From assembly GCA_964544935.1 (NCBI GenBank), contig CAZJDZ010000001.1:27018-91017 (forward strand): a DNA stretch of 64,000 nt, in the 5' to 3' direction. Shown one piece after another: positions 1-64,000 of this stretch. How positions within the stretch are numbered: position 1 is the stretch's first letter; each line of letters starts with the position of its first letter. A program made the translations under genes and the position numbers. This stretch comes from an uncultured Candidatus Saccharibacteria bacterium (GTDB lineage: Bacteria > Patescibacteriota > Minisyncoccia > Phycocordibacterales > UBA5272). The notes under the pieces are model-generated. The model saw only the letters and a program-made list of their open reading frames with translations. It did not search any database and was not told the DNA's origin.

Positions 1-408
1 CTTCCAGATAGGTTTAAGACTAGACATTGATGTCGACCCAGGACCAACATAGAAAGTCTCTTTAGAGTTTTTGTTTGATACAGCGAATTCAAAAGCTTTG
101 ATTTTATCCTTTATGTGCTCATTCTCAAGAATATTATTTTTTAAATATTGAAAACCTAATTTATCCGGCTCAAAGCAGTAACACATCTTAGCAATATTTG
201 CACCATATAAAACAGTTGCTCCTACCCATGCACCAATATCCATGAACCCATGATCTTTATCTAAAAACGTATCAAAAATAGTAAACGTATAATCTTCAAA
301 GTTATTTTGGTATTCATTCCAAAAACTCATCACTCTTGCATCAGTTACTTGGTCAACAGGTTTCTCTGATATACAAATATCAAATGTATTTTTCTTAATT
401 TTTATCAT
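1..408 (-). CDS. FkbM-family SAM methyltransferase, N-terminal part (runs off window start)
   Basis: Own translation of the reverse strand: MIKIKKNTFDI...MDIGAWVGATVLYGANIAKMCYCFEPD...ETFYVGPGSTSMSSLKPIWK. The DIGA-x-GxxxxY glycine-rich SAM motif and the TFYV..S..SSL block are typical of FkbM methyltransferases. Open to position 1. Confidence 0.55.
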   Translation of the reverse strand, partial: MIKIKKNTFDICISEKPVDQVTDARVMSFWNEYQNNFEDYTFTIFDTFLDKDHGFMDIGAWVGATVLYGANIAKMCYCFEPDKLGFQYLKNNILENEHIKDKIKAFEFAVSNKNSKETFYVGPGSTSMSSLKPIWK

Positions 409-660
409 TAATTTTTATTTGAGTGTAGCAAAATTTATATAAATAAACAATTTTAAACAATATAACTTACATTAAATATGCTCCTCTAAAAGAGCTTTTG
501 CTTTTTCAATATACCCAGCAGAAACTAGATGGGCTATCTTAGCAGATTTTTTTAGATTTTCATTATTTGTGTGATTATAACTACCAGCAAACGTCCCTAA
601 ATCATCTATAGCAGAAGTGTACGCAGGCTCCAACTCAACTGGAATAGTTGGTCCCCTCCC

Positions 661-936
661 TTACATTCGAGCTATTTCAATAAATGCAGGCAAAAAGAAA
701 AAATTCATACCCACTGTTTCAGTTTTACTTTCGAGTGCAATCTTTACAATATGTGGGAGGGCTGCATAAGAAGCAGTGTATACATTACCCTGATGACAAA
801 GACTCGACCATACTGTAAACCATGCTACTTCGTTTTGAGGATCTTTATATAATAATCTCAATGCTTCTGGCACACCCTCAGATGAACCATAAGCATTTTG
901 AAGTTCTGACCATTTTAGACTATCAAGTTCAAGCAT
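661..936 (-). CDS. hypothetical protein; reading frame continues in-frame past its TAA stop for 63 further codons (472..660)
   Basis: ORF track 661..1056; the likely start is the internal Met (MLELDSLKWSELQNAYG...). There is no recognisable SD. The frame is open again immediately after the stop. Confidence 0.35.
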   Translation of the reverse strand: MLELDSLKWSELQNAYGSSEGVPEALRLLYKDPQNEVAWFTVWSSLCHQGNVYTASYAALPHIVKIALESKTETVGMNFFFLPAFIEIARM

Positions 937-1054
937 ACTAGAAGTATAGCAACAAAAAAGAAGTCTACATGTACAAACAGATATCATAATTAATTTGAGG
1001 GTATTACTTACTAAGCAAATAAATCCATAAAAATGGTACACTCCTAAAAAGACC

Positions 1055-1453
1055 ATGACTAAAGATATAACTATTCACGCATATAACGCTTTGCAAACAG
1101 CACCTACAAAAGAAATTTGTGATTTTTTAGAGTTAACTATTAATAAACATTTAGTCGGCAGTACTTCAAAAATTTGGCATCGTGGTCCAGTGTGGTTTGT
1201 GGATGAAAATCCAGTTGTTGGATACTGGGTAAGAAAAAATAACGAGGTTCAACTTTTGTTTTGGAGTGGTCAATCATTTGATGAAGAAGATCTACTCCCA
1301 GAAGGCACATTTAAGGCTGCCGAAATTAGATACACAGCTGTACAACAAATAAAAATTAGCAACCTAAAAAGGTGGCTCAAGAAAGCAAAAGATATACAAT
1401 GGGATTATAAAAATATAGTAAAAAGAAAAGGAAAACTAGAAAGACTAGTGTAA
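1055..1453 (+). CDS. small conserved protein, DUF1801/YdhG-like fold suspected
   Basis: 132 aa. The pattern WHRGPVWFVDENPVVGYW..QLLFWSGQSFDEEDL resembles DUF1801 family proteins; this assignment is weak. Confidence 0.4.
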   Translation: MTKDITIHAYNALQTAPTKEICDFLELTINKHLVGSTSKIWHRGPVWFVDENPVVGYWVRKNNEVQLLFWSGQSFDEEDLLPEGTFKAAEIRYTAVQQIKISNLKRWLKKAKDIQWDYKNIVKRKGKLERLV

Positions 1454-1465
1454 TGTACTTATATT

Positions 1466-1813
1466 TTATAGATTTCTCCCGTCAAATGTAGTTACTTGTA
1501 GTGTGCTTAGATCTACTTCATTGAGCGATCTGACATTTATTGCTACAACAGGATTTCCATCTGGACCAGTGCCAAAAGAAAATGATTGTACCCCACAATC
1601 TTTACAGAAAGTATGGTCAATTACGTGTTTGTTAAATTTGTATGTTGTTAAATTTTCTTCACCAGATACTAATGTAAAATTATCTCGCGGAGCAAAACCT
1701 AACCATAAACCCTTTATGGAACAATATGAGCAATTACAGGAAATAATTCCTTCGAGACTCATCTTTACTTCAAACGTTACTTTTTTACAATGACAATTAC
1801 CTGTGTAGTTCAT
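1466..1813 (-). CDS. GFA family protein (glutathione-dependent formaldehyde-activating enzyme/CENP-V-like zinc domain)
   Basis: 115 aa with GNCHCKKVTFEV...CNCSYC...C.DCG cysteine motifs typical of Pfam GFA. Confidence 0.7.
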   Translation of the reverse strand: MNYTGNCHCKKVTFEVKMSLEGIISCNCSYCSIKGLWLGFAPRDNFTLVSGEENLTTYKFNKHVIDHTFCKDCGVQSFSFGTGPDGNPVVAINVRSLNEVDLSTLQVTTFDGRNL

Positions 1814-1934
1814 ATTTTTATATAGTGTATTCGCAAATTATAGCACGCCAGTAGTGATACATGCTTCAAAATAAATAGAATGTATATCTTGCTCAGAAAA
1901 TGAAGCTATAAAACTCTACCTAAAAATAACACAC

Positions 1935-2456
1935 TTAAAACCCGCGAATTGGTTTTGTTTGAAGAATGGTCTCAACTTCTTCGTATCCTACAGGGTAGGC
2001 GAAGTTATACCGCGCAGGAAGTGCAAAAACATACTTTGTGTTGCGGGCAAGCTCGCTTGGATTAATAGGTGCTGCACCTACATGAATCTTGTCTTGTGTA
2101 ATCAAATTCCACTGCAGAAGTGTAAACACCATGACAGGAATATCTTGTCGTGGGGTTGTCTCCGACCAGAGTGGGTGTCGTACAGAGAGAAGTGGGCCTG
2201 TCTCATCAGGAATACTCCCTTGTGGTTTATTTGGAGAATATGCTTTCCATGTATTACTTATACTTGAGTACCCTTTCCATGAAGAAGGGAGTGTGATCAC
2301 AAAGCCGTACTCAGTATTTTTATACTCCACCAATGCAACAGGTGTCTGTGTGGGTTCTTGAACTACAGAATTTTTTGTATGAAGAACGAAGTACCCTGCA
2401 ATACATGCAAGTGTGAGAACAAAAAGAATTATTGGGGTTATATTTTTTTGAGACAT
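1935..2456 (-). CDS. hypothetical membrane-anchored protein
   Basis: 173 aa with a hydrophobic N-terminal segment (IILFVLTLACIAGYFVL) and no recognisable catalytic motif. Confidence 0.5.
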   Translation of the reverse strand: MSQKNITPIILFVLTLACIAGYFVLHTKNSVVQEPTQTPVALVEYKNTEYGFVITLPSSWKGYSSISNTWKAYSPNKPQGSIPDETGPLLSVRHPLWSETTPRQDIPVMVFTLLQWNLITQDKIHVGAAPINPSELARNTKYVFALPARYNFAYPVGYEEVETILQTKPIRGF

Positions 2457-2747
2457 ACAGACTAGTTTTATAGTAGCACTACTGAGCTAGGATAGATAGC
2501 AAAGTTTTAATCATATTCACAACTTACCCAACCTATTTGCATTACCATAAAGCACTATAACTCAACAATATATAGACCTCATACGCTCGCGCGTTGTCTT
2601 GAAAGATTATATAGCGAACGAACGTCATCATATATGCATGTGAGCGAATCAAATGTACTCACCACGTGCTCATCATGAGAAAACTCACGTATGTAGTAGC
2701 TTATAACTAGCTTTACCAAGCTTACAGTTGTAGCAAAAGGAAACACA

Positions 2748-2778
2748 GAAAATCCCAAGACTTAGTCTTGGGATTTTC
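2748..2778 (-). terminator. stem-loop downstream of the 2795..3094 gene
   Basis: Perfect inverted repeat aaaatcccaagac-ttag-tcttgggatttt, followed on the minus strand by a U-rich tract (UCUGUGUUUCCUUUUGC). Confidence 0.4.
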
Positions 2779-2794
2779 TATTAAAAAAAACTTA

Positions 2795-3094
2795 TTATGC
2801 TCTTACTTGTTGGAACCATTCGAGAAGAGCCATGTCTTCATCACTTAACTGCAATAATGCAATACTAGTACTTTTACCTAATTCGTGCCCCTGTTTCATC
2901 AAGTTGTCTGCTTCAAAAATTTTTGGATTTTTATGAGCTAGGTAGTCGGATAACTGTCCCGTGAGGTATATTTTTTGAACGGTTTTATGCAACAGAGAAC
3001 TATAGAAGATTTTGATGGGCACACCTGGGAGATTTTCTATATGGACGTGGAGAAGTTCCCGAAGGAGGGATAGATGCGTGCGAGATTCGGTCAA
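2795..3094 (-). CDS. hypothetical 99-aa protein, downstream partner of the OLD-family gene
   Basis: ORF with a TTG start 30 bp after the OLD gene stop, on the same strand, with a terminator just downstream. No SD and no known motif. Confidence 0.4.
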   Translation of the reverse strand: MTESRTHLSLLRELLHVHIENLPGVPIKIFYSSLLHKTVQKIYLTGQLSDYLAHKNPKIFEADNLMKQGHELGKSTSIALLQLSDEDMALLEWFQQVRA

Positions 3095-3124
3095 ATAAAA
3101 ATCAATGTTGATTTTACTATTTAT

Positions 3125-4477
3125 CTATTCTTCCAAAAATTTCTTTACTTTAGCTAAACCTGGAATTTTATTCAAATATTCCAAATCTTCTTCATTAAAA
3201 ATCTTCACAAGTTTTTTAGCAACGTCTTCTTTGTATTTACATAATTCAAGAGAATTCTTACCAGAAATAGCACTAATCACATCACTTTTTGCCATCCCAG
3301 CTCTGACATATTGATTCTCTGAGAAAATATTCAAAATATCTCCTCCAACTAAGGGATCATTACTCACCTCAGACCAATTATTAGGGAAAAATTTATCAAG
3401 CTTTCCCCTCATTATTTTTTGTTCTTTTATATCATTATTTAATGTATCAACAAGCAGAAAAACTTTTCCAGAATATGGGTAAAAATTATCATTCCCGCGT
3501 AAGTGCACAGAAAGAGACTCTGTAATAATTTTCATGCGAGAAACTTCAACTGAACCATCTCCTATACCTTTTAATTTATTAAGAAAAACTTTACCCGTAT
3601 CTACTCCAGATAATTCAAGATACTTAGATACAATCAGTCGATCAGAGCCTCCTTCAACTATTACTATTTTTTCTGGCAAGAATAAGTCTGCCAAAGAAAA
3701 ACCTAACTTGTCTATAATAATTTTTTTATACAAATCTTCACTGTTAGACATTACTTCAAATTCTGGTTTTCCATTTTTAACATCAACAATAAAATTATTT
3801 TCAGGTGTTTGTCTATTTATGAAATGAGGAGAGTGGGTAGCAATAACAATAAATTGATCTTTTGATTTTTCAAGCAAAACTTCATAAAGAAGTTTTTGAA
3901 CTGATGGTTCGAGTGAAATTTCAGGTTCATCTATAAAAATAACAGGGTAACCCGATGTTAGAGCTGCCATAATATGAAAAGCAGCACGAAGACCTGATCC
4001 ATCAAAAGACGAATTTAAATTTAATTCAGAATTTTTCCATTGTGACTCCTTACTAATATAATTTATTCCAAAAAATCTTTGTATAAGTTCTTTAAATTCT
4101 GGCTTTTGTGCAGTTTCGTTTTCAGTTAATAAAGTTGAAAAAAGATTTCTTGAGTATGCATACCAAACGGATGGTCTGTTGTCATTATTTTGTATATTAG
4201 CTATAGCTGCTGCCGTTGTTTGTAAAAGTGTTTGACCTCCTGTATTTTGACTACTTAAAATATCATCAACCCCTGTTCTTTCGGCGGGGATGTATATTAT
4301 CTTTCTATTTTTATGTGCCGTATGATTCATTTGACCGATCAAACTCTTAAGTACTGATGTTTTTCCTGAACTATTTTTGCCAGTCAAGACAAACAGACCA
4401 TTTTCAGGATATACACCATTAGCAAAAGGGAAATCGTAGCTTGTTAAAACTTTTCCACAAATTTGATTTATTAACAT
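3125..4477 (-). CDS. OLD-family ATP-dependent endonuclease (ABC-type ATPase fused to a TOPRIM domain)
   Basis: Walker A LTGKNSSGKTS; signature-like GSGLRAAFHIMAALT; Walker B VIFIDEPEISL; H-loop VIATHSP; then KIVIVEGGSDRLIV and VFLLVDTLNND, which are TOPRIM-like acidic motifs. Confidence 0.65.
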   Translation of the reverse strand: MLINQICGKVLTSYDFPFANGVYPENGLFVLTGKNSSGKTSVLKSLIGQMNHTAHKNRKIIYIPAERTGVDDILSSQNTGGQTLLQTTAAAIANIQNNDNRPSVWYAYSRNLFSTLLTENETAQKPEFKELIQRFFGINYISKESQWKNSELNLNSSFDGSGLRAAFHIMAALTSGYPVIFIDEPEISLEPSVQKLLYEVLLEKSKDQFIVIATHSPHFINRQTPENNFIVDVKNGKPEFEVMSNSEDLYKKIIIDKLGFSLADLFLPEKIVIVEGGSDRLIVSKYLELSGVDTGKVFLNKLKGIGDGSVEVSRMKIITESLSVHLRGNDNFYPYSGKVFLLVDTLNNDIKEQKIMRGKLDKFFPNNWSEVSNDPLVGGDILNIFSENQYVRAGMAKSDVISAISGKNSLELCKYKEDVAKKLVKIFNEEDLEYLNKIPGLAKVKKFLEE

Positions 4478-4574
4478 ATTTATAATTTAATTTTGCGGAG
4501 GCATATTCATAGTTGCGATTACGCTCCTTGAAATGCACTGCGCAAAATCTGGTCGCGAGTACGCTCGCGATTTT

Positions 4575-4667
4575 GCGGTGATTATGGGTTAAGTACCCAC
4601 AGGTCTTGACCCCATAAGGGTATTTTAGCATCTTTTTCGAGCTCTAAAATATGTATGTGGGTCGCTA
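4575..4667. repeat. copy A of a ~90-bp intergenic repeat family (GGTTAAGTACCCAC ... CCATAAGGGTATTT ... AAAATATGTATGTGGGTCGCTA)
   Basis: Near-identical blocks at 24222..24311 and 24828..24920. Contains a GTGGGT/ACCCAC hairpin. Confidence 0.7.
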
Positions 4668-4845
4668 TCCAAATGCCAATAAATGCCAAAATTCTGAACT
4701 TTTGAAAATATAAGGAATTCAGAGAAAAAGCTTTATTAATAAGGATATTGTGAAGATTTTTAGTAAAAATATGAATTTCATATTTGGCATTTTAACTTTT
4801 TGCCTGAAATTTCTTAACAACACCATAAAATGGTAAAATTTAGAA

Positions 4846-6009
4846 ATGATTAAGGATCTTAATAGTTACCTGACCGACCAAGAGTTCTTCACTTACGTGA
4901 AGTTCTTGGACTTGATCGTTGATAAGAACTATAAAGATCTTGATGATCATGAATTTGGAATACGAGATCTCAGCATTGGAAGTGAAAGCGTCTACCAAAC
5001 TTTTAAAAGAGCATTTGAATTTTTGGATCTCGTTGATCCATCAATAAAAATAGAGAGCTATAATTTGAAGGAAACAGAAGTTCGGTTTGAAATATCAAAT
5101 AGACCAAAAAATGAGCAAATCAATCTCAACAAAATAATAGATAAAATTCTTAAGGATAAATCGATCAAGTTTAGTGATGTTGGTGCCCTCTCTTGGGTAT
5201 GGTACGAAGTCTACAGTGCCGCACGATTTACTCCCGACACTTACACAATACCTCATACTGTTCGTGAAAAAATAGCTGATAACATTAACCAATACTTGGA
5301 TAACCTGATTAACAACAAGCTCGCTATTGTAAAAAAGAACTACTATAAGTTTGAGATTTTAAAACAGACCCTTATTCAAATTATTGAAGAAGACAAAATG
5401 ATTCCGCTTTACGGGACTAATTTCATTATCAAAAAAGGAATCGATGAAAACGGTAACGTAAAAGGCTTACCTGATTTTTGCATCCTTCAAACCGTCTATG
5501 CGCTAGAGAGACTTGGATACTTAAAGGTTGTAAAAGTGTGGGAAGATATTAAATATAAGTCTGAATACATCACATCCGATGAAAAAGATAAGACGCGATT
5601 TATCTGTGTAAATATCATTCTTGAAGACATATTCATTAAAGAGATTTACAATAAGTATAAGAAGGAGAATCCTAAAAATATCATCGAAAGTTTTGATGAG
5701 GCAAAAGGCATTCTTAAATTTGCAGGAGAAACCATAGAATTATCATCTAAAGGAAAAGAGACAGATGCTTCTCTCTTAATGAAAGCGTTGCTTAAAAATG
5801 ACGATGACGAATGGATGCACAACGATGAGATATTCCAAGTCTGGGGTTTCAATGAAAAAGACATCAAGAACGCAGCCAAAAACAAGATCTATTTTGCTGC
5901 ACAGAAAGTAAATAACAATGTTGCGATAAAAACAGGAATCGAAGATTTCCTTGATTTTACAACCACAAAAGCGCGTATCAATCCTCGTTACAAAAAAGTT
6001 GATGAATAA
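4846..6009 (+). CDS. hypothetical protein (387 aa), divergent from the OLD gene
   Basis: Long clean ORF, lysine-rich, with no recognisable motif. Confidence 0.55.
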   Translation: MIKDLNSYLTDQEFFTYVKFLDLIVDKNYKDLDDHEFGIRDLSIGSESVYQTFKRAFEFLDLVDPSIKIESYNLKETEVRFEISNRPKNEQINLNKIIDKILKDKSIKFSDVGALSWVWYEVYSAARFTPDTYTIPHTVREKIADNINQYLDNLINNKLAIVKKNYYKFEILKQTLIQIIEEDKMIPLYGTNFIIKKGIDENGNVKGLPDFCILQTVYALERLGYLKVVKVWEDIKYKSEYITSDEKDKTRFICVNIILEDIFIKEIYNKYKKENPKNIIESFDEAKGILKFAGETIELSSKGKETDASLLMKALLKNDDDEWMHNDEIFQVWGFNEKDIKNAAKNKIYFAAQKVNNNVAIKTGIEDFLDFTTTKARINPRYKKVDE

Positions 6010-6104
6010 TTGATAAACGTTCCGCCAATATTTATCAACACCTCCACCGTATCCTGAAGTCACACCCTTCGGGATGTTTTAATTGTAATAACAAAATAAC
6101 GTAT

Positions 6105-7397
6105 ATGGCTCAAACCATCGTGTGGAAGGAAGTGAAGGTAAAGGTAGCGGATCTCATCCCTGCCGATTACAACCCTAGAAAAATAAGTGCGAAGGAACGT
6201 GCAGAATTAACAACATCCGTAGAACAGTTCGGTCGTGTAGAGCCAGTTATCGTCAACACTGGCAAGCGTAAGAACTGTGTCATTGGTGGACATCAACGGC
6301 TTAAGATCTATGCCGATCTTGGTGTTACAGAAATAGAAGCAAAGGTACCAAGTCGTGAACTCACCGAAGATGAAGAAAAAGAACTCAATTTAAGACTCAA
6401 CAAAAATACTGGTTCATGGGACTTCGATAAGTTAGGAGAGTTTGATATGGATATGCTTCTTAATGTCGGTTTCGATGACGATGAATTGCAAGGCATGTTT
6501 GATGACGTTGATGTATCAGATGATGATTTTGACGTAGAGAAGGCTATTAAGGAAACCACGATGCCGAAAGTGAAGCTCGGCGAGATATGGGAACTTGGCG
6601 AACACAGATTGCTTGTTGGAAGTTCAACAGATGAGACTGCTGTCAGATTATTGATGGATAAGGATATGGCAGACATTGTGTATTGTGACCCACCATATAA
6701 CATCGGCTTGGACTATTCTAAAGGTCTTGGTAAGAATGAGAAGTACGGTGGGAGTTACTCAGGTAAGGATGATTCCAAAAAAGCGAAAGACTATGCGAAA
6801 TTCATGAATGACAGTATCTCTGTTGCTCTACAATTTGCAAAGCAAAGTGCTCACTTTTTCTACTGGTGTGATTCTACGAATATCGGACTCATTCAAGGAT
6901 TCTATGCGGACAACAAGATCATAAGTAGACGAGTGTGTATGTGGATCAAGAATAACCAGAACCCTACACCGAAAATTGCCTTCAACAAGGTGTATGAACC
7001 GTGTGTGTATGGCACGATTGGTACTCCACATCTCAACAAAGGGTTCCAAAATGCTAACGAAGTTCTAAACCAAGAAGTCGGTAGTGGTAACCAACTTCAC
7101 GACGAGATACTTGAAATGATAGACCTATGGATTGTGAAGCGTGATAGCACGAAAGAGTACATGCATCCGACACAGAAGCCTGTGAGCTTAAACGAGAAGC
7201 CATTTAAGCGTTGCTCTGCCCCTGGACAGATAATATTCTCAGGATTCGGTGGTAGTGGCAGTGATTTAATTGCGTGTGAACAACTGCATCGTAAGTGGCG
7301 TGGTGTAGAGCAAGACTTAATCTTCGCAACCATCATTATCGACAGATGGGAGAAATTTACTGGTAAGAAAGCAAAACTCATCTATGGTAGTAAATAA
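6105..7397 (+). CDS. ParB-like nuclease domain fused to an N4/N6 DNA methyltransferase
   Basis: N-terminal ParB/Srx motif (IGGHQRLKIY); methyltransferase motif IV VYCDPPYNIG; C-terminal motif I FSGFGGSGSDLIACEQLHRK (beta-class order). Confidence 0.8.
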   Translation: MAQTIVWKEVKVKVADLIPADYNPRKISAKERAELTTSVEQFGRVEPVIVNTGKRKNCVIGGHQRLKIYADLGVTEIEAKVPSRELTEDEEKELNLRLNKNTGSWDFDKLGEFDMDMLLNVGFDDDELQGMFDDVDVSDDDFDVEKAIKETTMPKVKLGEIWELGEHRLLVGSSTDETAVRLLMDKDMADIVYCDPPYNIGLDYSKGLGKNEKYGGSYSGKDDSKKAKDYAKFMNDSISVALQFAKQSAHFFYWCDSTNIGLIQGFYADNKIISRRVCMWIKNNQNPTPKIAFNKVYEPCVYGTIGTPHLNKGFQNANEVLNQEVGSGNQLHDEILEMIDLWIVKRDSTKEYMHPTQKPVSLNEKPFKRCSAPGQIIFSGFGGSGSDLIACEQLHRKWRGVEQDLIFATIIIDRWEKFTGKKAKLIYGSK

Positions 7398-8139
7398 CGG
7401 AGACATATTTGAGATTGCAGGACATACCATTGCTTGTGGTGACTCGCTTGATAGATTCTTTGTGAGTAAAGTAATAAATGGCAGAAAGATACGAGCAGTG
7501 ATAAGTGATCCACCGTACGGTGTAGCGTACGTAGAGAACAAGAAGGACATTGTAAGTCTTGGTGTCAAAGATGCTAAGGTAATTGTTGGCGACCAGATAC
7601 AGAGTGAATACGAATACGTACAGTTCACCAAGAAGTGGACTGAATGTGTCATTCCTCATTTGGACAAATACAACACCTTCCATATCTTTAACTCAGATAC
7701 GATGTTTCTAGGATTACGTACTGGGATGCAGATGGCTAATATTCATTTCAGTCAGATGCTCATCTGGCTTAAGAATCAACCGGTGATGGGTATGAAGGAT
7801 TACTTGTCTCAGTTTGAAGTCATTGCTTACGGTTGGTATGGGAAGCATAAGATGGAACGATCAAAAGCAAAGAGTGTTATCTATCATCCAAAGCCACGAT
7901 CTTCCAAGCTTCACCCTACACAAAAGCCAGTTGGATTACTGAGGAAAATAATCCCGAACGTTACGGTCATTGGTGATTACGTTTACGACGCCTTCTCAGG
8001 AAGTGGAACGACTGCTATTGCTTGTGAACACTTAGGTCGAAAGTGTATTGGTATAGAGCTTGATCCAGAGTATGTAAAAGTCATACTTTCACGTCTTGAG
8101 AAGCTAACCAAACAAAAAGCAGTCAAACGAATAGACTGA
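7384..8139 (+). CDS. N4/N6 DNA methyltransferase (orphan-type)
   Basis: ISDPPYGVAYV (motif IV) and FSGSGTTAIACEHLGRKCIGIELD (motif I). It overlaps the upstream gene by 14 nt. Confidence 0.8.
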   Translation: MVVNNGDIFEIAGHTIACGDSLDRFFVSKVINGRKIRAVISDPPYGVAYVENKKDIVSLGVKDAKVIVGDQIQSEYEYVQFTKKWTECVIPHLDKYNTFHIFNSDTMFLGLRTGMQMANIHFSQMLIWLKNQPVMGMKDYLSQFEVIAYGWYGKHKMERSKAKSVIYHPKPRSSKLHPTQKPVGLLRKIIPNVTVIGDYVYDAFSGSGTTAIACEHLGRKCIGIELDPEYVKVILSRLEKLTKQKAVKRID

Positions 8140-8519
8140 TGGACGAGCTAACACAAAGAAAAGGTGGAGTATACCGTAAGCAAGATTTTAACTCTTACGT
8201 TCTTTGGAAGTCCCTGCCTTCATTTCTCAAAGGTCAGCCAAAAATCATGCTTGAGAAGTTTGGCATCACTGATGGGCTTGCAGTTGAGCTACTCCAAATC
8301 AAAACACAAGGAGAGTTTGCGACGAAGTTTGGCATCAAAGACCCAGGCACACTCACCGACTGGAACAAACGAATTGAGAAAGAAGGACTACTCACATCCA
8401 TTAACTCATGGGCAAGAAGTCTTACGCCAAACGTGGTGCTTGCTCTCTACAAGAATGCAAGTAAGCATGGTAAAGCCCAAGAAGTGCGTGCATGGTTTGA
8501 AATTATAGAAAACAATTAA
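8139..8519 (+). CDS. hypothetical protein, possible HTH/DNA-binding (terminase-small-subunit-like guess is weak)
   Basis: 126 aa; start overlaps the upstream stop (TGATGG). No firm motif. Confidence 0.45.
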   Translation: MDELTQRKGGVYRKQDFNSYVLWKSLPSFLKGQPKIMLEKFGITDGLAVELLQIKTQGEFATKFGIKDPGTLTDWNKRIEKEGLLTSINSWARSLTPNVVLALYKNASKHGKAQEVRAWFEIIENN

Positions 8520-8524
8520 ACACT

Positions 8525-8734
8525 ATGGAACCCAAGATCAAAAAAGTCCTCACCCTAGAGGAAATCAATGAAATCCTCTCAGACGCACTCATGCGTGTAT
8601 CTGAGAGAAAATTACCCCTTAGACAAGCAACACTTATCTCAAAGCTTGCCCTATCACTCTCTAAGAACATCGTGAACACCGAGCTTAAGAACAGAGTCGA
8701 GTTCTTAGAGCAACAACTTAAACAAAGAAAATAG
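8525..8734 (+). CDS. hypothetical small protein (69 aa)
   Basis: Tightly packed in the same operon, with 6-nt and 3-nt gaps to its neighbours. Confidence 0.4.
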   Translation: MEPKIKKVLTLEEINEILSDALMRVSERKLPLRQATLISKLALSLSKNIVNTELKNRVEFLEQQLKQRK

Positions 8735-8736
8735 CT

Positions 8737-10212
8737 ATGAAAAATATCTCTGATTTACTCCGTACTGGTAACCTTACTCCCAAAGAGAGGATACTCTTCT
8801 GTATACATGATGAAATACAGGAGTTAAAGACTGGTCTAAAGTCACTCACTCCCTCTGATCTCTATGCACTCTCTTCTGGATGGAGACCAAAGGATAGCTA
8901 TGAAGCACAGGAATACAACAAGTACTACAATGCATGGGATGTCATACAACTTCTTAAAATAGATGTGCAGACGACCTACTTAAACACCATTATCGATATA
9001 CGTAGCATGGAACGAGTACTTGCTTACCTTATGTATAGCAAGGAACCGAAGAATCTCTTGGCTGGGAAAGGGTTTGACGATGAGGCACTCCGCGAGATAC
9101 TGAGGAATACTGGACTCGACTACAACCTTCTCCTACATCGACTTACATTTGATGGATTACCACTCAACATACAGAAAGACCTACTTGCACTTGATCCTGA
9201 CGCAGAGACAAGTACTCAATACTTTGACCACGAGAAGAAGTTGTACGAGGTGTTGAATGGTAAAACTTCACTTACCTCTAAAGAGGTCGACACCCTGACA
9301 GACATCGTCATCGACTCCATTCCGTGGGAGTACTTAAGCCTCGTCACAGATAGAGGTCTCAATTTCATGAACATTCTTTTTAATGGATACTTTGCCAGTA
9401 TTCCGCTTGTTGTCTTTGCTGAGAAGTTAGCAAAGAAGCTACACATTGAGTACGAGAATGAAGATGAACTGAAAGCAAAAGTAGCTAAGGTACCAAACAT
9501 ACAGAATGAGCTACGAACACTCATTCATGATGAGATACAAGGTGGACTATTCTTTAGAGATTATGCACCACTCTGTAACAGTACCACCCACGAAACATGT
9601 AGTGATACCGATACCAAGTTACCCCACCACGAACTCATGGAGTTATGGATGAAGGAGAAAGCAAAGCAGGAAAAATTCTTACAAGGGTACATTGATAGCG
9701 GAAAGCTTGTTGTGGAAGATAGACAAAAGGAACTATTCACTATACGTAAATGCTACAAATCCATCACTGGAGAAAGTCTTTACTATTTAGATGAGGACTT
9801 ACCTTTCGTAAACGATTACAAGAAGCAAGTCGAGAAGTTACTGATACTCGGCTGTCTTCTTGCCTTCATCAAGAGGCGACCATTTTTGCAGTACTATGCT
9901 GAACTACTCTACTTCAATGTGTTTCTTGAAAAGGCGTCGAAAATATTTGAGATTGATCTTGCATTCTACGGAGAAAACTATACGAACGTCATCAAAGAAG
10001 AGGTTAATTTACTTAATGAACAGATTCTGATTATCGCTGAAAAAGTGGAGGAAGGATTATACCTAAAAAATGACATACGCTACCACGCAGAAATATATAT
10101 ACATGACATGCAGATATCGGTAGATGACGTTACTCCAGTGACTAATCGTTGCTTAGAACTTGCAGAGAAAAAGATTGACGAATCGTTTAGAGGTTGGTGG
10201 GGGAAGATGTGA
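8737..10212 (+). CDS. hypothetical protein (491 aa)
   Basis: Long ORF that ends the co-directional module 6105..10212. No Walker or nuclease motifs were seen. Confidence 0.55.
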   Translation: MKNISDLLRTGNLTPKERILFCIHDEIQELKTGLKSLTPSDLYALSSGWRPKDSYEAQEYNKYYNAWDVIQLLKIDVQTTYLNTIIDIRSMERVLAYLMYSKEPKNLLAGKGFDDEALREILRNTGLDYNLLLHRLTFDGLPLNIQKDLLALDPDAETSTQYFDHEKKLYEVLNGKTSLTSKEVDTLTDIVIDSIPWEYLSLVTDRGLNFMNILFNGYFASIPLVVFAEKLAKKLHIEYENEDELKAKVAKVPNIQNELRTLIHDEIQGGLFFRDYAPLCNSTTHETCSDTDTKLPHHELMELWMKEKAKQEKFLQGYIDSGKLVVEDRQKELFTIRKCYKSITGESLYYLDEDLPFVNDYKKQVEKLLILGCLLAFIKRRPFLQYYAELLYFNVFLEKASKIFEIDLAFYGENYTNVIKEEVNLLNEQILIIAEKVEEGLYLKNDIRYHAEIYIHDMQISVDDVTPVTNRCLELAEKKIDESFRGWWGKM

Positions 10213-10249
10213 TTTAGTCTGGACACTTTTTTATCTATCATCAATAAAA

Positions 10250-11005
10250 TTATAGTAAATTAATTACTTTGAACTTCTTTATAGAAAAAACTAAAGTATT
10301 ATGAATACTTGCTTCTGCTTCATCTTTTGTTCCCCAATTAAGGGAACTACTTTCAACCAACTCTAAACCACTTCTTGCAAGTCCTTCACCAAGATAAGCT
10401 TCAAGTTCGTGATAAAAATAGTGAAGAGTTGTTCCAAATACACTTACTTCCATAGGAGTTCCTTCTAAAGCTTTCAACCCTTTACTCTCTAACTCTTTTC
10501 TGCAGTAATCTGGATGAGGTAGTGAAATAATGGCGTGACCATCCAACTTTAAGATCCTAGAAAGTTCTCGATATCCCTCTTCAATGTCTTTGATATTATG
10601 AAGTGAAAATCTTGAAACAACTAGATCTACACTATTTGCCTCTAGGTGTGTATTTATCCAATCACCTTCTGTAATAATTACTTTATCTTTGATTTCAGGA
10701 ACAATTCTTTCTTGTAAAAGATTTCTCATATAAGGAGAAGGTTCAACACCTATAATAGTTCCCGCCTGAGAACTCTTTCCCCACAGCTGTAAGTAGCCAG
10801 CATTTGAACCACACCCAATATCGGCTACTGTATTTATCGGACCACTATTTCGTAAGGAGTTTACTCTTGCTATCATTTCAAGAGTTGCCCCATCCTCAAC
10901 CTTTTCTATGTTGAAAAAAGTATCTTGACCAGCTGTGTACTTTAGAGAGGTTTCTCTGTCATATCCAACTTCTTTTATTTGCTGTATTTGTTCCATTTTT
11001 TGCAT
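10250..11005 (-). CDS. class I SAM-dependent methyltransferase
   Basis: Motif I VADIGCGSNAGY and the expected downstream acidic residue. Confidence 0.7.
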   Translation of the reverse strand: MQKMEQIQQIKEVGYDRETSLKYTAGQDTFFNIEKVEDGATLEMIARVNSLRNSGPINTVADIGCGSNAGYLQLWGKSSQAGTIIGVEPSPYMRNLLQERIVPEIKDKVIITEGDWINTHLEANSVDLVVSRFSLHNIKDIEEGYRELSRILKLDGHAIISLPHPDYCRKELESKGLKALEGTPMEVSVFGTTLHYFYHELEAYLGEGLARSGLELVESSSLNWGTKDEAEASIHNTLVFSIKKFKVINLL

Positions 11006-11018
11006 ATTATAATAATTA

Positions 11019-11675
11019 CTAGTTTCCCATTATTGCTTCATATACCGCTTCTTTACTTCTAAAATCTTTAGCATTCAATTCTTCTATCACTTTACCTTTC
11101 TCAAGCACATACCCACGATCAGCAATTTTAAGAAGTGAAATCAAGTTGTGCTCAATGACTAGCACACTTAAGTTTCTTTCTTTTCGTATCTGGTCAATTA
11201 CTCTAAAAATATCTTGAACGAACTTTGGAGAAAGACCGAGTGACGGCTCATCAAGTAGCAACACTTCTGGATTATCAACCAAAGCACGAGCAAGTGCCAC
11301 CATTTGTTGCTCTCCACCAGAAAGGTGTTTTGCAAGAGTGTTTTTCTTCGTATGTAAAATAGGAAAGAGAGCGTAAATATCATCAGGTATTTCTTTCACA
11401 TTTCCACGTACTACAACATTTTCAAATACAGTAAGATTTGGAAACACTCTTTTTCCTTGCGAAACATATGAGATATTTTTACCTTTTGTAATGCGCCCAG
11501 ACTTCTTTTCTATAAGCCCTGCAATTACTTTTAGTATAGTACTTTTACCAGCACCATTCTGACCAAGAAGAGCAACAACTTCACCTTTGTTTATGTGAAG
11601 AGAAACACCAAAGAGCACTTGAAGGTCTTTATACCCAGCATCTATATTTTCTAATGTAAGTATTGTTTCTTTCAT
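11019..11675 (-). CDS. livF: branched-chain amino-acid ABC transporter ATP-binding protein (LivF-like)
   Basis: Walker A GQNGAGKST, LSGGEQQM signature and LLLDEP Walker B; last gene of the liv-type operon. Confidence 0.85.
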   Translation of the reverse strand: MKETILTLENIDAGYKDLQVLFGVSLHINKGEVVALLGQNGAGKSTILKVIAGLIEKKSGRITKGKNISYVSQGKRVFPNLTVFENVVVRGNVKEIPDDIYALFPILHTKKNTLAKHLSGGEQQMVALARALVDNPEVLLLDEPSLGLSPKFVQDIFRVIDQIRKERNLSVLVIEHNLISLLKIADRGYVLEKGKVIEELNAKDFRSKEAVYEAIMGN

Positions 11676-11679
11676 AATG

Positions 11680-12357
11680 TTAATCCCCTAGGTAGGCAGT
11701 TTTTACCGCTTGATCATTGAGCACATCCACAGCCCTACCTTCGGCGATATTTTTTCCACTATCAAGCACATAGACATAATCACAGAGTTCTTTGATGATA
11801 GCCATATCGTGCTCAATGAGGATGATAGCTGTACCTTTTTCTTTCTCTTCAGAAAGAATTTTTTTTATTGTATGTATCACCTCTGGGAACAAACCAGCAA
11901 ATGGCTCATCAAGAAAAAGTATCTTCGTGTCACCTGCTAATGCTCTACCCAACTCAAGAAGTTTTCTTTGACCATATGATAAATGACGAGCTTGTGTGTG
12001 GGTATGATGGTCTAGCCCTATACGTTCTATAACAGCAAGTGCCTCCTTTTGATGCGGTGAAAGCGTAAAAATTGACTGTAGGACACTCCTTGTTTCAAGA
12101 GATAGCAGTATTGTATCAAGCACTGTTAAGTTGCCCCAAAGTCTAGCATCTTGGAATGTTCTTGAGTAGTTTCCTTTCATTATTATCTTACCTCCGTTTT
12201 TAGATAACATATTTGTGAGCACGTTTACAAGCGTACTTTTACCACTTCCATTTGGACCGATAATACCAGTGATACTACCTTGTTTACATTCAATAGACAC
12301 AGATGAAAGTGCCTGTATACCATCAAAGTGTTTTGAAATGTTTGTAGCTTGTAACAT
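11680..12357 (-). CDS. livG: branched-chain amino-acid ABC transporter ATP-binding protein (LivG-like)
   Basis: Walker A GPNGSGKST, LSYGQRKLLEL signature and LFLDEP Walker B. Confidence 0.85.
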   Translation of the reverse strand: MLQATNISKHFDGIQALSSVSIECKQGSITGIIGPNGSGKSTLVNVLTNMLSKNGGKIIMKGNYSRTFQDARLWGNLTVLDTILLSLETRSVLQSIFTLSPHQKEALAVIERIGLDHHTHTQARHLSYGQRKLLELGRALAGDTKILFLDEPFAGLFPEVIHTIKKILSEEKEKGTAIILIEHDMAIIKELCDYVYVLDSGKNIAEGRAVDVLNDQAVKTAYLGD

Positions 12358-12359
12358 AG

Positions 12360-13226
12360 TTATAGAGAGTATTTACCAAATAGTCCTACAGGTCTTTTGT
12401 ACATAAGATAGATGAGAGCAAGTCCATAGAGAATAACTCTTGTTTGAGCCGCTATTTCATTTGGAAGACCGATGAAGCGTAAGACTTCAGGTAGTAGTGT
12501 GAGAATAACAACACCAGCGATTACTCCACGAGTTGAAGCGAGGCCTCCCAAGATAATTACTGTGAGTAAAAAGATGGACTCGTTCAAAGTAAAAGATGAC
12601 GGATCAATAAATGAAATATAACTTGCATATAGTGACCCTGATATTGAAGCAAAGACCGCCCCGATTGCAAACACCATCATTTTGTATTTATGTATATTGT
12701 ATTGAAATAGAGCAAGAGCATCTTCATCTTCACGGATTGCGTGGAGCACTCTACAGAAATGTGTTCGAGTAAGTGTGTGTAGAATAACAACTGATAGACT
12801 TGCTATTACTATTGTAAATAGTAGAAATGAAATTATTGATGTAAACGAATAACCAAAAAGCGAAGGACGCACAATACCAAATATACCAAACGGTCCTTTT
12901 GTTATTCCTTCAAGGTTCATAAACAGCGAATACATAATTACAGAAAGACCAATGGAAGCAAGGGCATAATAGTCACCCTTAACTTTTTTGAGAGAGTATG
13001 AAATAACTGAAGCAACGAGAGCTGAAACAAAAGCGCCTATAATCATAGATGAGAAAAAAGGTACACTATAAAACTTTGTAAGGATAGCAGTTGCATACGC
13101 ACCTAACCCGTAAAAAGCGGCGTGAGTGATTGAAAGAATACCAGAGTGCCCGACGATAAGATTAAGAGAAAGAGCGAATGGTATGTAGAGTGCAATAATG
13201 ATAAGTAAGTGGAGAATGTAGTCCAT
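12360..13226 (-). CDS. livM: ABC transporter permease (LivM-like)
   Basis: Polytopic membrane protein sitting between the LivH-like and LivG-like genes. Confidence 0.8.
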   Translation of the reverse strand: MDYILHLLIIIALYIPFALSLNLIVGHSGILSITHAAFYGLGAYATAILTKFYSVPFFSSMIIGAFVSALVASVISYSLKKVKGDYYALASIGLSVIMYSLFMNLEGITKGPFGIFGIVRPSLFGYSFTSIISFLLFTIVIASLSVVILHTLTRTHFCRVLHAIREDEDALALFQYNIHKYKMMVFAIGAVFASISGSLYASYISFIDPSSFTLNESIFLLTVIILGGLASTRGVIAGVVILTLLPEVLRFIGLPNEIAAQTRVILYGLALIYLMYKRPVGLFGKYSL

Positions 13227-13227
13227 A

Positions 13228-14082
13228 TTATTTCTTAAGTATACCAGTCGGTCTAAAGAGTAGAATTATGACGAGAACAAGAAACGCTATGGCATCTTTC
13301 CATTCCCCTCCAACATACCAGATCGAAAGATTCTCTAATACCGCCAAGATAAATGCCCCAATGAGTCCGTACATAAAATTACCTAAACCACCAAGTATTG
13401 CAACAATGACCCCCTTAAGAAGCAGACTCATTCCAATATATGGATCGAGACTAGTATCCATGGCATATAATATTGCAGAAGTTGTTCCAATTGTTACACC
13501 AATACATGTCGCGATAATTCTTACTTTTTTTATAGGTAATTGAGAAGACATCGCCAGTTCTTCATTATCTGATATTGCACGTAACTGTATACCAAATGTT
13601 GATTTACTAAGAAAAGCATATCCGAGGGCGTAGACCAATAATGCAAAAATAATCATTGCAAGTTGTACATATGTAATAGCTACTCCAAAAAATGTAAGCG
13701 TAGTACTTGAGACACTAAGTGTCTGTACATTTGATGTAAATATAAGTGCAATTAAAGCTTGAATAACCGTTAGAATACCAAGAGATGATATCATCATTAC
13801 CGCACTAGAAGATTTTTTTTTACGAAGGTTTCTGTATAAGAAAATCTCTACAACTAACGAGAATACAATTGTAATAAATACAGAGAAAACAAACGTGATA
13901 ACCATCGGGAGATGAATCTTTGATACGACAAGGTATGCGTATATTCCTACCAGGAAATAAGAAGCGTACGATAAATCAAAAAATTTATTAGCGCTGTAAA
14001 TAAAATTAAAGCCAAGAGCTAAAATTGCGTAGAGAGAGCCGAGTACGAACGTATTTGAAGCAACTTGAAGTAAATATTCCAT
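13228..14082 (-). CDS. livH: ABC transporter permease (LivH-like)
   Basis: Polytopic membrane protein; typical liv operon order. Confidence 0.8.
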   Translation of the reverse strand: MEYLLQVASNTFVLGSLYAILALGFNFIYSANKFFDLSYASYFLVGIYAYLVVSKIHLPMVITFVFSVFITIVFSLVVEIFLYRNLRKKKSSSAVMMISSLGILTVIQALIALIFTSNVQTLSVSSTTLTFFGVAITYVQLAMIIFALLVYALGYAFLSKSTFGIQLRAISDNEELAMSSQLPIKKVRIIATCIGVTIGTTSAILYAMDTSLDPYIGMSLLLKGVIVAILGGLGNFMYGLIGAFILAVLENLSIWYVGGEWKDAIAFLVLVIILLFRPTGILKK

Positions 14083-14158
14083 GGTTATTATTTTATCATG
14101 ATATTTTTATATCATGCATGAAAAAACAGGTCACATCTGACCTGTTTTTCAATTAAGA

Positions 14159-15265
14159 TTAAAGCTTTACAACTTTACCATCCTTTACAACCCAAACCTC
14201 AGTTCCTTGATTTCTTATACCTCTACCGTCAAAAATAACAGTGCCTGAATATCCTTTAAAGTCAGATTTTGATATTTTTTCAACCCATGTAGTCTTATTG
14301 GTATCGTAGTTATTAAGAAGTGTTGTTATTCCATCGTAACCATATTCGGCAAACGGACTTGGGTCAATACCATACATTGCTTTATATTTTGTTTTAAACT
14401 CTGTCAGATCACTAGTAGTAAATTGAAGAGTTACAGCCCCATTAAGTTTCTTCATATCACCAACTTGTTTTTCATATTCTGACCACCCAGTTTGGAGCTG
14501 AGCATCATAATAGAAAGCAACTTTAGTTGGATTTACACCAAGGAAAAGTAGATTCTTTGTAAGCTCAGATCCGATGTATGGCTCTGTGAGAAAAACTACA
14601 CCATCTGCACCAGACTCTTTTATCTTTGCAGCAATTGTTTTTGCGTCGTCTTTTGAATTGATTAAAAGGTCAACTTTATCTTTTGTATAAACACCAGAGA
14701 AAGCGTTGTAAAAGCCAATAGATGCTGGGGCATTTGTTGAATGAACGAGAGCAAGTTTTTTATGTGATGCATTATTTTGTACATATTCAGCAAGCTTCAC
14801 AATTTGACCATTTGCATCTGCTGACATCTGAAAGATATTATCTTTACCAACCCCATCATTTTGAAGTCCAACACAAACAACTGGAATACCATCAGCTATC
14901 ATTTTTTCATGAAGAGCATCAAGCACAGGTGTGGAGACCATGAACAATCCATCAATATGGTCGAGGGACGTCATTTTTGTATAAGCAGTAAAACCAGTCT
15001 TTGCGTCAAATTTATCATCAGCCTGTTCCGTAACAATCTCAATATTTGGATGAGATGCTTTGAAGTCTTTTATTGCCATATCAGCTGCTTTGCCGACACC
15101 TTCCCCAATCGCGCCGTACTGGCTTGTTAGAGGAAGCATAATACCTATTTTAATAGTTTGTTTTTGCTGTGTTGCCACCTCGGCTGTCTTCCTTTGAGAA
15201 AATAAAACAGCTCCTCCAACAACAAGCGCTACAACAAGAATTATTAATGGTAATTTATTTTTCAT
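14159..15265 (-). CDS. periplasmic-binding-protein type 1 substrate-binding protein (Leu/Ile/Val-binding family), lipoprotein/secreted
   Basis: N-terminal signal/TM segment and PBP1 fold features; first gene of the liv-type operon. Confidence 0.8.
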   Translation of the reverse strand: MKNKLPLIILVVALVVGGAVLFSQRKTAEVATQQKQTIKIGIMLPLTSQYGAIGEGVGKAADMAIKDFKASHPNIEIVTEQADDKFDAKTGFTAYTKMTSLDHIDGLFMVSTPVLDALHEKMIADGIPVVCVGLQNDGVGKDNIFQMSADANGQIVKLAEYVQNNASHKKLALVHSTNAPASIGFYNAFSGVYTKDKVDLLINSKDDAKTIAAKIKESGADGVVFLTEPYIGSELTKNLLFLGVNPTKVAFYYDAQLQTGWSEYEKQVGDMKKLNGAVTLQFTTSDLTEFKTKYKAMYGIDPSPFAEYGYDGITTLLNNYDTNKTTWVEKISKSDFKGYSGTVIFDGRGIRNQGTEVWVVKDGKVVKL

Positions 15266-15369
15266 AGTTAATTAGTTTTAATTATTTTAGTATATCTCTA
15301 CAAATCTTTAAACAAAAGCTTAAAAACTTGATAAAGTGGGGATGTAATATTGTCCCCAAGTTTCCACTT

Positions 15370-15474
15370 ACCCTCTTGTGGGCGGAGTTTGTGGTACTGG
15401 CGTCTGCACACTTGTTGTCGTTGGTCGACGAAGAGGTTTTCCTCTTCCGCAAGAACCAGAATTTGCTGTCATGA
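15370..15474 (-). CDS. unlisted 34-aa ORF MTANSGSCGRGKPLRRPTTTSVQTPVPQTPPTRG with a strong Shine-Dalgarno
   Basis: AAGGAG sits 6 nt upstream of the ATG. The ORF is locally GC-rich and is followed by a GGGGA...TCCCC hairpin; it lies between the receiver-like gene and the liv operon promoter. Confidence 0.4.
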
Positions 15475-15499
15475 CTTTCTCCTTAAAGTAGTGGTATTT

Positions 15500-16039
15500 T
15501 CAAACGAACATTGACACCAGCTCGCCAACAGCCCTGTCCCAATCCTTTCGGTCAAGGATGATTGGAATCTTACCTGAAGGATGAACTGGACTCAGCATCT
15601 TTGCTAATAGTGGTACAAAACCAACGTCATGATGATTTGTATCAGAACACATCACAACAGGAAATTTCTTCTCTATGGCTGTTAAGAGCACCTCTATGCC
15701 GTTGGCTTGCATTATTCCTGTTGTCCCCGGAAACATCAGATCGGTCAGAATGCCAGCTTTCGGGAAAACAGTGCCGAACCTATCCATTTGGTCAAAACCA
15801 TTCTTGGCTTCTGTAAGATTCCTTGCCCTCATTATCGTAATAACATTGTCGTTATTCTTATACCCTCTCCAAGAGGGAAGATTGAGTTGTTCCCTCAGGC
15901 TTGCGAGCCCCAAGTACGAACCATCATCTTCCGTTAGAATTCCGAAGTGCTTCTTAATGGCAGTTTCTGCAGTAATCGCTTCGTCGTCCTTGTCTTCGAC
16001 AATCAAGATGATAATGCTTTCCATGGACTTTCTCCTCAA
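15500..16039 (-). CDS. stand-alone receiver(CheY)-like domain protein, atypical
   Basis: IILIVEDKDDE and TDLMFPGTTG resemble receiver motifs, but with a long insertion between them. Confidence 0.4.
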   Translation of the reverse strand: MRRKSMESIIILIVEDKDDEAITAETAIKKHFGILTEDDGSYLGLASLREQLNLPSWRGYKNNDNVITIMRARNLTEAKNGFDQMDRFGTVFPKAGILTDLMFPGTTGIMQANGIEVLLTAIEKKFPVVMCSDTNHHDVGFVPLLAKMLSPVHPSGKIPIILDRKDWDRAVGELVSMFV

Positions 16040-16205
16040 TGATCTCGAAAAGCACTTTGCTTATCGTCTGCAAGTAGTATGCCAGATAAGGCATTGACAG
16101 TAAACAATAAAGTTGTATTAAGGTGATGTTTTCCATAATATCTTTATAAGATAAGCTATTTTTGGATTCTAAAATATCGAATAAACTTTACATAATTAAA
16201 AAAAA

Positions 16206-17009
16206 GTGTATACTTTGTGCATGGAATTACATATTCTCGGGCTCTCATCTAAAGAAGAAAAAGTTTTACTCAGTGTTCAAGAGGGTCACTCAACTGTTGT
16301 TGACATCGCTTCAAACACCAAAGTAACCAGACCCTCTGTTTATGATATTTTAAAGAAACTCAAAAAGAGGGGTCTTGTTATACACAAAACAGAACATGGT
16401 AAAAAAAGATGGTATATGGAGAATGAAAAAAAATTAACAGATAATCTATATTTACTAAAAAAGAAGCTCCTCTCATTTATAGATGGGAAAGAAGAGATCG
16501 AAAGTGTGACGGACGGAACTGTTATTGTACACCGTGGGAATGAGGCTATAAAAAAGGCTATTTGGGATATGTTTAGCTCACGAAAAAATGAGCGCTTCCT
16601 TGGTTATATGGGGTTCGAGCAAACAGTACATGGATGGGAAGACCTTTTTACACTTCAGGAAATAAGTTCTATGAACAAGATACTTAAAGAAAATAAAATT
16701 ATTACAGAGGCAGTTTTCCCTGAAAACTGGGCTGAAAATATGTTTGCAAAATATGGTGAGGCTTGGGCTAAGGACTACGAAGGGAGGACTGCTTCAAACG
16801 TATATGTTGACGCTAAATATTTTCATACAAGCGGTCAACTTTTTGCATTTAAAGACGTTATGTATTTATTAGCACTTAAAGACAAAATGATAATAGAGGT
16901 AAGACATTCAGACATCCAAAAAATGATACTTGGAATGTACTCATTTATGAAAGATAAGGGCGAGGTTGTTGATATTAACAAGAGACTGAGAGATCTAATT
17001 TCTCATTGA
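16206..17009 (+). CDS. TrmB-family winged-helix transcriptional regulator
   Basis: N-terminal LGLSSKEEKVLLSV..TVVDIASNTKVTRPSVYDILKKLKKRGLV wHTH. It is paralogous to the 18251..19114 product. Confidence 0.55.
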   Translation: MYTLCMELHILGLSSKEEKVLLSVQEGHSTVVDIASNTKVTRPSVYDILKKLKKRGLVIHKTEHGKKRWYMENEKKLTDNLYLLKKKLLSFIDGKEEIESVTDGTVIVHRGNEAIKKAIWDMFSSRKNERFLGYMGFEQTVHGWEDLFTLQEISSMNKILKENKIITEAVFPENWAENMFAKYGEAWAKDYEGRTASNVYVDAKYFHTSGQLFAFKDVMYLLALKDKMIIEVRHSDIQKMILGMYSFMKDKGEVVDINKRLRDLISH

Positions 17010-17025
17010 AATATTTAGGTAACAA

Positions 17026-17058
17026 AAAACAAGCATGTTTTTAATGCTTGTTTTTTGT
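17026..17058. terminator. bidirectional hairpin aacaagcat-gtttttaa-tgcttgtt flanked by A/T runs
   Basis: Located between convergent genes 16206..17009 (+) and 17078..18169 (-). Confidence 0.6.
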
Positions 17059-17077
17059 TAGACGGTAAAAAGATTAC

Positions 17078-18169
17078 TTATTTGATAGCAGTAACTGACC
17101 AATATAGATTTGTTATATCTCCCTTCTGATCAAAGACGTAGTTTTTTGCAAACCCTTTTTGTTCTTTTGATACTAGGTAATCGTGAGTATTAGCGCTTCC
17201 TTTCACTAGTTCAGCACGTGCAACAATCATAGTAAGGTCATATGAGGACTCAGCATATTTGTTTGGTGTTTTACCGTATGCCTGCTCATATTTTTTATTG
17301 AACTCATCTGATCTAGCACTTTCAATCATACTCAAGTTATTGTTTTTTACTTCAATTTTCTTTTCATCAACAGCAACCTTTAAGTAGTTAGTTCCGAGAA
17401 CTGGTACATTATAGTTTAGTTCTTGCATCTTCTTAACGAGAGCAATAGCACCAGCTTCAGTTCCTGTCCAAACAATTCCATCAACCTTCTTTGACTTTGC
17501 CTTAACAATAAGAGTTGAAAGTATTGTTGCTTCATCTGTATATGTGAACTGCTCTTTCATTCCTACAACAACACCAGAGTTCTGTGCCGCTTTAGTCCAA
17601 GCGTTTGTGTGTGCAACGCCCCACGTACCATCAACAGTAAGGATAGCGAGGTTGGTAACTTTGTTATCCTTTAGCCACTTTTCAGTAGGTGTTTGGATTT
17701 GATAAATAGGAGAAACACCGTGAATGAGGTGTGTCTTATCTTGATCACTTCCATCTACAACATCAGATGATGTGTCTGCAATTACTGCCGTCATTCCATT
17801 CTGTGCTATCACAGGGAGAGCGGCTGAAATCTGATATGACCAAGTAGGACCAAAAATTGTTTTAACACCTTTGCCGTTCATATAACTTACACCAGTGACA
17901 GTTTTCTTTGGATCTGTAGCATCATCGTAGTATTCAACATTGAGATCAATACCTTCCTTCTTGAGGTCGGCTTTAGCAAGTTCAATACCATCCTTAATGT
18001 TTCCACCATCAATTGCCGCATACCCTGTAAGAGCAAGAACTGCCCCTACGTTCACTGTTTTGTTAGCGGTTACTATTTCGCTTGAAGCATCTTTTCCATT
18101 TAAGAAATATGCCCCAGTAGCGATAACAACAACTGCTAATAATGTAAGTAATATATTTTTAGTTTTCAT
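17078..18169 (-). CDS. orphan PBP1-type substrate-binding protein (Leu/Ile/Val-binding family)
   Basis: Likely start MKTKNILLTLLAVVVIATG (signal peptide); paralogous in fold to the 14159..15265 product. Confidence 0.75.
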   Translation of the reverse strand: MKTKNILLTLLAVVVIATGAYFLNGKDASSEIVTANKTVNVGAVLALTGYAAIDGGNIKDGIELAKADLKKEGIDLNVEYYDDATDPKKTVTGVSYMNGKGVKTIFGPTWSYQISAALPVIAQNGMTAVIADTSSDVVDGSDQDKTHLIHGVSPIYQIQTPTEKWLKDNKVTNLAILTVDGTWGVAHTNAWTKAAQNSGVVVGMKEQFTYTDEATILSTLIVKAKSKKVDGIVWTGTEAGAIALVKKMQELNYNVPVLGTNYLKVAVDEKKIEVKNNNLSMIESARSDEFNKKYEQAYGKTPNKYAESSYDLTMIVARAELVKGSANTHDYLVSKEQKGFAKNYVFDQKGDITNLYWSVTAIK

Positions 18170-18250
18170 AGTGTTTATATAAAGTAAAGTATAGCAAGAT
18201 TTACAATGCATTCTTTACTGATATCAACATAGTATCACAAAAGAGCAAGT

Positions 18251-19114
18251 ATGTCAATTAGAATTGTGTCAGATTATGGTTACTCTTTACATTGTAAAAC
18301 AAAGGTATTATACTTAACTGTAATGAAAAATATGACACCTAAAAATGAACAAGGTTTAGAAAGCGAACAAAAAGCACTTGTTGATAGACTTACAGCATTT
18401 GGCTTTTCGTCTCGTGAAGCGCTTGTATATATTTACTTACTAAAAAAAGGCATAGAAACTGGTGGTTCAAAAATAGCGACTGGGACAGGTCTTCATAGAC
18501 AGTACGTGTACACTGCCCTTCTTAAACTTATAGAAGAAGGTCTTGTTGAGGAAGTTCCTCACGGAAAGCAATCAAAATACAAAGCAATGCCACCTATAGA
18601 AATAGAAAAGATTGGGCGAAGACGTTCAATTATTGCCTCTGATCTTGCGCGTGATCTTAACGTGATCAGCTCAATTGGTAATAACCAAGATTTTGAAGTG
18701 ATACAGGGTGTACGAGCAATTCAACAATATGAAATGAACTACATTGAACAAGCTAGCTCAACTTGGGAGGAATACATTATAGGTGGCGCTTCAGAAAAGT
18801 TCAGTCTTCTTATGGGAGATTACCTAGGAGAATATCTTGCTGAAAAAAATAAAAAGAATATGACGGTACGATATTTAGGAAGCATTAATGAGATAGACCT
18901 CTATAAGAATTATCTTGGGATATATAAAAACCAAGAGTATCGTTTTATGGATGACCTGCCAAGCGGTGTAAGTCATATGGTAATAAGAAACGAGTCAGTT
19001 TCTTTTTATAGTTTCCTAACTCCGCCACTTATGTATGTTGTGAAGTCACCCGTTATAGCAGAAAACTACAAACAGTTCTTTATGATGCTGTGGAATATGG
19101 CACCTAAGCGGTAA
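18251..19114 (+). CDS. TrmB-family transcriptional regulator (second paralog)
   Basis: wHTH EQKALVDRLTAFGFSSREALVYIYLLKKGIETGGSKIATGTGLHRQYVYTALLKLIEEGLV. Confidence 0.55.
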   Translation: MSIRIVSDYGYSLHCKTKVLYLTVMKNMTPKNEQGLESEQKALVDRLTAFGFSSREALVYIYLLKKGIETGGSKIATGTGLHRQYVYTALLKLIEEGLVEEVPHGKQSKYKAMPPIEIEKIGRRRSIIASDLARDLNVISSIGNNQDFEVIQGVRAIQQYEMNYIEQASSTWEEYIIGGASEKFSLLMGDYLGEYLAEKNKKNMTVRYLGSINEIDLYKNYLGIYKNQEYRFMDDLPSGVSHMVIRNESVSFYSFLTPPLMYVVKSPVIAENYKQFFMMLWNMAPKR

Positions 19115-19141
19115 ATATAAAATACCCCTTAAAGAGTAGTC

Positions 19142-19663
19142 TCACACAACCTTGCTTTTATAGTATTCTTCAAACAGATCATAATGGGAACGTGCGTTAA
19201 AACAAAAAGCATATTCATTTTCATCTACCGTATCCGCCTGAGATTTAAGCAGGTCAAAAACAGTCTCCTTGTTGTACCAAAATATTTCTAATTTATTTTT
19301 TTCATCTTCTTGCATAGTGGTCGGTATACCCTTAACACCTAGCACCCTTGCTTCAAAAAAGAAGATTTCGTAATGTTTCATTGATTTGTTTCTGAATTGA
19401 TGAGAAATAGCAAACTCGTTAACATCTTCAATGGTACAACCAAGCTCTTCCATGATTTCTCTTTTTATCGCATCTATTTTATCCTCATTGTTTTCTACAC
19501 CGCCACCTGGAAGTAAATAGTGACCTCTCGTTTTTAAAAGAGCTATGTTATTTTTACTATCAACAACGACTGCTTTTACTGTTGGACGTACAGCATACTC
19601 ACCAACTGCTTTAATGGGATTTTGGAAAATATCCTCATCGTGTATATTTTTAGTGAGTTTCAT
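19142..19663 (-). CDS. NUDIX hydrolase
   Basis: Nudix box GGGVENNEDKIDAIKREIMEELG. Confidence 0.8.
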   Translation of the reverse strand: MKLTKNIHDEDIFQNPIKAVGEYAVRPTVKAVVVDSKNNIALLKTRGHYLLPGGGVENNEDKIDAIKREIMEELGCTIEDVNEFAISHQFRNKSMKHYEIFFFEARVLGVKGIPTTMQEDEKNKLEIFWYNKETVFDLLKSQADTVDENEYAFCFNARSHYDLFEEYYKSKVV

Positions 19664-19775
19664 TAATTGCTATTTTATCACAAAATTAGCTTGTTTTTAA
19701 GGCTAAAAGCTACCAACAATATGCCTTCTAGGACGCTCTTGATACTTCCTTTGATTTGCGTCATCAATAGTATAT

Positions 19776-21101
19776 ATGAAAACAACAGCACCCAAGGGCT
19801 ATGAACTAGCTAAATCACTAACAGAACCAATAAAGACAAGGTATTGCCTCTATGCTCGTAAATCAACAGAATCTGAGGAAAGACAGGTTCTTTCTATAGA
19901 TTCGCAGATAAAGGAGATGCTTGAACTTGCAGATCGAGAAGGATTGGAAATCGTGTGTATGAAGCGTGAGTCTCACTCTGCAAAGGAAACAGGACAACGA
20001 CCGGTATTCAATGAAATAATAGACGAAATACGAGCAAAGAAATTCAATGGGATCCTGACATGGGCACCTGACCGTATCAGTCGTAACGCAGGAGATCTTG
20101 GAAAGATTGTTGACTTGATGGATGCAGGACTACTGCAAGAAATACGAACATACGGGCAGAAATTCTCAAACAACCCTAATGAAAAATTCCTGCTCATGAT
20201 TTTAGGGAGCCAAGCGAAACTTGAGAATGACAATCGTGGAGTAAACGTAAAGCGAGGGTTACGCACACGAGTAGAGATGGGTTTATGGCCTGGGCAAGCA
20301 CCACTTGGGTATCTGAATCAGCGACACTTAGATAAAAAGTGTCAGCTTATCGTTGATCCCGAGCGAGCACCTATCGTAAAGAAAATGTTTGAGAAGGTTG
20401 CGTATGAAAAACTAAGCGGAAGAAAGATATACAATTGGCTTCGTTTTGAAGCCAATTTTTATACTAGAGGAAACAAACCTTTAACGCTCAGTGGTGTCTA
20501 TCGAATCCTTGATAATCAGTTCTATCATGGACTCTTTGAACATCCGAAAGGTAGTGGTAACTGGTATACAGGTAAACACGAGCCACTGATCACTCAAGAA
20601 CTATTTGAGAAAGCTCAGGTACAGCTTAAGCGAGATAACATACAGCGTGAGAACAAGGAGTTCTCATTTACTAAACTGTTCACGTGTGGTTACTGCTCTA
20701 GTGGTATATCAGCTGAAGAAAAGTGGAAGGACCTAAAAGATGGTACTCATGCGAAATACATCTACTATTCTTGTAGTCGAGCACGAGACCGTAACTGTAA
20801 GAATAAATATATTCGTGAGGAAGAACTCATTACCGAACTGCTCAAGATTCTCGATAAGGTGGATATCAACGAGCTTGGCATGCGACAGAAACTTGAAGAC
20901 GAGATTGCGCGTTTTAATATCTTTCAAAGATCGGTACTCGGTAGCACTGATAAAGTAGACAATAGAAAAGATACTGATATTCGAAACTATGCTAAGTACA
21001 TCTTGAAAGAAGGTACTGTTATGGAGAAGCGAGAACTACTAGCGAATCTACGATCAAGAATTATTTATAAAGATAAAGAGCTTACTTTGATTGTTGAATA
21101 A
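19776..21101 (+). CDS. large serine recombinase (resolvase/invertase N-domain, recombinase domain and zinc ribbon)
   Basis: Catalytic region YARKSTESEERQVLSIDSQ; C-terminal CGYCSSG...CSRARDRNC zinc ribbon; 441 aa. Confidence 0.85.
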   Translation: MKTTAPKGYELAKSLTEPIKTRYCLYARKSTESEERQVLSIDSQIKEMLELADREGLEIVCMKRESHSAKETGQRPVFNEIIDEIRAKKFNGILTWAPDRISRNAGDLGKIVDLMDAGLLQEIRTYGQKFSNNPNEKFLLMILGSQAKLENDNRGVNVKRGLRTRVEMGLWPGQAPLGYLNQRHLDKKCQLIVDPERAPIVKKMFEKVAYEKLSGRKIYNWLRFEANFYTRGNKPLTLSGVYRILDNQFYHGLFEHPKGSGNWYTGKHEPLITQELFEKAQVQLKRDNIQRENKEFSFTKLFTCGYCSSGISAEEKWKDLKDGTHAKYIYYSCSRARDRNCKNKYIREEELITELLKILDKVDINELGMRQKLEDEIARFNIFQRSVLGSTDKVDNRKDTDIRNYAKYILKEGTVMEKRELLANLRSRIIYKDKELTLIVE

Positions 21102-21219
21102 AAAAGATTTTACTAATCAAAAAACACACGAGCACATCGTGTGTTTTTAGTTACATTCTAAGCATTCGGGTCGCTTCATTTACCTAAGCAAACGGGTTGA
21201 CTCCGATACTAAAACGTGT

Positions 21220-21309
21220 TGGCGGAGGATGTGAGATTCGAACTCACGGACCTAATAAAAGGTCGACGGTTTAGTAAACCGTTGATTTAAGCCACTCATC
21301 CAATCCTCC
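21220..21309 (-). tRNA. type II tRNA, Ser-like paralog with anticodon loop UUACUAA (anticodon ACU as read)
   Basis: Manual fold: acceptor GGAGGAT/ATCCTCC; discriminator G; encoded CCA; long variable arm GACCT..AGGTC; T-arm GTGAG-TTCGAAT-CTCAC. It differs from tRNA-Ser(GCU) at position 34 (G to A). Confidence 0.6.
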
Positions 21310-21341
21310 AAGTTCTACAATCATACCAAAATATTATACAT

Positions 21342-22001
21342 TTGAGAAATCATGGCATCGGAGTACACTTATTGCTAACTTGTTCTTCTTGCTCTTTAAC
21401 TTCTACCAATACGGAGGCATTTATGGACTTATGCCAGACAGACATGTTCCCTGGAACTATTGTTTTGCAATATATTGACCCTTCTCGACATTTCATTGGT
21501 GTTGTACTTCCAGAAACAGCTTTACGATTTCTCAAAGAAGAAGAAAGAAGGGTTTTTGCGTCTCATCAAGGAAATGGTGATCTCACTGTACACCATATGA
21601 TTTTGGTACTTGGCTGCTTTGATCTAAAAGAAGAGGAGCGGACTCTTTTTGATCACATAGGGCAGCACCCTCACCAGAACTTTCCTTGGTACGTTATCGG
21701 TGAAAAGCGACAAGCTGTAGCTGAACATTTTACAGAAGAGCTTGCTCTTTTTAGAGTGCAACACTTACAACTATCATCTGGTGAAACCCATGCACGGACT
21801 CTACGAAGAAGAAGTTTTTCTTTTAGCCCAAAACATGCGGAAACACTGGGGCTGATTCTTTTTGTGCAAAGATACCTTTCTGGCAAAAGTGATGACGAGC
21901 TTCTCGTTGGAAGATGGGAATTTGGTAGACAAGGAGAGCTTGTTCTTGAAACACTCAAGGTACTCTTTCCTCGCGATAACACATGGAGAGCTTCGTTGTA
22001 A
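21342..22001 (+). CDS. hypothetical protein (likely start at MDLCQTDMF, about 21423), moderately GC-rich
   Basis: The ORF ends directly before a strong bidirectional terminator. Overlapping reverse-frame ORFs look like shadow ORFs. Confidence 0.45.
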   Translation: MRNHGIGVHLLLTCSSCSLTSTNTEAFMDLCQTDMFPGTIVLQYIDPSRHFIGVVLPETALRFLKEEERRVFASHQGNGDLTVHHMILVLGCFDLKEEERTLFDHIGQHPHQNFPWYVIGEKRQAVAEHFTEELALFRVQHLQLSSGETHARTLRRRSFSFSPKHAETLGLILFVQRYLSGKSDDELLVGRWEFGRQGELVLETLKVLFPRDNTWRASL

Positions 22002-22022
22002 TAATTCCAGAGAAAAAAGACT

Positions 22023-22050
22023 AACCCCTGCACTTGGCAGGGGTTTTATC
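22023..22050. terminator. bidirectional hairpin aacccctgcc-aagt-ggcaggggtt
   Basis: Lies between convergent genes; the plus strand continues with ttatctttc. Confidence 0.6.
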
Positions 22051-22074
22051 TTTCTATATAGATGTGCTGTATTT

Positions 22075-22653
22075 TTAGTTATTTCTTCCAAAGAATCTAC
22101 CGATGAAACCACGAATACCTGCAGCTGGTCTATTTTCACCCATAGCATCACCATCACGAGAATTATATTCTCCTGTAGGTTCTCCATTTTGTGCAGGAAC
22201 AGCTGATACCACTGGGGTACCAGGCATCGCATTCCCTCTTCCTGCATCACCTGTAGTAGACCCTGGCTGACCTGCTGGGCGACCAATAGTAATTGTTTTA
22301 TTACCAATAAGAGCTTTTAGTTTGACATCATACTCTGCATTTAATGCTTTTAACTTTGCAATTCGTTCTTCTTGAAGTGCTTTTATCTTTGCATCAAGAG
22401 CTGTGTCCCCTGTTGTAATTGTTGGCATGACAGCCATCATGTTAGCAGGAATAGCTCGAGCAGATGCTGTAGGAGCACTTGCTTTACCATACATTGTATT
22501 AACAACTCCTCCAGTTGGAGCACCTGTTACTTGCATTCTCCCCATTACTGCAGGTTCTCTAGGTGCCACAGAAGAAGCGTCACCAGCATCTTGTGCAAAC
22601 ACTGTTCCTATCGCAACAAACGCAATACTTGTCGAAATAATATATTTTTTCAT
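22075..22653 (-). CDS. secreted Gly/Ala/Pro/Thr-rich protein with signal peptide
   Basis: Start MKKYIISTSIAFVAIGTVFAQ; low-complexity mature part. Confidence 0.55.
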   Translation of the reverse strand: MKKYIISTSIAFVAIGTVFAQDAGDASSVAPREPAVMGRMQVTGAPTGGVVNTMYGKASAPTASARAIPANMMAVMPTITTGDTALDAKIKALQEERIAKLKALNAEYDVKLKALIGNKTITIGRPAGQPGSTTGDAGRGNAMPGTPVVSAVPAQNGEPTGEYNSRDGDAMGENRPAAGIRGFIGRFFGRNN

Positions 22654-22747
22654 ATGCAGTAAGTATAGCAAATGTACAGAGAACGTGTGTGAGTAACTAA
22701 AGAAAAAGATACACCCGCCGAAGCGGGTGCCTCGTGGGTGTATTGTT

Positions 22748-23110
22748 TTAGAAACGTATTTCGGTGGCACGAAAACCAAGTTCTTGTGGCGTCCACTGAG
22801 GGTTACTTTTCAAAATCATAACCTCCAAAAGACTACGCTGAAGATCATTCTTGATAATCTTGGTTATCAATCTCTTAAGTGCAGAGATCTCTTTCTGTTC
22901 AGTGTACTTTTTCTGACAAGCGACAGTAATCATAGAGACAAGAATTCCTTGATCTTTTTCTACTGCCAGCTTGTACAGTGTTATTGCAGCACTATCAGGT
23001 ACACGCAAACCTTGTTCCCAATTCTTGATATTTGCGGCAGGAACCCCAAACAGAATTGAAATCTCTGCCTGAGAAAGATTCAGACCATTACGAATACTTG
23101 CAAAGTTCAT
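22748..23110 (-). CDS. XRE-family HTH transcriptional regulator
   Basis: GLNLSQAEISILFGVPAANIKNWEQG helix-turn-helix; a rho-independent terminator lies downstream (22705..22740). Confidence 0.7.
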   Translation of the reverse strand: MNFASIRNGLNLSQAEISILFGVPAANIKNWEQGLRVPDSAAITLYKLAVEKDQGILVSMITVACQKKYTEQKEISALKRLITKIIKNDLQRSLLEVMILKSNPQWTPQELGFRATEIRF

Positions 23111-23365
23111 TTTTGGCCCTTGTTGTTGAACGAATTTACTCTACATTAAAAGTATTAACGAGTCAATTAAATTATTGACACTTGTAAAATTAGTATTTTT
23201 GAAAACTTTCTCTGTAGAGACGAGAAGCTGCTCGGTCACCACTTTGGTATTATAATTTCATGATTACACTGAAAAAAAACACTCGAGGTACCTGCCTTAG
23301 CACAGATGCAACATTTTAATACAAAAAATAGTGTGAATCTAGGTAATATATTATTGGTATTTAAA

Positions 23366-23674
23366 CTACTTTTTATTATTTACTAAATGTATTAGAATCC
23401 AAATATTTATATAAAAATATAAAAATTGAAATAGTAAAGAAGCAATATTCTCTATAAGTGAGTAGTGACCAGTTTGATTCCCATCTAAACCTATACCTAT
23501 AAATAAAGGTACTCTTATATGCTCTAAAAAAATCCACGGGAAACCAAACACAGCTAAAAATAGTTTACTAAGTGTTAGGCCATCATGTGGTACAATTGTA
23601 AGATTGTATAATAATATTAAAGAGATAGCGAAAGTTAATACTAATATAAATATAGATAATTTATTTAATTTCAT
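23366..23674 (-). CDS. small hydrophobic membrane protein
   Basis: 102 aa, three predicted TM segments. Confidence 0.4.
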   Translation of the reverse strand: MKLNKLSIFILVLTFAISLILLYNLTIVPHDGLTLSKLFLAVFGFPWIFLEHIRVPLFIGIGLDGNQTGHYSLIENIASLLFQFLYFYINIWILIHLVNNKK

Positions 23675-23740
23675 AATTTAATGATACTACATATCCAATT
23701 ATATTATGTAGAATATCCACACTTTTTAACTTAAAGGTAG

Positions 23741-23817
23741 TTTTATTTGCGGAAACGAGAGGATATTCGGTCACAAATCTGCCTCCCGACTCACTGCGTT
23801 CGCTGGAGAGGATCCGG
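23741..23817. repeat. direct repeat copy 1, ~70 bp, starting with tRNA-Ser 3'-end-like sequence GCGGAAACGAGAGGAT
   Basis: Second copy at 23990..24056 (about 95% identical). Both resemble the 3' acceptor/T-stem of tRNA-Ser(GCU) at 25507..25535. Confidence 0.7.
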
Positions 23818-23989
23818 TCACCAAACATATCTTTTTATTTTCGTCTTACAGACTAAATAAAAAGATTGTTTCGCGACCCCGGCTTCGACACTTCAGTTTT
23901 GATTACAAAACTGGCTTCGCAGTGTCTCAGTTCGAACCCTCTTCATTCTCTCGCAAAATATAAATCACCCAAAGCTTTGCTTTGGGTTC

Positions 23990-24056
23990 ATTATTTTGCG
24001 GAGACGAGAGGATATTCGGTCACAAATCTACCTCCCGACTCACTGTGTTCGCTGGA
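23990..24056. repeat. direct repeat copy 2 (tRNA-Ser 3'-end-like)
   Basis: ttattttgcggagacgagaggatattcggtcacaaatctacctcccgactcactgtgttcgctgga. Confidence 0.7.
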
Positions 24057-24221
24057 CTAGAATTTTAACAGATTGATTACAATCTAAAAAATTCGTCGCG
24101 CATGCTCGAAGCAGATTCGCGACCCCTATTCGAATCCTCACGCATGACGCGCAGGCGTCATGCTTCGTCTCCTCAGAATGTAAAAAGCGACATCTTAAGA
24201 TATCGCTTTTTACATTCTGCG

Positions 24222-24311
24222 GGCCGTGTGGGTTAAGTACCCACGTGTTTAGACACCATAAGGGTATTTGATCATCTTTTTCGAGCTCTAAAATATGTAT
24301 GTGGGTCGCTA
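24222..24311. repeat. copy B of the ~90-bp intergenic repeat family
   Basis: Aligned with copies A and C. Confidence 0.7.
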
Positions 24312-24782
24312 GATTTTTATCCTTGAGTAAACTTTATCAAAACCATCAACTTGTTCTTCTTTGTATACTTCTGCATTCATTTTTTGTAAGAAAGAAAACA
24401 TCATCGGAAACTTTTTTGGGAAAGTATTAAGTAAAATATATTCGTAGCCTTTTTCTTTTGCATACGCAACCACATCACTATACATTTTTGACCATACACC
24501 TTTACCTCTTGCTTCAGGATCAACCCCAGCAAGCCATATTTTGAAATCTCCTTCATTTGTGACATCACACACGGTGAACCCTTTGGTAGATTCTCCTTCA
24601 TTAACCACAACAAAATATCCGCCATTATTGATTCTTTTTAACCATTCATCTTTGTTGTTATAGAGCGATTGTTCTTTTTCACCAAAGACTTTATCATGTA
24701 GCTCAATTGCACTCTCAACAAAACGTAAATCAGTAGATACCTCTATTTTTGGTGGTTCAGGGGTGAATTCAGGACTTTTCAT
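24309..24782 (-). CDS. GNAT family N-acetyltransferase
   Basis: Acetyl-CoA-binding region WLAGVDPEARGKGVWSKMYSDVVAYAKEKG. Confidence 0.65.
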   Translation of the reverse strand: MKSPEFTPEPPKIEVSTDLRFVESAIELHDKVFGEKEQSLYNNKDEWLKRINNGGYFVVVNEGESTKGFTVCDVTNEGDFKIWLAGVDPEARGKGVWSKMYSDVVAYAKEKGYEYILLNTFPKKFPMMFSFLQKMNAEVYKEEQVDGFDKVYSRIKI

Positions 24783-24827
24783 ATAGATATTCTAGCATCT
24801 GGGTCACTCCGATACTTTTACATTATG

Positions 24828-24920
24828 GCGGTGATTGTAGGTTAAGTACCCACACGTCTAGACACCATAAGGGTATTTTAACATCTCTTCCAAGCTATAA
24901 AATATGTATGTGGGTCGCTA
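24828..24920. repeat. copy C of the ~90-bp repeat family, preceded by a duplicate of the tRNA-Ser 3' flank (cgatacttttacattatggcgg)
   Basis: Aligned with A and B. The flank at 24812..24835 matches 25488..25511. Confidence 0.7.
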
Positions 24921-25487
24921 AGATATTTGTAACAAATTTTCGCTTTTAGTGAAAAGAATCGTCTGTACTCCGAAACCTTTTGCAGACTCAACATTCATTT
25001 TATTATCATCAATAAAAATAATTTCCTCTTTGCTGCAATCAGAAGACGCAAGGCATTTCTCAAAAAATTGTATATCAGGTTTTCTACATTTCACATCACT
25101 TGAAATAACAATCTCGTCGAAAAGATAGTCCAAGCTATTATCTCTAATAATCTTTCTAAGAAAATCAGAACTCGCATTAGAGCAGAGAATTATTTTATAG
25201 GACTTTTTGAGTTTTTTAAGACAAGAAACAACTTGATTATTTATTTCAATATAAGAATTAAATTCTTCATTTATCTCTTCAACAGGTCTTTGAACCTGTG
25301 CGGATAAATGATTCATTAGTTCTGAATTAGAAATCTCTCCAAGATCTGCGGGTTTAAAATATTTTTCTTTCAGTAAAATAGACTCTTCTTTTGAGAAGTA
25401 TTTCTGAAACCAGAAAGGAGCAACTTCAGAACAAATGACTCCAAAAAAATCTATCCATATTACTTTTATTTTATGATCGCGGGTCAT
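24918..25487 (-). CDS. HAD-superfamily hydrolase
   Basis: Motif I IDFFGVI, motif II CSNAS, motif IV IFIDDN. Confidence 0.65.
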   Translation of the reverse strand: MTRDHKIKVIWIDFFGVICSEVAPFWFQKYFSKEESILLKEKYFKPADLGEISNSELMNHLSAQVQRPVEEINEEFNSYIEINNQVVSCLKKLKKSYKIILCSNASSDFLRKIIRDNSLDYLFDEIVISSDVKCRKPDIQFFEKCLASSDCSKEEIIFIDDNKMNVESAKGFGVQTILFTKSENLLQIS

Positions 25488-25506
25488 GTACGATACTTTT
25501 ACTTTA

Positions 25507-25596
25507 TGGCGGAGACGAGAGGATTCGAACCTCCGAGGGATTTAACTCCCTGCCTCTTTAGCAAAGAGGTACGTTAGACCACTCTGACACGTCTCC
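25507..25596 (-). tRNA. tRNA-Ser(GCU), type II
   Basis: Manual fold: GGAGACG acceptor; anticodon arm CCTCT-TTGCTAA-AGAGG; long variable arm; T-loop TTCGAAT; discriminator G; CCA encoded. Confidence 0.85.
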
Positions 25597-25985
25597 ATCT
25601 TCTTATCAGAACGAGGTTTATTCTAACATATTAGTACCTCTATTTCTATATAGCGTTCTCTTAGTTATGTGCTTGTTGTATATACTAAAACTCGTCACCA
25701 CAGAACCAGAGCAGAGAAGCCTTTGCTGACTTTCCCCAGATGGTTGCTTTACATCTCTTTCAAATTTTATACGTACAGAACACCTAAGTAAAAAAGTATT
25801 TCTACCCCTGTAGATATCTTTAATGCATTTTCATTCACACTATTTTCATAGGTGTATATCATCATCTCGTAACAAGACCCGTACCAAGGTGATGGTATGG
25901 CGTATTGTTTTTCATTTTCTATTCCATCTATCGTCACTAAAGCACGCAGCAAAGTAAAGATCGTCTAACTAGGAGCAATCACAAA

Positions 25986-26981
25986 CTATCTCATAGGAAG
26001 AGATGGGAGAGATAGTTCATTCTTGTGTTCAATGTCTGAAAAAAATAATTCAGTAACCCGCTTAAAGTCTTGAGTAAAAAACGATGTTTCTGGATTTTTA
26101 TTAGCAGGCAAATTTCTCAACCGTTCTTTTATTTGTTCCAATCCTTGCACAGAAAGTAAACCTCTCATTTTTAACGCTTCTTTAAAAATCTCCACTTGTG
26201 ACTGAAATATTGCATCCTGTTCTTTTCTATCAACACTAATTTCCCCCGTAGCATCAAATTCTTGCAGGAAATGAGAAACAGTTTCAGCTATTTTTTCAGG
26301 CATCATCTCTGAACCCTCAATTAATATAAAGCCGGGATTCTGTTCAACAAACTGGGCTTGAACAGCTAGCACTAATAGTGAATCGTCTATAATATCTCCT
26401 TTAGCTTGTTCCAATGTTCTTTCTCCTTGCAAATACCGTATCAAGGGTTTATATATTGAACTCTGTTCTATATTAAAACAGTTTGGGTACCGTTCGTGCA
26501 GATAACGAGCTTCTTCTAAAGCGCCCTCTGAAATAAATTTTTCCACTCGTTTCTCAAAGAGCGCAACAAGGTTTGTACCTCTTTGATAAGAAATATAAAA
26601 CAATGGCGAATATGTAATGCTTTTACCTTCTTGTTTATTGGCATCAAGTAATGCCCGTAAATACCCGCCAGAAAACCCTTCAATAAGAGGTGTGTGGCCG
26701 CGACTGACAATTTCTGGTATGAGTCGTTCTACTTCTTGCAAGTAATGAGAAGGGTTCCAAGTGTTTTCGTTTGGTTCGAGAATTGAATAAAAATGTGCAC
26801 GTTGTGAAACCGCATCTCTTTCGACTAATGGCTTTACATCTCTTCCTGCAGAGCTATTCTTATAAAAGGAAAATCTGTCGCAGTTGATCACTTCTATATC
26901 CGGATTCTCGAGCAATAGAGTAACGGCTTTCGTTTTACCAGTTGTTGATTGTCCAGTAATTATTGCAACATTTTTAAGCAT
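25986..26981 (-). CDS. miaA: tRNA dimethylallyltransferase-like protein (MiaA/IPT family, divergent)
   Basis: P-loop VAIITGQSTTGKTKAV, then INCDRFSFY and GHTPLIEGFSGGYLRALL, resembling MiaA blocks. Confidence 0.55.
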   Translation of the reverse strand: MLKNVAIITGQSTTGKTKAVTLLLENPDIEVINCDRFSFYKNSSAGRDVKPLVERDAVSQRAHFYSILEPNENTWNPSHYLQEVERLIPEIVSRGHTPLIEGFSGGYLRALLDANKQEGKSITYSPLFYISYQRGTNLVALFEKRVEKFISEGALEEARYLHERYPNCFNIEQSSIYKPLIRYLQGERTLEQAKGDIIDDSLLVLAVQAQFVEQNPGFILIEGSEMMPEKIAETVSHFLQEFDATGEISVDRKEQDAIFQSQVEIFKEALKMRGLLSVQGLEQIKERLRNLPANKNPETSFFTQDFKRVTELFFSDIEHKNELSLPSLPMR

Positions 26982-27144
26982 TTATATAGCATATACTATT
27001 GAGACACAGTGTACAACTAAAAGATCTCCAGATGCAGAAGTTAAAAAAGAAAGCAGATAGGCTATTACAAAAGAGTTTGCTCTAGCTCGTAACGCTCTCT
27101 ACCATAATTTGATATACTGTTGGTATACAAGTAATATCATTTAT

Positions 27145-27450
27145 ATGAAAGAATTCATTACATTTATTCGAGAAAAAGGAGTTCTTGGACTCGCAGTTGG
27201 AATCATCGTCGGAGGTTCAATAACAAAATTAGTTGAAAGCATTGTCACCAATCTTATTAACCCACTAGTTGGTGCAGTAACAGGTGCAGCTGGTAGTTTG
27301 AATACGCTTGCTTACACCATGCCAATCACTGGTATTGTTTTTAAGTATGGAGCTTTTATTTCTAGCCTTATTGATTTTGTTGCAGTACTTGCAGTTGTAT
27401 ATTTCATTTTCGTCAAAAGTCCAATCAACAAGATTGATAAAAAAGATTAA
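27145..27450 (+). CDS. mscL: large-conductance mechanosensitive channel MscL
   Basis: MKEFITFIREKGVLGLAVGIIVGGSITKLVESIVTNLINPL matches the MscL N-terminus and TM1; followed by terminator 27468..27500. Confidence 0.85.
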   Translation: MKEFITFIREKGVLGLAVGIIVGGSITKLVESIVTNLINPLVGAVTGAAGSLNTLAYTMPITGIVFKYGAFISSLIDFVAVLAVVYFIFVKSPINKIDKKD

Positions 27451-27467
27451 ACTTACCTGTATTTAAA

Positions 27468-27500
27468 ATAGAAAGCGTCGACCACAACATGTGGTCGACG
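27468..27500 (+). terminator. rho-independent terminator agcgtcgaccac-aaca-tgtggtcgacgct + TTTTTCTT
   Basis: Perfect 12-bp stem followed by a T run. Confidence 0.75.
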
Positions 27501-27521
27501 CTTTTTCTTGCTCTCTGTGCC

Positions 27522-28082
27522 TTATCGGCGATGAGGAGACCTCTTGTCTTTTCTCATCTGTCGAGTATGAGCATGAAAGCTTCTGGAGGGTTCTCGCCCG
27601 CCAGTTCTACCAATTCTTGGCAAGAGCCACTGTGCACGCCCCTTGGGCAACGGGTACAGCTGGGGCCGTCCTCTGTCAAATGACAGCCTGAGTGTCCTGA
27701 CTTCAGTTTGAGAGACAGCTCTCTGAAAGTCAGGCGTGCTTTCCTGTGCAACAGAAACAGCAAGACTCTGCAGCAGCAGTTGAGCATGGGCAACTGTAAG
27801 CATTGAAAGAATTCGCACTTTATCCTCCAGTTGATCTTGGGATTGAACAGGGAAAATAGTTTGCACATGATTATGGAGGTCAGTCTCCGAATCAAGTACA
27901 GTGACTTCAAGATGTGAAAATGTTCTCTGTAATTCTCCAGCAAGGAGGGCTTCTTCTTGCAAAGAGCCACAAAGAACAACCCCCGAAGCATTATACTCCG
28001 GCATTCTCTCAGTAGCCGCCAGCAGGTGCCCAATAAGTTTTTGGGATGTGCCTGACGAAACAATGCAGAATATCGATTTCAT
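27522..28082 (-). CDS. hypothetical protein encoded in a GC-rich (~55%) segment
   Basis: Protein-like N-terminal two-thirds (MKSIFCIVSSGTSQKLIGHLL...). The Arg-rich C-terminal tail is probably over-extension. Confidence 0.4.
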   Translation of the reverse strand: MKSIFCIVSSGTSQKLIGHLLAATERMPEYNASGVVLCGSLQEEALLAGELQRTFSHLEVTVLDSETDLHNHVQTIFPVQSQDQLEDKVRILSMLTVAHAQLLLQSLAVSVAQESTPDFQRAVSQTEVRTLRLSFDRGRPQLYPLPKGRAQWLLPRIGRTGGREPSRSFHAHTRQMRKDKRSPHRR

Positions 28083-28200
28083 TTCAGGTCCCGCTTTCTA
28101 TAATAGTACAATCTAAAAAGAGACTATCATGTTCATACATAAAGTCAAAACAAAAGAGCGACGCCTACGGCGTCGCTCTTTTGTTTTGAAATTCTATTGA

Positions 28201-28740
28201 TTATTCATCTTCACTAATCATATCCATGATAGCGAGCACTTCACCAGTATAAGGAGGTTCTACTGAACCGTTATAGTAGTAAAGCTTCTCTTCTGTAGAC
28301 TTTCCGGCATAGTATCGTGAAGTGTTCTTGTTAGCACCTCCTAGATTTTTACCGAGAGATTCGATAGCTTCTTCATAACTATTGAAGTTATGGCCAAGCT
28401 TACACGATCCCCAGCCAAAGGCATTATACCCACAGGCTTGCTTACCACCAGAAGATTCGCGAACACCGATAGCTGGAAGAAGTCTCCAGTCGAGACCGTA
28501 TTTTTCAGCAACAAGTACGAATGTCATACCTGTTCCTGCAAGAGGCATACTACGCTGTTTGAAGAAATGGTTAATTGCTTCTGCGCGCTCTTTACGGACG
28601 TCTTCAATCGAAACGATTTCCTTTGTTACAGGCTTTGCTTCGAGTGAACCAATATGTGAGGTAACTGAGACACTTGGGATGGCCATGAATGGCACAAACG
28701 CGAGCATCATCTGAGTAACCTTATAGATTTTGTGTGTCAT
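28201..28740 (-). CDS. secreted peptidoglycan-hydrolase-like protein (lytic transglycosylase/glucosaminidase-like core)
   Basis: N-terminal signal/TM segment; AEKYGLDWRLLPAIGVRESSGG resembles SLT-type catalytic Glu-Ser motifs. Confidence 0.45.
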   Translation of the reverse strand: MTHKIYKVTQMMLAFVPFMAIPSVSVTSHIGSLEAKPVTKEIVSIEDVRKERAEAINHFFKQRSMPLAGTGMTFVLVAEKYGLDWRLLPAIGVRESSGGKQACGYNAFGWGSCKLGHNFNSYEEAIESLGKNLGGANKNTSRYYAGKSTEEKLYYYNGSVEPPYTGEVLAIMDMISEDE

Positions 28741-29139
28741 GATTGTAGTGATTACGCTTCACCAACGTGTCGTATCTGGAATTTTTGCGAAAAATAAAAT
28801 ACCTACTCGGTAAATTATTGACTTTCCACTTTATTATTGTGTAATGTAATTATAGCACCTATTGGATCAAAAGTCAAGCATTACACAACAAAATATACTA
28901 TATTGTCAATATGCAGTTCCTAAAAAACCTTATTTTATATAGATAATTTGCAAAATAGAAAAAAACGTGTTATTATCCAATTTACCTAGTTTTCCTTACT
29001 TTTATGCGAAAACTAGTAATTTTATACGGCCTCATCGTCTATCGGTTGGGCGATCAGTAGATCGTGCCGAGAGGCTTAGCAGGTTCCTGTGTCCTGATGT
29101 AAAATACACAGTACACAACGTTTCTTTAATAAAAAATAC

Positions 29140-29211
29140 GGCCTCATCGTCTATCGGTTAGGACACAGGCTTCTCATGCCTGGAAGCGGAGTTCGATTCT
29201 CCGTGAGGTCA
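29140..29211 (+). tRNA. tRNA-Glu(CUC)
   Basis: Manual fold: GGCCTCA acceptor; D-arm GTC..GAC; anticodon arm CAGGC-TTCTCAT-GCCTG; T-arm CGGAG-TTCGATT-CTCCG. Closely resembles E. coli tRNA-Glu. Confidence 0.75.
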
Positions 29212-29367
29212 CATCAACAAAAATACACAGGTAATTCCTGTGTATTTTTGTTGACGGTGATCAATAGAAGCAAAACACCTGCGTGTTTTGCGGGAGAATC
29301 GAATGGGGCTCGCGGGACTTTATCGAGGAGTTCATGACGAGAAGTCCTGTGAGCGATTCTCTGTGAG
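29207..29367. repeat. 161-bp direct repeat R1, 100% identical to R2
   Basis: Starts at the tRNA-Glu 3' end. Contains a terminator hairpin and one copy of the conserved ~70-nt element. Confidence 0.9.
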
Positions 29368-29595
29368 CCAATATGAATTGCTTCTTGTGCGTGGAGAATC
29401 GAATACGGGCGAGTCAGCAGACGAACTAGCAAGTGAGTGTCTTGGATCGAGTGTCCTACGTGATTTCGCGAATCTGCTTCGAGCATAGCGAGGCAGATTT
29501 GTGACCGATTCTCCTTGAAGTCATCAACAAAATTTTAACCTGATTCTATTTAAAGTAAATATCGCCAAGCAGTTTCCTGCTTGGCGATTAGTTTG

Positions 29596-29868
29596 TCAGT
29601 CATGGTAGTTAGAAACGGTCGCTTTCATATTCCACTGATCATTTTCATGATCCCAGCGGAAGACTGCGAGTTCCTCAACCGAGTAACTGAGTTTAGATTT
29701 TGCCAGTTGGATGGCATTGTCCAAGGTGCCTTCAAAGTCAATGGCGCAATCAAACCTGCCACCACTCACTCTGATGTACGAGGTCGGGTAGTACCCAACC
29801 TCGTCGTCGTAATCCATACGACTAATTACATACTTTTGTACATCCGTGTTCTCCGTGGGTGCGGCCAT
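29596..29868 (-). CDS. hypothetical 90-aa protein located between the R1 and R2 repeats
   Basis: Clean ORF with its own terminator hairpin (29552..29580, atcgccaagcag-tttc-ctgcttggcgat). Confidence 0.45.
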   Translation of the reverse strand: MAAPTENTDVQKYVISRMDYDDEVGYYPTSYIRVSGGRFDCAIDFEGTLDNAIQLAKSKLSYSVEELAVFRWDHENDQWNMKATVSNYHD

Positions 29869-30085
29869 GATCAGTCTCCTTGCTTTTCAGCAAGATGACT
29901 AATCAAAGACCTTTGATTAATGAAATCATTCTTGCAATATATAAAAGCAAATATAGTATAACATACTATATCATTTTGTCAAATTATTATGTGATGTAAT
30001 CAGTAGTGAACTAAAAATTAACACATGTTGAAACCCCCTAACCCCCTTACCATCCCACCAACAATTTCCAATTTTGTACCCCTAG

Positions 30086-30246
30086 GGTCACATCAACAAA
30101 AATACACAGGTAATTCCTGTGTATTTTTGTTGACGGTGATCAATAGAAGCAAAACACCTGCGTGTTTTGCGGGAGAATCGAATGGGGCTCGCGGGACTTT
30201 ATCGAGGAGTTCATGACGAGAAGTCCTGTGAGCGATTCTCTGTGAG
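30086..30246. repeat. 161-bp direct repeat R2
   Basis: Identical to 29207..29367. Confidence 0.9.
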
Positions 30247-30344
30247 TTCACAAATACAAAAAGCACTATATATTAATAACATTTTTTGTTTTGACTTGTA
30301 GTACTGCTATTGACAATTATATACTTTACGTGTTATAATAATAA

Positions 30345-30662
30345 TTGGTCATTCATCCATATCTACGGAGAGTAAAAATGCAAATGCGTATTGGCAATAT
30401 TGTCATACTACCTGCTTTAATCTTTGGATTCTTTGATATGCTGTGGCGTGGCAAAGGATTCGCTCAGAGTCTTTCCTTCACAAGAAAAGCTGTTTGCTGT
30501 TTGTTTTGGGATGAAGATACAGAACGACGCATAAAGCGATTTTGTTCGAAGGTAAACTCTGGATGTACAAAGAGTATTGCTTACAGACAAATCCACAAGA
30601 GGCGTGTCGCCTATGCATCTGAGGTGTACGAGCTCCTAGAGCTCCATCTCATGGTCAAATAA
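30345..30662 (+). CDS. hypothetical small protein
   Basis: ORF followed by the terminator CCACCGAA...TTCGGTGG + T-run (30670..30712). Confidence 0.4.
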   Translation: MVIHPYLRRVKMQMRIGNIVILPALIFGFFDMLWRGKGFAQSLSFTRKAVCCLFWDEDTERRIKRFCSKVNSGCTKSIAYRQIHKRRVAYASEVYELLELHLMVK

Positions 30663-30823
30663 CATCATCACCACCGAAAGCCACCGCGCGTTCGGTGGTC
30701 TTTCTTTTTATTATATTGCAGTGCTAATTTTTAACTGCAATTCACTAAACCCCCTTACCACCCCCACCAACGATTTCCAATTCTTTAGCCCTAGGATCAT
30801 AGATTAAATTTGTATATACTTAT

Positions 30824-31117
30824 TTGCATATGTTTGGAGCACCACAACCGCCAAGTCAAGAGAAAGAGGATTTTTCAGTATTAGCAAATAAAATAGAAGC
30901 AATCGCCCAGCAATATAAAGACAGTGTTTTTTTACCAAAACTCATACGAGTACTTCGTGACGGTAATAGATATGGAGCAGAAGTATTTATTAATAATGAA
31001 TCTGATAAATTTAGATCGTTTGGAAATGATCTTATCATACTTCTAATACAGGATTTTTACGGTGGTTCAGGAAGTCCATGGTTCACAACCGAAAGAAAAC
31101 TTAAAGAACAGAAGTAA
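30824..31117 (+). CDS. hypothetical small protein
   Basis: 97-aa ORF preceded by a 50-bp repeat (30747..30795, copy of 30036..30086). Confidence 0.4.
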   Translation: MHMFGAPQPPSQEKEDFSVLANKIEAIAQQYKDSVFLPKLIRVLRDGNRYGAEVFINNESDKFRSFGNDLIILLIQDFYGGSGSPWFTTERKLKEQK

Positions 31118-31288
31118 AACTGTGAAATTCTCTAATATCAGTAATTGTAAATTTGCAATTCATTTGCCCTACGAATGTGGTGACACCTTCGACTGAACTG
31201 TGTACAACACCTGCCGAAGGCCACCGCGCGTTCGGTGGTTTTCTTTTTTACAACCTAACCATCCCCTCATGCTATAATTCATTCTAAT

Positions 31289-31543
31289 ATGATTGACCCA
31301 GAATTAAAAAAACACCTTGAAACAATTGAAGAAGAGCTAATAGTTCTTCGCAAAACTTCAACAGGATTCTCTTCTACATTTATGCGGGGACTTGTCTACG
31401 GAGGAGGATATGTCGTTGGTGCTGTATTTGTGGTGATTATTGTTGGTTGGATTTTAAATATTATTGGAGTTATCCCTGCGCTGAGCAACTATGCTACAGA
31501 ATTCCGTACAGCACTAGAGCGAATAGGCGGACCAGTCAAATAA
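31289..31543 (+). CDS. small membrane protein
   Basis: 84 aa with a C-terminal TM segment GAVFVVIIVGWILNIIGVIPAL. Confidence 0.45.
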   Translation: MIDPELKKHLETIEEELIVLRKTSTGFSSTFMRGLVYGGGYVVGAVFVVIIVGWILNIIGVIPALSNYATEFRTALERIGGPVK

Positions 31544-31879
31544 CTAGAGATTTTTATACTTCAGTTTTCTTTCTTTGGTGTACATATACCAAGGTTTTGC
31601 TGGTGCGCCATTCATAAAATGAATAACAGCAATGTAGGTATCTAAGACACATGGATCCTGCCTCATGCCAGTAATCTTGGAGAGTTTTGTATACAATGTA
31701 AAAGCATTTTTATCTTTCAATTGTAGAGGCTTTGTAATACCAAGCATAGCAAAATCACGAATCATGGCAGGACCAACGTTAGGTATATCTGCTAACTTTT
31801 TTACCTGATCTACTCGAGAGGCTTTCATACTAAAAGTATACCGTGAACAGCTGCCATCGAAAAATGTTATACTATGCAT
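31544..31879 (-). CDS. helix-hairpin-helix domain protein (Cdd1/pathogenicity-locus-like)
   Basis: IPNVGPAMIRDFAMLGITKPLQL...FMNGAPAKPWYMY; the start is probably at MKASRVDQ. Confidence 0.45.
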   Translation of the reverse strand: MHSITFFDGSCSRYTFSMKASRVDQVKKLADIPNVGPAMIRDFAMLGITKPLQLKDKNAFTLYTKLSKITGMRQDPCVLDTYIAVIHFMNGAPAKPWYMYTKERKLKYKNL

Positions 31880-31893
31880 ATAATATTTTGTAT

Positions 31894-32043
31894 ATGAACA
31901 AAGCCGACAAAAAATGTATCGTCTGTAGAATTGACCTCAATACTCAAAAAAGTTTTAAGGAGCGAGAAGACTGGGAAACAGTAAAGTTCTGTAGTAGTAA
32001 ATGTAGAAAAGCTGGCGCAGAAAGACGTGGGAAAAGAAGATAG
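31894..32043 (+). CDS. DUF2256-type zinc-ribbon mini-protein
   Basis: MNKADKKCIVCRIDLNTQKSFKEREDWETVKFCSSKCRKAG matches the C-x2-C...C-x3-C DUF2256 pattern. Confidence 0.55.
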   Translation: MNKADKKCIVCRIDLNTQKSFKEREDWETVKFCSSKCRKAGAERRGKRR

Positions 32044-32129
32044 CTACAAGTCCTTGGTAGACTAACTATATTGAAGTATATTTATATTGTACTGCTACAG
32101 ACTACTAACTATTAGCTAAATGCCAGACA

Positions 32130-33074
32130 TTATTCCACTATTGGTTTAATTTCTTCACCAAATACTTTTGATATCCCTTCTGCATACTGTGCAATATGTT
32201 CCTTAAAAAGTGCAGGGTGTGCTTTTTGGATTTTACCAACTATATAATAAGCAATTGCTATCATCGCTCCGTAACCAGCATCTTCTGGAAGAGGAATATT
32301 CATTCTATTCTCTTCGCTCCCCCATGTTGTATTATCGTATCCAAAACTAAGAAAGAGTTCATGTGAAGGCACAACTGTGGTTGCATGTTTTACATATTCA
32401 GATGTTTCTACATCACGAGCAATAGCACGTCCAAAAAGTTCAATAAATTTGATCTGGATCATGCGAACAACTCCTGAGAACTGTGTTGGAACAATAACAT
32501 AGTACTTGTCATATGACGCTAACTTTGAGAAATCAATCGTATCAATTTTTTCTGTAATGAAATGAGAGATAGTTTGAGGATTTTCATGTGTCGCACCAAG
32601 AATCATTCCAAGATATGTTGATGTGTTGTAGGTATATGGTTCACGATTTTTTGGAAAAATATATTCACTGTCACCGTGAGCAATATCAAGTAAACGAGAT
32701 GCTTCACTATCTTGCGTATTAGTAATGAGCATCACAGATTTTCCGAGCTCTTTAGCACGTCGTGCGATGATCGGAGCATGCTTTGCACCAGAAGCTGAAA
32801 TGAGAACTACTCCATCAATTGCAGGAATATTCTGTAGTTTACTTTCATATGTGCTCTCTGATGCGAAAACAGCATCTGTTTTTTCAAAGAGAATTTTTCC
32901 TGTTGCTTCAGCATTTCCTGAACCAACAACGAGTGGTCGCTTGAACTTAGTAAGATCAACCTGTGGAAGTGTCTGCTTTTCAAAAAGTTCAAGTGCCCCA
33001 AGCACAACAGTATCGAGGTCAGGAATATTTTCAAGAGTAAAAGTATTTAGTGTTTCAAGAGATGATTCGTTCAT
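32130..33074 (-). CDS. SIS (sugar isomerase) domain protein
   Basis: VVGSGNAEATGK ... DGVVLISASGAKHAPIIARRAKELGKSVMLIT is a typical SIS phosphosugar-binding motif. Confidence 0.5.
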   Translation of the reverse strand: MNESSLETLNTFTLENIPDLDTVVLGALELFEKQTLPQVDLTKFKRPLVVGSGNAEATGKILFEKTDAVFASESTYESKLQNIPAIDGVVLISASGAKHAPIIARRAKELGKSVMLITNTQDSEASRLLDIAHGDSEYIFPKNREPYTYNTSTYLGMILGATHENPQTISHFITEKIDTIDFSKLASYDKYYVIVPTQFSGVVRMIQIKFIELFGRAIARDVETSEYVKHATTVVPSHELFLSFGYDNTTWGSEENRMNIPLPEDAGYGAMIAIAYYIVGKIQKAHPALFKEHIAQYAEGISKVFGEEIKPIVE

Positions 33075-33173
33075 ATGTATAACTATAATACTTTTAATAA
33101 TAGCACATTCTAGATATGAAAAGGCCTCCCTTGTGGGGAGGTCTTCTAGAACTTCTGATGTCTCGTGTAGTTC

Positions 33174-33587
33174 TTACGCGAGAGCAGCTTCGGAGTCACC
33201 TTGATGATTGTCTTGGTGGCGACCTTGGGAGGTGAAACCGTCTTGCATCTTCATCCGGTCGAGGAAGTCGTCGGCTTGGCTCCATCCGCGCGCAGGCTTG
33301 TTCCTGTCGTTGTGACGGCACACCTGCCGATCGAGCTTGTCCATCAGTTGATCGATGGCAGCATAGAGATCTTCGTGCGATTGCTCGACGAAGATGTCCT
33401 TGCCCTTGACACGGAAAGTGACTTCAGCCTTCTGGAGGCGGTCCTTCCCCTTCATCTTCTCCACCGACAACAAAACGTCGATGGAGACCGCTTCGAGGTG
33501 GCGAGTCGGGCGCTCCAACTTGTTCAAGACGTACTCGCGAAGTGCCGGGGTCACCTCGAGATGGTGTCCACTAATGCTCAGGTTCAT
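33174..33587 (-). CDS. hpf: ribosome hibernation promoting factor (HPF/RaiA family), encoded in a ~58% GC island
   Basis: [24 protein letters not shown]...[10 protein letters not shown]...[22 protein letters not shown] aligns with E. coli HPF; a terminator hairpin lies at 33118..33150. Confidence 0.8.
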
Positions 33588-33907
33588 TCTTCTGCTCCTG
33601 TTTTCACTGTAGATATTGAAAGGGCAACAACCTGTTTAACTGCTCGGAGTAAACCAAGCCGACTAACAAGTTGATAGAATACTACCACAAACAAACAGTA
33701 ACGTCTACATGAAAGGTGGATAAGTACAGGATGCTGTAGCTCAAGAAGCTTGGCTTCGAAGACATCCGAAGCTAGCAAGCGTAGGATGCTGTAGCTTGTA
33801 GCTGAAATTCTACGGGTGCAAATTAAACACAAATGCGTGACGCCTACGGCGTCACGCATTGTATTGTATGTAAGCTAAAGGCTACAAGCTAACAACTAAA
33901 AACTTCT

Positions 33908-35188
33908 TTACCTCTTCAGCCACTCATCCTCTTGCCTTACAAGAACCGCTCGTGGGTTATGGTTCTTCGCAAGAATCATAGTAATTGCACGCTCCATACG
34001 CATACTCTGAGAACCTTTTACATACACAACATCTCCTGGCTCAAGCATTTTCACAAGTTCTTTACCTGCGTCGATCGACGTATCACACATCATAATGTTC
34101 TCGTCGAGCATTTTTTCATCAAGCGCACCTTCTGCGGTTACTCGAGATCGTATACCAACAGTAAAAAGTCTATGGCAAGCACTAGCTGCTATCTTGCCAA
34201 TTTTATAATGCTCATCACGTGTATGCTCCCCGAGTTCTAGCATGTCTCCTAATACTGCAATCTTACGACCTGTTGTATCAATTTCAGCAAGTGTCTTAAG
34301 TCCATGCTCTGTTGCTTTTGGTGAAGCGTTGTACGAATCGTCAATAATTACCGTCTGATTCATTCCCTGAAGAAGACGCATGCGGCCTTTTGGTTTTATT
34401 TCATCACGTAAAGATGCACAGGCGATAGGAAGTGGTATCGCAAGAAACTGAGCAACCAAGAGCGCAGGAAGAGCACAATATACAGGAGACTTACCAGCAA
34501 CCTCAGGAAGAACAAGATGCTCTGTTGCTCCACGAGAAACAATAGTTGCTTCAGTTCCTTCAAGAGGACGACCGTATAATTTAATAGCAGTTGCTTGCAT
34601 GTCTGCATATTCATGAATACCAAAACTTACCTTTTGCGCTTTTGTTTTTTCTAGAAGCTTCTTAGAGTCGTGATCATCACTATTATAAATAAATAATCCG
34701 TTCTCCTGTAGAGCACTTACCAAATAACCTTTTTCTTCGATCACAGCATCACGGTCTGCAAAAAATTCTATATGCACCGGAACTTGTCCAAACTGTGTCA
34801 CTACTGTGATATTTGGTTTTATCCATGTTGTAATAGACTTAATATCTCCTGGTCTATCTGCCCCTATTTCAAGTACAAGGTGTGTTGGGTATTCTTTAGA
34901 AAAAGCAACAAAAAAACCTCGAATGATAATCATTATCCATTTGAACGGATTATTCCATCCTGATTTTTCTCCAAGAATTGTAAGTGGCACCCCGAATTCG
35001 CTATTCATACTCTTCTCGCTACGACGCACATGCACATGATCCTTCATAACAGCGTAGATTGCATCCTTTGTTGAAGTCTTGCCAAGATTTCCTGTAACAC
35101 CGATGATGAATGGTTTATGTCGAGCAAGAACTGCTTTTGCTTCCCATGTAATTGCGAGTAATGTGATGCGTTTAATAAAGTCTTTCAT
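33908..35188 (-). CDS. murF: UDP-N-acetylmuramoyl-tripeptide--D-alanyl-D-alanine ligase (Mur ligase family)
   Basis: IIGVTGNLGKTSTKDAI P-loop and C-terminal DDSYNASPKATEHGLKTL. Confidence 0.75.
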   Translation of the reverse strand: MKDFIKRITLLAITWEAKAVLARHKPFIIGVTGNLGKTSTKDAIYAVMKDHVHVRRSEKSMNSEFGVPLTILGEKSGWNNPFKWIMIIIRGFFVAFSKEYPTHLVLEIGADRPGDIKSITTWIKPNITVVTQFGQVPVHIEFFADRDAVIEEKGYLVSALQENGLFIYNSDDHDSKKLLEKTKAQKVSFGIHEYADMQATAIKLYGRPLEGTEATIVSRGATEHLVLPEVAGKSPVYCALPALLVAQFLAIPLPIACASLRDEIKPKGRMRLLQGMNQTVIIDDSYNASPKATEHGLKTLAEIDTTGRKIAVLGDMLELGEHTRDEHYKIGKIAASACHRLFTVGIRSRVTAEGALDEKMLDENIMMCDTSIDAGKELVKMLEPGDVVYVKGSQSMRMERAITMILAKNHNPRAVLVRQEDEWLKR

Positions 35189-35199
35189 GAAATAAGTTT

Positions 35200-35480
35200 A
35201 AACTAGTTAATGATACTCTCCAGTTTACCACAAGGAAGGGTCGTGCTAGAATGAAAACCACCAAGGGCACTTGCAGTATTTGTAGAGCGACACTGATCTA
35301 AGTTCTGCAATAAAGGTTCCTGTGGTCAATGATCAGCCTAAGGTCAAGGGTTCCAGTAAGTCGTAGTCGGCAGGAACTTGTACACACTACCTTGACTGGC
35401 TTGGTAAGCCTCCTTAGGAATAGGAAGTGAAAGCAACCAGGGCACGACTCTTGCGAGTCGTGCCCTTTTTTATTTCTGCG
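35200..35480 (+). ncRNA. candidate structured ncRNA ending at an intrinsic terminator (possibly SRP-RNA-like; unverified)
   Basis: Intergenic region of 300 bp that is locally GC-richer. A perfect plus-strand terminator gggcacgactc-ttgc-gagtcgtgccc+TTTTTT sits between two minus-strand genes. The GGAAUAGGAAGUGAAAGCAACCAGGG stretch is loosely like SRP domain IV. Confidence 0.3.
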
Positions 35481-35493
35481 ATCTCAAGAGAAT

Positions 35494-38058
35494 TTAATTT
35501 CTTAAATACTTGTATTCTTCACAATCACACTTCTTTACTTTCTTCCCCCTCCCACATGGGCATGGATCATTACGTCCATACTTTTCACTCCCATGATCTT
35601 GAGTAGGTAATGCGGCAGTAGCTCCCCCAGCGTCTGGAATTACTTGTACAAAATTATTTTGCGCTTGTTGTTGTGCCTGCTGCGCAGCAAAGAAACCATC
35701 TAAGTTTTCAACAAATGAAATCAAATCGTTACGAAGAGAATTCTCAAGTCCTTTAAACATACGAAGACCTTCCTTCTTGTACTCAACAAGTGGATCACGC
35801 TGACCGTACGCACGAAGATTAACACTTGAACGAAGATGTTCCATTGCATCAAGATGTTCCATCCAAAGCGTATCAATAATCTGAAGCATCATAATACGGA
35901 AAATATGATGTACTGCATCACGTCCATACTTTTCTTCTTTTTCTTTAAGCACAGCATCAAACCCTTCTTTTTGTGCTGCAAGCTCTGCAAGCACTTCGTC
36001 AACAAGAGCATCATCTTCAAATAAAATTCGACGGCGCTTTGTATAAATACTTGTACGTTGCTGATTGAGCACATCATCATACTGAAGGGTATGTTTACGA
36101 GTATCAAAATGGAATCCTTCAATCTTCTCCTGAGCCCCTTCAAGTGCACGAGAAACAAGACGTGACTCAATCGGCTCATCTTCTGGAATACCGAAGCGCC
36201 CCATCATGTTCTTGATATTCTGCGATCCAAAGACACGCATAAGATCATCTTCAAGTGACACAAAGAACTGTGTCTCACCAACATCACCTTGTCGCCCTGA
36301 TCGACCTCGTAGCTGATTATCTATACGACGTGCCTCATGACGCTCTGTACCAATCACAAAGAGTCCTCCGAGAGCGAGCACATCTTCTCTTTCTGAGTCA
36401 GTTGCACTTGGCCCACCGAGTTTAATATCCACTCCACGACCTGCCATGTTTGTGGCAATGGTTACCGTCCCTTTCTTGCCAGCTGCTGCAACAATTTCCC
36501 CTTCTTTCTCATGATTCTTTGCGTTAAGAACAGCGTGAGGAATATGCTCTCGTTCGAGGTACTTAGAAATAGCCTCATTCTTCTCAATAGAAATAGTACC
36601 AATGAGCACTGGCTGCCCTTTTTCATGAAGTTCTTTTACTTTCTTTGAGAGCGCTTGCCACTTTCCTTTTTCTGTTTGGAAAATAAAGTCATTATGATCT
36701 GTACGGTGGATTGGATTATGTGTAGGAACAGGAGTAACTACAAGACCGTACACTTTATAGAACTCTTCTTTTGAAGTCTCTGCAGTTCCTGTCATGCCGG
36801 CTAACTTCTCATAAAAACGGAAGTAGTTTTGGAACGTAATAGAAGCGAGTGTTCGTGACTCTTGCTCAATCTTCACTCCTTCCTTTGCTTCTACTGCTTG
36901 ATGAATACCATCTGACCAACGACGTCCTGGCTGCATACGACCAGTGAATTCATCAACAATAATCACTTCACCATCTCGCACTACGTATTCTCGTTCACGA
37001 AGGAAGAGTGCCCTTGCTTTAACAGCAGTTTCGAGATGATGCACATACTTCATTCCTTCTATTGAATAGATATTAGAAATATTAAGCGTGTTTTCTGCTT
37101 TTGTAATACCGTCTTCTGTAAGTGAAATTGCTCGTTGCTTTTCATCAACAGTATAATCCTCTCCTTCAACAAGAGACTCTGCAAGTTGAGCAAACTTCGT
37201 ATACATATCACTTGATTCCTGTGCTGGTGCAGAAATAATAAGCGGCGTACGAGCTTCGTCTATCAAAATAGAGTCGATTTCGTCAACAATTGCATAGTGA
37301 TGAGTATGTTGAGCAATAGCTTCTTTATTGTAACCAATATTATCCCTGAGATAATCAAAACCAAACTCATTATTAGTCCCATACGTAATATCTGCTCTAT
37401 ATGCCTCCTGACGACCACATGGTTTAAGATATTCATGAACAACTTTGTATGACCCAACTTCATCACGTACAGTATCATTTTCCTTATTTTCTTCTGGAGT
37501 GATATGTGTACTATCATACATAAATGAAGACTGGTGGTTGATTACTGAAATAGTAAGACCTAATGCATCATAGACCTGTCCCATCCATACTGAGTCACGA
37601 CGAGAAAGGTAGTCGTTTACCGTCACAATATGTACGCCACGTCCAGTAAGTGCGTTTAAGTATGCAGGAAGTGTAGCAACGAGAGTCTTTCCTTCTCCTG
37701 TTCGCATTTCAGCGATATGACCCATATGAAGAAGAATTCCTCCTATAACCTGCACACGGTAGTGCATCATATGAAGTGTTCTTCGTGAAGCTTCACGTAC
37801 AAGCGCAAACGCTTCAGGCAAAACCTCTTCAAGGACCTTCTTTTCTTTCTGAATAAGCGCTTCGCCTTGCAGACCTTCAAGCTGCTCCATAACATGGGCT
37901 TTTAAGGTAAGACTGCGAGCTTTGAGTTCTTCTGTATCAAGATCTTTGAGAGCATCTTCATACGAAAAAACCTTATCAACCAAAGGAGTAAGCTTCTTAA
38001 TAGTTTTTTTGGATTCGTCTGGGAAAATCGCATTAATCCCCTTGGTAATAAAAGACAT
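35494..38058 (-). CDS. secA: preprotein translocase ATPase SecA
   Basis: DEAD-like motor motifs (MRTGEGKT, IATNMAGRGVDIKLG) and C-terminal zinc finger CPCGRGKKVKKCDC. Confidence 0.95.
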   Translation of the reverse strand: MSFITKGINAIFPDESKKTIKKLTPLVDKVFSYEDALKDLDTEELKARSLTLKAHVMEQLEGLQGEALIQKEKKVLEEVLPEAFALVREASRRTLHMMHYRVQVIGGILLHMGHIAEMRTGEGKTLVATLPAYLNALTGRGVHIVTVNDYLSRRDSVWMGQVYDALGLTISVINHQSSFMYDSTHITPEENKENDTVRDEVGSYKVVHEYLKPCGRQEAYRADITYGTNNEFGFDYLRDNIGYNKEAIAQHTHHYAIVDEIDSILIDEARTPLIISAPAQESSDMYTKFAQLAESLVEGEDYTVDEKQRAISLTEDGITKAENTLNISNIYSIEGMKYVHHLETAVKARALFLREREYVVRDGEVIIVDEFTGRMQPGRRWSDGIHQAVEAKEGVKIEQESRTLASITFQNYFRFYEKLAGMTGTAETSKEEFYKVYGLVVTPVPTHNPIHRTDHNDFIFQTEKGKWQALSKKVKELHEKGQPVLIGTISIEKNEAISKYLEREHIPHAVLNAKNHEKEGEIVAAAGKKGTVTIATNMAGRGVDIKLGGPSATDSEREDVLALGGLFVIGTERHEARRIDNQLRGRSGRQGDVGETQFFVSLEDDLMRVFGSQNIKNMMGRFGIPEDEPIESRLVSRALEGAQEKIEGFHFDTRKHTLQYDDVLNQQRTSIYTKRRRILFEDDALVDEVLAELAAQKEGFDAVLKEKEEKYGRDAVHHIFRIMMLQIIDTLWMEHLDAMEHLRSSVNLRAYGQRDPLVEYKKEGLRMFKGLENSLRNDLISFVENLDGFFAAQQAQQQAQNNFVQVIPDAGGATAALPTQDHGSEKYGRNDPCPCGRGKKVKKCDCEEYKYLRN

Positions 38059-38102
38059 AGTTAGGGAATTATAGCACAAAAGACACTTTGGAGGTAGTTA
38101 CA

Positions 38103-38438
38103 CTACTCCTGCGAATCACTGCTTGTAAAAAACATAATGAAGGCTTCTTGAATCACTGGACGTAGATGAATAGATGTAACAACTCCATACCCACTTGATC
38201 TCCACTCTCCCCAAGAATCATCATCAACAGGAACATGAACATCATGAGGGAGAACTCCTGCACCAATTACCATAATGGCATATTTTTCTTCTTCATCTTT
38301 AAAATAAGCTTCCATAAGGTCCTTGTGGTACATACACTTACCGAAGAGGAGTGTTTCATTCTCAAGAAACACAAATTTAACCTTAGATTCTTCTGTGTCA
38401 CAAATATCAGGTAGTGGAATAATTATAGGCTTCTTCAT
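38103..38438 (-). CDS. hypothetical protein (~111 aa from MKKPIIIPLPD)
   Basis: ORF directly downstream of secA; no motif recognised. Confidence 0.45.
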   Translation of the reverse strand: MKKPIIIPLPDICDTEESKVKFVFLENETLLFGKCMYHKDLMEAYFKDEEEKYAIMVIGAGVLPHDVHVPVDDDSWGEWRSSGYGVVTSIHLRPVIQEAFIMFFTSSDSQE

Positions 38439-38580
38439 ACTACATAGTATATACCTTAACGGATTACAGTAAAATAACAAGACTTCACATATCAAAAGAC
38501 TTTGCTTATTTTGTGTCATATAAAAAACAAAACAGACATCAGTGGGAGCTGATGTCTGTTTCTTGAAGCTATCAAAGCGA

Positions 38581-38700
38581 TTATGCACGCTTTGCTGTCT
38601 TCTTTGCAACCTTCTTCTTTGCAACCTTCTTAACTGCTTTCTTTGCTACTTTCTTAGCAACTTTTTTAACAGCTTTCTTTGCAACTTTTTTTACTGCCAT
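38581..38700 (-). CDS. 39-aa lysine-rich repeat protein MAVKKVAKKAVKKVAKKVAKKAVKKVAKKKVAKKTAKRA (histone-H1/Hc2-like tail)
   Basis: Unlisted small ORF with a perfect terminator hairpin downstream (38530..38572). The KKVAKKA heptad is repeated five times. Confidence 0.45.
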   Translation of the reverse strand: MAVKKVAKKAVKKVAKKVAKKAVKKVAKKKVAKKTAKRA

Positions 38701-39515
38701 AGAATTTTTTTATTATACAAATCTGAGAGCGCTTGTAATTATTTTGATCACGACCATTGATCTCTACTCTCTATACATAAGTATGACACTCATCTACATA
38801 CATACAATAGTATGTGCTACAAAATGTGTGGATAACTTTTTATTTTCATTTTTTGTATTTATGCAAATGCGAATATTTTGCATAAAAGCTTTTAGCTGTT
38901 AGCTTGTAGCTATTAGCATAAATGAAAACAATACTTATTTTTTATTTTTTCTGCTATCCCTCTGCTAAGAAAAAAAATTATTTCCATGTAAAAGTAATCC
39001 GAGATAATTTGTTATATTTTTCCCATTCACTCTTCTTAATATTCTTTTCTCTGTTACTGTTCATACCACTTTATGATATGGAAAATGTATCCACCCAAGA
39101 AAATCAATACCTCGTGTATATGTTTGTATATAACATTTATCAGGCAGAATGACCTACTGGGATAATGCCCTGGCATTCTATACCAAGTGTCTTCATTTTT
39201 GAATCAGCAGACGAATTAGCAAGTTCGCTTTTTGAAAGCACGTCTTGGACGTAAATAAATCTGCACACACACCACTCTACCTTAAACCATGACCTAAGAT
39301 ACTCTCGGTGTATGGCTACTAATTTCGGTAACGAGTAACCGTAATCGCTCACGTATTCACCTACTCTCACTCATAATTGTAGATTACGAAAATATAAAAA
39401 TGAAAAAGTCCCGCACGGAGTACCGTGCGGGACAAGGACTAAGGTCAAAGGGTCCAAGTGCTAATTGAGACCAAAGTAACCGAGGTCTAAGTTCTAACCC
39501 AGTAGGCGATTGTGC

Positions 39516-40025
39516 TCAATCGCTTGCGAGAACAGCAAACGCGAACCCAGCGACATCGTCCCACCTGCAGACAGGGCTGCCGTGGAACGCGTTCAGCCAG
39601 CGACCCTTGTCACCACAATCCGCATAGAGCAAGTTCGGGTCGCCATCGGAGTCCTTGATGGGCTCGTGCATCGTGACGATACCCCAGAGACCCATGTCTT
39701 TGATCTCCTTGTCGGTGAACATGACACGGATGAGACAGGCGACTTCGGGGTTGGGAGCGACGTACTTCCGCTTGGTGGCTTCCGCACGGATGTTTCGTGT
39801 GATGCGTTCGTCATTCGAGAAGAGCGAGCCCTTCATGACGACGATCTCGGTTACGACGCCCTTGGTCGGCTTGAAGTCGGGAGACAGGAGGACTTGCTTG
39901 GCATAGTCGCCAACGTTGTAGCCGGCCTGTTCCAGGCGCTCGATCCAGCCGGAACCTGTGGTGCCGTCGGACGTGACCGTGAAGCGGATGATGACATTTT
40001 CTTCGCGCCAGGAACGGTTGGCCAT
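39516..40025 (-). CDS. hypothetical protein in a ~58% GC island (start MANRSWREENV with GGAAGGAG SD)
   Basis: The minus-frame translation has normal composition, while the plus-frame ORFs over the same DNA are Arg/Ala-rich shadow ORFs. SD is 8 nt upstream. Confidence 0.55.
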   Translation of the reverse strand: MANRSWREENVIIRFTVTSDGTTGSGWIERLEQAGYNVGDYAKQVLLSPDFKPTKGVVTEIVVMKGSLFSNDERITRNIRAEATKRKYVAPNPEVACLIRVMFTDKEIKDMGLWGIVTMHEPIKDSDGDPNLLYADCGDKGRWLNAFHGSPVCRWDDVAGFAFAVLASD

Positions 40026-40385
40026 AAAATGCTCCTTCCGGCTGATAGCCGATTGATTCATGTCTGCTAGACATGAAATCCTCTAATCCGAGGAGGAACC
40101 ATAACCGTATGGTCATAGCGAGAAATGTCCTAGAAATAGGCTACTTTTCGCTATGACTATACGCAAGTCAAAAATATCAAAGAACTACTGATGTAATATC
40201 ACATTTCACTATAAAAGTCAAGGAAATTAGCTTGGTCCGCAAGGGTTTTGTGACTATAACTCATAGTACACATCTGGTAAAAATGAAAAGCGGGGCGACT
40301 GAAGGTCGCCCCGCTTTTCATTTTATCTGTTCATCTATTAACGAAGTCTTATAGTATCCCCTGTCCACTCGTCCACGTCTTACTA

Positions 40386-40937
40386 CTAGCTACTAGCTGC
40401 CACCTTTGCTTTATAACTGTGTTCTTTTGCGATGCATCGACACCCATGCGGAGCAATATATTCATTCACAAATTCTTCTCCATAATCATAGACAATTTCT
40501 TCACCATTCTTGATATCTTTAATTGCCTTGATAAAAACACGCCCTTTTTTGATTTCACTTTCTGCATTCCCTGCTTCTTCACACGCGTGATTACAATATC
40601 GCGCAATATTCCACCTCACTGACCCATCAATAGTCTTATTGCGGTTTACTTCAAAGAGATACTGATTAGTGTTAATCTTTTCTGCTTCTTCTTTATTCAA
40701 AATATTTCCAATATATTCGATAATAAGTTCTCCTTTTTTGATATCCTCTCCCGCAAAGAGTCCAAGTCCTGCGAGACCACGCTTTACTTTTACATTCTTA
40801 AAATGATGATCAGGAAGCTTGGCTTGCTCCTTATGGTTTGTTGCAACTGTCCCTGTAATCTTCTTGGTAACTTTTTTGATTGCTTCGTTAGTTATCTTGC
40901 CACCTTTCTTTAAAATAATTGACTGCTTTTTCTTCAT
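40386..40937 (-). CDS. SET-domain lysine methyltransferase-like protein with lysine-rich N-terminal tail
   Basis: GLGLFAGEDIKKGELIIEYIG ... NIARYCNHACEEAGNAE ... GEEIVYDYG ... CRCIAKEH, i.e. SET core plus a post-SET cysteine. Confidence 0.7.
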   Translation of the reverse strand: MKKKQSIILKKGGKITNEAIKKVTKKITGTVATNHKEQAKLPDHHFKNVKVKRGLAGLGLFAGEDIKKGELIIEYIGNILNKEEAEKINTNQYLFEVNRNKTIDGSVRWNIARYCNHACEEAGNAESEIKKGRVFIKAIKDIKNGEEIVYDYGEEFVNEYIAPHGCRCIAKEHSYKAKVAASS

Positions 40938-41030
40938 AGTATAAGAAGCATACTATAAAGTACTTGTATTACAAAAAAGAAAAGCCTTCTACATGAGGGC
41001 TTTCCTACAAAACACTCGAAACAGCTAGTC

Positions 41031-41306
41031 CTATGTAAGTCTAGCAAAAAGAACATGTGGAAAAGTTGGTTCCCAGGCTTTCATCAAATGTCGAACTTGA
41101 GGATTTTGTATTTCAGCAAGCAAAATCCCTTGCTGAGTATTTGCTCGTATGCAATATATCCCCAATAGTGTCGGCAGATCAAATGCTTGCCATTTAAAAT
41201 ACTGATCGTAAAAACTCATATCCGGAAGTTTGACACATCTGACCTTAGAGCCCAAGATCGCAGTACCCACTGTCAGGTCACCTACTCCTCTAAATCTCAA
41301 TGCCAT
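41031..41306 (-). CDS. hypothetical protein
   Basis: 91 aa from MALRFRGVGDL; no motif recognised. Confidence 0.35.
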   Translation of the reverse strand: MALRFRGVGDLTVGTAILGSKVRCVKLPDMSFYDQYFKWQAFDLPTLLGIYCIRANTQQGILLAEIQNPQVRHLMKAWEPTFPHVLFARLT

Positions 41307-41435
41307 GATGATTCTCCTTCTGATCGTGACCAAAAGAAAACACACAGGTTCCACCTATTATAGTACTATAAAAATACTATGTGCACTATATTTCTTCATA
41401 CACTTCTTTTCCTTGGTATGATAGTATAAAAAGAT

Positions 41436-43571
41436 ATGAAATCAGTTCCAGAAAATCTTACAAAACCTTTTAATGCAGAAGCTGTAGAAGTAAAGCTATA
41501 TAACATGTGGGAGAAGAGTGGTTATTTTAATCCAGATAATTTACCAGGAGAAAGAAAAGAAGCATATACAGTAGTACTTCCTCCACCTAATGTAACAGGC
41601 ACACTTCACACTGGGCACGCTATCATGCTTGCAATTCAAGACACTCTCATTCGTTTTAAACGTATGCGGGGGTATAAAGCTCTCTGGATACCAGGAACTG
41701 ACCATGCGGCCATTGCAACTCAGTCAGTTGTTGAAAAAAAAATTCAAAAAGAAGAAGGAAAGAACCGGCACGATATAGGAAGAGAAGAAATGATGCGCCG
41801 TATTAATGAGTTTGCTCTTGAAAGTCAAAACACAATTCTCACACAAACACGTTCAATGGGAGCGTCACTTGATTGGTCACGTCTTGCTTTTACTTTAGAT
41901 GATACACGCAACCTTGCTGTACGGACGATGTTCAAAAAAATGTATGATGACGGGATTATTTACCAAGGTCACCGTATTGTGAACTGGGACCCAAAGGGGC
42001 AAACCACTATCTCAGATGATGAGCTTGTTTATGTAGAAGAAAAAACAAAATTTTACTACTTCAAGTATGGCCCTTTTGTAATTGGAACTGCTCGTCCAGA
42101 AACAAAATTTGGTGATAAATATGTTGTTATGCATCCAGATGATGAACGATATAAAGAATACACTCATGGACAGAAGCTAACTGTTGAATGGATTAACGGA
42201 CCGATTGAAGCAACTATTATCAAAGATGAATCTGTTGATCCTGCTTTTGGTACAGGAGTAATGACTATCACCCCATGGCACTCCGTAGTTGATTTTGAAC
42301 TTGCACAAAAATACAAGCTTGATTATGAGCAAATTATCGACAAATATGGAAAACTACTTCCTGTTTGTGGAGAGGAGTTCGTTGGAATGAAAATAAAAGA
42401 CGCTCGTGAAAAAATAATTGTAAAACTTGAAAGCAAAGGTCTTGTTTCAAAGATTGAAGACTACACACACAATATTTCAACAGCAGAAAGAACTGGTGGG
42501 ATCATTGAACCTCAAATCATGAAGCAATGGTTCGTGGCAGTAAATAAACCATTTAAACACTTTGGCACAGAAACAACACTTAAAGAACTCATGCGTAAGG
42601 CGGTGGAAAGTAAAGAAACAACAATCGTACCTGATCGATTTGAAAAAGTATATTTCCACTGGATAGAAAATCTTCGTGACTGGTGTATTTCACGACAGAT
42701 TTGGTACGGTCACCGCGTTCCTGTTTGGTATAAAGGTGATGAAATCTTTTGCGGAACTGAAGCACCTTCAGGTGAAGGTTGGGTTCAAGACGAAGACACT
42801 CTAGATACATGGTTCTCATCCGGTATGTGGACTTTCTCTACACTTGGGTGGCCCGAAAAAACAAAAGACATGGAGACATACTATCCAACAGCACTCTTGG
42901 AGACAGGTCATGACATTCTTTTCTTCTGGGTCGCGCGCATGGTGCTCTTCTCTATGTATGCCTTAAATGAAGTACCATTCAAACATGTCTATCTTCATGG
43001 ACTTGTTCGTGATGCACAAGGACGTAAAATGAGTAAGTCCCTAGGTAATGCACTCGACCCCCGAGACCTTTCTTCAAAATATGGGACAGATGCACTTCGT
43101 ATGGCACTCATGGTTGGTAATGGTGCGGGAAATGATCTCAAGCTTGGCGAAGACAAAGTAAAAGCATACAAACTCTTTTCTAACAAAATATGGAATGCGA
43201 CGCGCTTTGTACTTGAAAAAACAATAGACCTAGAAAAAGAAAGTAATCTTACAGATGAAGATCAAGCTGTATATGATGCATGGAGAGAGAAGCATAAGGA
43301 CATTACTCTAGATATCGAAAACTACCGCCTTCACCTCGCATCAGAGAAGATGTATGATTACTTCTGGAAGGTTTTTTGTGATGATATTATTGAAACGCGA
43401 AAGGTAAGAATTCTTGAAAACAAAGACAAAACAAGTGCACAAACACTTCTCCTTATACTTCTTCGTGAACAAATGATTGTAGCTCATCCTTTCATGCCGT
43501 TTATTACTGAAGAAATTTGGAAATACATTAAGAAAGATACTGACAACATGTTAATGGTAACGGCATGGTAA
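41436..43571 (+). CDS. valS: valyl-tRNA synthetase (compact form, 711 aa)
   Basis: PPPNVTGTLHTGHA (HIGH), WIPGTDHAAIATQ, KMSKSLGN. Confidence 0.9.
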   Translation: MKSVPENLTKPFNAEAVEVKLYNMWEKSGYFNPDNLPGERKEAYTVVLPPPNVTGTLHTGHAIMLAIQDTLIRFKRMRGYKALWIPGTDHAAIATQSVVEKKIQKEEGKNRHDIGREEMMRRINEFALESQNTILTQTRSMGASLDWSRLAFTLDDTRNLAVRTMFKKMYDDGIIYQGHRIVNWDPKGQTTISDDELVYVEEKTKFYYFKYGPFVIGTARPETKFGDKYVVMHPDDERYKEYTHGQKLTVEWINGPIEATIIKDESVDPAFGTGVMTITPWHSVVDFELAQKYKLDYEQIIDKYGKLLPVCGEEFVGMKIKDAREKIIVKLESKGLVSKIEDYTHNISTAERTGGIIEPQIMKQWFVAVNKPFKHFGTETTLKELMRKAVESKETTIVPDRFEKVYFHWIENLRDWCISRQIWYGHRVPVWYKGDEIFCGTEAPSGEGWVQDEDTLDTWFSSGMWTFSTLGWPEKTKDMETYYPTALLETGHDILFFWVARMVLFSMYALNEVPFKHVYLHGLVRDAQGRKMSKSLGNALDPRDLSSKYGTDALRMALMVGNGAGNDLKLGEDKVKAYKLFSNKIWNATRFVLEKTIDLEKESNLTDEDQAVYDAWREKHKDITLDIENYRLHLASEKMYDYFWKVFCDDIIETRKVRILENKDKTSAQTLLLILLREQMIVAHPFMPFITEEIWKYIKKDTDNMLMVTAW

Positions 43572-43769
43572 CGAAACTCAGACAATAAGAGTACTTACAG
43601 GTACGAGAACTACTCAACATGAGCGAAGTCTAAAGACTTCGCTCATGTTGTTTATAATCTAAAGCCTACCCGCTACTTTCAATGTTCTAACAACTGTGGA
43701 TAGTAGAACGAATATATTGACTCATATGGTTGTATACTGTATTCATACACAACTAACCGTTTATTAATT

Positions 43770-44327
43770 ATGCTTAAAGAAAAAAAATCATTTTTCGAGC
43801 GTCTTGCTGGCTCGATTAGCGTTGAGGATGAAGATGAGTCAGTGGATTTCGTTGCACCTCAAGTACAAGATGATGAACCTGAAGAGGAAGAAGTTCCTGT
43901 TAAGCATGTAGGAAATAAATCTGCTCTTGCTACTCAAATGGCACGACCTAAACATCATGTTGTAGAAGAAGACCATGACGACGAGGTTGATGTCGAAGAA
44001 GGCGAGCTCTCAGTAGATGTCTACCAGACAGCTTCTGAAATTATTATAGAAGCCATGGTTGCCGGAGTTAAACCTGAAGACCTTCACCTTTCAATTACAC
44101 GAGACATGGTTACCATTAAAGGACGCCGTGATGGAAATACCCAAGTAAATCATGATGACTATTTTTATAAAGAACTATACTGGGGAACTTTTACCCGTAC
44201 GATTCTTCTCCCTCATGAAGTAGAAATAGAAGAAGCAGAAGCGGTAGAAAAGCACGGGCTTCTCATTGTAAGACTTCCAAAGGTAGACAAGGCTCGTCAA
44301 ACAAAACTAAAAGTTAAGTCAATCTAA
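43770..44327 (+). CDS. Hsp20/alpha-crystallin small heat-shock protein with acidic N-terminal extension
   Basis: ACD pattern LSVDVYQTASEIIIEAMVAGVKPEDLHLSI...GTFTRTILLPHEV...GLLIVRLPK. Confidence 0.8.
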   Translation: MLKEKKSFFERLAGSISVEDEDESVDFVAPQVQDDEPEEEEVPVKHVGNKSALATQMARPKHHVVEEDHDDEVDVEEGELSVDVYQTASEIIIEAMVAGVKPEDLHLSITRDMVTIKGRRDGNTQVNHDDYFYKELYWGTFTRTILLPHEVEIEEAEAVEKHGLLIVRLPKVDKARQTKLKVKSI

Positions 44328-44363
44328 TAAAAAACACTGCACAGGTCGTGCAGTGTTTTTTAT

Positions 44364-44921
44364 TTAGATTAAATGTAAAAAGTTATTAAAAATCTCTCTT
44401 CCACATGTTTGTTCTACAAACATTTCAGGATGAAACTGTACACCGTATACAGGAAGACTCTTATGTTTTATAACCTCAACACCATCTTGTGAGCGAGCAA
44501 GCGATACCATCTCATTACCAAGAGAAGCAACTACCCATCTATGGCTTTCAAAAACAGAGAAATTTGTAATTGTTAAAAATAAATCATCTGGCTCTATAAC
44601 CTCTATCTTAATAAGTCCTTTTTCTTTTTCTTTCATTTCCTGTAACTTTGCCCCAAAAACATGAGCAATGAGCTCAAAACCAAAACAAATACCAAGTATT
44701 GGTTTATTACAGTTTCTAATAAATTCTATTTCATTTTCAAGAAGAGACTCATTACCAACTACAGGAAAGCTGTGCCCTCCTGATAAAATAAAGAGATCAA
44801 AATCTTTCTCTTTTTCTATTGAAAGATCTGCAAACGAAATCACTTCAAATTTTTTTTCTGCAAGTAATTGTTTGAGGCTTTCAATATAGCTTGTACCGTT
44901 GTCAACTACGAGAATTTTCAT
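44364..44921 (-). CDS. class I glutamine amidotransferase-like protein
   Basis: PILGICFGFELIAHVFG nucleophile elbow and C-terminal YGVQFHPE. Confidence 0.7.
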   Translation of the reverse strand: MKILVVDNGTSYIESLKQLLAEKKFEVISFADLSIEKEKDFDLFILSGGHSFPVVGNESLLENEIEFIRNCNKPILGICFGFELIAHVFGAKLQEMKEKEKGLIKIEVIEPDDLFLTITNFSVFESHRWVVASLGNEMVSLARSQDGVEVIKHKSLPVYGVQFHPEMFVEQTCGREIFNNFLHLI

Positions 44922-45001
44922 ATGTAATTTTAAGTATACTTTACAACATAAATAAAAAACACTGCACAGGTCGTGCAGTGTTTTTTATTCCTCTTTTTAA
45001 G

Positions 45002-45799
45002 CTAAGGAATAACAGCTACTGTTGTACTAGAGTACCCTGAATATCCCGCAATATTTAGTGCACGCAAACGGTAAGAATATGTTCCTGTAGCAAGTCCTAT
45101 ATCAAAATAAGAAGTTGCGTTAGGTGTAGTACTCGCTATAAGCGAAAAGTTGATCCCATCTGTACTTTTTTCAATAAAATATCCGAACTCATCTGAGTTA
45201 GTGTCATTCCATTGTACAAGTACATTAGTAGAACTAGAGACGGTATTTCGAACATTAGTTGGGGTATTAGGAATTGATGAATACGTAATTATTGTAGCAA
45301 GTCGACTAACACGTGCACCTGCTGTTCCAGAAACCCTAACTACACCTGTTTCTAATGTAGTAGAAGCATTCTTAGTCACAAAAAGACCTGAGTATGTAGT
45401 AGTAGCTAGCGTAACAGGAGTTTTACCAGAAAGTGCGTATGTTGCACTGTTAGCACTATCTGTTCCATTTAAACGATAAAAAACAGAGAGATTTGCTGTT
45501 CCACTGTTAACATCTTTTGATGCACAAGGGATAATTGAAATACCTGTAATCACAGATCCGTTAGGAACACTTGCTACTGAGACTGCAAATGAGTCGCGTC
45601 CACCTATAAGCGATGTAGAGACATAATCGGTTGTACCATTACATGAAGTCTCATCAACAAGCGTGTAATGTGTCGTTCCTGTTGATGGAGTCCATGCAGA
45701 ATATGAACCAACTCCAGAAGGAAGAAGGGTGGATGTTACCGATGCAGATACAAGCAAAACAGAACCGAGTGCGAGCAAACCTAAATATTTTTTATTCAT
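45002..45799 (-). CDS. secreted Ser/Thr-rich protein with C-terminal fibronectin type III domain
   Basis: Signal peptide; FN3-like PTNVRNTVSSSTNVLVQWNDTNSDEFGYFIEKSTDG...YSYRLRALN. Confidence 0.55.
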   Translation of the reverse strand: MNKKYLGLLALGSVLLVSASVTSTLLPSGVGSYSAWTPSTGTTHYTLVDETSCNGTTDYVSTSLIGGRDSFAVSVASVPNGSVITGISIIPCASKDVNSGTANLSVFYRLNGTDSANSATYALSGKTPVTLATTTYSGLFVTKNASTTLETGVVRVSGTAGARVSRLATIITYSSIPNTPTNVRNTVSSSTNVLVQWNDTNSDEFGYFIEKSTDGINFSLIASTTPNATSYFDIGLATGTYSYRLRALNIAGYSGYSSTTVAVIP

Positions 45800-46099
45800 T
45801 AACGTTATTGTTTATTTTAATAATACTTATTAAGTATAGCTTCTTAAAATAAGATTAAGAGCTAAGATGTACACATTTCTTACAGGAATCATGAGTACAC
45901 TTTCGGTCACAAGACTTCTGACTAACCCTATAAAAAATAAGATAACCAACCCTATTTGAATATTTATTTTCTTTTCATATACAGTATTCTTGAATCAGCC
46001 CGAATACGTTTTACTTCCATGGTTGAAAAATCAACTCTCAAGCAAAAGTGACACAGTCACAACTCTCACAATTTTAAATTTTTCTTTGTTAGCAACACT

Positions 46100-46870
46100 C
46101 TACTGATTAATGAATTTAAAACTCTCAAGAATAGTTTTTGCAGTGACATCTTCTTCTGGTAACCAAACCATGAATTTGAGACCGTTATTTTCCATAAAAA
46201 GATAACGATACTTTTTTGATAATGAATATGAAGCATTTTCAGTATGAAACTCGCCAGTCAAGGTAAACTGATACACTACTTTACCACCTATAGTCGTTTG
46301 GGAAATTTGTCCGACTTCTTTATTTACTCCATTTGGGTTTATATATTCTTTATTTTCTCTCCAAATTTCCTGCACAAATTCTTTGAGGGGCAATTTCGTC
46401 ACCTTAATTGCAGCAGGGTCACCCGAATAACCTTGTACCTCAACATTAAAATTAGTTTTATTTCCTGACCAATAAACACTAAAAGCTTCATTCTCGTCAG
46501 TTGTAAATTCATTGCTTTCCACAAAACTAATTTGTGGGTGATTAAAACTGTAACCATACTTCTTATTCGTGAATGTAAGCCATCCCTCTGTGGCCTCGCT
46601 AGTATTTGAAGATGCTTGCTGCGCTGTAGAAGTGGTGGCTACCTGGGCAGTTGTCGAATTAGAAATCTGCACTTCAGAAAGTTCTTGTGGAATACTTTGC
46701 TTGCTTTCTGAACTAAAAGTAGATGATTGATGATCACTATAATACGCAACTAGAACTGCTACAGAAATAAAAACAAAAGCAGCAAGAGCGATTAGTGATT
46801 GTTTCTTATGATTTACTAATTGAATAGGTTGAGTAGCAGAAACTGAAGGTGTTTGATTGTTTATTTCCAT
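46100..46870 (-). CDS. hypothetical membrane-anchored extracellular protein
   Basis: N-terminal TM segment (LIALAAFVFISVAVLVAYY); no catalytic motif. Confidence 0.5.
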   Translation of the reverse strand: MEINNQTPSVSATQPIQLVNHKKQSLIALAAFVFISVAVLVAYYSDHQSSTFSSESKQSIPQELSEVQISNSTTAQVATTSTAQQASSNTSEATEGWLTFTNKKYGYSFNHPQISFVESNEFTTDENEAFSVYWSGNKTNFNVEVQGYSGDPAAIKVTKLPLKEFVQEIWRENKEYINPNGVNKEVGQISQTTIGGKVVYQFTLTGEFHTENASYSLSKKYRYLFMENNGLKFMVWLPEEDVTAKTILESFKFINQ

Positions 46871-47231
46871 AATACTAATTTAGTAAGTATACCTAATAAG
46901 GTGATACATATATATTGTTATCAACAAGAATAGATTATTAATAAGACAAAGGTAATCGGTCACCTCGTCTTACTTCTCTCGAAACAGGAGACTCCGTGGC
47001 CCCTATCTGATTCCTAACAGAGATCAAATAGTTTTATTCATCCCATAAACTAATACACGTTATGCTCTCGACAGGAAACGTGAGTAAACTTTCGGTCACA
47101 GAATCATTTTTAGATTACTAAAATAAAAGATTCTGCGACCCCTATCCGATTCCTGACGAAAAGCACGCAGGTGCTTTTCTCCGAGAGCACAGAATACAAA
47201 AAGTAACATCAAGTGATGTCACTTTTTGTAT

Positions 47232-47307
47232 TCTGTGCTCTCGGCAGGAATCGGACCCACATTAATCCCTTAGGACGGGACTGTTCTATCCATTGAACTA
47301 CGAGAGC
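47232..47307 (-). tRNA. tRNA-Arg(CCU)-like
   Basis: Manual fold: acceptor GCTCTCG/CGAGAGC; D-arm GTTC..GAAC with GG; anticodon loop GUCCUAA; T-arm GTGGG-TCCGATT-CCTGC. Atypical residues at positions 32 and 55. Confidence 0.5.
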
Positions 47308-47371
47308 GTCACGCTTGATTCTAACATATTGTGCTTTTGGTGACACTTTAAAATAGGATATACTGGTCACC

Positions 47372-47695
47372 ATGAATACTAAGAATATGACTAACGAAGA
47401 AAAGCTTGATGCAATATATGAGATGACTCTTCAAAACCATGAGGTCCTTAAAACAATTCGTAGGCAACACTATTTTTCAAGTATACTCCGTATTCTCTAC
47501 TGGTTATTAGTTTTTGGTTTTATTGGAGGAGCGTATTATTTTCTTGGACCTATTATCAATACGTTTACAGGAGGATCATCTTCTGTAGGCAACACACTAC
47601 TACAACTTGATCAACTAAAAAACCAACTCCCTGAAGCAAAAATGCTTAACCAAGTAATTGATGGCCTACAAAAATCAAGCGTGAGTAATCAATAA
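47372..47695 (+). CDS. hypothetical membrane protein
   Basis: 107 aa with one TM segment (ILYWLLVFGFIGGAYYFLGPII). Confidence 0.45.
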   Translation: MNTKNMTNEEKLDAIYEMTLQNHEVLKTIRRQHYFSSILRILYWLLVFGFIGGAYYFLGPIINTFTGGSSSVGNTLLQLDQLKNQLPEAKMLNQVIDGLQKSSVSNQ

Positions 47696-47895
47696 CCTTA
47701 CTACACCACCGCGTTGAAGGCTGTTCCTTTTTATGCTAGAATTGAGAAATCAACAAAAAAGTTGAAGTTGTAGAATATACTGGGATAGCTCGAGAAGCTT
47801 GGCTTCGAAGATATCTGGAACCAGCAGGTGGAAGACGCAAGTTGTTAGATTGTTCAAGTGAAAATAAACAAAGTAGGCAGAAGAAATAAACATAT

Positions 47896-47968
47896 GCTGG
47901 GATAGCTCAGTTGGTAGAGCATTTGCCTGAAGAGCAAAGGGTCCCCAGTTCGAGCCTGGGTCCCAGCA
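47896..47968 (+). tRNA. tRNA-Phe(GAA)
   Basis: GCTGGGA acceptor; D-arm GCTCAGTTGGTAGAGC; anticodon arm TTTGC-CTGAAGA-GCAAA; T-arm GGGTC-CCCAG..; a long palindromic hairpin follows (47970..48022). Confidence 0.9.
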
Positions 47969-48045
47969 CAAAATACAAAAAGCAGTATCTAAAAAGATGC
48001 TGCTTTTTGTATTTTGTGCTGGGACAGTACGACGCCTGCGCGTCG

Positions 48046-48116
48046 TACGTCCAGGTTCGAATAGGGGTCGCGGAACAAACTCGAGGAGCTTGTGACGAGG
48101 AGTTCCGTGACCGAAC
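48046..48116 (+). repeat. copy of the conserved ~70-nt tRNA-flanking element (core TCGAATAGGGGTCGCGGA, nested helices)
   Basis: Outer helix CAGGTTCG/CGAACCTG and inner helix GTCGCGGAAC/GTTCCGTGAC. Homologous copies occur at 29276..29367 (also in R2), 48146..48215, 29386..29510, and inverted at 24100..24135, 46965..46992 and 47136..47160. Confidence 0.6.
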
Positions 48117-48294
48117 CTGATTTCTAAAGTGACCTTCGTCACTTTTGTCCAGGCTCGAATAGGGGTCGCGGAGTAACTTCGATGTCCGAAGTATGGAGGG
48201 TCTCTGTGACTGACTCCCTGATAATTTGACAATATACTTTTAAAGTTGTAGATTTATTTTGTTCTTCACTCAATTAGCAGCAAAGGAGACTTTT

Positions 48295-48498
48295 ATGTCA
48301 GGCAATGTTTTTATGAACCCTTTGGCAGTCTGGATTTTCATTGCGATCATCTTTGCCATTCCGACGATTATCGGTCTGGCTAGTAGCTCATGGTTATTGT
48401 TCTTTATTACTATGTTGATCGAACTTGTCCTTGCTTCTGTGTGCTACAAGATTAACGATAACCGACGTCTCAACAAGGCCTGGCACGACTTATCTTGA
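48295..48498 (+). CDS. small membrane protein (67 aa) with AAGGAG SD
   Basis: MSGNVFMNPLAVWIFIAIIFAIPTIIGLASSSWLLFFITMLIELVLASV; terminator at 48515..48550. Confidence 0.5.
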   Translation: MSGNVFMNPLAVWIFIAIIFAIPTIIGLASSSWLLFFITMLIELVLASVCYKINDNRRLNKAWHDLS

Positions 48499-48561
48499 GA
48501 AACTATTTACCTTTGTTACACAGAAACCCGCTGCATACCAGCGGGTTTTTTATTATCTCCT

Positions 48562-48816
48562 TTATTCCGCAATCTCAAGTATCTTCGCCATCTGTGCTGG
48601 ATTAAATCCAACCATAACATCATCTCCAATTTTGATAACTGGCACACCAAGTTGTCCTGTCATCTCAACCATTTCTTTCCGCTTCTCCATATCCTCCCCA
48701 ACATTATAATCCTCAAACGGAATATTTTTTGTCGCAAGCCATTCCTTTGCCATGTGACAAAAATGACATGTTGGTGTACTAAAAATTTCTACTTTTTTTG
48801 TTGCTTGTGTATCCAT
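48562..48816 (-). CDS. glutaredoxin-like protein (NrdH/Grx family)
   Basis: IFSTPTCHFCHMAKEWL CxxC motif in an 84-aa thioredoxin-fold-sized protein. Confidence 0.75.
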   Translation of the reverse strand: MDTQATKKVEIFSTPTCHFCHMAKEWLATKNIPFEDYNVGEDMEKRKEMVEMTGQLGVPVIKIGDDVMVGFNPAQMAKILEIAE

Positions 48817-48879
48817 ATGAAAGAAAGTATACAGAATTTACTGAGAAAAACAAACGTTCTGTTTTAGGTTGCCTATATG

Positions 48880-49269
48880 CTACTTTTTAAAATAATCTTT
48901 CCACCAAATACTCAACCGTTCCAAAACTGTCATTTCATTACGAACAGGACTGACAGGAACCTTATCGTCATCATAAATAACAATTACCCCTTCTCCACTC
49001 TTCACAACCGGATACGTAGTGCGTATATAACTTTCAAAACCACGCTCTGTACCTATAGCTTCTGTTTGTTTACTTGCTCTATCTACTTTTTTTTGTAACT
49101 CATCCCGCTCTTTTGCTGAATCATTACGAAGTTTTGTCACTTCAATACGTTTATTGTTAAGTTCCATAATTGAACGAAGAAGAAGAACAATAAGTAAGAA
49201 AAGTACTACAAGAGTAACTCGAGAATAGACAAGAGTCCGAATCATATGTTTTTGTTGATATTCTCGCAT
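48880..49269 (-). CDS. septum formation initiator (FtsB/DivIC-like)
   Basis: N-terminal TM segment followed by a coiled coil (ELNNKRIEVTKLRNDSAKERDELQKKV). Confidence 0.5.
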   Translation of the reverse strand: MREYQQKHMIRTLVYSRVTLVVLFLLIVLLLRSIMELNNKRIEVTKLRNDSAKERDELQKKVDRASKQTEAIGTERGFESYIRTTYPVVKSGEGVIVIYDDDKVPVSPVRNEMTVLERLSIWWKDYFKK

Positions 49270-49564
49270 AGCTTTGCTAGTATATAGTTTACCATGGCGC
49301 CCACACTAAAAGTGGCTACCTATAATACAATACCTATGATATTTAATGCAAAAAATAAAAAAACAATACAACGAGTGTGGGCAGTTATCTCGATTCTTGC
49401 AATCGTTGGAATGATTGGATTTTCTTTGATTCCTTTTATTGGATAACGACTACCGATAAAAAATGCACGACGCCTACGGCGTCGTGCATTTTTTATATAT
49501 CAATCTAAACCAGAAAGAGAATCTGTACCAGAGCTACATACTTTAGTGACATATCATACATAGG

Positions 49565-50089
49565 CTATTTTTCGTTACGGTGTATTTCTAAGTATTTCTT
49601 AAATGCTTCTAGATGCGTCCTAACATTAAACTGTGAAGCGTACTCTTCAAATGGAAGAGTCTCTATTTGTTGCTCAAGAATAGCTTGTACTGTATCTTTT
49701 GACTCCCATGTAAGCACACATTCTTGTTCGCTTGCATCAGTAGTTGTCGGAGTCCCTTTTTCCCCTACTACTCCGGCTACAAAAAAATGAATCTCATATT
49801 TTTTTGCAGAAAGATCTCTATATTGATCGTACTGTCCGATGTACTGAATAATAAGAATCTTACAGCCAAGTTCTTCCTGACACTCGCGGATAAGCGCTTC
49901 TTCAAGAGATTCATTTCCTTCCACTCCACCACCCGGAAAAAGACTGTGTCCTCTTACTGAAAGAAGAGCAATATTTCCTTCCTCATCAAATACTATACCT
50001 TTGACAGTTGGTCTCTTTACATAGAACTTTGGTGCAGGACTTGGATTTTCAAAAATATCACTATCTTTAATTGTTGAAATAACTTCCAT
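49565..50089 (-). CDS. NUDIX hydrolase (paralog of 19142..19663)
   Basis: Nudix box PGGGVEGNESLEEALIRECQEELG; collinear similarity to the other Nudix protein. Confidence 0.8.
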   Translation of the reverse strand: MEVISTIKDSDIFENPSPAPKFYVKRPTVKGIVFDEEGNIALLSVRGHSLFPGGGVEGNESLEEALIRECQEELGCKILIIQYIGQYDQYRDLSAKKYEIHFFVAGVVGEKGTPTTTDASEQECVLTWESKDTVQAILEQQIETLPFEEYASQFNVRTHLEAFKKYLEIHRNEK

Positions 50090-50192
50090 ACACCAAAAAG
50101 TATACCACTTATATACTCTTGGAATTATAAAACTTACAAAAGTTTTGTATCTGTCTGCGTAGTTTACTTATAAACTACACTGTCTACGACTA

Positions 50193-51995
50193 TCACTTCT
50201 CCCCCGGTTTCATCATGTTCAAAAATGTATCATGTGAGATATGAACCTTTCCGTCACGTTCCATTCTTTCTTTTCCACGCTTCTGCTTCTCACGAAGTTT
50301 CATCTTTCGTGTAATGTCTCCACCATACATATATCCTGTAACATCTTTCTTCATTGGTGCTATTGAACGCGATGCGATGATACGTCCATGAACATAGGCT
50401 TGGATCTTTACACGGAATAATTCTGTTGGAAGAATCTTTTCAAGTTTCTCTACCACTTCTTCACTTTCTTCTCGTGTTCGGTGCTCAGGAATGACTCGTG
50501 AGAAAGCAGTAACACGCTCTTCTGCAACATATACATCAAGTCTCGTCACATGAGCATCCTTCATTTCCCCTGGTTCATAAACAATAGAAGCATATCCACT
50601 TGATGCAGACTTTACTTCATTAAAGAAATTACGCATAAGTTCACGAAGTGGCATGTTAAGCGTAATCTTAACGCGATTATGACCCCAATCCAAAAGATCA
50701 ATTACCGTAGCCTCATGTGGCGGAAATAGCTGCATAAGAGGACTTACGTAGTCGTGTGGGGTAATGATAGTCAATATAATCCATGGTTCCCTAACAGAAA
50801 TGTATTGTCCATGATCAGGAAAGTGTATTGGGGTATACACCATCTCTACTTCACCATTTTTTAGCGTTACTTCATAGGTAATAGAAGGTGTAGTCACCAC
50901 AAGCTCTTGATTAAATTCACGACGAAGACGCTCAGTAACAATTTCTAAGTGAAGCATTCCAAGGAATCCACAACGAAACCCTCTTCCAAGCGCACCTGAC
51001 GACTCTTCTTCAAAGGTAAGTGACGAGTCAGAGAGTTTAAGTTTAGAAAGAGAACTTCGAAGATCATCAAACTCATCTTGGGATTCTGGATAGATTGAAG
51101 CGAACACAATCGGAACAGGTTCTGCATATCCAGGAAATGCTGGGAGTGGTCGTGACTGTGTTGTTACCGTGTCTCCAACACGCGCAATACCAGGCTCTTT
51201 AATTCCTGTAATGATATATCCAATCTCTCCAGCATTAACACTTTGTGCTTCACGTTTATCTGGTGAAAATCTCCCAACCTCACGAACGATAAACTTATGA
51301 TTTGACTGCACAAAGAGAAGTGTATCCCCTGCTTTCACACTTCCATCAAGCACACGAGTGTAGAGAATAACTCCCATATGATTACTGTACTCGAAGTCAA
51401 AGATAAGGGCGCGGGCTTGTGAAGTGCCTTCAGCCCCAAACTCACTTTTTGGAGCAGGAATTCTTGCAATGATTTCTTCGATAAGCTCCTTCACCCCTTC
51501 ACCTGTTTTACCAGATACTGCCAAGATATCTTTTTCATCACAGTGTAGCAACTCTATGATTTCATCCTTAACATCATCAGGTCGGGCAAGAGGACTATCA
51601 ATTTTAGTCATTACGGGAATAATAGTAAGCCCTGAATTCTTTGCCATCTCAAGCGTGGTAAGAGTCTGTGCTTGTACACCTTGTGTTGAATCAACAAGAA
51701 GTAGCGTACCTTCTACCGCCTGAAGAGCACGAGACACTTCATACGAAAAATCAATATGTCCTGGGGTGTCAATTAAGTTAAGGATATACTCTTTCCCATT
51801 GTTACCTTTCCAGTTCATTCGAACAGGTGTCATCTTGATTGTGATACCTCGTTCACGTTCAAGTTCCATTGAGTCTAAGACTTGCTCTTTCATATGTCTC
51901 TTGTCAACAGTTGCAGTTACTTCAAGAAGTCTGTCTGCCAGAGTCGATTTACCATGGTCAATATGCGCGATAATAGAAAAGTTACGAATTTCCAT
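50193..51995 (-). CDS. lepA: elongation factor 4 (LepA)
   Basis: MEIRNFSIIAHIDHGKSTLADRLL and the characteristic LepA C-terminal domain; 600 aa. Confidence 0.95.
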   Translation of the reverse strand: MEIRNFSIIAHIDHGKSTLADRLLEVTATVDKRHMKEQVLDSMELERERGITIKMTPVRMNWKGNNGKEYILNLIDTPGHIDFSYEVSRALQAVEGTLLLVDSTQGVQAQTLTTLEMAKNSGLTIIPVMTKIDSPLARPDDVKDEIIELLHCDEKDILAVSGKTGEGVKELIEEIIARIPAPKSEFGAEGTSQARALIFDFEYSNHMGVILYTRVLDGSVKAGDTLLFVQSNHKFIVREVGRFSPDKREAQSVNAGEIGYIITGIKEPGIARVGDTVTTQSRPLPAFPGYAEPVPIVFASIYPESQDEFDDLRSSLSKLKLSDSSLTFEEESSGALGRGFRCGFLGMLHLEIVTERLRREFNQELVVTTPSITYEVTLKNGEVEMVYTPIHFPDHGQYISVREPWIILTIITPHDYVSPLMQLFPPHEATVIDLLDWGHNRVKITLNMPLRELMRNFFNEVKSASSGYASIVYEPGEMKDAHVTRLDVYVAEERVTAFSRVIPEHRTREESEEVVEKLEKILPTELFRVKIQAYVHGRIIASRSIAPMKKDVTGYMYGGDITRKMKLREKQKRGKERMERDGKVHISHDTFLNMMKPGEK

Positions 51996-52053
51996 AGATA
52001 TCTTCCTATACTACACGAAAAACACCTATTAGTAAAAAGAAAGCTGACGTATA

Positions 52054-52518
52054 TCAGCTTTCTTGAAGAACAAGCACTTTAATGCGCTCTATTGGCCAAT
52101 CAGACATTTCTACAACATCATCTATGTCTAAGCAAAAAGCAGCAACTGACAACCAGACTCGATGGAACACGTCACTTTCAAAAAAATACTCAATGTGGTA
52201 ATCATACCACTCTTGTGCATTAATATATGAAGCATCATGATACATGCCGAGCAATATTGAAAGAATTAGTTTTACACGAGAATCAATACAGCCATCTCGA
52301 AGACTAGATATTACCTCTTCAAGAAGAACAGCTCTCAGGCTACGCCCTGCAGAAATCCCTCCTGAATCATATCTTTCCCAAAGATTACTCAAACACCTAA
52401 CAGCGATATCAAGAGATGGAGTATCAGTTGCCAAATTTTCTATTACAAATTTGCAGAAAAATTCCTTCTGTTTTTGTGGGATATGCGTATCGTGACACAA
52501 ATGAACAAGTGATTTCAT
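52054..52518 (-). CDS. hypothetical protein
   Basis: 154-aa ORF with no motif. Confidence 0.4.
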   Translation of the reverse strand: MKSLVHLCHDTHIPQKQKEFFCKFVIENLATDTPSLDIAVRCLSNLWERYDSGGISAGRSLRAVLLEEVISSLRDGCIDSRVKLILSILLGMYHDASYINAQEWYDYHIEYFFESDVFHRVWLSVAAFCLDIDDVVEMSDWPIERIKVLVLQES

Positions 52519-52631
52519 GGCAAACCCTCTTATATGTTATAGCAACACTTATCACATACCTCGTTCTACCATAAAGAAAAAATAATGGCAAAAGATTGAT
52601 ACAAGAGGTTTTTTAAATTACTTCAATCATC

Positions 52632-53936
52632 TTATTTATTCCCCATAAAAACCTTTGACTTCTGGAGAAAATGACTCCTTTTATACAAAATTGCATACAA
52701 TACAGAAGACGTAAAAAAGTACACAACTATTCCATATACAAGTGAAAAAATGCCGAGCTCTCTAAAATAAAGACAGGCAGACACACAAGCAATAGACCCA
52801 GCAAGGTTGCCGAAGAACACTTTTTTTGTATCTTTCATAGAATAAAAACCTATTGCCAAATACTGTGAAGCCATAGAAAATGGCAGTGCGATCAAAAATC
52901 CAACTAAAAATGTGGCAATAAGGCCATTTGCATTATTGTGACTATACAAAAGTCCTGTAACTACATGCCGCAATGGATATAAAAAGCAGCTAATACTAAT
53001 TGCTCCAAAAAATAAAAGCGATGTGTACTTATACACAAGAGCTTCATGTTCCTTAATTCTCCCTTCCTCATGCTCACGAGAAAGTATAGGGAGACTCGCA
53101 GTTGTAACACTTTGTGAAATAATCTGTGAAATTGCGTCAGTGATTCGTTGTGCAAATAAAAATGACGAGAGTACGCCTGGGCCAAGGGTTGTTGCAAACG
53201 CAGTAAGAAACATAACACGTAACTGTGAGACTATGTTAGTAAACGATCTTGGAAAAGCAAACATGACGAGTTCCTTCACATACATACTACTAATATTGTG
53301 TTTCTTAATTGAAAACTTGTGCGACTTAAGAGAGATTGATTGAATAAGGAGCGCAGTAACTGCTCCGAGTAATACTCCAAAAATAAGCCCCTTCACTCCA
53401 TGGTCATGATAAAAGAATACAATTCCGAGAATAATTCCAAGAGAATACCCGAGTGGGGCAATTGCATAATACAAGAACTCATTTTTTATTTGAGCAAAAC
53501 AAGAGATAAGCGACGAAATACCAAGCAAGAGTGGCTGGAACATGAGGATTCTCGTTGCAAAAATAAATTCTTGTAACTGTTCATCTGAAAACCCTGGAAC
53601 AATTAATCGTGCGTAAAAATTAATTGTACTCATAACAACAATAATAATTACTGTCATCAATAAACTAAAGAAAAAAAGAAGCGATGTAAATCTTTTTTCT
53701 GCTTCAATAATTCTGCCATTTTTGTTTTCTTTTGTCAGAAAAGGAACTACAGTTCCAGCTGTAATAAATGCCAAAAAAATACCATATGAAAGATCTGGTA
53801 ATCGAAAAGCTGCATTATATACGTCAAGCGTTGGTCCAACCCCTACATATACCGCAAGAAGTCTATCTCGTACTATACCGAGCAAAACAGAAGCAATACT
53901 AAATACAGCTAAAAGTACTGAATTTTTGAAAATCAT
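52632..53936 (-). CDS. murJ: lipid II flippase MurJ/MviN-family membrane protein
   Basis: Polytopic; N-terminal SVLLGIVRDRLLAVYVGVGPTLDVYNAAFRLPD resembles the MurJ signature region. Confidence 0.65.
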   Translation of the reverse strand: MIFKNSVLLAVFSIASVLLGIVRDRLLAVYVGVGPTLDVYNAAFRLPDLSYGIFLAFITAGTVVPFLTKENKNGRIIEAEKRFTSLLFFFSLLMTVIIIVVMSTINFYARLIVPGFSDEQLQEFIFATRILMFQPLLLGISSLISCFAQIKNEFLYYAIAPLGYSLGIILGIVFFYHDHGVKGLIFGVLLGAVTALLIQSISLKSHKFSIKKHNISSMYVKELVMFAFPRSFTNIVSQLRVMFLTAFATTLGPGVLSSFLFAQRITDAISQIISQSVTTASLPILSREHEEGRIKEHEALVYKYTSLLFFGAISISCFLYPLRHVVTGLLYSHNNANGLIATFLVGFLIALPFSMASQYLAIGFYSMKDTKKVFFGNLAGSIACVSACLYFRELGIFSLVYGIVVYFFTSSVLYAILYKRSHFLQKSKVFMGNK

Positions 53937-54014
53937 TATTATTGTATAATATCAAAAAAATGCTGTAATTAGAAGGCAAAAGAGCGGCGCCTATGGCGCC
54001 GCTCTTTTATCTTT

Positions 54015-54491
54015 GTTCTACCTATAAGCCGAATTCTGTCCTTCTCGTTGCCGAGAATGTGTAATCATGTATCTGAGCGGTATGTTACCACACCGCTTTA
54101 GCGACACTTCCGTATTGCTACGGACACGGTCTTGCACACACGTAAGGATTTAGCCGTTTCAATCATGTGTTACCACATGCATCATCCATATTGCTATGGA
54201 GCCTCCAGCTTTCGCTTCGGGCGTCTCTGCTCGCACCTCTATGATTGCTCACGACGGGCGTTACCCGCTACGCTTTCTTGGCTCTTTTTAAAATACTTGA
54301 CAAATCTTTAAATTTAGTATATAATTGTATCTAAGCCGCCTAAGTTTCCTCATTTCATTCTTTTGCTCCGGGCAAAAAATAAGGAAATACTGGGCGGTTT
54401 TTTGTGTTCTAAAAAGAGCCAAGAGATGTGTTCGGACTTTCCTCCCTCATAAGCTACATTTAAAGCCGTAAGAGTAATTACCCAGTAGAAC
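54015..54491 (-). ncRNA. rnpB: RNase P RNA (bacterial type A-like), boundaries approximate
   Basis: On the minus strand: P4 5'-strand GGAGGAAAGTCCGAAC; GGGTAACGCCC; AGCAGAGACGCC; P4 3'-strand ACAGAATTCGGCTTAT; P1 pairing GTTCTAC/GTAGAAC. No ORF occupies this region. Confidence 0.8.
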
Positions 54492-54563
54492 ATGAGTAAC
54501 AATACAACTAAATTATACAAAAAGCAATAGTGTCGCCTGCGGCGACACTATTGCTTTTTGTAA

Positions 54564-55121
54564 TTAATCCGTCATCTTCACTTTTGAACCAAGATACAGG
54601 CCAAATTTTTCTGAGAGACCCGCATTGATTTCAAGCACATAGCTTGCATCTGCTTGATTCATATAAATCTTTTTAGTATTTGTATATGACTCTGGTGTAA
54701 CATTTCTCTCAATAGAAACAACAACACCATTTTCATTAATCCAAATAATATCAAGAGGGAATGCCATATCTTTCATCCAAAAACCATATCTCCCCGGCAC
54801 ATCAAAAGCAAAAAGCATTCCTTCATCGTCATTCATAATGTGACGACCAGAAAGTCCAAGTTCGCGAGAGGCTTTTGTATTAGCTAGCTCAGCAGTGATG
54901 GCACCTTTTGGCATAAGAATAGTCATATCGCTACGAACGAACTTATCAACAACAACAGAATCACATACTTTTGTAGCTAAACACCTAAACCCATACATAC
55001 TCGAAAAGAATAGTCCAACACAAAGAAGCACAAGAAGTGTATTTCGTATCATTGTGCTTTTTTTAGTAGTCACTGATGAAGATGAACTATTCTTATGTTT
55101 TGTGTATGTATTCTTTTTCAT
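54564..55121 (-). CDS. DUF192 domain protein with N-terminal TM/signal
   Basis: GMLFAFDVPGRYGFWMKDMAFPLDIIWINENGVVVSI...YVLEINAG matches the DUF192 pattern. Confidence 0.7.
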   Translation of the reverse strand: MKKNTYTKHKNSSSSSVTTKKSTMIRNTLLVLLCVGLFFSSMYGFRCLATKVCDSVVVDKFVRSDMTILMPKGAITAELANTKASRELGLSGRHIMNDDEGMLFAFDVPGRYGFWMKDMAFPLDIIWINENGVVVSIERNVTPESYTNTKKIYMNQADASYVLEINAGLSEKFGLYLGSKVKMTD

Positions 55122-55163
55122 GATATTTTCTAGTCCCTAATTTCTAGCAACTAGCCCCTATCC

Positions 55164-56951
55164 TTATGATTTTCGACCAGCACGTGAACGCTCAGATTCG
55201 GTAAGAAGCTGCTTTCGCAAACGAACTGATTTTGGTGTTACTTCAAGATATTCATCGGCGTTCATGATTTCAAGACCACGCTCAATACTGATCTCCCAAG
55301 CAGGTACAAGTACGATCGCTTCATCAGCACCAGATGAACGCATGTTAGAAAGCTGCTTACCCTTTGTCGGGTTCACCATCATTTCTTCGCCTTTTGATGT
55401 ATTACCGATAACCATACCTTCGTATACTTCTGTTGTAGGAAGAATGTAGATGACACCTCTATCCTGAAGATTCCAAAGAGAAAATGCAAGTGACTTGCCT
55501 GCTGCCATAGAAGTCATAGATCCAACGAGACGACGAGTGATCTCACCTGCATATGGACCGAATTTAAGGAAACGAGCAGAAAGAATACCGAGACCCTTAG
55601 TGTCGATAACGAATTCTCCACGATACCCAAGAAGTCCACGAGTAGGAATTTCTGCCTTGATACGATTAATGCCATTCTTCTCTGACATATCTGTAATCAT
55701 TGCTTTACGACGACCAAGTTTTTCCATCACAACTCCTGATGACTCAACTGGCACATCAATCACAAGCTCTTCATATGGCTCCTCTTTAACACCGTTATTT
55801 TCATGGAAAATTACCTGTGGTTGTGACACTTGAAGTTCATATCCTTCACGGCGCATAGTTTCAAGGAGTACACCGATGTGAAGTTCTCCACGACCGTACA
55901 CAAGATACTTATCTGTATCAAAATCTACACGAAGACCGACGTTAATTTCGAGCTCCTTCTCGAGACGGTCACGAATCTGACGACCTGTTACGAATTTACC
56001 TTCCTTTCCAGCAAACGGTGAATCATTAACAAGAAAGTTAAGAGCAATTGTCGGCTCATCAATATGAATTGCTTCCATTGCATCTTGAGATTCATTTTTT
56101 ACGAATGTTTCACCAATGAAAATATCAGAAAATCCTGCAATCATCGCAATGTCTCCCGCTTCTGCAGTTGCAGCATCCACTCGTTCGATACCATTGAATG
56201 TATAGATCTTTGTAATCTTTCCTTTACGAGTTTCTCCTGTTGATTTCTTAACAGTAATTTCTTCTCCAACTTTTGCTACACCGTCATAAATACGTGCAAT
56301 AGCCATACGTCCTAGGAAGTTATCGTATGCAAGATTGAATACCTGTGCCTTAAATGGGTTATTGATATCCCCTGTCGCTTTTGGAACTTTTTCAAGAATA
56401 GTTTCAAGAAGTGGTGTAAGGTCTTTTCTCTCATCATCAAGACCTTTCATGGCAACACCTTCACGCCCAATTGCATATACAGTTGTAAAATCAAGTTGCT
56501 CCTCATTTGCACCAAGTTCCATAAAAAGTTCAAAGACTTCATCATGTACTCGTGTAGCATCCGCTGCTGGTTTATCAATCTTATTGATCACAACAATTGG
56601 TTTAATACCAAGTTCAAGTGACTTCTTAAGTACGAAGCGAGTTTGAGGCATAGGACCTTCCTGAGCATCAACAACAAGAAGCACGCAATCAATCGAACGA
56701 AGCACACGCTCCACCTCAGAACCAAAGTCAGCGTGACCTGGAGTATCCAATATATTGATCTTCACACCTTTGTATGGCACTGAAGTGTTCTTCGCAGTGA
56801 TAGTAATACCACGCTCCTTTTCCATAGGATTAGAGTCCATAGTCTGACCCTCTTGACCTACTCCACATTGTTTCATGAGAGCGTCAGTAAGTGTTGTCTT
56901 ACCATGGTCCACGTGAGCGATAATAGCGATGTTACGAATTTCTTGTTGCAT
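55164..56951 (-). CDS. typA: translational GTPase TypA/BipA
   Basis: MQQEIRNIAIIAHVDHGKTTLTDALM and DTPGHADF; 595 aa. Confidence 0.95.
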   Translation of the reverse strand: MQQEIRNIAIIAHVDHGKTTLTDALMKQCGVGQEGQTMDSNPMEKERGITITAKNTSVPYKGVKINILDTPGHADFGSEVERVLRSIDCVLLVVDAQEGPMPQTRFVLKKSLELGIKPIVVINKIDKPAADATRVHDEVFELFMELGANEEQLDFTTVYAIGREGVAMKGLDDERKDLTPLLETILEKVPKATGDINNPFKAQVFNLAYDNFLGRMAIARIYDGVAKVGEEITVKKSTGETRKGKITKIYTFNGIERVDAATAEAGDIAMIAGFSDIFIGETFVKNESQDAMEAIHIDEPTIALNFLVNDSPFAGKEGKFVTGRQIRDRLEKELEINVGLRVDFDTDKYLVYGRGELHIGVLLETMRREGYELQVSQPQVIFHENNGVKEEPYEELVIDVPVESSGVVMEKLGRRKAMITDMSEKNGINRIKAEIPTRGLLGYRGEFVIDTKGLGILSARFLKFGPYAGEITRRLVGSMTSMAAGKSLAFSLWNLQDRGVIYILPTTEVYEGMVIGNTSKGEEMMVNPTKGKQLSNMRSSGADEAIVLVPAWEISIERGLEIMNADEYLEVTPKSVRLRKQLLTESERSRAGRKS

Positions 56952-57095
56952 ATATAAAAATCTTACTTATTTTGCCTATTTCCCTTGTATTCTATAGGAA
57001 GACAAAAGCGGCGTCTGCCTGCGGCAGACGCCGCTTTACTAATACTTGCAAGTATAGCACAACAGCACAAATATTGCCAGTACGTCAACTGCTTT

Positions 57096-57596
57096 TTATA
57101 ATACAGCTCTTTCCTTTACAAAATCAGCAAGGTTATCAAAAATCATTCTAAATATAGAACCTATTTGCTTTATCTGTTCAAGAGTCACTCCGTTTTCTTT
57201 CAAGAAATAAATAACTATTCCGATAGCAACAAGCAAGAAAAAAAATGGAAGTATAGGGACATCTAATTCTACATGTTTAACTGGAGTTGGATTTTTTTTA
57301 AAAGTCTCCCCACCTACTTGAAAAGAAGTTGGTTGTTTATAGAGCGGTTCAGGTGGAATCTTGGTAGCAATCTCTTTCAAGGTTTCAGGACCACCAGAAA
57401 TAGTGTGGTATGAAGGGGTTGCTGTAGGGTCTCCTACTTGAGGAATCTCAGTGGTAAGTGGCGCAGGAGTACTAATCTCACCAATTACTTCTGATAATTG
57501 TTTGTCGAGAAGATTATTTTCTGTGCTATTAATTTCTACACTATCATTACTAGTAACTTCATTTACCACCTCTTCGACTACAACTTTTGGTTCCAT
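57096..57596 (-). CDS. hypothetical protein with C-terminal TM segment
   Basis: Pro/Thr-rich N-terminal part; TM ILPFFFLLVAIGIVIYFL. Confidence 0.45.
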   Translation of the reverse strand: MEPKVVVEEVVNEVTSNDSVEINSTENNLLDKQLSEVIGEISTPAPLTTEIPQVGDPTATPSYHTISGGPETLKEIATKIPPEPLYKQPTSFQVGGETFKKNPTPVKHVELDVPILPFFFLLVAIGIVIYFLKENGVTLEQIKQIGSIFRMIFDNLADFVKERAVL

Positions 57597-57652
57597 AATT
57601 AAAGGTAAGTATATCCTACTTTTTTAATTTGAAAAATAGTTATTTAAGATCT

Positions 57653-57976
57653 TCAACCGCCAATAGAAAACATATTTACATAACATGTTCCAAATCCAAC
57701 CAGTATTGATACTGCAAGGAAAAGTGCTGCAAACTTCATAAGATTCTTTCCTCCTCTATTAAAAGTAATAGCCCCAACTATGAGAAATAAAAAAGGAGAA
57801 AAGATTGCAAGAGGGGCACCAATATACCATAGAAAGACCCCCTGTTCAAAAATAAAGCTAGATAACGACGAAGCAATAAGAATAACCATTGTGGCTATAA
57901 AAATTATTTTTGGGATTTTTAGAGTATCTTTTTCTTTAATTGATTTAACTTCTGCTTGTATTATTTTTTCTTTCAT
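57653..57976 (-). CDS. small membrane protein, paralog 1 of a tandem triplet (C-terminal GxGTC(F/Y)VN motif)
   Basis: LIVGAITFNRGGKNLMKFAALFLAVSILVGFGTCYVNM. Confidence 0.5.
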   Translation of the reverse strand: MKEKIIQAEVKSIKEKDTLKIPKIIFIATMVILIASSLSSFIFEQGVFLWYIGAPLAIFSPFLFLIVGAITFNRGGKNLMKFAALFLAVSILVGFGTCYVNMFSIGG

Positions 57977-58021
57977 GCGTATTTATTTTTTACTAATAAT
58001 AGTATTAATAAAACAAATCGT

Positions 58022-58381
58022 CTATATTCCCCCAATATTTACAAAACAAGTCCCAGCACCAACAAGAGTAGTTACAAGAAAGAAGTGTCCTGCAAATTTT
58101 ATAAGACGACTACCTCCATTTTTATAAGTAATAGCACCTACTATTAAAAAAATAATCGTGAATAAAGTTGAAACCATTAGGGCAATAGCCCAGGAATTCA
58201 CCCCTCCACCTTGCATAAACAGCTGAACTATAACAGAATCAGATCCTAGTTCTAAATGTCGAATTATAAAACCTAACAACGAAGGAATGATAAAGACTGC
58301 TATCGTAATTTTAATCAAAAGTTTCCCAAACTTTTCCATCTTTGTTTCCACTATAGGTTCTTGTGTTGTATTTTCTTGCAT
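58022..58381 (-). CDS. small membrane protein, paralog 2
   Basis: MQENTTQEPIVETKMEKFGKLL... LIVGAITYKNGGSRLIKFAGHFFLVTTLVGAGTCFVNI. Confidence 0.55.
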   Translation of the reverse strand: MQENTTQEPIVETKMEKFGKLLIKITIAVFIIPSLLGFIIRHLELGSDSVIVQLFMQGGGVNSWAIALMVSTLFTIIFLIVGAITYKNGGSRLIKFAGHFFLVTTLVGAGTCFVNIGGI

Positions 58382-58476
58382 AGATATAGTATATCCTAAA
58401 CTTTTTCTTATGCGTATAAGAATTCCTGCTGCAAAGATTTATATATTCTAGAAAATTAGAAAACATATCCCAACCT

Positions 58477-58836
58477 CTAACAAGAAGGACACAAAATATC
58501 TACCGCGGAAATATTTACAAAACATGTTCCAGTTCCAACTACAAGTGTTGTTATAAAAAAAAGACCAGCAAATCTCATAAGACGACCACCTCCTTTTTTA
58601 TAGGTGATAGTCCCTACTATCAAAAATATAACAGAAAAAACAACAGAAACTGCTGCTGTAGTGAGGTAGGTACCAAGAATCAAATAATTCATTAATGATT
58701 GACTTCCAACCCCCATAGCAATCAAACCAATTAGTATTGAGATAACAGACACTGCTACCGTAACTTTTAATAAAAGTTTTGCAAACTTTTCCATCTTTGT
58801 TTCTACTATAGGTTCTTGTGTTATATTTTCTAGCAT
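58477..58836 (-). CDS. small membrane protein, paralog 3
   Basis: MLENITQEPIVETKMEKFAKLL... LIVGTITYKKGGGRLMRFAGLFFITTLVVGTGTCFVNI...CPSC. Confidence 0.55.
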   Translation of the reverse strand: MLENITQEPIVETKMEKFAKLLLKVTVAVSVISILIGLIAMGVGSQSLMNYLILGTYLTTAAVSVVFSVIFLIVGTITYKKGGGRLMRFAGLFFITTLVVGTGTCFVNISAVDILCPSC

Positions 58837-58874
58837 AGATATAAGTATATATCAAAATCTTTACTAAAAAGAAA

Positions 58875-59630
58875 CTATTTCTTAAAAAACTGCATAACTG
58901 TTTCTTTTTGCATATCAAAAAAGCTTTTTTGTTTATACCCCTGTACTCCAAAACCAGCCACATTTACTTTTTCGTTATTAGTATACGTAGAAAATATCCT
59001 GTCCCAAATAGAAAAGACTGCACCGAAATTATGACCCTGACTATATCTATCTTGATAATGATGAATTCTATGATTTCGTGGTGTTATAAGAAAAAGATCA
59101 CACCACTTTGGTAACTGTAAGTATGAAATGTGGCAAAAAAATTGATATGTCAATACAAAAAAATAAGCACTGATAATTGTATACGGAGAAATATGAAGAA
59201 AGACGAGAGGAATAAGCATCAGATAAATAGATGCTTGCCCTATCCAAGGCAGCATAAGTGCAAGAGCTAGATTATATGTAGTTCCAACATGGTGAATTTT
59301 ATGTATTGTAAATAGTTTTTTATTGCCATGATGCGCTCTATGGTAAAAATAGTACAAGATATCGATAAGTACAACTGTTATAATAATTTGACTAGGCACC
59401 TTACTCGGAACATCTCCCCATATGTGTGTATATATTTTTGTTGTTACAAAAAGAAATATAAGAACACTTATTGTTTCTGTAAAAATAAGTACGACTCCGT
59501 TATAAAGAGCGTCTTTTATTTCTGTTGTTGTATATCTATCATCATTTTTAATAATACTGTAGAAATATTCTACAAGTGTATAGACAACTGTTGAAAAAAA
59601 GAAAACAAGGGTCTTACCTAAAAATAACAT
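58875..59630 (-). CDS. fatty acid hydroxylase/sterol desaturase superfamily membrane enzyme
   Basis: His boxes HRAHH, HKIHH and HRIHH in a polytopic protein. Confidence 0.75.
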   Translation of the reverse strand: MLFLGKTLVFFFSTVVYTLVEYFYSIIKNDDRYTTTEIKDALYNGVVLIFTETISVLIFLFVTTKIYTHIWGDVPSKVPSQIIITVVLIDILYYFYHRAHHGNKKLFTIHKIHHVGTTYNLALALMLPWIGQASIYLMLIPLVFLHISPYTIISAYFFVLTYQFFCHISYLQLPKWCDLFLITPRNHRIHHYQDRYSQGHNFGAVFSIWDRIFSTYTNNEKVNVAGFGVQGYKQKSFFDMQKETVMQFFKK

Positions 59631-59742
59631 ATATTTAATTGCATTATAGTATACCTTGTATAGATGGTATTGGCATAAGAAATCCCCGCAAGCAAGCTTG
59701 CGGGGATGTGGCTATAGTAGCCAGAATTCAAACCTTGTTCAT

Positions 59743-61122
59743 TTACTTCGTACCGTAATAGTGACAGAAGCTATCCACCTCCCCCTCTGGCGTAAGCACA
59801 TGGGTACAACAGCTCGCGATACGAGTCCAATCCCATGTACGTACATCCATAAACGGCTTGATGAACACCATCTTGATGTCGGATTTTTTAACGCCAATTG
59901 CTGCAAGTTCAGCTTCCAGATTCACATAGTCACACCCACACGCTGCAAGTGTGTCGTCGACATCAAAATTCATCCGATTGGCGATGAACGGCGCGAACCT
60001 GCTCATGTCCACAAAATTCGACACCGGCATCCACACCCCATCCTTACGAACAAGGAAGCCAACTGAACCACAGTTTGGATCACTGCACGGAAGAGGTGTC
60101 CAAGACTTCATATCCATGACACCGTCGCGTGCAACACTGTGCACAATGTCTGCGACATTGATTGGAATCTCGAGCAACTTCTTCGCGTCATTCCGTCCAG
60201 AGATGAACTCTGGCTGAAAGACAACCCAGCGGATATTGTCATCTGTGAGCGCTCTTGCGACCGCAGTGTGACATTCAAACTTATTGTCATGGGATACCGT
60301 CATCACAAGGGCAACAGGCATGCCGTGCTTGGATGCGCTCAAGATTGCTCTTTCACGAACTTCTCGAAAATCTCCAGCACGTAACTCTTTCTGTCCATTC
60401 TCAACGTCACCATCGAACTGAAGGTAGACACTGAAGCTTCCACGCTTTACTGCCATCTCAAGATTGTGCATGAAAACAGGGTCTCCGAAGCGACTACCGT
60501 TGGTGTTGAGGAGTACATCCTTGATACCCTCCTGATCACGTAGCCAACGAACAATCTCAAACAGATCTGGATGAAGTGTTGGCTCACCACCAGAGAGTTG
60601 AATGATGTCGATAACCCCTCCCTGTTTATCAAGGACCATTTTGATCTGGCTCTTGAAATCTTCCAAAGAAAGGAAAGACTGTGAGCGTCCCGTTTTCGTC
60701 TGAGGACTATCTGCATAACATGTCGGACATGCAAGATTGCAATCATACACAATCTCTACCACCAATGTACAGGTGTGAAGCTGTGAAGCAGTGACAGCAT
60801 TCTCCCCAAGAGAAGACGTGCCGCAACCACTTGGCCCACAACCACACGCTTCACCTTCCTGTTTGAGAAAGTAAAAATTCGCATCACTTGAAAGACGTGA
60901 ACTCGTGCGACCGTGCTCCGGACAATGCTTCACCGCATATATACGAGCAGGTGTATCGTTTGACTTAAAGATCTCCGCACGACACCTTACCCCGCACTCA
61001 TTGCAACGTGACCATGTATCTGCAATACGTGACCCATTTCCACAAAAGTGGTCATATGTGAGCGCATTTGCACAACATGCGCCTTCACTTACCACAACTT
61101 CCTGAGTATACTTTGAACTCAT
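59743..61122 (-). CDS. radical SAM enzyme with Cys-rich N-terminal extension and C-terminal Cys cluster, in a ~52% GC island
   Basis: CNLACPTCY (CxxxCxxC) and SGGEPTLHPD; N-terminal CC..C..C..C..C.H cluster; C-terminal ACGCDY...SCCTH...C. Confidence 0.8.
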   Translation of the reverse strand: MSSKYTQEVVVSEGACCANALTYDHFCGNGSRIADTWSRCNECGVRCRAEIFKSNDTPARIYAVKHCPEHGRTSSRLSSDANFYFLKQEGEACGCGPSGCGTSSLGENAVTASQLHTCTLVVEIVYDCNLACPTCYADSPQTKTGRSQSFLSLEDFKSQIKMVLDKQGGVIDIIQLSGGEPTLHPDLFEIVRWLRDQEGIKDVLLNTNGSRFGDPVFMHNLEMAVKRGSFSVYLQFDGDVENGQKELRAGDFREVRERAILSASKHGMPVALVMTVSHDNKFECHTAVARALTDDNIRWVVFQPEFISGRNDAKKLLEIPINVADIVHSVARDGVMDMKSWTPLPCSDPNCGSVGFLVRKDGVWMPVSNFVDMSRFAPFIANRMNFDVDDTLAACGCDYVNLEAELAAIGVKKSDIKMVFIKPFMDVRTWDWTRIASCCTHVLTPEGEVDSFCHYYGTK

Positions 61123-61142
61123 GACACAACCCCTTTCGTAGG

Positions 61143-61844
61143 TTAGTTTGATTTGTACAATCCGTTTTTAATACTATCAAAGATATAGTAGAACACAAAC
61201 ATAAGACAACAAATCTGAATAGCAGAGAGGGATAGTACTATTGGTTGCGTGTCCTTCAAAAACTCAAAAATGAATCTCATACCAAAATAAATGATGATAA
61301 AAAGCCTAAAAATAAAGCCATTTTGAAATCTCTTATTTTTGACGAAATGATGAGCAAGTGGTAATAGTATTAAAAGTTCTATAATTTCGTACAATGGTAT
61401 TGGGTGACGATTAAAATCATCCCCTTGCTTGAAACACCATACATAATCACAAACACTTCCAATTGTTCCATCTGCTACGCCAGTAAACTGACATCCAATA
61501 CGCCCGATGATAATTGCAATAATGAGTGGCACCACAACCGTATCCCCTGTATTATTTTTGATACCAAGTAACTTCTTTGTAATCTCTGTTCCAAGAATCC
61601 CACCAGCAATACCACCTATGATCGTCTTGTTCAGGTAATAATAAAGCCATGTTGGGGGATGAAGAAAAAGATGAGGATCTTCAAGTGCTGCTAGTAATCG
61701 TGACCCGACAAGTGCTCCGATAAGCGCACCTAAGATATAAAAAATTTTCTTAGTATCATCAAGCTCTGATTTCTTATTCAAAGAATAATAAAGCTGCATC
61801 CCAATAAAGATGGAGAGATAGTCAGTAATGAGATGAACAGACAT
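61143..61844 (-). CDS. lgt: prolipoprotein diacylglyceryl transferase (Lgt)-like membrane protein
   Basis: IIGRIGCQFTGVADGTIG resembles the Lgt GRIGNF signature; polytopic. Confidence 0.55.
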   Translation of the reverse strand: MSVHLITDYLSIFIGMQLYYSLNKKSELDDTKKIFYILGALIGALVGSRLLAALEDPHLFLHPPTWLYYYLNKTIIGGIAGGILGTEITKKLLGIKNNTGDTVVVPLIIAIIIGRIGCQFTGVADGTIGSVCDYVWCFKQGDDFNRHPIPLYEIIELLILLPLAHHFVKNKRFQNGFIFRLFIIIYFGMRFIFEFLKDTQPIVLSLSAIQICCLMFVFYYIFDSIKNGLYKSN

Positions 61845-61858
61845 AGAAGATTACAATA

Positions 61859-63856
61859 CTACTTCCCTATCACTTCCTTCAGAAAGGCTTTTTGATTTGG
61901 TTCACGTCCTAGGAAATTCTTCATGAGTTTGATCTCATCCTCACTACTTCCCTTCTCAAGTACTTCTCTTCGCCACTTCATACCAACCTCAGTGTTTGTC
62001 ATAACATTCTTATTGCCTTTGGTCTTAAAACTTCCAAATGCATCACACGCATACACGAGCGCCCAGAGGTATGAGTAGTATCCAGCATCGTAGCCAACAA
62101 GATGACCAAATCCTGCAGGGAAGAGTGTCTCCTTCTCTGGAAGCTCTACATTGAAATACATCTTATTCATCTTACGATATGCGGCACGAGCATCCTTCAC
62201 TTTTCCTGTATGGAGATCAAGATCGAGTTTCCCTTGGATAAGTTGACGTGTATAAAAGTATGCATTCTGGAATGTCTTACCTTTGATAATTCTCTCAATC
62301 ATCGCATCATCCATCTGCTTTCCTGTCTCATAGTGACATGACAATTTCTTCATCACCTCTTTGTCCCAAACCCAGTTCTCCATAATCTGTGAAGGTGTCT
62401 CTACGAAGTCCCACGCAACATTTGCCCCAGCCTGTGACTCAAGACGTGCTCGTGAAAGCGTCATATGAAGTAGGTGACCAAATTCATGGAAAAGTGTCTC
62501 AACATCTGAAAGAGATAGGAGGGAAGGTACTTTTTTAGTTGGTGTAGGAAAATTACAAATCATACTTGCAAGTGGTGCGATATATTCATCAGTTCTATAC
62601 CCATGTTCATGTGGAACAATCACATCTACCATACATGCATGTCCATACTTCCCTTCTCGTGGGAATAGATCAAGTGTAAAGTAACCAACAAGAGTTCCAT
62701 CTTGATCATTGATCTGATACATCTTTGCATCCTTATGCCAGAGCGGAACAGAGTATTCTGCAATCACAATTCCGAAAAGATTCTCACAAAGAGTAAAGAG
62801 TTCTTTCTTTACATGTTCAAGGGGAAAGTATGCTCGCACTGTTTCAGGATCAAGATCATACAATTTCTTTTTGAGACTAGTCGCAACAAAGCTAATATCA
62901 TAATGTTCCAACTTCTTGATATCAAGAGTCTTAGCATGTGCTTGAAGTATTTTCACATCTTCTTTTGCAAGTGGAGCAAGTGTTTTGAGAAGTGAATTTT
63001 GAAAATCCTCTGCTGCTTTAGCTGTCTTTGCCATACGAGTCTCGACACGGAAATCAGCATGATGCTTGTATCCTAGGATAGTCGCAATCTCATGGCGAAG
63101 CTTTACTAGCTCTTCAATGATCTTAAGGTTTTTTGCACCCCCTTTCTTTAAATTCTTAAGAGATAATTCTTCACGTTTTTTTCTGTTGGTTGCTTCTGCT
63201 AGGAATGGAAAGATATGAGGGTACTGCAAAGAGACGATATATCTTCCATCAGTATGTTTTGGAAGCGTTGCAACAAAACGCGGAGAAAGCCCTGCAAGCT
63301 CTTCTTCTGTACAAAGAATGTAGTCTTGGTAGTCGTTAATATTTTTTCTAAAGGAAATAGAGAGTGTTGATGTTTTTTTAAGGAGAACCTTAAGACGCTT
63401 CTGCTTTTCTGTTGGTAAATCAAATCCCATACGGCGATACTCACGAAGTGTTTCTTCAAGAAGTTTGATATCTTCTTTACGAAGTGTTTTCTTCTCATCT
63501 GCAAAGTTGCCTTCATAGTACTCAACAAGGGAGATGTAGAGGTCGCGATCATACTCGATATCTACAAGTTTACTTGAGAGTTCTGTGGCAATCTCAGTTG
63601 CTGCATCACGCACTTCTTTCTTAGTTGATACTTCAGAAAGGAATCCCATTTTACTGAAGAAACTTTCAAAAGAATCATCACATCGTTCAAGTGCATACAG
63701 TGTATTTAAAAATGTGCGATTCTCAGGAAGAATCTTCTTTATCTCTCCATATACTTTTTTCTTGTGAACGATATACTCGTCAGCTTTTTTCTTCATCTGT
63801 GCCGGTGTCATTTTCACCCATGTAAAATCTTTTGTAGTAAGTGGCAGTGTTTTCAT
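61859..63856 (-). CDS. M3-family zinc oligoendopeptidase (thimet/oligopeptidase A-like)
   Basis: HEFGHLLH zinc-binding motif in a 665-aa protein. Confidence 0.8.
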   Translation of the reverse strand: MKTLPLTTKDFTWVKMTPAQMKKKADEYIVHKKKVYGEIKKILPENRTFLNTLYALERCDDSFESFFSKMGFLSEVSTKKEVRDAATEIATELSSKLVDIEYDRDLYISLVEYYEGNFADEKKTLRKEDIKLLEETLREYRRMGFDLPTEKQKRLKVLLKKTSTLSISFRKNINDYQDYILCTEEELAGLSPRFVATLPKHTDGRYIVSLQYPHIFPFLAEATNRKKREELSLKNLKKGGAKNLKIIEELVKLRHEIATILGYKHHADFRVETRMAKTAKAAEDFQNSLLKTLAPLAKEDVKILQAHAKTLDIKKLEHYDISFVATSLKKKLYDLDPETVRAYFPLEHVKKELFTLCENLFGIVIAEYSVPLWHKDAKMYQINDQDGTLVGYFTLDLFPREGKYGHACMVDVIVPHEHGYRTDEYIAPLASMICNFPTPTKKVPSLLSLSDVETLFHEFGHLLHMTLSRARLESQAGANVAWDFVETPSQIMENWVWDKEVMKKLSCHYETGKQMDDAMIERIIKGKTFQNAYFYTRQLIQGKLDLDLHTGKVKDARAAYRKMNKMYFNVELPEKETLFPAGFGHLVGYDAGYYSYLWALVYACDAFGSFKTKGNKNVMTNTEVGMKWRREVLEKGSSEDEIKLMKNFLGREPNQKAFLKEVIGK

Positions 63857-64000
63857 AGTGAATGTATTTTACCATATATATAAAAAAGAATGACCCCGGC
63901 CGCTTACGCGACCGGGGTCATGATTCAGAAAGATTCACACATCACATGCTTGAGCGTAAACATCTGACCGAATACATCTGGCGAGACGACGCTCGTGTGC

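Follow-up and report, generated by a model that had tools for sequence, protein, structure and literature searches.

What joins three tandem genes for very small membrane proteins to a fatty-acid hydroxylase, a GC-rich radical SAM enzyme (rSAM), and an Lgt-like lipoprotein transferase is the question raised by a locus of an uncultured Candidatus Saccharibacteria bacterium (CPR), which we analyzed within a window of 64 kb, the whole stretch of DNA under study. A first-pass annotation had described six minus-strand genes, all of which are present as open reading frames (ORFs; Table 1), and had proposed either a lipid or lipoprotein modification pathway or a modification of the small proteins by the rSAM. 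Comparison with 85 related loci, which come from Verrucomicrobiota, Planctomycetota, Bdellovibrionota, Mariprofundaceae, and CPR, places at the core of the locus a unit of Lgt paralog, rSAM, and small Cys-tailed protein that is kept across phyla. No earlier description of this cassette was found in Pfam, NCBIfam, or the searchable literature; it is apparently previously undescribed, and it points to a new kind of protein-lipid modification.

Table 1. Features of the locus in window coordinates
Feature	Position	Strand	Length	Remarks
Single-TM protein	57096-57596	-	166 aa	shared N-terminal motif YHTISGGPETL
Small A	57653-57976	-	107 aa	
Small B	58022-58381	-	119 aa	
Small C	58477-58836	-	119 aa	
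Di-iron fatty-acid hydroxylase	58875-59630	-	251 aa	
Promoter-like site	59676-59648	-		3' of hairpin, 5' of hydroxylase start; consensus scan only
Terminator-like hairpin	59682-59707	-	11 pairs	GC-rich; consensus scan only
rSAM, GDGT-MAS/Tes fold	59743-61122	-	459 aa	
Divergent Lgt paralog	61143-61844	-	233 aa	same strand as rSAM
M3 oligopeptidase	61859-63856	-		PF01432 1e-118

The radical SAM enzyme and the Lgt paralog

The rSAM matches the profiles PF04055 and PF23545 (a zinc ribbon), aligns with 7TOL across its full length (E 4e-30), and, when its AF2 model (pLDDT 84.9) is searched with Foldseek, retrieves 7TOL again (E 5.6e-29, TM 0.72), the next match lying at TM 0.38. As modeled, the protein is structurally homologous along its entire length to the archaeal tetraether lipid synthase GDGT-MAS/Tes (MJ0619; 7TOL/7TOM), with which it shares the CX3CX2C radical SAM cluster (C128, C132, C135), a rubredoxin-like CX2C..CX2H site (C40, C43, C67, H70; C9X2C12X20C33X2H36 in GDGT-MAS), Cys-bearing N- and C-terminal auxiliary domains, and a conserved C-terminal CC...FC motif. 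An N-terminal Cys loop (C93, C95, C100) and a set of C-terminal Cys that are invariant in the family columns (C346, C351, C395, C397, C438, C439, C453) complete the picture. The extra Cys clusters noticed in the first-pass annotation thus appear, from sequence and model, to be real metal sites, albeit of the GDGT-MAS/Tes and not the SPASM/twitch type; neither a SPASM/twitch nor a RiPP-recognition domain was found in the protein. The window enzyme differs from GDGT-MAS/Tes in that it is only 26% identical, carries C346, C395, and C397 as extra family-invariant Cys, and belongs to a bacterial host with ester-type, probably scavenged lipids, and in that Tes has not been reported to be paired with an Lgt paralog or with small proteins that are Cys-tailed. 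It scores 143 bits against the Tes equivalog (cut-off 450), and among curated families all cassette rSAMs score highest with the radical SAM (seleno)protein TrsS (NCBIfam NF045646), at 166 bits in the window, 216 in Verrucomicrobia, and 328-341 in Bacteroidota, all below the cut-off of 490; unlike TrsS, the window rSAM is without selenocysteine. A housekeeping enzyme of the HemW, HemN, or MiaB type, against which the annotation had wanted the protein checked, was rejected by profile search and structure, 7TOL being the closest full-length structure.

The same gene had been called foreign. Its GC content is 0.48, versus 0.30-0.40 in the surroundings, and its GC3 is 0.47, versus 0.20-0.34 in neighboring genes; both GC3 and phylogenetic affinity are at odds with those of its Lgt partner, so that an older xenologous replacement fits. 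The GC-rich gene appears to be a xenolog in place of an earlier one, and the CPR cassettes seem to have exchanged their rSAM gene for one from the Verrucomicrobia-type lineage. The label holds only to this extent, given that members of the family, at 58-77% identity and in conserved synteny, occur widely in CPR.

The Lgt-like protein was rightly recognized as such (PF01790, 80.9 bits, 1e-22; hhalign probability 98.6% against E. coli Lgt/5AZB), and scores 34 bits against TIGR00544 lgt, for which the cut-off is 118.9. It shares with E. coli Lgt the PF01790 fold, the conserved D129, and R115, Y186, R190, E194, and G126 (R143, Y235, R239, E243, and G154 in E. coli), the latter being phosphatidylglycerol-binding and catalytic in the E. 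coli enzyme and kept in 62-64 of the 64 members of the paralog family. Unlike Lgt, it has lost H103 and the periplasmic head domain, and its gene is dedicated to a cassette with an rSAM. E. coli Lgt has six essential residues, three of which are replaced in the window protein, with H4 for Y26 (Y26H), I76 for H103 (H103I), and C118 for N146 (N146C), the last of these replacements being found in 64/64 members; given these changes and the deleted head domain, transferase activity is not assured. Y26H together with N146C is also described in MSMEG_5408 of M. smegmatis, and the N146C class also includes the Lgt of Leptospira interrogans, a protein that retained partial function in E. coli (PMC13251419).

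Small Cys-tailed proteins and their neighbors in the window

The three small membrane proteins had been presented as paralogs of no recognizable family, and both statements stand: B and C align from end to end at 53% identity (E 6e-40) and have near-identical N-termini (MQENTTQEPIVETKMEKF and MLENITQEPIVETKMEKF, respectively), A matches C at 41% identity across a C-terminal stretch of 56 residues (E 5e-15), and the block FLIVG(A/T)IT..GG..L..FA...VGxGTC(F/Y)VN is common to the three, which together places their paralogy far beyond chance; none matches a Pfam or NCBIfam family. C has three TM helices, a basic loop (KKGGGRLMR), and a last helix that ends in VVGTGTC and is followed by the tail FVNISAVDILCPSC; B has helices at 14-42, 50-86, and 90-118, the loop YKNGGSRLIK, a last helix ending in LVGAGTC112, and the tail FVNIGGI; and A carries the C-terminal block LVGFGTCYVNMFSIGG, as in B and C. 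These topologies derive from a crude hydropathy analysis and from a low-confidence AF2 model of B (pLDDT 64, three helices). Within the family, which numbers 13 relatives among 1.84 billion representatives, the cytoplasmic loop block FLIVGAITYKKGG is kept, and all relatives that could be placed adjoin an rSAM gene. The window has three copies and a sister genome four, and the tail of A is identical to that of the Cys-less fourth paralog there, which suggests recombination between tandem copies. The three paralogs are Cys-tailed small proteins of the cassette type, with GxGTC as their Cys motif.

The hydroxylase, annotated from its three His boxes (HRAHH, HKIHH, HRIHH), is confirmed by PF04116 (5e-21) as a membrane protein of the di-iron hydroxylase/desaturase superfamily and matches OlsE weakly (59 bits, cut-off 475). 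Its gene always adjoins that of a small Cys-tailed protein, is restricted to a narrow CPR sub-clade (the window, L005, L087/L088, and L090), and is missing in all the remaining loci (80+). The gene is thus an accessory to the core of Lgt paralog, rSAM, and small protein. By consensus scan, the terminator-like hairpin lies directly 3' of the rSAM stop codon and parts the Lgt-rSAM pair from the hydroxylase and small genes. Membership is uncertain for two flanking genes: the 166-aa protein, which has no Cys motif and whose N-terminal motif also occurs in Cys-tailed proteins of related CPR cassettes (L089 p179, L001 p185), and the M3 oligopeptidase, which lies 14 nt upstream of the Lgt paralog and is syntenic, among CPR relatives, only in L001, L005, and L089.

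The cassette across phyla

The cassette occurs in at least six bacterial phyla and in two different gene orders. A divergent Lgt paralog lies on the strand of the GDGT-MAS/Tes-fold rSAM in 73/85 loci, and additionally on two Bacteroidota plasmids; 50 of the 73 pairs are at most 100 nt apart or overlap. The suggested functional link of these genes to lipid or lipoprotein chemistry stands. Of the 12 loci without an Lgt-like gene, seven have less than 1.2 kb of downstream sequence, whereas five with full flanks have none within 6 kb. The Bacteroidota triad has overlapping start and stop codons and an rSAM only 26-28% identical, and in hybrid CPR cassettes the Lgt is Bacteroidota-like but the rSAM Verrucomicrobia-like, which argues that the pairing is maintained by function and not by descent alone.

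The earlier alternative of small-protein modification gains strong comparative support from the ORFs nearby. TM-Cys ORFs make up 100/755 of the nearby same-strand ORFs versus 43/2459 of controls (odds ratio 8.6, p 2e-33) and, among membrane-like ORFs, 86/121 versus 6/57 (odds ratio 21, p 8e-15), an enrichment in sequence features that is consistent with such a modification. At least one is present in 60/85 loci and at least two in 24, while 25/85 have none by the criterion used; where the rSAM and Lgt genes are split by 0.3-2 kb, they lie between the two in 14/20 loci. Their sequences are unalignable between phyla, and architecture alone, as judged by hydropathy, is common: from an N-terminus on the inner side, the chain leads to a cytoplasmic loop rich in K/R (two or more in 92%) and then to a final in-to-out helix of ~22 uncharged residues, which ends in a lipobox-like [FIL][GA][GA/S/T]-Cys and a tail of ~8 residues (median 8, range 5-16). 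Three TM segments are found in 56/94 and G/A/S/T at position -1 in 68/94, and position -3 is without the canonical Leu preference. The small proteins evolve fast, often as tandem duplicates, with one to four per cassette; copies are gained or lost between near-identical genomes, and L005 s135, L028, and L048 are paralogs without the Cys. Such variation in copy number, together with recombination between copies and the occasional loss of the Cys, is typical of substrate or precursor genes.

Candidate chemistry and competing readings

Our tentative reading, to which we give a probability of about 0.42, is that the small proteins, judged by their sequences, serve the Lgt paralog as dedicated substrates and that the rSAM remodels the attached or the donor lipid. 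The Lgt paralog would move the glyceryl-lipid moiety of a phospholipid onto the small-protein Cys at the outer face of the membrane, on the model of canonical Lgt, which acts on the lipobox Cys downstream of a signal-peptide helix; the putative substrates likewise have a helix and then a small residue and Cys, although this putative lipobox ends the last helix of a polytopic mini-protein instead of an N-terminal signal peptide. GDGT-MAS is a lipid-binding enzyme that activates the terminal carbons of the tails (PMC9433317), and the Tes-like enzyme may likewise direct 5'-deoxyadenosyl radical chemistry at unactivated carbons in lipid tails, whether those of the donor phospholipid before transfer or those of the lipid once bound to the protein, such that the tails would be cross-linked into a macrocyclic or membrane-spanning anchor, or otherwise functionalized. 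As the rSAM is predicted to be cytoplasmic and the Cys to lie on the outer face, a lipid flip or access through the bilayer would be needed. In the CPR sub-clade of the window, the substrate gene would have been multiplied and the di-iron hydroxylase added as a likely tailoring enzyme.

It is possible, if unlikely, that a modified membrane lipid is the joint product of the Tes-like enzyme and the Lgt paralog, e.g. tail-coupled, macrocyclic, or membrane-spanning glycerolipids from phosphatidylglycerol, or remodeled scavenged lipids in CPR, with the small proteins as non-substrate accessory subunits, such as anchors or scaffolds that bring the soluble rSAM to the membrane, whose Cys is structural, redox-active, or metal-binding. 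Free lipids are the substrates of GDGT-MAS, which co-purifies with E. coli phospholipids, and a part in making membrane-spanning lipids has been proposed for bacterial Tes homologs (PMC8941075); the altered catalytic residues of the Lgt paralog could mean an altered reaction, the loop block of the window family could be a docking site, and the loci without a nearby TM-Cys ORF also suit this explanation. However, enzyme subunits are normally conserved and single-copy, whereas the small proteins are unalignable between phyla, stand in tandems of 2-4, and come and go; moreover, what is conserved in them, a signal-peptide-like geometry with a small residue before the Cys, is the recognition logic of Lgt substrates.

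Improbable in our view is a RiPP-like lipopeptide pathway, in which the Lgt paralog would lipidate the Cys of a precursor, the rSAM would modify the peptide or introduce a cross-link, such as one between lipid and Cys, and a cut before the Cys, made by signal peptidase II or the M3 peptidase, would release the C-terminal tail as a lipopeptide of 5-16 residues for the envelope or export. The short tails would suit such a product, the helix with its lipobox-like motif resembles a lipoprotein signal peptide, in which LspA cuts before the Cys, and the M3 oligopeptidase adjoins the cassette in four CPR loci. Variable tandem precursors are a RiPP hallmark, and tandem diverging small genes with a Cys motif also lie beside the rSAM in sactipeptide and ranthipeptide systems, but the cassette rSAM is without their SPASM/twitch domain or RRE, its only full-length structural relative is a lipid-modifying enzyme, and the precursors would be polytopic. 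In addition, the cassette has no conserved protease, LspA, or exporter beside it except in one CPR sub-clade, and in L003, L007, and L008 it is the first helix that carries the Cys motif, and another 50-77 residues follow.

Already disfavored, and very improbable, is the absence of any functional unit, with chance or local-synteny neighbors, a housekeeping lgt, and an unrelated lineage-specific triplet: no canonical lgt or lspA was seen in the 64-kb window, so that the Lgt-like gene could be the only copy, the hairpin splits the region, and the family of the triplet is tiny, but the window is only part of the genome, the same-strand adjacency recurs in at least six phyla, in both gene orders and in hybrid combinations, TM-Cys ORFs are strongly enriched, and the Lgt-like protein falls far below the lgt equivalog cut-offs and is without residues essential in E. 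coli.

In assessing the reading of the small proteins as lipidated substrates, we counted against it the hairpin, the Cys-less paralogs, the 25/85 loci without a TM-Cys ORF, the GxGTC motif, the five full-flank loci without an Lgt-like gene, and the missing -3 Leu preference.

Two known systems offer further comparison. The Thermotoga membrane-spanning lipid synthase Mss (PMC13159169) and the proposed brGDGT Tes homologs are bacterial rSAMs shown or proposed to couple lipid tails, and they share with the cassette the general notion of such chemistry being reused by bacteria; Mss belongs to a different radical SAM family, and for neither is an Lgt paralog or protein partner reported. MYXO-CTERM proteins also have an invariant C-terminal Cys beside a TM helix, for which lipidation by a still unidentified 'Lgt-like' acyltransferase is predicted (PMC11980579), but there the order is Cys motif, helix, and Arg-rich tail, on large secreted proteins with a CAAX-type protease (myxosortase) as partner, whereas the cassette has no sortase-like protease and runs helix, Cys, and short uncharged tail, on mini-proteins.

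Conservation of the radical SAM-Lgt gene pair

The six neighbouring minus-strand genes described in the first-pass annotation are all present (see the table): three small membrane proteins (A, B and C), a fatty-acid hydroxylase, a radical SAM enzyme (rSAM) and a divergent paralog of Lgt. The rSAM, the Lgt paralog and the small cysteine-tailed proteins make up a cassette that no model in Pfam or NCBIfam covers, and a literature search on the cassette and on Lgt-radical SAM pairing returned no description and nothing relevant.

Coordinates of features in the window and, where a locus number is given, in related loci
Feature	Positions	Strand	Remark
166-aa protein	57096-57596	-	downstream of the small-protein triplet
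Small protein A	57653-57976	-	
Small protein B	58022-58381	-	
Small protein C	58477-58836	-	
Hydroxylase	58875-59630	-	
Promoter-like ATGCCA-17-TATACT	59648-59676	-	just upstream of hydroxylase start; consensus scan
Terminator-like hairpin	59682-59707	-	GC-rich, 11-bp stem, directly after rSAM stop codon; consensus scan
rSAM	59743-61122	-	
Lgt paralog	61143-61844	-	
M3 oligopeptidase	61859-63856	-	ends 14 nt before the Lgt paralog
TAGGATATACT	57608-57618, 58388-58398	-	~6-11 nt upstream of ATG of the 166-aa protein and protein B
TAGGATATACT	47354-47364, 47771-47781	+	near tRNA genes
Five tRNA genes (Rfam)	21223-21309, 25510-25596, 29140-29211, 47236-47307, 47896-47968		
Small-protein paralogs, sister genome (L005)	7647-7973, 8001-8408		stretches listed for the fourth paralog (135 aa)
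Cys-tailed protein of a related cassette (L089)	4719-5258		
Cys-tailed protein of a related cassette (L001)	4716-5273		
Methyltransferase-coupled cassette, Mycolicibacterium vanbaalenii plasmid (L091)	3294-7324		

The rSAM has many homologs in CPR bacteria (58-77% identity) and more distant ones, at about 41% identity, in Verrucomicrobiota, Planctomycetota, Bdellovibrionota and others. Of the 85 related loci that carry the rSAM, 73 also have an Lgt-like gene in the same orientation, with a spacing of 100 nt or less, or an overlap, in 50 of these 73 pairs; among the remaining 12 loci, seven lie on contigs cut off within 1.2 kb, and the five with full flanks have no Lgt-like gene within 6 kb. 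A remote rSAM branch (26-28% identity), found by a plasmid search in two cultured Bacteroidota, has the same arrangement with overlapping start and stop codons, its genes being named by PGAP as 'prolipoprotein diacylglyceryl transferase family protein', 'radical SAM protein' and 'hypothetical protein'. Two apparent departures from this organization were artefactual: the rSAM-Lgt fusion ORFs (L074, L082 and others) stem from longest-ORF calling in high-GC DNA, and one locus that seemed to hold a hydroxylase and a small protein but no rSAM (L090) proved, once its ORFs were re-read, to lie on a contig that begins inside the rSAM gene. The M. vanbaalenii plasmid carries a Tes/TrsS-superfamily branch coupled to a DVU_1556-family methyltransferase; next to it are CcdA and a disulfide oxidoreductase, and an Lgt-like gene is absent. 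It forms a separate cassette, likewise uncharacterised, and since its rSAM pairs with a methyltransferase, the Lgt link is a trait of particular branches and not of the whole superfamily.

The two enzymes and the origin of their pairing

The window rSAM contains a radical SAM core (PF04055, E 4.7e-15) and an N-terminal PF23545 'HMPTM' zinc ribbon (36.7 bits, cut-off 27), a label formerly also borne by MJ0619, which is GDGT-MAS, an enzyme that binds lipids, carries three [4Fe-4S] clusters plus a rubredoxin-like iron, and couples the terminal carbons of lipid tails (PMC9433317). GDGT-MAS (7TOL, E 4e-30) is the sole significant full-length relative of the rSAM by sequence in the PDB, and an AlphaFold model built from 48 homologs (pLDDT 84.9) matches 7TOL/7TOM over the whole chain in Foldseek (E 5.6e-29, TM 0.72 over 493 columns), the next match being SkfB, over the core only (TM 0.38). 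Features common to GDGT-MAS/Tes and the rSAM are the CX3CX2C cluster (C128-X3-C132-X2-C135, invariant across the 48 homologs), a rubredoxin-like CX2C...CX2H site, a C-terminal auxiliary cluster domain and the overall four-domain fold. The rubredoxin motif C9X2C12X20C33X2H36 of 7TOL has its counterpart in C40, C43 and C67, all invariant, and in H70, which lies within a CPEHG motif; at the C-terminus seven cysteines are fully or almost fully conserved across the family, with C438, C439 and C453 aligning to the CC...C of 7TOL. The rSAM also has an N-terminal CxCx4C loop (C93, C95, C100) followed by H116/C118; of these residues C100 and C118 alone reach 90% conservation, and the region is modelled at pLDDT below 50.

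Because of the full-length match to 7TOL and the conserved rubredoxin, radical SAM and C-terminal cysteines, the extra cysteine clusters noticed in the first-pass annotation can be assigned to the GDGT-MAS type, tentatively so for the N-terminal CxCx4C loop; the SPASM/twitch identity considered for them did not hold. SPASM families cover the core only (residues ~110-310, 29-37 bits against cut-offs of 400-850), and SkfB, SuiB and CteB align with the model over about 200-330 columns at TM 0.34-0.38, which led us to reject a SPASM/twitch RiPP maturase. A housekeeping radical SAM protein (HemN/HemW, MiaB or MoaA) was likewise rejected, as such families match the core only, at about 40 bits, and score below the two top curated families, TrsS and Tes. 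The window protein scores 166 bits with the TrsS equivalog NF045646, its best curated match (cut-off 490 bits), and 143 bits with the Tes equivalog NF045702 (cut-off 450 bits), for which its cassette relatives reach 155 bits in Verrucomicrobia and 285-305 bits in Bacteroidota. On these scores the rSAM is placed in the Tes/TrsS superfamily, outside both curated families.

The partner protein was correctly recognized as Lgt-like: it matches PF01790 (1e-22; 80.9 bits, cut-off 24.9) and aligns with E. coli Lgt (5AZB) in hhalign with a probability of 98.6%, yet it falls far under every lgt equivalog cut-off (34.2 bits against 118.9 for TIGR00544; the Verrucomicrobia partner scores 28.9 bits). Six residues, Y26, H103, R143, N146, G154 and R239, are absolutely required in E. 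coli Lgt according to a 2026 study (PMC13251419), and not all of them are present in the window paralog: R143, G154 and R239 are retained, and Y26, H103 and N146 are changed. When 64 family members were aligned to E. coli Lgt, whose sequence was checked against 5AZB, R143, G154, R239 and E243 were found to be kept in 63-64 of 64 and Y235 in 62, with D129 also kept; position 146 is Cys in all 64, position 103 is I, L, T or M and never His, position 26 is Tyr in 52 but His in the window protein and all 9 CPR members, and position 151 is Cys in 55 and Val in CPR. The periplasmic head domain is mostly missing, the stretch aligned to E. coli residues ~155-190 being mostly gap (233 aa against 291 aa). 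Similar substitutions have been reported: 'distantly related' Lgt proteins have N146C and E151C/D, Mycobacterium smegmatis MSMEG_5408 combines Y26H with N146C, and a Leptospira N146C Lgt partially complements E. coli, these N146C variants having been recorded without any context (PMC13251419). Because of the residues kept and changed and of these N146C reports, the paralog is best described as not a canonical Lgt, one that probably still binds a phosphoglycerolipid and may still transfer its lipid moiety. A search for canonical lgt and lspA in the 64-kb window found neither gene, which is uninformative, as the window is only part of the genome.

The two enzymes differ in their affinities. In a comparison covering the window, L001, L003, L058, L004, L017, L092 and L093, the CPR Lgt paralogs are nearest to the Bacteroidota type (38-44%, 150-190 bits) and far from the Verrucomicrobia type (26-31%, 60-76 bits), and the cassette gene order follows the Bacteroidota pattern, whereas the CPR rSAMs are nearest to the Verrucomicrobia/Bdellovibrionota type (40-54%) and far from the Bacteroidota type (25-28%), one of them (L058) being 54% identical to Verrucomicrobia but 38% to other CPR. 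By these affinities the CPR cassettes are hybrids of a Bacteroidota-like Lgt and gene order with a Verrucomicrobia-like rSAM. The window rSAM gene has a GC content of 0.48 and a GC3 of 0.47 beside neighbours that all lie at GC3 0.20-0.34, and GC3 is also raised in L087 (0.43, 77% identity) but not in L001 (0.18). The hybrid affinities and the high GC3 point to a cassette already in place whose rSAM gene was exchanged for a xenolog, possibly more than once in CPR; such replacement would imply that either of the two rSAM branches can function with the Lgt partner. The earlier description of the gene as foreign therefore stands as far as its odd composition and its phylogenetic discordance with the Lgt partner are concerned, but the acquisition does not appear recent, synteny being common among the CPR relatives.

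Small cysteine-tailed membrane proteins

Clustering of the neighbours of the pair gave families of small membrane proteins of about 60-190 aa, encoded on the same strand and often in tandem copies (four in L051, two each in L028 and L008, three in the window and four in its sister genome). In the three-gene units of Persicobacter and Chondrinema the small protein has 59-64 aa. The window proteins are paralogs, as had been proposed: B and C share 53% identity from end to end (E 6e-40) and have almost the same N-terminus, and A belongs with them through a C-terminal block shared with C (41% over 56 residues, E 5e-15). The triplet also remains an unrecognized family; neither these proteins nor ten counterparts from other phyla match a known DUF in Pfam or NCBIfam. 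An exhaustive HMM search of 1.84 billion representative proteins returned 13 relatives (8 by word-index search), and every member that could be placed adjoins an rSAM (L005, L087/88, L089, L090). A low-confidence model of protein B (pLDDT 64) has three helices, and Cys112 lies close to the end of the last one.

Families from different phyla cannot be aligned and homology between them is not detectable by sequence; their C-terminal endings are alike: LVGAGTCFVN in the window and IGFGSC or VGFGTC in other CPR, W[FIV]GSC and LFAACLIDP in Verrucomicrobiota, VGAC and FGAC in Planctomycetota, and FVIG(A/T)G(V/I)CGS in Bacteroidota. Since homology was undetectable, we used an architecture-based test with controls from the same loci, in which a TM-Cys ORF has a Cys after an uncharged hydrophobic 12-mer and at most 20 residues following; this criterion is a relaxed version of an earlier, stricter motif filter that missed known cases. 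TM-Cys ORFs make up 100 of 755 nearby same-strand ORFs and 43 of 2459 other ORFs of the same loci (odds ratio 8.6, p 2e-33), and among ORFs with at least two hydrophobic segments the counts are 86/121 and 6/57 (odds ratio 21, p 8e-15). At least one is present in 60 of the 85 loci, and of the 20 loci in which a gap of 0.3-2 kb separates rSAM and Lgt, 14 have such an ORF in the gap. Position -1 relative to the Cys is G, A, S or T in 68 of 94 ORFs, with mostly G/A at -2 and mostly F/I/L at -3; the tail after it has a median of 8 residues, the uncharged run ahead of it a median of 22, the loop before the last helix contains at least two K/R in 92%, and three hydrophobic segments are found in 56 of 94.

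The resulting pattern, [FIL][GA][GAST]-C after a ~22-residue uncharged helix preceded by K/R, may be set beside the Lgt lipobox, [LVI][ASTVI][GAS]C after a hydrophobic helix: a basic cytoplasmic loop, an in-to-out helix, small residues and a Cys follow one another as they do in a lipoprotein signal peptide and its lipobox, but at the C-terminus. For MYXO-CTERM proteins, an 'Lgt-like' enzyme yet to be identified has been postulated to lipidate a C-terminal Cys; in these proteins a signature motif, a TM helix and a basic cluster stand in that order at the extreme C-terminus (PMC11980579), whereas the order here is basic loop, helix, Cys and a short uncharged tail.

Individual members vary. Protein C has an extra C-terminal extension, absent from A and B, that ends in a second Cys pair (...DILCPSC), and Planctomycetota members (L059, L068, L075, L078, L081) carry an N-terminal CxxC...CxxC zinc ribbon before the TM helices that is absent in other phyla. 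In the fourth paralog of the sister genome the Cys is replaced (GTGISF), and window copy A ends with the tail of this Cys-less paralog (FSIGG), which looks like the trace of a recombination between tandem copies that removed one gene from the window. The 166-aa protein has one TM helix and no Cys, and its N-terminal YHTISGGPETL also occurs in Cys-tailed proteins of the related cassettes L089 and L001.

Proposed function and other features of the locus

The small genes behave like substrate genes: they diverge fast, form tandem arrays, and are gained and lost as copies between near-identical genomes. Because of this behaviour, the signal-peptide-like geometry and the dedicated Lgt paralog alongside, the most economical reading, to which we assign a probability of about 0.4, is that the mini-proteins are substrates: the Lgt paralog would lipidate their C-terminal Cys, and the Tes-like rSAM would act on lipid tails by radical chemistry, before the transfer on the donor lipid or afterwards on the attached one. 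Against it stand the changes in essential Lgt residues, the predicted cytoplasmic location of the rSAM when the Cys is predicted at the outer face, and the loci that lack one component. The main rival, a pathway acting on free lipids with the mini-proteins as accessory subunits, is somewhat unlikely in our estimate; the likeness of the rSAM to GDGT-MAS agrees with it, and the lipobox-like tails and substrate-like gene turnover fit the substrate reading. A RiPP-like route to very short lipopeptides, for which the small, variable tandem genes beside a radical SAM enzyme might speak, is rather improbable, the rSAM lacking a SPASM/twitch match beyond the core. A coincidental gene neighbourhood is hardly credible beside 73 same-strand pairs and the enrichment of TM-Cys ORFs.

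A more specific form of the substrate reading, and an unlikely one in our judgement, is a new class of lipid-anchored proteins in which the Lgt paralog would S-glyceryl-lipidate the mini-protein Cys and the Tes-type rSAM would join lipid-tail termini, either inside the anchor itself or with a lipid from the other leaflet, so that the protein-bound lipid would become macrocyclic or span the membrane. If true, tetraether-synthase chemistry would here act for the first time on a lipoprotein, and for the first time in bacteria, and CPR would have a way to remodel scavenged host lipids. CPR bacteria lack lipid synthesis of their own, and a conserved cassette for remodelling lipids or lipoproteins is relevant to how their envelopes are made. 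The cassette is set beside two known kinds of chemistry, Lgt-type lipidation and Tes-type lipid radical chemistry, and there is a substantial chance that its own chemistry is new.

To our knowledge, bacterial tetraether-synthase homologs, catalogued by the hundred, include none of demonstrated function and have been discussed only as makers of free membrane-spanning lipids. Published surveys have counted bacterial Tes homologs and proposed them as producers of membrane-spanning lipids, without functional proof or an Lgt partner (PMC8941075, PMC11868695, PMC13459092). The present comparison finds one large branch, spanning Verrucomicrobiota, Planctomycetota, Bdellovibrionota, Mariprofundaceae (Proteobacteria), CPR and Bacteroidota, tied firmly to small Cys-tailed membrane proteins and a divergent Lgt, which provides a testable hypothesis for bacterial Tes-like enzymes, for the N146C 'second Lgt' class and for a protein lipidation of a possibly new type, and which warns that in environmental surveys not every bacterial Tes homolog need signal brGDGT production. 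Experiments are feasible because several carriers are in culture, namely Roseibacillus persicicus, R. ishigakijimensis, Verrucomicrobium sp. BvORR106, Persicobacter psychrovividus and Chondrinema litorale.

The hydroxylase was identified correctly (PF04116, 5e-21; 75.9 bits, cut-off 31), with three His boxes (HRAHH, HKIHH, HRIHH), and does not reach the OlsE equivalog (59 against 475 bits). It recurs only in the window's CPR sub-clade (L005, L087/88, L090), always beside a small-protein gene, and because of this restriction we regard it as accessory, plausibly a tailoring enzyme, and not as a core component. The hairpin after the rSAM gene and the promoter-like site before the hydroxylase start suggest that Lgt-rSAM and the hydroxylase with the small genes may thus form separate transcripts. 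The M3 oligopeptidase gene is syntenic in CPR loci L001, L005 and L089; E. coli oligopeptidase A, of the same family, degrades cleaved lipoprotein signal peptides, and by analogy a functional link to the cassette is possible. An Rfam scan of the 64-kb window found no riboswitch or other structured RNA besides the five tRNAs. The element TAGGATATACT was rejected as cassette-specific, as it is also present near tRNA genes, and looks like a genome-wide -10-type element, which would make the leaders very short or absent.
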